A stretch of 32,000 nucleotides of DNA. It comes from Candidatus Electronema halotolerans (lineage in GTDB: Bacteria > Desulfobacterota > Desulfobulbia > Desulfobulbales > Desulfobulbaceae). How positions within the stretch are numbered: the first letter of the stretch is position 1; the number at the start of each line of letters is the position of its first letter. Of the stretch, positions 1-32,000 are shown piece by piece. The DNA lies in contig OW818675.1 of NCBI GenBank assembly GCA_942493095.1, positions 2,940,001 through 2,972,000 of the forward strand. The letters are read 5' to 3'. The notes beneath the pieces were generated by a model. That model had not been told where the DNA came from, did no database searches, and saw only the letters and a program-made list of their open reading frames with translations. The position numbers and the translations under genes are program-made.

Positions 1-1
1 C

Positions 2-76
2 CAAGAGATCAGCTGGGAGCAGTTCTGCGCCGTGTTCAGACAGCTTTTAGAACAGGAAGGAAGGCTGCGCTGCTGA
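2..76 (+). CDS. possible 3' end of a gene starting upstream of the window (partial)
   Basis: Frame is open from the window edge and reads ...QEISWEQFCAVFRQLLEQEGRLRC, then TGA at 74-76. Too short to identify. Confidence 0.2.
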   Translation, partial: QEISWEQFCAVFRQLLEQEGRLRC

Positions 77-146
77 TCAGTTTGCTTTTGTTTGAAAAAA
101 ATGATGCGTGACACGTGAAGACCGCCAGGATTTTTTTGTTTTTTCC

Positions 147-175
147 TTGATATTTTTTGCATTTTGTTTTATGTT
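147..175 (+). promoter_or_regulatory. candidate sigma70-type promoter for the 232..2877 cluster
   Basis: TTGATA (147-152), a 17-nt T-rich spacer, then TATGTT (170-175), about 55 nt upstream of the ATG at 232 in an AT-rich intergenic stretch. Confidence 0.35.
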
Positions 176-231
176 AAAAGTAGGTGGAGGTGTGGAAACT
201 GGCAGTTGTTCTCAGTCAAAAGGAGATCAAG

Positions 232-678
232 ATGTGGAAAAAAATGAGTGTCGCAATAGTGTTGGGGCTGTCCCTCAGCCCTTCGGCAGTCATGGCCACG
301 ACTGAGCCGTTCAGTCCTTTTGCAGGTATTGTGGAAGGAATTGCTCAGAGCATGGCCGCTGGCAGCTATGCAAGCGAGTCAAATTATGACGGTGACACCA
401 CCGGCAATGGTGCCCGCATGGCAGGCAACGTGATCATCGGCAGTGAAATGGACAGCCAGCAGCAGGTTGCGGTTGTTGAAGGCACAGTCAGTCTGACGAT
501 GAACGGCAGCAGTGACACTGCTCAGGCGCTGAACTATAACAAGCATAATGGCGGCACAGAGCTGCCAGTGCTGATCATGCAGGGCGCAACCATCAGCGGG
601 GGTGTTGAGATGGCTTCGTCCAACAGCCAAGGATCTGAGCAGGGCATCAATGTGGTGATCGGCGACAGCGGTCTGTAA
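232..678 (+). CDS. small secreted Gly/Ser/Asn/Gln-rich repeat protein, paralogue A (curlin/holdfast-anchor-like candidate)
   Basis: ATG at 232 is preceded by AAAGGAG; the GTG at 184 in the ORF track looks like an artefactual extension. Sec-type signal MWKKMSVAIVLGLSLSPSAVMA. The mature part has no Cys. It shares the blocks VSLtmnGssdtAQALNy and SSNSqGseQGINVV with ORF 799..1245. Confidence 0.75.
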   Translation: MWKKMSVAIVLGLSLSPSAVMATTEPFSPFAGIVEGIAQSMAAGSYASESNYDGDTTGNGARMAGNVIIGSEMDSQQQVAVVEGTVSLTMNGSSDTAQALNYNKHNGGTELPVLIMQGATISGGVEMASSNSQGSEQGINVVIGDSGL

Positions 679-798
679 ATGCTTATGGCATGCAGGCTGG
701 ATATTGCCGTTTCTGTCAGCACTGCGGCTGAAGACCTGAGTGCGGGTTGAGCAGGGAGGAGACTTGCGCCATATTCCGACTGTCAAAGGAGTCCGAGC

Positions 799-1245
799 AT
801 GGAGGGAAAAATTTGTTTAATCATCATCTCTTTGGCAGGATTGGCCTTTGAGCTGCTGAGTCCTCTCAGAGCTGTGGCAGCGGACATGTCAGTGTTTGAT
901 CAGTTTGCTGATGCGTTTGGCAGCGGTCTGTTTCAAGGCGTGATGATCAACAGCGAGTTGAGCTTGGAATCCAATTACAGCAGCGGTAATTTGCAGGGAA
1001 TAAACATTATCGCAGGCAATTACAATGTGAATGCTGTCCAGGTTGTGGCGGTGACAAGTGATGTTTCCCTCAGTCTCTCAGGGGGAGAAAATGCTGTGCA
1101 GGCCCTCAACATCTATCAGGGCAGCGCGGACGGAATAACTCAGATCGCTGTTATTGACGGTTCGGTGAGCATGACTTCATCCAACAGCAGTGGTGGAATT
1201 CAGGGCATCAATGTCATCACAGAGTCCTGCGATTCCTGCAATTGA
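799..1245 (+). CDS. small secreted repeat protein, paralogue B (curlin/holdfast-anchor-like candidate)
   Basis: AAAGGAG lies 8 nt upstream of the ATG. The N-terminus is hydrophobic, ending ..LRAVAA. The motif S-x-S-N-x-S-G-x-x-QGIN-x-I occurs twice (SLESNYSSGNLQGINII and SMTSSNSSGGIQGINVI) and flanks VSLSLSGGENAVQALNIYQG. The C-terminus is ESCDSCN. Confidence 0.75.
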   Translation: MEGKICLIIISLAGLAFELLSPLRAVAADMSVFDQFADAFGSGLFQGVMINSELSLESNYSSGNLQGINIIAGNYNVNAVQVVAVTSDVSLSLSGGENAVQALNIYQGSADGITQIAVIDGSVSMTSSNSSGGIQGINVITESCDSCN

Positions 1246-1250
1246 TGATT

Positions 1251-1589
1251 ATGAAAAAACTGCTTTTTATTCTTGCAGTGGCTGTCTGCTCCTTCCCGCT
1301 TCAGCAGAGCCACGCGGATGACATCAGAATTGCCTCGATTCCAGATGTGAATGTGACTCCAAGTTTGGAGTCTGTTCTCAGGCAGAAAGACAGCATCCTC
1401 CAAGAAACACAGGAAACAACTGGACAGGAAGCGCAGATCAGCACGAACGGATATGTGCTGGATAACGGCAACATTGTGGTTGACAATCTTGCGGAGCCGA
1501 AATGCGTCTTTTATGGCAATTACAATGATGGCTCCGGCGATGCGTTTCAATATATTGACATTGACACCTTAGTGCTTAACTGCCAGTAA
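1251..1589 (+). CDS. small secreted protein of unknown function (possible accessory factor of the locus)
   Basis: Signal peptide MKKLLFILAVAVCSFPLQQSHA followed by DD. Start is ATG 1251 (alternatives at 1245 and 1242), overlapping or abutting the stop of the upstream gene at 1243-1245. Two Cys in the mature part. No family recognised. Confidence 0.65.
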   Translation: MKKLLFILAVAVCSFPLQQSHADDIRIASIPDVNVTPSLESVLRQKDSILQETQETTGQEAQISTNGYVLDNGNIVVDNLAEPKCVFYGNYNDGSGDAFQYIDIDTLVLNCQ

Positions 1590-1695
1590 GTTCCTCCAAG
1601 CGGGAGCCGCAGTCTCATCTCTTTTTCTTCTTTCCTCCCACTCCCACAGCTCCGATGAGAACAATTTCCGTTTTCGTTTAAGGCAGGAGTCAACT

Positions 1696-2877
1696 GTGTT
1701 TTGCCGGGCCAGCAGTCTGAAGATCACGACACCTTGCATCAAGGCGGCTTGGCTGACAGGCGCGGTTCTCCTCATGTTCGCCTTGGCTGGCTGTATCAAT
1801 ACCAGTGTCACGGCCCTATCCAACATCACTGCCGAAACCCCCCAGCCTGCTCTGACCAATCTCACTGAAACCTTGAAGTGCATGGGCGGGAAGATCAACC
1901 AGTCGGACATGAAAGGCATTCTCCTGCTGGTGGATGATTTTTATGACGGCACTGTTCCGGTGCTCTCGGAAAGCAGAGCGGCATTGCTCCGTCAGCCCAG
2001 AGAAAACGGTCCCCTGGCCGACGGCGGCAAGTATGATTTTGAGGCAGTCATCCGCAGGAGCATTTCCAACAAAAAAATCATCATTCCCTATTCCCTGCCA
2101 ACCGGCCTGCTCCAAGAGGACAAATTCGGCGGCCTGCCTGCCGATTATCTGCATGATCTTGCCAAATACTACAAAGCCGCCGCTGTCATCCGCGTCAAAG
2201 GCGTGTTCACTCAGAATGACACCTCAGACAACCTGAACAGCGGTTTTGGCAGCGGAGCTGAGGTCAAAGGCAATGATGGCAAAGGGAAAGTGGAATATGG
2301 CCTGTCCAAAGCGTCACGAAGTCTGTCGCTGACTGTTTATCTGGGCGATGCCTTGAGCAACACCCTCGGCGCGGCCACCACCCTGACCTTGAACACCTAC
2401 ACCAATGCGGATAAATTTTCCATCGGCTTTGGCTACGGCGACAGCAGCATGAGTTTCGCCAAGCAGAACAAGTTGCGGGAAGGCCTGCATGGCGCGCAGC
2501 GGACACTGGTGGAGGCGGCAGTGCTCTGGGCGCTCCGGGGCATTTACGGCCATCTTGATTTTTCCTCCTGCTTGGCATCGGACGGCCCCTCTCCCAACGC
2601 GACTGTGACTGCGTATCAAAAATGGCTGAAGCTGGATGAGCAGGACCGGATCAAATATCTGAAACTCATGCTTCAAGAGCTGGATTATTATCATGGCGAC
2701 ATTGACAAGAATTACGATGCTGATCTCCAGCAGGCAATCAGCGCCTATGAAGCGAAACATGACATGCTGATCCCCCACACAGCCGGCAATCTTAGCGATC
2801 TGTTCATCACCCTCTATTTGGAGGTCGATTTCGACAAAATCGACCAGCTGGCCGAACAGAAGACTGGTCTCTTCTGA
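1696..2877 (+). CDS. outer-membrane lipoprotein, CsgG/HfaB-like core with a C-terminal PG_binding_1-like domain
   Basis: GTG start with GGCAGGAG 7 nt upstream. Lipobox LMFALAG|C. The order of blocks resembles E. coli CsgG: KGILLLVDDFYDGT vs GKIFVSVYNIQDETG; IRVKGVFTQNDTS..GFGSGAEV vs IMVEGSIIGYESNVKSGGVGA; SLSLTVYLGDALSNTLGAATT vs IAVNLRVVNVSTGEILSS; EAAVLWALRGIYG vs SAIETGVIFLIND. The C-terminal LQELDYYHGDIDKNYDADLQQAISAYEAKHDM fits the peptidoglycan-binding repeat L-x-x-L-G-Y-y-x-G-x-iDG-x-fG-x-x-t-x-x-Ai-x-x-fQ. Confidence 0.6.
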   Translation: MFCRASSLKITTPCIKAAWLTGAVLLMFALAGCINTSVTALSNITAETPQPALTNLTETLKCMGGKINQSDMKGILLLVDDFYDGTVPVLSESRAALLRQPRENGPLADGGKYDFEAVIRRSISNKKIIIPYSLPTGLLQEDKFGGLPADYLHDLAKYYKAAAVIRVKGVFTQNDTSDNLNSGFGSGAEVKGNDGKGKVEYGLSKASRSLSLTVYLGDALSNTLGAATTLTLNTYTNADKFSIGFGYGDSSMSFAKQNKLREGLHGAQRTLVEAAVLWALRGIYGHLDFSSCLASDGPSPNATVTAYQKWLKLDEQDRIKYLKLMLQELDYYHGDIDKNYDADLQQAISAYEAKHDMLIPHTAGNLSDLFITLYLEVDFDKIDQLAEQKTGLF

Positions 2878-2991
2878 AACCTTTCCCGTTGACTGTTCCC
2901 CTCTGTTTTCCTACAATAGGATTGATTTTCTTCTCCGCAGGTCTTTCAACCCGGAGTTGTTCCATTTTCATTCATGCAGGAGTGTTCTCAG

Positions 2992-4164
2992 ATGGCAATT
3001 TTCAGCTGCCCGGCAGCGGCTCTGTTCAACGAGCTGGAAACCGAACAAGATGTTGTGATCCTTGATGTCCGCAATGAAAAAGATTTTGCGCGATTCCACA
3101 TTGAAAGCTCCAAGCCGTTCAAACTCTGCAACGTCTCCTATTACAGGTTCATGGAGACTGAAGAGGAGGCGGTCGCTGCCGTGCCACGCGGCCCCGGTAT
3201 CCGCATCACCTGCGCCAAGGAAGGGTCAGCAAAATATGTGGCTGAAATTCTTGACAAGCATGGTTTTGCCAATGTGGCCTATCTTGCAGGCGGCATCAAG
3301 AGCTGGGGCAACATGCTGGTGCCGAAATTGGTTGCCGCCGGACAAGGCTACGAGCTGCACCAGTTCATCCGTCCCGGCAAGGCATCCTGCTCTTATGGTC
3401 TGATTTGCGGCAGGGAAATGATGCTCTTTGATCCCTCCCGCAATGTCGATTTCTACCTTGCCTTTGCCAAAGAAAAGGGAGCGGAAATCACCAAAATATT
3501 TGAAACCCATCTGCAAGCGGATTATATTTCCGGCTCCAGCCAGCTTCTTGAACAGTGCGGGGCTGCGCTCCATGCCAATGCCGAAGATTTCGGCGGCGCG
3601 CAGCTGCCTTTCATTCCGCTTACTGATGGTGAATTCCACAGTTTCGCCAACGGCGGCCCGCAGGTGCAGGTAATCTTCACCCCCGGTCACACGCCCGGCT
3701 CCACCTCCTACATTATTGACGGCAAATACATGCTCTCCGGTGACACGGTCTTTCTCGCCTCAGTGGGCCGACCCGATCTCGGCGGACAGGCAGAGGCGTG
3801 GGCGGTGCGGCTGTATGCCACCATCAGCAGGATTTTGCGTGAATTTGACCGCAGCCTCCAGGTTCTGCCCGGTCATTACATGAACTGGCAGGAGGCTGAT
3901 GCGCGGGCTGTCTTTACGGCAACCTTGGCCGAGGTGATCGAGCGCAACAAGCATATTTACAGCATTGGGACTGAAGCCGATTTCATCCATTTCATCAAGG
4001 AGAACATCCGCCAGCAGCCGGAAGAATACGCCCGCATCCGCCTGATCAATGCAGGCCGGGAGCAGGTGAGTCTCGAAGAAGCGGATCTGCTTGATCTTGG
4101 TAAGAATGAATGCGCCGCCACTGCCCATGCGCAGGCAAAAACGGCCCAGCCAGCCGCCAATTGA
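2992..4164 (+). CDS. rhodanese domain / metallo-beta-lactamase-fold fusion protein (persulfide-dioxygenase-like)
   Basis: ATG 2992 has CAGGAG upstream; the ATG at 2974 is an alternative. The N-terminal rhodanese-like domain has the loop ITCAKEGSA and GGIKSW. The MBL fold shows THLQADYISG (a variant of HxHxDH), TPGHTPGS, SGDTVF and LPGHY. Confidence 0.85.
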   Translation: MAIFSCPAAALFNELETEQDVVILDVRNEKDFARFHIESSKPFKLCNVSYYRFMETEEEAVAAVPRGPGIRITCAKEGSAKYVAEILDKHGFANVAYLAGGIKSWGNMLVPKLVAAGQGYELHQFIRPGKASCSYGLICGREMMLFDPSRNVDFYLAFAKEKGAEITKIFETHLQADYISGSSQLLEQCGAALHANAEDFGGAQLPFIPLTDGEFHSFANGGPQVQVIFTPGHTPGSTSYIIDGKYMLSGDTVFLASVGRPDLGGQAEAWAVRLYATISRILREFDRSLQVLPGHYMNWQEADARAVFTATLAEVIERNKHIYSIGTEADFIHFIKENIRQQPEEYARIRLINAGREQVSLEEADLLDLGKNECAATAHAQAKTAQPAAN

Positions 4165-4181
4165 GCCACAGGACAACCATC

Positions 4182-4967
4182 ATGAAAACAATGCGTTCCC
4201 TGCTGCTTCCAGCCCTGCTGACTGTTCTCCTGCTGCCTGTCTTGGCTGTAGCGCAGGACGAGCTGCCCGCCAGTCCCAAGGCGGAGATATTGATGGCAAA
4301 TGCCCGGCCCAGAGTGGAGCGGCAGCTGGCTGCCAAAGGCATGCAGCTTGGCAGCCCCATCTTTCTCCGGGTCTTCAAACAATCCAAGCAGATTGAAGTC
4401 TGGCTGCGGCAGGGAGACAGGTTCGAGCTGTTTAAAACATATCCGATCTGCACCTATTCCGGCGGCCTTGGCCCAAAACTGCGTGAAGGTGATCTGCAAA
4501 GCCCGGAAGGTTTTTACACCGTGTCCTGGGGCCAGCTCAACCCATCCAGCAGGTTTCATCTCTCCTTTGATATCGGTTATCCCAATGCCGTGGATCGGGC
4601 CAACAAACGCACTGGCAGCCTGATCATGGTGCATGGCCGCTGCATTTCTCAAGGCTGCCTGGCGATGGGGAATCTACAGATTGAAGAAATTTACCTGCTC
4701 GCCTATCAGGCCTTTCTGCATGGACAACAGGCCTTCAACGTTCATATTTTCCCGTTCCGCATGACCAAGGAGAATCTGGCCGAGCACAAAGACTCCCGCT
4801 GGACTGCATTCTGGGAAAATCTCAAGGAAGGCTACGATGCCTTTGAACAGTCTCGCAAAGTGCCCTTCATTGTTGCGGATAATGGCCACTATGCTGTGCG
4901 GTCAGCGGCAATCCGCAACAGTGTGGTGATGATCAACCCGCAGATCGAGGTGAAGGCAAAATACTGA
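4182..4967 (+). CDS. L,D-transpeptidase family protein (YafK-like)
   Basis: Signal peptide MKTMRSLLLPALLTVLLLPVLAVAQ. Contains GDLQSPEGFYTV, NPSSRFHLSFDIGYPNAVDR, and MVHGRCISQGCLAM with the catalytic Cys in the YkuD-type HG..xSxGC motif. Confidence 0.9.
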   Translation: MKTMRSLLLPALLTVLLLPVLAVAQDELPASPKAEILMANARPRVERQLAAKGMQLGSPIFLRVFKQSKQIEVWLRQGDRFELFKTYPICTYSGGLGPKLREGDLQSPEGFYTVSWGQLNPSSRFHLSFDIGYPNAVDRANKRTGSLIMVHGRCISQGCLAMGNLQIEEIYLLAYQAFLHGQQAFNVHIFPFRMTKENLAEHKDSRWTAFWENLKEGYDAFEQSRKVPFIVADNGHYAVRSAAIRNSVVMINPQIEVKAKY

Positions 4968-4984
4968 ATCGTGAGAGAAAGCAA

Positions 4985-5698
4985 ATGGATATGGAAAAAC
5001 TGCTCGGCAAGCTGCTTCAGGAGACCATCGGTTCCGGCGGCGGCCAGTTCAGCACGGCTAACAAGAAAAGGAAGAAGCAGCAGTCAGTTACAGACTCGTT
5101 GCTCGGCGGCCTGACGGGTCAGCTCACCTCCGGCAAAGGCCTGATGACCGCCATTGGTCTTGGTGTGGGAGCCTATGAGATTTTTCGCAGCGGCAGGCAG
5201 CAGACTCAGCCGCAGCCTGCAGCTCAGAACTGGAATTCAGCATCGCCGCCCGCTGCTGGAATGCTGTCCAGCACGCCTCCCCCCCCGCCGCCTTCTGCTG
5301 CCGCCTTCAGGCAAACACCTGCGCCTGCCGCGCCTGCACCAGCCACATTTGATGAGCAGGAGCTGGCCCGCCGCCTGATCCAAGTCATGGTTGCCGCTGC
5401 TCATGCTGACGGCATCTTGGATGCGGAGGAAGAAAAGGCCATTCTTGACCGCCTGCGGAGCACTGAGCTTGCTCAGGAAGAAAAGATGTTTCTTCTGGAG
5501 GAGCTGCATCATCCCCGGCCAATTGCTGATCTGACGCAAGGCATCAGCGGCGATCTTCGTTTGGCGCAGACCATGTATGCGGTGGCCTTGTCCGCAATTG
5601 TGGTGGACACGGACAGCGAGCGGCAGTGGCTGGATGAGCTGGGCGCGGCCTTGGGCCTCAGCCCGGAAATCTGCCGCTTCATCGAAGAGACCTGCTGA
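4985..5698 (+). CDS. DUF533 / TerB-like membrane-associated protein (YebE-like)
   Basis: Gly-rich N-terminus with one hydrophobic segment (LMTAIGLGVGAY), a Pro/Ala-rich linker, and a C-terminal TerB-like block AAAHADGILDAEEEKAIL...YAVALSAIVVDTDSERQWLDELGAAL. Confidence 0.75.
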   Translation: MDMEKLLGKLLQETIGSGGGQFSTANKKRKKQQSVTDSLLGGLTGQLTSGKGLMTAIGLGVGAYEIFRSGRQQTQPQPAAQNWNSASPPAAGMLSSTPPPPPPSAAAFRQTPAPAAPAPATFDEQELARRLIQVMVAAAHADGILDAEEEKAILDRLRSTELAQEEKMFLLEELHHPRPIADLTQGISGDLRLAQTMYAVALSAIVVDTDSERQWLDELGAALGLSPEICRFIEETC

Positions 5699-5832
5699 AT
5701 CCGCCGCCCAAGGCATTGTCTTGGGCGTTTGAATTGTTCCAGAGGCTGCGGCCTGCATTTCTGTTCAACACGTGGACGCTGCTATATAATGCGGTACGCA
5801 TGATTTCCCGCCGAGGCGGAACACAAGACAAG

Positions 5833-6684
5833 ATGTCGGATAAAGACGAGGAAAACCGGGAGAAATCCTTCTGGCAGCAGCTGAAGGACTTGGCCAAGTT
5901 CCGGGGAGCACCTGACAGCACCCAGAAGCTGGAGCATGAAATACAGGAACTGCTGGAGGACGGCGAGGAGCATGGCCTGATCAGCCGCCATGAGGAGCAG
6001 CTCATCAACTCGATTTTTAATTTTCGAGCCACCAGGGCTGTGGAAATCATGACCCCGGCGGCAGCAATCATTGCCGCTGATGTCAGCAGCTCCGTGCCTG
6101 AGCTGGCCCGGCTGGTCTGCGAGGAGGGCTGCACCAGAGTGCCGGTCTGCAAGGGCAGTTTGGACAACATCGTCGGCATCATCCATGCCAAAGACCTGCT
6201 CTGCCTGCTCAGTCAGGAGCAGAAGAAGACTATGGTTTTGGAGGAGTATCTCAATCCGCCGGTGTTTGTGGCCGAAAATAAGCCGATCACTGAGCTGCTC
6301 CGTGATTTTCAGTCTGGCAAAAATCATCTGGCCATTGTCACGGATGAGTTTGGCAGCGTCCGGGGCCTGATCACCCTTGAGGATGTGCTGGAGGAGATTG
6401 TCGGCGAAATTGATGACGAGCATGATCAGGAGGAGCGGGAGCTGATGCTGGCTGTAGATCAGCAGACTGTGGTGGTTGATGCCCGGATTGACATTGAGGC
6501 GGTGGAGGAGCATTTTGCCTGCCAGCTGCCCGAAGGCCCCTATGAATCCGTGGGCGGCCTGCTGATCCACTCTCTGGGCCGGATGCCCAAGCAGGGCGAA
6601 ACTGTGACCGCTCCGCCCCTGACCTTGAAAGTGCTGACCGCCACCCCGCGCCGGGTCCGCACCGTGAGAATCCGCAAACCATGA
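5833..6684 (+). CDS. corC: HlyC/CorC family transporter-associated protein (CBS pair + CorC_HlyC domain)
   Basis: Start MSDKDEENREKSFW at ATG 5833. CBS-domain sequence (EIMTPAAAI...VCKGSLDNIVGIIHAKDLL...LAIVTDEFGSVRGLITLEDVLEEIVGEI) followed by a C-terminal transporter-associated domain. Immediately upstream of lnt, as in ybeX-lnt operons. Confidence 0.9.
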   Translation: MSDKDEENREKSFWQQLKDLAKFRGAPDSTQKLEHEIQELLEDGEEHGLISRHEEQLINSIFNFRATRAVEIMTPAAAIIAADVSSSVPELARLVCEEGCTRVPVCKGSLDNIVGIIHAKDLLCLLSQEQKKTMVLEEYLNPPVFVAENKPITELLRDFQSGKNHLAIVTDEFGSVRGLITLEDVLEEIVGEIDDEHDQEERELMLAVDQQTVVVDARIDIEAVEEHFACQLPEGPYESVGGLLIHSLGRMPKQGETVTAPPLTLKVLTATPRRVRTVRIRKP

Positions 6685-8288
6685 AAAACAGAAAACAGCT
6701 TTCCCTGCTGGCCGCCTCGGTCGCCGCCCTGCTGCTGACGTTGGCCATGCCCGGCGCAACAGGCTGGTGGCCGCTGCTTTTTGTCGCCATTGCGCCCCTG
6801 CTTTGGACCGCGCAGACACTGCGGCCCATTGAAAGCGGCTGCATGGGTTTATGCTGCGGCATGATGTATCATGCAGGGCTGCTCTACTGGATCGTCATTG
6901 TTCTCAATAAATATGGCAATCTGCATGCCGTTTTCGCGGTCGGGGCACTGCTGCTGCTGGTTCTTTACATGTCCGCCTACACCGCCTTTTTCTGCCTCTG
7001 CCTGTCGCTCTTAGTGTTCCGCAGAAACGGCGAAAAAGGCTCCTCCACGGTCATTCTTCTGACTGCGCCTGTGCTCTGGGTCGGCTTTGACATGCTGCGC
7101 GGCCTGCTTTTCACCGGCATGCCCTGGATGGACTTGGGCTACGGCCTCTACAATCAGCCTGTGCTGATTCAGGCGGCTGACTTGGGCGGTCATCATCTGA
7201 TCACCTACATCGTTGTCCAGAGCAACGCCTTGATCTTCTGGCTGGCTGACCGAATTTTCAGCAGCGCTCCAGCCTCGGGCAGACGGCATTATCTCTGCGC
7301 AAGCATGATTGTGATGCTGCTCTACTGCACAGGCGGCTATTCCATGATGCGCTACTGGCAGGTCTTTTCCGAAGCCCAGGCAGAGGAGCAGGCAGTCGTC
7401 GCAGTGGCCCAAGGCAATATTGAGCAAAACGAGAAGTGGTCGCCTGCCAAGAAGGATGACACCATTGCCCGCTATCTTTCTTTGTCCATGCAGGCGGTGC
7501 GGGAAGGCGGAACAACAGCAGATTTGCTGATCTGGCCGGAAACCGCCCTGCCGTTCTTTCCTGTCAGAGAGCCGCTGATGAACCTGGTCAAGGATTTTGC
7601 CGAACAGCAGCATCTGCATCTGCTGACCGGGGCTCCGTTTTTCACGGTTGATCCTGACAAAAAATTCCAGCCTGTGGAATACTTCAACAGCGCGCTGATG
7701 ATCAACCCGGAGGGCAGGCTGGTCGGCAGGTACAACAAGCAGCATTTAGTGCCCTTTGGCGAATATGTGCCCCTGCGCGACTGGCTCTGGTTCATCAAGC
7801 CCTTGGTCGAGCTGGTGGGCGATTTCACGCCCGGCGACTCGCCAGCCCCGCTGGAGACTGACAAGATCAAGGCCGGGGTGCTGATCTGTTTTGAGTCCAT
7901 CTTCCCCCATATTGCCCAGCGGGCAACCGCAGCCGGAGCCAACCTCTTGGTCAGCCTGACCAATGATGCCTGGTATGGCCATTCCAGCGCGCCCTACCAG
8001 TCGTGGGCCATGACCGTGTTCCGGGCCGTGGAGAACCGCCGCAGCCTTGTCCGGGCGGCCAACACCGGCATCAGCGGCTTTGTCGGGCCAACCGGCCTGA
8101 TCAGTTCCGAGTCGCCAATCTTTGTCCAAGCCGCTTGGCAGGAGACCGTGCCGCTGATGACCAGCCAGACTGTTTTCACCCAGTTCGGTCATTGGTTCGG
8201 GCATGTCTGCCTGGCCCTGATTCCGTTCCTCCTGCTCTGGGGCTGGACAGAACGGCGGCGGCAGCAGGGAGAAAAGAAGCGAAAATGA
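6681..8288 (+). CDS. lnt: apolipoprotein N-acyltransferase
   Basis: Multi-TM N-terminus followed by a CN-hydrolase domain carrying the E-K-C triad context (LLIWPETA, YNKQHLVPFGEY, VLICFES). 4-nt overlap with corC. Confidence 0.95.
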   Translation: MKNRKQLSLLAASVAALLLTLAMPGATGWWPLLFVAIAPLLWTAQTLRPIESGCMGLCCGMMYHAGLLYWIVIVLNKYGNLHAVFAVGALLLLVLYMSAYTAFFCLCLSLLVFRRNGEKGSSTVILLTAPVLWVGFDMLRGLLFTGMPWMDLGYGLYNQPVLIQAADLGGHHLITYIVVQSNALIFWLADRIFSSAPASGRRHYLCASMIVMLLYCTGGYSMMRYWQVFSEAQAEEQAVVAVAQGNIEQNEKWSPAKKDDTIARYLSLSMQAVREGGTTADLLIWPETALPFFPVREPLMNLVKDFAEQQHLHLLTGAPFFTVDPDKKFQPVEYFNSALMINPEGRLVGRYNKQHLVPFGEYVPLRDWLWFIKPLVELVGDFTPGDSPAPLETDKIKAGVLICFESIFPHIAQRATAAGANLLVSLTNDAWYGHSSAPYQSWAMTVFRAVENRRSLVRAANTGISGFVGPTGLISSESPIFVQAAWQETVPLMTSQTVFTQFGHWFGHVCLALIPFLLLWGWTERRRQQGEKKRK

Positions 8289-8569
8289 CCAAGGAATATA
8301 TCGGTGTCAGTCAGGCTGAGGATGGCCAGTGGCAGTTCACGGTCCAGAAGAGCAGCGGCAAATGGAAGACCTGCAAGGGCTTCAGCACCGCCAAGGTGGC
8401 GGCTTTGCTGCGCGATGAGTATATTTTGCAGCACCGGCTCGATCAGCCCCGCAATTTTCCGCTCAAGCGGATGGCCAAGATGCGGAACGAGGCCTACGAG
8501 CAGATGTTTGGCCGCAGCAGCGGATTGACAAAGAACATTCCCTATCAACAAGGAGACAGCAATGGTTGA
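8285..8569 (+). CDS. small AP2/ERF-like DNA-binding domain protein (94 aa)
   Basis: The ATG at 8285 overlaps the lnt stop (ATGA), and the stop at 8567-8569 overlaps the prfB ATG at 8562. YIGVSQAEDGQWQFTVQKSSGKWKTCKGFSTAKVAALLRDEYILQH....RNFP follows the AP2 pattern (yrGV..r..gkW.A.I....gk...lG.F.t.eeAA.AYD.aa.......NFP). Confidence 0.55.
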   Translation: MTKEYIGVSQAEDGQWQFTVQKSSGKWKTCKGFSTAKVAALLRDEYILQHRLDQPRNFPLKRMAKMRNEAYEQMFGRSSGLTKNIPYQQGDSNG

Positions 8570-9675
8570 ACTGACAGAGATTTCAGAGGCGCGGCAGAAG
8601 ATTCAGGAGCTGAAGGAGAAAATGCTTGTCCTCAAGGAGCATCTTTGACTTAGATGGCAAGAAGTTGGACATTGAGCGGCTGGAAGCGGACTCGCTTGAG
8701 CCGGAGTTCTGGAATGATCAGGCCAATGCCAAAAAAGTGCAAAAGCAGCTTGGTCAGCTTCAGGATATTGTCATGAATTGGGAGCGGCATTTCCAGCATA
8801 TCGAAGAGACAGAACTGCTCTTTGACATGGCGATTGAGGAAGATGACGCGCAGACCCGGCAGGAGGTTGAGGCCTCCCTTGAACGGCTGGCCAAGGAGGT
8901 GGATGCGGTTGAGCTGGAGTGCATGTTTGACGGCGAGCACGACAGCTGCAATACCCTGCTTATCATTCATGCGGGCGCGGGCGGCACCGAGGCCCAGGAC
9001 TGGGTGGACATGCTCCTGCGCATGTATCTGCGCTGGGCGGAGCTGCACGAGTTTTCCGCCGACATTCTTGATTATCTGCCCGGCGACGAGGCCGGGGTCA
9101 AGTCTGTCACCCTGCTGATCAAGGGCAAGAACGCTTACGGCTACACCCGCTCCGAGGTCGGCATTCACCGGCTGGTGCGGATATCGCCTTTTGACGCATC
9201 AGGCCGACGGCACACCTCCTTTGCCTCGGTCATGGTTCTGCCGGAGCTGGATGACACCATTGACATTGACATCAATGAAAAGGAGCTGCGCATTGACACC
9301 TTCCGGGCCAGCGGCGCGGGCGGCCAGCATGTCAACAAGACCGACTCAGCCATCCGCATCACCCATCTGCCGACCGGGATTGTGGTCCAGTGTCAGAATG
9401 AACGGTCTCAGCACCGCAACAAGGACATGGCCATGAAGATGCTCATGGCCCGGCTTTATGAAAAGGAGCGGGTGGAGAAGGAGGAGGCGCAGGCCAATCT
9501 GCACGGCGAGAAAAAGGAAATCGCCTGGGGCAGCCAGATCCGCTCCTATGTGCTCCAGCCCTACCGGCTGATCAAAGATCACCGCACCAGCATGGAGGCG
9601 GGCAATGTCGAGGCAGTGCTTGATGGTCGGCTTGATCCCTTCATCAAAGCCTTTCTCCTCTGGCAGCCCCAATAA
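8562..9675 (+). CDS. prfB: peptide chain release factor 2, made by a programmed +1 ribosomal frameshift at 8643-8649
   Basis: Frame 0 reads MVELTEISEARQKIQELKEKMLVLKEHL and ends at the in-frame TGA 8646-8648. The +1 frame continues DLDGKKLDIERLE... through to 9675. Contains the RF2 SPF tripeptide (RISPFDA) and GGQ (SGAGGQHVN). Confidence 0.95.
8634..8649 (+). promoter_or_regulatory. RF2 autoregulatory +1 frameshift site (internal SD-like element + CUU UGA C)
   Basis: AAGGAG CAT CTT TGA C. This is the same architecture as E. coli AGGGGG TAT CTT TGA C. Confidence 0.9.
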
Positions 9676-9687
9676 TCAGCATCCTTG

Positions 9688-9714
9688 CGGGCAGACGTTC
9701 TGTCTGCCCGTTTT
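9688..9714 (+). terminator. Rho-independent terminator downstream of prfB
   Basis: A 9-bp perfect stem CGGGCAGAC / GTCTGCCCG with a 5-nt loop GTTCT, followed by TTTT. Begins 13 nt after the prfB stop. Confidence 0.7.
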
Positions 9715-9810
9715 GCCTTCCCAGCACTGGCTTTTGCCGATGCTTTGCCATTCTCGTGCGCCCCTTCCCTGCAATCTGCCCCGGCCCATGCGCTGGCAGC
9801 ATTGACTTCT

Positions 9811-10839
9811 TCACTGCTGCTGGCAAAAGGCGGCAAAGTCCTCCAGCTTATGCAAGGCCGCGCCGCTGCTGATCACTTCCCGCGCCAAGTCAATTCCTGC
9901 CCGCAGCGTCTCAGCCCGGCCCGCCGCCATAAGCGCGGCTCCGGCATTGAGCAGCACCATGTCTAATTTCGCACCCGGCTCGCCGTCAAGCACCGCCCGC
10001 ACCTGCTCCGCCGCCTCTGCTGCGGTCTTGCCGCCCTTGATCTCGGCAAAGCCCGCCCGCTGCAAGCCAAGCTCCTCCGGCGTGACCGCATAGCTTTCCA
10101 CCGTGCCGTTGTATGCATCAGCAAGATACGACGCGCCGGTGACAGTCAGCTCGTCCATGCCGCCCTCACCCCAGACCACTAAAGCACGTTTCATGCCCAG
10201 CCGGGCCAGCACCTCGGCAATGGGCACAAGCAGCTCTTTGGCAAACACGCCGGTGAGCTGGACATTGGGCCGGGCCGGATTGGTCAGCGGGCCAAGGATG
10301 TTGAAGATGGTGCGGATGCCCAGCTCGCGGCGTGGGCCAATGGCGTATTTCATGGCCCCGTGCAGCATGGGCGCAAAGAGGAAGCCAATGCCGACCGTGC
10401 GCACGCAGGCCGCCATCCGCTCCGGCGGCATGGTCAGGTCTGCGCCCAAAGCCTCCAGCACATCCGCACTGCCGCAGGACGAGGACACGGCCCGGTTGCC
10501 GTGCTTGGCCACAGGAATGCCTACCCCGGCAACAACAAAGGCCGTGGTGGTGGAGACATTGAAGGTGCCGGAGCTGTCCCCGCCCGTGCCGACGATGTCC
10601 ATCAGCAGGCCGCTGGCCGGGTCAATGCCGGTGTCAACAAAGGTCGCCTTCTCGCGCATCACCCGCGCCGCGCCGGTGATTTCGTCAATGGTCTCGCCCT
10701 TCATGCGCAGGGCGGTGATGAAGGAGCCGATTTGCGCGTCCGTGGCCTGACCGGTCATGATTTCCTCCATGACAGCGGTCATCTGCGCTTCGTTCAAATC
10801 TTGACTGGTGACGATTTGAGCGATTGCTTCTTTGATCAT
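9811..10839 (-). CDS. trpD: anthranilate phosphoribosyltransferase
   Basis: Contains GSFITALRMKGETIDEITGAA, DIVGTGGDSSGTFNVSTT, KHGNRAVSS and NILGPLTNPA. No other trp genes in the window. Confidence 0.95.
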   Translation of the reverse strand: MIKEAIAQIVTSQDLNEAQMTAVMEEIMTGQATDAQIGSFITALRMKGETIDEITGAARVMREKATFVDTGIDPASGLLMDIVGTGGDSSGTFNVSTTTAFVVAGVGIPVAKHGNRAVSSSCGSADVLEALGADLTMPPERMAACVRTVGIGFLFAPMLHGAMKYAIGPRRELGIRTIFNILGPLTNPARPNVQLTGVFAKELLVPIAEVLARLGMKRALVVWGEGGMDELTVTGASYLADAYNGTVESYAVTPEELGLQRAGFAEIKGGKTAAEAAEQVRAVLDGEPGAKLDMVLLNAGAALMAAGRAETLRAGIDLAREVISSGAALHKLEDFAAFCQQQ

Positions 10840-11104
10840 ATTGCTGTGCCTTATGTTGAGGTATGCTCGGCACCATCACCAAGGCTGATGCGGACACCGG
10901 GCGCAGAACGGATAAATTTCCGGCAAGTCCTACCCATCGTTGACGAAAGGTGTTACACTCAAACTATGATATGCCATGCTTTTCAGCAGCTCGAAAACAG
11001 GCCGGAGTCCCAAAAAGACCGGTGCAGTTTATCCGCTTGCCGCAGCAGGCACCACTGTTTTTTGAATATTTTCCAAAAGGCTCAGAGAATCTTCATAAAG
11101 AAAA

Positions 11105-12145
11105 ATGAAAATCTGTCCCAAATGCAAACGACGAACCGGTGACGAGCGGTGCGACAACTGTCAGCTTGTCTTTGCCGAATACGAACAGAAAAAACAGGAG
11201 GAGACCGCTCAGGTTTACAAGCTGATCAGCAGCGGCGAACTTGAGCAGGCCAAGGACTTGGCTCGGAACCTGTCCAACGAGTTCCCGGACAGCAGGAGCG
11301 ATTTCATCCTCCTGATTTCCAACATCAACCGGGACCTGAACATTGCGGGCAAGTACCGGCAGGCAAAGGAGCTGCTCGACCAGGGCGAGCACGAGAATGC
11401 CGCCATGCTGCTGCGCAACCTCAAAGCCTTTGACCCTGGTCTGTCAGAAAAGGTGCTCACCCTTCGCCGCCGGGCGCAGCGGCGCACGGACGACAGCAGC
11501 AAGTTTGAGCAGGCAGAGAAGCTGTTTGCCAAGCAGGACTATGACGCGGCCCGCAAGCTGCTGCGCCAGCTCAGGGGCGGCAAACAGCAGCAGGATGCGG
11601 AAGAGCTGCTGGCAAAGATTGACGCAGTGAAAGAAGGACTGCTCCGGGAAGCTGTGGACAGCGTGGGCAGCAATTTTTTCAATGCCGCCCGTGAGCACTT
11701 GGAGGTGCTGATCCGGCAATTTCCTGAAGTGAAGCAGGAGCAGGCCGCCCTGCTGGCTCTTTTGGACAAACGGCGCAAGATCAGCGAAAAACTGGCGGCA
11801 GCGGCTGCCAAAGCCAAACAGGAGAAACGTTATCTTGAGGCCAAGGTGCTTTATTCCTTCCTGATCTGTCAGGACCCGGACCTCCGGCCCAGTCTGCTGC
11901 CCCAGCTGGAGGAAATCGGCCCTCAGCCTGCGGTCAGTTTGGCGGACGGCGCGGCAAAGGAGCTGGATGCGTTGGCAGACCTCGGCCTTGCGGCCAATAA
12001 CCAAGGGCTGCTGCACGTGCTGGCCAAGGAAACAAGCGGGCAGACCGTCAGCATTGCCCCGGTGCTGGCTGTGTTCCCTTCACCAGCCGATCAGCCCAGT
12101 CAGTCGGTCAATATTGACGGCGAAGAGGTGGCGGACTTTGCCTGA
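11105..12145 (+). CDS. zinc-ribbon protein with helical (TPR-like/coiled-coil) repeats, unknown function
   Basis: N-terminal CPKC..(9)..CDNC zinc ribbon, then Lys/Glu/Ala-rich helical repeats (e.g. YRQAKELLDQGEHENAAMLLRNL, FEQAEKLFAKQDYDAARKLLRQL). Confidence 0.65.
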   Translation: MKICPKCKRRTGDERCDNCQLVFAEYEQKKQEETAQVYKLISSGELEQAKDLARNLSNEFPDSRSDFILLISNINRDLNIAGKYRQAKELLDQGEHENAAMLLRNLKAFDPGLSEKVLTLRRRAQRRTDDSSKFEQAEKLFAKQDYDAARKLLRQLRGGKQQQDAEELLAKIDAVKEGLLREAVDSVGSNFFNAAREHLEVLIRQFPEVKQEQAALLALLDKRRKISEKLAAAAAKAKQEKRYLEAKVLYSFLICQDPDLRPSLLPQLEEIGPQPAVSLADGAAKELDALADLGLAANNQGLLHVLAKETSGQTVSIAPVLAVFPSPADQPSQSVNIDGEEVADFA

Positions 12146-13425
12146 GCCGCCGCACTTTCTTGGCAAATTTTCTTCCTCGCCCGCATCAGCCGCCGGACAT
12201 TCAGCTCTGTGAAGGAAATCAATCCATACGGGCGGAAGATCATGATCAGGATCAGCAGCAGGGGAATGATGATCCACTTGAACAGCTCCAGCGGTTTGAG
12301 CATCTCACTGAGCAGGCTGATGCTGACCGCGCCGACAACGGAACCGGCAATTGAGTTCAGGCCGCCGAAATAGACCATTGCCAAGGTCTCGGCTAAATTT
12401 TGGATGCCAAAGCTGCCTGGGTTGATGTAGCGGAGCACGTGCGCAAAGAGGCCGCCTGCCACGCCTGCCCAGAAGGCCCCGAACATGAAGGCGGTCATCT
12501 TGGTGCGGCGGGTGTTGATGGTCATGGAGCTGGCTGCGGCCTCGTTGTCGCGCACCGCGTTCAGGGCCTTGCCGTAAATCGAAGTGGTGAAGTTGTGAAC
12601 AATCCAGATGCAGAGGCTGGTCCAAGCAAAGATCATGGGCAGGGAGGAGTAGTCAGGCTGGCTGCCCAGACCACGCGGCCCGCCAATGAACTCCATATTT
12701 TCAATCGCGCTTTTGACAATGAACATGAAAGCTAATGAAATGACAGCTAAATAATCGCCGCGAGTGCGGAACGACGGAATGGCGACAATCAGCGAGCCGA
12801 GTGCGGCGGCGGCCCCGCCAATGAGCAGAATCAGCGGGAAAAGCCACGGCCCAAGTGCGGCAGGCAGCAGGGCTGGGCCAAAGAGTTTGTCGTCAGCAAA
12901 GAGACGGAGAGTGAGCGCGGACGAGACATAGGCGCCGATTGCCATGAAGCCGGGATGCGAGCAGGAAAATTCGCCCTGCCAGCCGTTGATGATGTTCAGG
13001 CTGAGGGTGAGAATGACCGAAATCAGGGTCAATTTGACCACGAGAATGCGGTAGTCGTTGATGCCTGCCCAGAGGTGGAGGATGCCGTAAAAGGCGGCCA
13101 GATGCAGCAGCGTGGCGGCCCAAGTCGGCAATTTTTCCAGACTGGCTGAGAGGCGGTTCATCAGCGGCGCGGAGAGTCGGGCGACAAGCAAGGTCGGCAG
13201 AATATAAATCAGCAGGTCATAGCCGAGCACACCGGGAATCAGGTCCGGGTCTTTCAGCATCACAAGTGTGCCGAAGAGCACTGGAATTTTCGGCAGATAG
13301 AGATAATACGAAATCGCGTCGCCGAGGAAGTATTCCAGCAGCACTGCGATCAGGCCACCGAGGAGCCAGCCGGAGAGAGGGATGGGGGAAAAAAAATTCA
13401 GACACTTGCGGAGCAATTTTATCAT
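12100..13425 (-). CDS. branched-chain amino acid ABC transporter permease (LivM-like), without partner genes nearby
   Basis: Polytopic membrane protein with LSLNIINGWQGEFSCSHPGFMAIGAYVSS, which fits the LivM/LivH motif l.lnl..G.aGq.slgh.aF..iGAY. The 3' end overlaps the convergent ORF 11105..12145 by 46 nt. Confidence 0.8.
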   Translation of the reverse strand: MIKLLRKCLNFFSPIPLSGWLLGGLIAVLLEYFLGDAISYYLYLPKIPVLFGTLVMLKDPDLIPGVLGYDLLIYILPTLLVARLSAPLMNRLSASLEKLPTWAATLLHLAAFYGILHLWAGINDYRILVVKLTLISVILTLSLNIINGWQGEFSCSHPGFMAIGAYVSSALTLRLFADDKLFGPALLPAALGPWLFPLILLIGGAAAALGSLIVAIPSFRTRGDYLAVISLAFMFIVKSAIENMEFIGGPRGLGSQPDYSSLPMIFAWTSLCIWIVHNFTTSIYGKALNAVRDNEAAASSMTINTRRTKMTAFMFGAFWAGVAGGLFAHVLRYINPGSFGIQNLAETLAMVYFGGLNSIAGSVVGAVSISLLSEMLKPLELFKWIIIPLLLILIMIFRPYGLISFTELNVRRLMRARKKICQESAAAQAKSATSSPSILTD

Positions 13426-13599
13426 ATTGTCATGTAACAGCTGATTATTTTTAATATAAAAGCATTGAGCATTTCAAGGTAGTTCAGGTGTATTTACTCA
13501 AGCATATCCCCTTTTGCACTCTGAAAATATTGCTGCAAGATTCATCGAATATATAATTAATTCAGGAGCTGGCATATTAAATTTCCCAGCATGGAAAAA

Positions 13600-14937
13600 T
13601 CATCTCATCTTCCTCCAAGCAAGGGTCAAAACAAATCCAGCCTGAACCGCGACAGGAAGAATGGTATTGATGAAATTTGATTCAATAAATGGAACAAACC
13701 ACGGCAGCAGCACTTTTGCCTCAGCGATTTGCAGCAGGCTTGGCACCAGCATATACAGGATGGCTATATAAAAGAGTGCTGTCACATCTCTGTTCTTTTT
13801 GGTTGAACTGAAATTGACATACAGGACAATGCCAATGTCGCGCAGGCAGAAGAGGAGCAGAGCCAGTGGAGAGAATTGAATGAAAAAATCCTGTTCCTTG
13901 TTCAGGTCAGCCAACCCAGCCGCGTTGAAAATAAGCATGACTGCGCAGAGCATGGCGGCAAGCAGGAACGAAATCAGCCAAGCAGGAATTTTTGTCATCA
14001 GTCCGGCCCAGTTCTTCTGCTGTGCTCGGCTGCGGATCAGTCGGAAATCAACAAGATGCTTAGGCTCTGTCAGCAGCATGATATAGAAGGAGATGACTGC
14101 GATGGCAAACGAAATCCAGCTGCAGATGAGCAGCCGGTCAGCGAAACTGAGCGTGGCATCAGGAGGAATGAAACCAGCGCAATAGATCATCATACTGATG
14201 AGAAAAATGGCCCAGACTGTTGGCCTGCTCTCAAACTGCAATTCCTTCCGCATGGCCCTATACATCCCGACTATTCCCCATAAACAGAAAAACAGCGAGG
14301 AATAGAGCATGATGTCGAAAGGATGCAGATCCATGCCGAACCAGTGCGCAGTTTCTTGGACATTATAGGCGGCAGCCGCAAAGGATGAGACCTGCATAAG
14401 CAGCAGCAGAGCAACTATCGAATAGGACGAAACTCTCATCTTTGCCGCTTCTCTTTTTTTGGCAAATTCTGTCAGAATTGAGGCGAGCATGGTTGTCTGA
14501 ATGCAGCTACCAGCAAAAATGCTGAAAAGAAGCATCTTCAGCATCCGCTGCCCTTCCGCCGCTGGAATGGCGGCAGTGCTGGCGGCAAAGACTAAGAGGC
14601 AGAACAGGCCGCCATACCAGGCAAACAGGCTGCTGCCGAGGAGCTTGCCCCACGCCAGACTCCACGGGCCAATGGCGGTCATCCGCTGGCTGTCCCACGT
14701 CCGGTCGTTGAACTCGCTGATCAGAGACTCAACTGCCATTTTTGTCCCCCAGACAAAGACAAGCGCGGCAAAAAGAATCAGCGCGGCAAGTTGCAGCGGC
14801 GGCGCGGCTGGAGCCTTATTGTCCACGCTCAGATAGACAACAGCGAACATCATGCCGATGACAACCGGCATCAGCACCAGCTTGACTGGATTCAGTTCAA
14901 GCTGAATATTTTTTCTGAATTCAGGATTCCAGATCAT
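13600..14937 (-). CDS. polytopic membrane protein, probable permease partner of the upstream ABC ATPase
   Basis: About 10-12 hydrophobic segments. Starts 6 nt after the stop of the ABC ATPase gene on the same strand. No specific family recognised. Confidence 0.7.
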   Translation of the reverse strand: MIWNPEFRKNIQLELNPVKLVLMPVVIGMMFAVVYLSVDNKAPAAPPLQLAALILFAALVFVWGTKMAVESLISEFNDRTWDSQRMTAIGPWSLAWGKLLGSSLFAWYGGLFCLLVFAASTAAIPAAEGQRMLKMLLFSIFAGSCIQTTMLASILTEFAKKREAAKMRVSSYSIVALLLLMQVSSFAAAAYNVQETAHWFGMDLHPFDIMLYSSLFFCLWGIVGMYRAMRKELQFESRPTVWAIFLISMMIYCAGFIPPDATLSFADRLLICSWISFAIAVISFYIMLLTEPKHLVDFRLIRSRAQQKNWAGLMTKIPAWLISFLLAAMLCAVMLIFNAAGLADLNKEQDFFIQFSPLALLLFCLRDIGIVLYVNFSSTKKNRDVTALFYIAILYMLVPSLLQIAEAKVLLPWFVPFIESNFINTILPVAVQAGFVLTLAWRKMR

Positions 14938-14943
14938 GGCCGC

Positions 14944-15852
14944 TCATTTTTTGACAGTTTCGAGGTACTGCTCCTGCACCCCTTCTTTTTTGCAGAAAAA
15001 TTCAGTCACTGCAATGCCTTTCTGCACCAGTTCCCGCAGCAGCAGGGCCAGCTCCTCGTCGGTGCCGCTGAACTGAACGCAGACTGCGTCCTGCTCCTCG
15101 CGCAGTTCTGTCACCCCGTTCATGCGCCGGGCAATTGCCGCAATGCGTTCCTGGCCGCTGGCGGAGCGGATCAGCACTTTTCTCAGGCCGCTTTTTTTGA
15201 CAAGAGAACGGTGCTCAACCACCCGGCCTTCGCGCAACACAAGCATGTCATTGGCATACTGATCCAGCTCGGCAAGGATGTGCGACGAGACGACAAGGGT
15301 CATCTTTTTTTCCGCGTTCAGGTGCAGGAACAGTTCTGCCAGAGCCATCCGCGCCTCTGGATCCAGCCCAGAGGCAGGCTCGTCCAGCAGCAGGACTTTG
15401 GGATAATGGACCATTGCTTGGCCAATGGCTAACCGCTGCCGCATTCCCCGCGACAACGACGCGGCCCGGCTGCGGAATTTATCGCTCAGATGGAGCAGTT
15501 CGGCCACTTCAGCGGCCCGCTCCTTGGCAAGGCGGCGGTCAAGATTCTGGGCAAGGGCAAAATATTCCAACGACTGCTGGACCGTGAGCGCGTCATACAA
15601 GCCGAAGAAATCAGGGAGAAAGCCCATGAGTTCATGGCAGCGGCGCGGCTCTTCCAGCACATTGATCCCGCCGACCGCAATCGCGCCGCCGACTGGTTTC
15701 GTCAGTCCGGCAACGCATTTGAGCAGCGTGGTTTTTCCAGCTCCGTTCGGCCCGACCAGCGCGGTGATCGCTCCTTCATCAATCGCGAAAGAGACCTGAT
15801 CCAAGGCCTTGGTGTCTAAATATTCGTAAACAAGATTTTTGACAGCGATCAT
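14944..15852 (-). CDS. ABC transporter ATP-binding protein (ABC-2/exporter type)
   Basis: Walker A GPNGAGKTT, signature LSRGMRQRL, Walker B LLLDEPASGLD, H-loop SSHIL, and a C-terminal extension of about 90 aa. Confidence 0.9.
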   Translation of the reverse strand: MIAVKNLVYEYLDTKALDQVSFAIDEGAITALVGPNGAGKTTLLKCVAGLTKPVGGAIAVGGINVLEEPRRCHELMGFLPDFFGLYDALTVQQSLEYFALAQNLDRRLAKERAAEVAELLHLSDKFRSRAASLSRGMRQRLAIGQAMVHYPKVLLLDEPASGLDPEARMALAELFLHLNAEKKMTLVVSSHILAELDQYANDMLVLREGRVVEHRSLVKKSGLRKVLIRSASGQERIAAIARRMNGVTELREEQDAVCVQFSGTDEELALLLRELVQKGIAVTEFFCKKEGVQEQYLETVKK

Positions 15853-15916
15853 TTCAGTTGGTCCGGCTGACAGCAGACATCATGTTGGCTTGCCCAGTAG
15901 TCACTGTTTTATCTTC

Positions 15917-16942
15917 TCACTCGCACTGCCCTGCCGGTGCCTGATGCCCCAGCAAGGTTTCGGCGGCAAACGGCTGCTGCGAATTGTCCGGCTGCACCGT
16001 GATCACGGTCGCATCTGCCGGAGCCTGATAATCGCCCCAAGCGTTCAGCCGCCAGAGATTAGGTGCCTGCGGGCCGCCGAAGCTCTTGTCCATGCAGTAG
16101 GGTGTGGTGTCGCCATGCACCAGCAGCACTGGCCTGCGGGCTTCATCCCATTTGGCAAAGTTGCGGGCATAGAGGCGCAGATTGTCGCGGAAGCTGAGAA
16201 AGGCATCGCAGTTCATGCGGTTGGTGCTGGTGCAGGGGCCGCCCGCATTCTGGGCTGTGACATCCGCTTGAGTCAGGACCACCATTGCCTTGGCATCCGC
16301 CTTCAGAGCAGCTTCAAAAGATTCCTTCAGCCAGACGCGGTCAGCCTGATCCCGCGCCTCCACCAAAGCCAAGGCTGCTTCAATGTCATCTTGGAGAATC
16401 TCCAGACGACCATTGTTCGTGGATACCAGATGCACGGTCACAAAAAACACGCCGTCCTGCATCCAGCGGGCATTTTCCGGGAAGTTGGGCTGACGGGCAT
16501 AGTGCCAGCTTTCCGGCAGGTTCATCTGCTGGCCGAAAAAGAGCTGGCGGATCAAATCCAAGCTGGCCAGTTCGGAAACAGGCTGCTGGAGGAAATCCCG
16601 GTCGCAGTCAGTCCACTCGTTGTCGCCCGGCGTGTAAAAGACCCGTCCGGGCAGCAGGCTCATAATATCATCCCGCCGCTCAGTGAGCAGCTCTTTGGTG
16701 CAAATTTCGCCGCCGCCTTTGATATCACCGTAATGAACGACAAAAGGCGGATCAGCAGCTTTGATGGCCGGAGCAATTTCTTCATGAATGCGCTGATTTT
16801 CCTCTGCTGAATAGGGAGTATCGCCGATGGCGATGAACTTCATGCTGGTGCTTGCAGAGTGTTGAGATTGCTGTTGCTGGGCAAGGGCGGAACTGGCAGT
16901 CAATCCTGCGGCAAGGCAGAGAAACAAAACAGTGCGTTTCAA
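15917..16942 (-). CDS. secreted calcineurin-like metallophosphoesterase
   Basis: Signal peptide MKRTVLFLCLAAGLTASSALAQ. Metallophosphatase motifs AIGDTPY, HYGDIKGG, TPGDNEWTDC and LVHGD. Confidence 0.85.
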   Translation of the reverse strand: MKRTVLFLCLAAGLTASSALAQQQQSQHSASTSMKFIAIGDTPYSAEENQRIHEEIAPAIKAADPPFVVHYGDIKGGGEICTKELLTERRDDIMSLLPGRVFYTPGDNEWTDCDRDFLQQPVSELASLDLIRQLFFGQQMNLPESWHYARQPNFPENARWMQDGVFFVTVHLVSTNNGRLEILQDDIEAALALVEARDQADRVWLKESFEAALKADAKAMVVLTQADVTAQNAGGPCTSTNRMNCDAFLSFRDNLRLYARNFAKWDEARRPVLLVHGDTTPYCMDKSFGGPQAPNLWRLNAWGDYQAPADATVITVQPDNSQQPFAAETLLGHQAPAGQCE

Positions 16943-16979
16943 TTAAGTCTCCATAACGAAAAGAGAATGAGGGGTGGCA

Positions 16980-17474
16980 TCAGGGCTTGATGCCCGCATA
17001 GGATGTCGGGGCAGCGGAATCCGCCGCTTCTGCGGAGACGGCCTGTGCGGAAAATTGCTCAAAGAAATACTCCTGCATGGCTTTGGGGTCAAAGTCGAGC
17101 AGGGTGCCGCCAGTGGCAAAATGGAGGATGAAAACTTTGCCCACCGCATAGGTGGTGGCCGCATTCAGGCCGGAGCAGCTCAACATGGCCAAGGGTGCGC
17201 TGACCGGCAGAAGTTTGAACGCACCTGCCAGCTTTGGCGCATGAACAATTGAGGTGCCACTGCCAAGCAGGGCCGAGAGCAGTGCCCTGCTCCGGTGTTC
17301 GGAGAACTTCACTTCGTAAAGCGCGGCCAAGGCGTGAATCAGCTTGAGCTGTAGGGCGGTGACAGCGACCAGATCAACAAAGGGAATGGGGAACAGACCA
17401 ATGCCCGCGCTGCCCCAGACATACTTTTTCAGCGTTTTTTCAGCTTGTGCTGTTTTATCCTGAGCTTCTTTCAT
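16980..17474 (-). CDS. DUF697-like small membrane-associated protein
   Basis: GIGLFPIPFVDLVAVTALQLKLIHALAALYEV resembles the DUF697 (YcjF-type) core. Sits 32 nt downstream of the hemopexin fragment on the same strand. Confidence 0.55.
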   Translation of the reverse strand: MKEAQDKTAQAEKTLKKYVWGSAGIGLFPIPFVDLVAVTALQLKLIHALAALYEVKFSEHRSRALLSALLGSGTSIVHAPKLAGAFKLLPVSAPLAMLSCSGLNAATTYAVGKVFILHFATGGTLLDFDPKAMQEYFFEQFSAQAVSAEAADSAAPTSYAGIKP

Positions 17475-17506
17475 AGCAGCTTTCCTTGCAAGAGAATTTT
17501 GTCAGC

Positions 17507-17916
17507 CTACTCAAAAAACTTCATGTCTTCAACATAACTGCCGATGATGCTCTTGGGATAACCCGGATCAGCCCGGTACATCGTCAGGTCATAGCGGATA
17601 TGCTGATCGCCCCGGAAAAAATAGACTTTGCCGTTGCCCCAGTAGGTGGCGGCATCAATCCGGTCAAAGGTGACCCCTGCCCAGCGGCGGCTGATGAGCT
17701 GGGGATAGCCCTCCTCCACCTGCTTTGCCGCATGATTGTAGCACAGATACTGATTGCCCATGAACAGATAGACAAAATCCGGCCCGGCATTCAGGGCCGC
17801 ATCAATCCGAGTGAAGCCGACACCGGGCAGAGCCTCGCTGATGGTCTTGGGATATCCAGGCGCAATTATGCCGCTCTGCAAATCCATGAGCACGCAGCTG
17901 CCCTCGTCAAAAAAAT
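17507..17916 (-). pseudogene. 3' fragment of an IS-disrupted MACPF-hemopexin gene (hemopexin-like blades 2b-4)
   Basis: Reads ..DEGSCVLMDLQSGIIAPGYPKTISEALPGVGFTRIDAALNAGPDFVYLFMGNQYLCYNH..EGYPQLISRRWAGVTFDRIDAATYWGNGKVYFFRGDQHIRYD..DPGYPKSI. These are repeated hemopexin signatures (IDAA...vYfF.G.qy..y....gYPk.I). Removing the IS and one TSD copy puts this fragment in frame with 19197..20367. Confidence 0.8.
17908..17916. repeat. target-site duplication, left copy (CAAAAAAAT)
   Basis: The same 9-mer occurs at 19197-19205. Each copy directly abuts an IS terminal inverted repeat. Confidence 0.75.
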
Positions 17917-17942
17917 CAGTAGTGTCCGGTTAGGTTTTTGCA
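17917..17942. repeat. IS terminal inverted repeat (transposase 3' side)
   Basis: CAGTAGTGTCCGGTTAGGTTTTTGCA versus the reverse complement of 19171-19196, CAGCAGTGTCTGGTTAGTTTTTTGCA. Confidence 0.85.

Positions 17943-32000: not shown

Follow-up and report, generated by a model that had tools for sequence, protein, structure and literature searches.

The window analysed here, a 32,000-nucleotide stretch of a Candidatus Electronema halotolerans contig, contains four genes at 232..2877 that share one orientation on the + strand, as confirmed by an open reading frame check (Table 1). They encode two small repeat proteins (subunits A and B), a small two-cysteine protein (protein C) and a 393-aa lipoprotein (1696..2877, +), the last with a GTG start behind an AGGAG sequence. 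The preliminary description had placed these co-oriented genes, tightly spaced, behind one AT-rich promoter region. The orientation and the base composition held (36% G+C in bases 101-200 versus about 51-58% nearby), but sigma-70-like sites, including the one in this region (TTGATA-17-TATGTT), were no commoner than in shuffled sequences. Likewise, the spacing is tight for B and C, which overlap by one base, but not for A and B (120 bp) or protein C and the lipoprotein (106 bp). The RNA folds in the intergenic gaps did not differ from those of shuffled sequences, and an Rfam scan of the window gave no match. All four proteins are annotated as hypothetical or merely as "peptidoglycan binding domain-containing protein", and in Pfam and NCBIfam their sole match was a marginal PG_binding_1 (see below). 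A literature search found no publication on them, and the Electronema aureum locus tags CDV28_1575-1578, with which expression or proteome evidence was sought, do not occur in the main texts or supplements searched.

Table 1 Features of the four-gene locus, with positions in the window.
Feature	Position	Strand	Basis or remarks
Upstream region, AT-rich	101..231	+	sigma-70-like site at 147-175 and ribosome-binding site of gene A
Subunit A, 148 aa (GCAAIG_13160)	232..678	+	Sec signal peptide (…SAVMA|TTEP), then Gln/Asn-repeat all-beta region
Subunit B, 148 aa (GCAAIG_13165)	799..1245	+	signal peptide, 2.5 x 35-residue repeats, C-terminal end CDSCN
Protein C, 114 aa (GCAAIG_13170)	1245..1589	+	signal peptide, conserved C-terminal two-Cys motif; start overlaps stop of B
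Lipoprotein signal peptide and lipobox LAG|C (Cys33)	1696..1794	+	sequence, orthologue alignment
CsgG-like alpha/beta core, about residues 50-285	1843..2550	+	profile alignment, AlphaFold2 model, Foldseek
Candidate membrane hairpin 1, residues 176-206	2221..2313	+	aligned to CsgG TM1; low-pLDDT tip of long beta hairpin
Candidate membrane hairpin 2, residues 236-262 (KFSIGFGYG-DSS-MSFAK)	2401..2481	+	aligned to CsgG TM2; low-pLDDT hairpin tip
C-terminal helical PG_binding_1-type domain, about residues 305-375	2608..2820	+	Pfam match, AlphaFold2 pLDDT 85-95

Subunits A and B are paralogues (38% identity, BLASTP E 2e-6), and their signal peptides and composition agree with the earlier proposal of two small, secreted, Gly/Ser/Asn/Gln-rich repeat proteins. 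The mature proteins consist to 56-58% of Gly, Ser, Asn, Gln, Thr and Ala, have a pI of about 4 and contain 0-1.6% Lys plus Arg, a composition similar to that of known functional-amyloid subunits. Subunit A is a 100% match to a Ca. Electronema halotolerans database entry. The internal 35-residue repeat, present in 2.5 copies (Prob 90%, E 1.4e-6), is marked in subunit B by the motif Q(G/A)xN(V/I)(V/I) at residues 66, 101 and 135; the invariant Gln and Asn residues of the family are N69, Q81, N104, Q115, Q135 and N138 (subunit B numbering), and the last repeat is partial, stopping at a conserved QGINV strand. Each cable-bacterium locus encodes one or more subunits with a C-terminal Cys pair, and subunit A of Ca. 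Electronema halotolerans lacks this pair. The secondary structure is predicted to be all-beta. The AlphaFold2 subunit model, built from nine input sequences, is unreliable at a pLDDT of 44; in Foldseek it returned FapC (E 1.2) and then beta-helix proteins, none significant (E>1). Searches of Pfam, NCBIfam and the PDB linked A and B to no characterised family, and hence to no non-fibre family that would speak against a fibre subunit.

These data allow for A and B being exported through a channel and yet working at the surface as monomers or oligomers, for example as adhesins or as proteins that bind matrix or minerals, without forming self-polymerising fibres. The amyloid or polymeric nature of the two proteins is an inference, their model is of low confidence, and among its closest fold matches, none of them significant, are monomeric beta-helix proteins, for instance ice-binding proteins. 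Nevertheless, we consider this distinctly improbable, as the subunits are small and almost wholly composed of repeats, the partial last repeat suits head-to-tail templating at its terminal strand, the two paralogues recall the CsgA/CsgB pair of curli, and tandem amplification of the subunit gene in one genome (see below) suggests a bulk structural product.

Protein C had been described as a secreted 113-aa protein with two Cys. The signal peptide and the two Cys stand, the length does not: position 1248 is an ATT codon, whereas the ATG at 1245 shares one base with the TGA of gene B, and the sequence thus makes 1245 the most likely start, from which the protein has the 114-aa length of its exact database entry. 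Its C-terminal motif is EPKCVFYGNYN..G.GDAFQY.D.DTL.L.CQ, and both Cys are invariant across 19 homologues.

The lipoprotein carries the expected lipobox, whose Cys33 lines up among orthologues and with the lipobox of CsgG. Its central ~230 residues had been said to follow the block order of CsgG and HfaB, which profile alignment bears out. Because hhalign of the family with E. coli CsgG by itself gave a Prob of only 14.8%, we assembled an alignment of CsgG/HfaB sequences encoded by annotated plasmid genes, comprising nine canonical curli CsgG and two divergent members (the five sequences scanned all pass PF03783). Against these 11 sequences the 40-member lipoprotein family aligned with a Prob of 91.4% and an E of 8.9e-7 over 231 columns, from the lipobox to helix alphaC; a local replicate supports the match, and a reversed-alignment control gave 0.4%. 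Against the nine canonical CsgG alone the match was weak (Prob 19.5%, E 1.2e-3) and in the same register, and it was the addition of the divergent members, from Variovorax (CP063168.1, 72 bits) and Loktanella (NZ_CP072993.1, 53 bits), that raised the probability to about 91%. These two PF03783 members bridge CsgG to the window family: the lipoprotein family HMM matches the Variovorax protein at 25 bits, and both proteins have, like the window family, one Cys following the N-terminal helix and another following alphaC. In contrast, the small proteins encoded next to them lack similarity to A, B and C, and the cable-bacterium lipoproteins differ from this HfaB-type family in falling below the Pfam threshold. 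Unlike curli CsgG, with which it shares about 10-12% identity, the window lipoprotein gave no match to PF03783 (gathering threshold 20.8 bits) at E<=1, so that the direct HMMER check was negative; the same HMM matched one of the 40 relatives (E 0.022) and none of ten about-300-aa relatives that we had hoped would be bona fide CsgG. PDB sequence searches with the single lipoprotein and with family profiles gave nothing significant; PapG, at E 0.3, was dismissed.

The structural comparison points to the same fold. Foldseek with the AlphaFold2 model of the lipoprotein (overall pLDDT 64) retrieved the CsgG structures 4uv3, 4uv2, 6l7a and 4q79 at E 1e-4 to 2e-3 (the first three at 1e-4 to 1e-3), with a prob of about 1.0 over about 260 columns and modest TM-scores of 0.4-0.5 on the target, so that residues about 20-282 match CsgG/HfaB in both profile and structure. 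The best match, above CsgG, was HpaA of H. pylori (8t8d, E 6e-6), and FlgT (N-domain, 3w1e) and LptE entries were also best or near-best. These non-channel outer-membrane lipoproteins have the same alpha/beta fold; sequence-profile similarity to them was not detected in Pfam or in the PDB sequence searches, and they lack both the two long conserved amphipathic hairpins and neighbouring repeat-subunit genes.

CsgG is a nonameric 36-stranded pore with a constriction loop, and its TM1 and TM2 hairpins build the membrane barrel. In the window lipoprotein an invariant loop, NGPLADGGKYDFE (residues 104-116), aligns with the constriction-loop region, and two candidate membrane hairpins lie at the TM1 and TM2 positions. 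Hairpin 1 is fairly polar and keeps its alternating hydrophobic and polar columns in the 40 relatives, and hairpin 2 has the highest alternation index in the lipoprotein family; the conserved alternation of the two is the strongest in the family, as it is in CsgG itself. Cys62, in the core, and Cys292, which precedes the C-terminal domain, are invariant. The earlier view that the last ~70 residues resemble PG_binding_1 is upheld by a marginal match to PF01471 (residues 317-356, 23.2 bits against a gathering threshold of 23.0, E 7.8e-5). In the 40 relatives PG_binding_1 was found in 13 (best E 8.7e-7) and, likewise towards the C-terminus, SPOR in two and PG_binding_3 in two. The system can do without the wall tether: one cassette lipoprotein (L035) lacks a PG domain, SPOR and PG_binding_3 variants occur, and some canonical CsgG proteins have C-terminal extensions of other kinds.

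A lipid anchor at one end of the lipoprotein and a PG-binding domain at the other, together with HpaA and FlgT among the top fold matches, would also fit a non-pore tether or scaffold between outer membrane and peptidoglycan, which would organise A and B into a polymer within the periplasm. Such a polymer could, in cable bacteria, be a component of the junction lamellae, of the ridge compartments or of the conductive fibres, there as part of the protein matrix, and the clade-wide features described below could be accommodated as well. We regard this as unlikely: a soluble scaffold leaves the conserved amphipathic hairpins at the TM1/TM2 positions unexplained, the sequence-profile homology is specifically to CsgG-family proteins, and the cassette occurs in non-cable bacteria of very different G+C, in one case with no PG domain.

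The gene neighbourhood proved syntenic in all relatives examined. The order of subunit gene(s), protein C and lipoprotein is kept in 14 of 14 cable-bacterium genomes (13 loci besides that of the window), and the lipoprotein orthologues are 55-84% identical across the clade. A locus search with one family profile returned cable-bacterium loci only; the cassette also recurs beside 20-35%-identical lipoproteins in unrelated metagenomic bacteria, on contigs of 37-63% G+C, with two of the three parts of the trio seen on short contigs. Protein C accompanies the lipoprotein in these distant cassettes too, the flanking genes differ between contigs, and one non-cable cassette adjoins a PAS-GGDEF-EAL protein. 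The distribution is thus sparse but wide. Although the gaps of more than 100 bp and the non-significant promoter prediction might suggest four chance neighbours with no single function, the kept order in cable bacteria and its recurrence amid differing flanks in unrelated contigs make this hardly tenable; synteny effectively refutes it.

The subunit genes are amplified in Electrothrix YB6, which has eight of them, seven in a 537-bp tandem array. TRF missed this array because its period exceeds 500, and a separate repeat search found it. YB6 makes abundant extracellular sheaths of undefined nanofibres, and its ridges are 2-3 times wider than those of other cable bacteria (PMC12093952). The wide ridges in a strain with eight subunit genes would suit a periplasmic scaffold, as would the high conservation of the orthologues within the clade and the terminal Cys pair in every cable locus; for the conductive fibres, modelling has considered Cys cross-links to the Ni-dithiolene ribbons (PMC13534509). 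However, the overproduction of sheath is a simpler correlate of the subunit amplification. A related idea is that A and B form the protein scaffold of an envelope structure specific to cable bacteria, perhaps the core lamella of the junction or the periplasmic conductive fibres, as matrix or strands of the latter. Their C-terminal Cys pairs would cap or cross-link nickel bis(dithiolene) ribbons, and the wall-tethered CsgG-like lipoprotein would be the assembly site; we consider this speculative and very improbable.

In gene content, the locus resembles the curli system in having a lipoprotein with the CsgG fold, block order and hairpin positions, neighbouring genes for two paralogous small secreted proteins of Gln/Asn-rich imperfect repeats, and a small, putatively periplasmic accessory protein encoded nearby. 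It differs in that the repeats of A and B have 35 residues versus about 22 in curli, all genes form one co-oriented cluster, and the channel-like protein has two invariant Cys and, at its C-terminus, a PG_binding_1 domain. As had been supposed, no homologue of CsgA, B, E or F was recognised: hhalign against the E. coli proteins CsgA, CsgB, CsgC, CsgE and CsgF gave a Prob of at most 7%, the curlin repeat PF07012 had no Pfam match, and protein C is unrelated to CsgC, E and F. The Fap system likewise exports Gln/Asn-rich imperfect-repeat subunits; the trimeric beta-barrel FapF, which serves as its channel, has no relationship to CsgG, and FapC as top fold match of the subunit model is not evidence of kinship. 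In the known relatives, CsgG secretes CsgA, and in the holdfast anchor of Caulobacter the surface localisation of two multimer-forming proteins, HfaA and HfaD, requires HfaB; their multimers resist SDS (PMC6707917).

We observe the gene content, the paralogy, the repeats, the synteny, the shared fold type and distant homology that link the lipoprotein to CsgG, and its PG-binding-type domain, and with moderate confidence we read the locus as a divergent curli-like export cassette (type-VIII-like, of the nucleation-precipitation type) for beta-rich polymerising subunits. All four products would be exported by Sec, and the lipoprotein would be acylated on Cys33 and delivered to the outer membrane, where, by analogy with CsgG, it would oligomerise and its two amphipathic hairpins would form a beta-barrel pore. 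Its C-terminal PG_binding_1 domains may anchor the pore to peptidoglycan on the periplasmic side. The acidic, Lys/Arg-poor A and B would remain unfolded in the periplasm, and protein C, a small, probably disulfide-bonded and constant companion of the channel, may serve as chaperone or adaptor. The subunits would then cross the pore and polymerise outside, their Gln/Asn repeats stacking into a beta-rich, probably solenoid-like structure that the C-terminal Cys pairs may cross-link. Subunit B may be the nucleator or anchor because it is the better-conserved paralogue and always adjoins protein C, and subunit A may be the major subunit because the A type is the one amplified in YB6. The product in cable bacteria would most plausibly be an extracellular layer or fibre, for example the putative surface layer or the sheath nanofibres. 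The preliminary suggestion of a distinct export system for an extracellular fibre or anchor is thereby supported, in that the match to CsgG and the synteny were found and a non-fibre family for the small proteins was not, with export and fibre formation themselves inferred.

The cassette would define a CsgG-type branch of outer-membrane secretion that escapes current domain libraries and is accompanied by two new families, the 35-residue Gln/Asn-repeat subunit and the two-Cys accessory protein. CsgG-like pores serve as sequencing nanopores, and therefore a very divergent putative pore with a different constriction loop may interest nanopore technology; the NanoporeDB supplements do not mention Electronema or Electrothrix. 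For cable bacteria, A and B are candidate building blocks of three envelope structures: the nanofibres of the extracellular sheath (PMC12093952), the protein component of the conductive fibres (PMC13534509) and the putative surface layer (PMC11976967). Conserved across the clade, and with its subunit genes amplified eight-fold in YB6, where sheath is most abundant and ridges are widest, the cassette therefore provides specific, testable candidate proteins for the sheaths and fibre skeletons of these organisms.

All four plus-strand ORFs of the preliminary description were present in the window, which comes from the cable bacterium Candidatus Electronema halotolerans: the two subunit genes A and B, the gene for a small two-cysteine protein (C) and the lipoprotein gene. 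The start of the third gene was instead placed at an ATG at 1245, which shares one base with the TGA of gene B and gives a 114-aa product, while the AT-rich region described upstream was confirmed (36% G+C at positions 101-200). A weak sigma-70-like site at 147-175 is equally frequent in shuffled sequence. The genes are separated by two gaps, of 120 and 106 bp, in which no significant RNA structure was found, and an Rfam scan of the window gave no match. We lean slightly towards reading this locus as a divergent CsgG-type (type-VIII-like) export cassette, in which the wall-tethered lipoprotein would form an outer-membrane pore, and the acidic Gln/Asn-repeat subunits would be exported unfolded with the help of protein C and polymerise outside the cell. 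Precedents for such a cassette are found in curli and in the Caulobacter holdfast anchor, where the CsgG-like HfaB is required for the surface localisation of HfaA and HfaD, both of which form SDS-resistant multimers (PMC6707917).

The lipoprotein core had been likened to the curli channel CsgG and its holdfast homologue HfaB. A Pfam search of the lipoprotein did not return the CsgG family (PF03783) at E<=1, and PDB sequence searches found nothing; the likeness was borne out by structure and profile comparisons as follows: First, the AlphaFold2 model (pLDDT 64, pTM 0.56) contains an alpha/beta core, three 20-22-residue strands with hairpin tips (176-205 and 236-262) of low confidence, a long helix (257-283) and a confidently modeled, helical C-terminal domain. 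Foldseek against the PDB matched this model to a fold superfamily of outer-membrane lipoproteins, namely HpaA (E 6e-6), FlgT and LptE, and to many CsgG entries (4uv3, 4uv2, 6l7a, 4q79 and 6si7; E 1e-4 to 3e-3, probability ~1.0, ~260 columns). The lipoprotein could also be a non-pore scaffold of the HpaA/FlgT type that links outer membrane and peptidoglycan and organises a periplasmic polymer, a reading that we consider unlikely. Second, since a single E. coli CsgG sequence gave a weak profile match, albeit in register (Prob 14.8%), we compiled a set of 11 CsgG/HfaB sequences, taken from E. coli and from annotated plasmids; the five that were scanned were all PF03783-positive, including the divergent Variovorax (72 bits) and Loktanella (53 bits) proteins. 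Against all 11, query residues 20-282 aligned over 231 columns with Prob 91.4% (E 8.9e-7), which was replicated locally, whereas the nine canonical curli CsgG sequences gave Prob 19.5% in the same register (E 1.2e-3, 209 columns); the reversed control gave Prob 0.4% (E 0.15, 66 columns). The match thus depends on the divergent HfaB-like subgroup, which acts as a bridge and shares the two Cys positions conserved in the lipoprotein family. Third, the alignment places residues ~174-206 on CsgG TM1 and ~233-262 on TM2. In the 40-member family of lipoprotein relatives, conserved hydrophobic/polar alternation is stronger in these candidate hairpin segments than anywhere else in the protein, as it likewise is in TM1 and TM2 in the CsgG alignment, and the invariant loop NGPLADGGKYDFE is aligned to the constriction-loop region of CsgG. 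Judged from sequence, the channel would be a remote branch of the CsgG type that lies below family thresholds.

A word-indexed search found orthologues of the lipoprotein that share 55-84% identity and 88 invariant columns; those with a named source belong to Electronema, Electrothrix or the old single-filament genomes listed as "Desulfobulbus sp. F1/F4/TB". When 1.84 billion cluster representatives were searched exhaustively with a profile, 361 proteins were returned at E<=1e-3, many aligning to the PG-binding repeats alone and several dozen aligning full-length (20-35% identity), some with the C-terminal domain and some lacking it; none of the full-length relatives scanned with Pfam had a significant core match. 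Cys62 and Cys292, retained without exception down to the distant relatives, probably form a disulfide. The claimed PG_binding_1 domain was detected at the C-terminus (residues 317-356), although marginally, at 23.2 bits against a Pfam cutoff of 23.0. Among the 40 relatives, 13 match PG_binding_1, two SPOR and two PG_binding_3, and at least one relative (locus L035) lacks the domain. The C-terminal domain is therefore an accessory for wall binding and not part of the core of the system. Long C-terminal extensions also occur in genuine PF03783 CsgG/HfaB proteins of 447-469 aa encoded on three plasmids (L029, L030 and L033 from Salinibacter, Spirosoma and Variovorax, respectively), and Pfam found no further domain in these proteins; an extra C-terminal segment on a CsgG-type channel is therefore no peculiarity of the lipoprotein family.

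Subunits A and B are paralogues (38% identical, E 2e-6) with Sec-type signal peptides, and their mature forms have a pI of ~4, 56-58% G/S/N/Q/T/A and almost no Lys/Arg. In a 16-sequence alignment, the six residues invariant besides the start Met are all Gln or Asn (N69, Q81, N104, Q115, Q135 and N138). Profile self-comparison revealed a 35-residue internal repeat (Prob 90%, E 1.4e-6) in 2.5 copies per subunit, with the C-terminus just past the third Q(G/A)xN(V/I)(V/I) strand. The AlphaFold2 subunit model contains eight beta strands at pLDDT 44, and Foldseek with it found nothing significant (best FapC, E 1.2). A and B resembled neither CsgA/CsgB nor any Pfam, NCBIfam or PDB entry, and protein C, which has a signal peptide, two invariant Cys and the conserved C-terminal motif EPKCVFYGNYN…C, had no detectable relation to CsgC, CsgE, CsgF or any solved structure; both results agree with the preliminary description, which had recognised no CsgA/B or CsgE/F homologue. 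Each cable-bacterium locus encodes at least one subunit that terminates in a Cys pair placed immediately behind the last repeat strand, C(D/N)(S/T)CN in type B subunits and C-x2-5-C in type A; in the window locus only B has it. In an extreme form of the scaffold reading, A and B would be the protein of the conductive fibres, with the Cys pairs linking Ni-dithiolene ribbons; Cys cross-links have been modeled (PMC13534509). We regard this as very improbable, given that the hairpins and the profile homology indicate a CsgG-type pore, that the cassette also occurs in non-cable bacteria, and that extracellular sheath production is a simpler correlate.

All 14 cable-bacterium genomes examined share the subunit(s)-C-lipoprotein order (13 distinct loci plus the window), whereas the flanking genes vary between genera. 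Two subunit genes per locus is the usual number, against a single one in Electrothrix GW3-4 and eight in Electrothrix YB6 (Ca. E. yaqonensis). Seven of the YB6 genes are arranged as a 537-bp tandem array, six of the seven being identical; after the array come a single B-type gene, the C gene and the gene for a 512-aa lipoprotein whose C-terminal tail is long and basic. In GW3-4, the single subunit gene is preceded by a radical-SAM gene and an omptin-like gene lies on the other side of the cassette; neither is kept in other loci. The fusion gene next to the window locus corresponds to the 'Rho-PDO' fusion treated for cable bacteria in PMC13047784. Its neighbor, the wall-modifying L,D-transpeptidase, lies two genes from the wall-binding lipoprotein, and both genes recur in Electronema sp. 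JC. The trio recurs around the 20-35%-identical lipoproteins, on contigs of 37-63% G+C, either complete or, on short contigs, with two of its three members. The context of one distant cassette (L010) suggests mobility, and that of another (L011) suggests c-di-GMP control. The L035 trio, complete without a PG-binding domain, shows the wall tether to be optional. The L007 copy may stem from a second paralogous cassette of a cable bacterium, or its contig may have been mis-binned. Elsewhere in the window, the mnmE-jag-yidC cluster is of a kind typical near the replication origin.

Features of the window and of the compared loci (window coordinates unless a locus is named)
Feature	Location	Strand	Remarks
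Subunit gene A	232-678	+	100% identical to GCAAIG_13160
Subunit gene B	799-1245	+	exact match, GCAAIG_13165
Protein C gene	1245-1589	+	exact match, GCAAIG_13170
Lipoprotein gene	1696-2877	+	exact match, CAK8723392.1
Rhodanese + metallo-beta-lactamase fusion	2974-4164	+	directly downstream of the four-gene locus
YkuD-type L,D-transpeptidase	4110-4967	+	signal peptide; true start probably near 4182; after Rho-PDO gene
DDE transposase	17930-19078	-	adjoins MACPF gene
MACPF (perforin-like) domain protein	19180-20478	-	432 aa; Pfam E 1e-19
Two adjacent c-type cytochrome genes	20423-22192, 22235-23605	+	Cytochrome_C554/C7 and cbb3-type/c1-like haem domains
mnmE-jag-yidC cluster	26547-30485	-	
Omptin-like outer-membrane protein, Electrothrix sp. 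GW3-4	L001 7182-8162		begins at lipoprotein stop codon
Rhodanese + metallo-beta-lactamase fusion, Electronema sp. JC	L002 7177-8343		
YkuD-type L,D-transpeptidase, Electronema sp. JC	L002 8369-9181		after Rho-PDO gene
YB6 array	L003 1100-4621 (CP178758.1)		six identical proteins of 141 aa ending CEGCQ
Distant cassette	L010 7050-9125		between resolvase/recombinase and TraG/TrwB-like genes; subunit ends QCLNC
Distant cassette	L011 7028-9026		adjoins PAS-GGDEF-EAL protein gene
Complete trio	L035 5189-6894 (GCA_015486375.1)		37% G+C; 297-aa lipoprotein ends right after second conserved Cys
Lipoprotein copy, labelled Ca. Electrothrix sp. AX5	L007 (QYLK01000505.1)		28% identical; two small upstream genes; 2.8-kb contig, 38.5% G+C

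The four proteins are annotated as hypothetical or, in the case of the lipoprotein, only as "Peptidoglycan binding domain-containing protein", and in the literature searched, the coverage of which is incomplete, we found no paper on them, on their Electronema aureum locus tags or on a curli-like system of cable bacteria. The class of mechanism, CsgG-type secretion of repeat subunits, is already known; the two partner families, the repeat subunit and protein C, are new. One candidate product in cable bacteria is their ~3.8-nm putative surface layer (PMC11976967). [quoted passage not shown]
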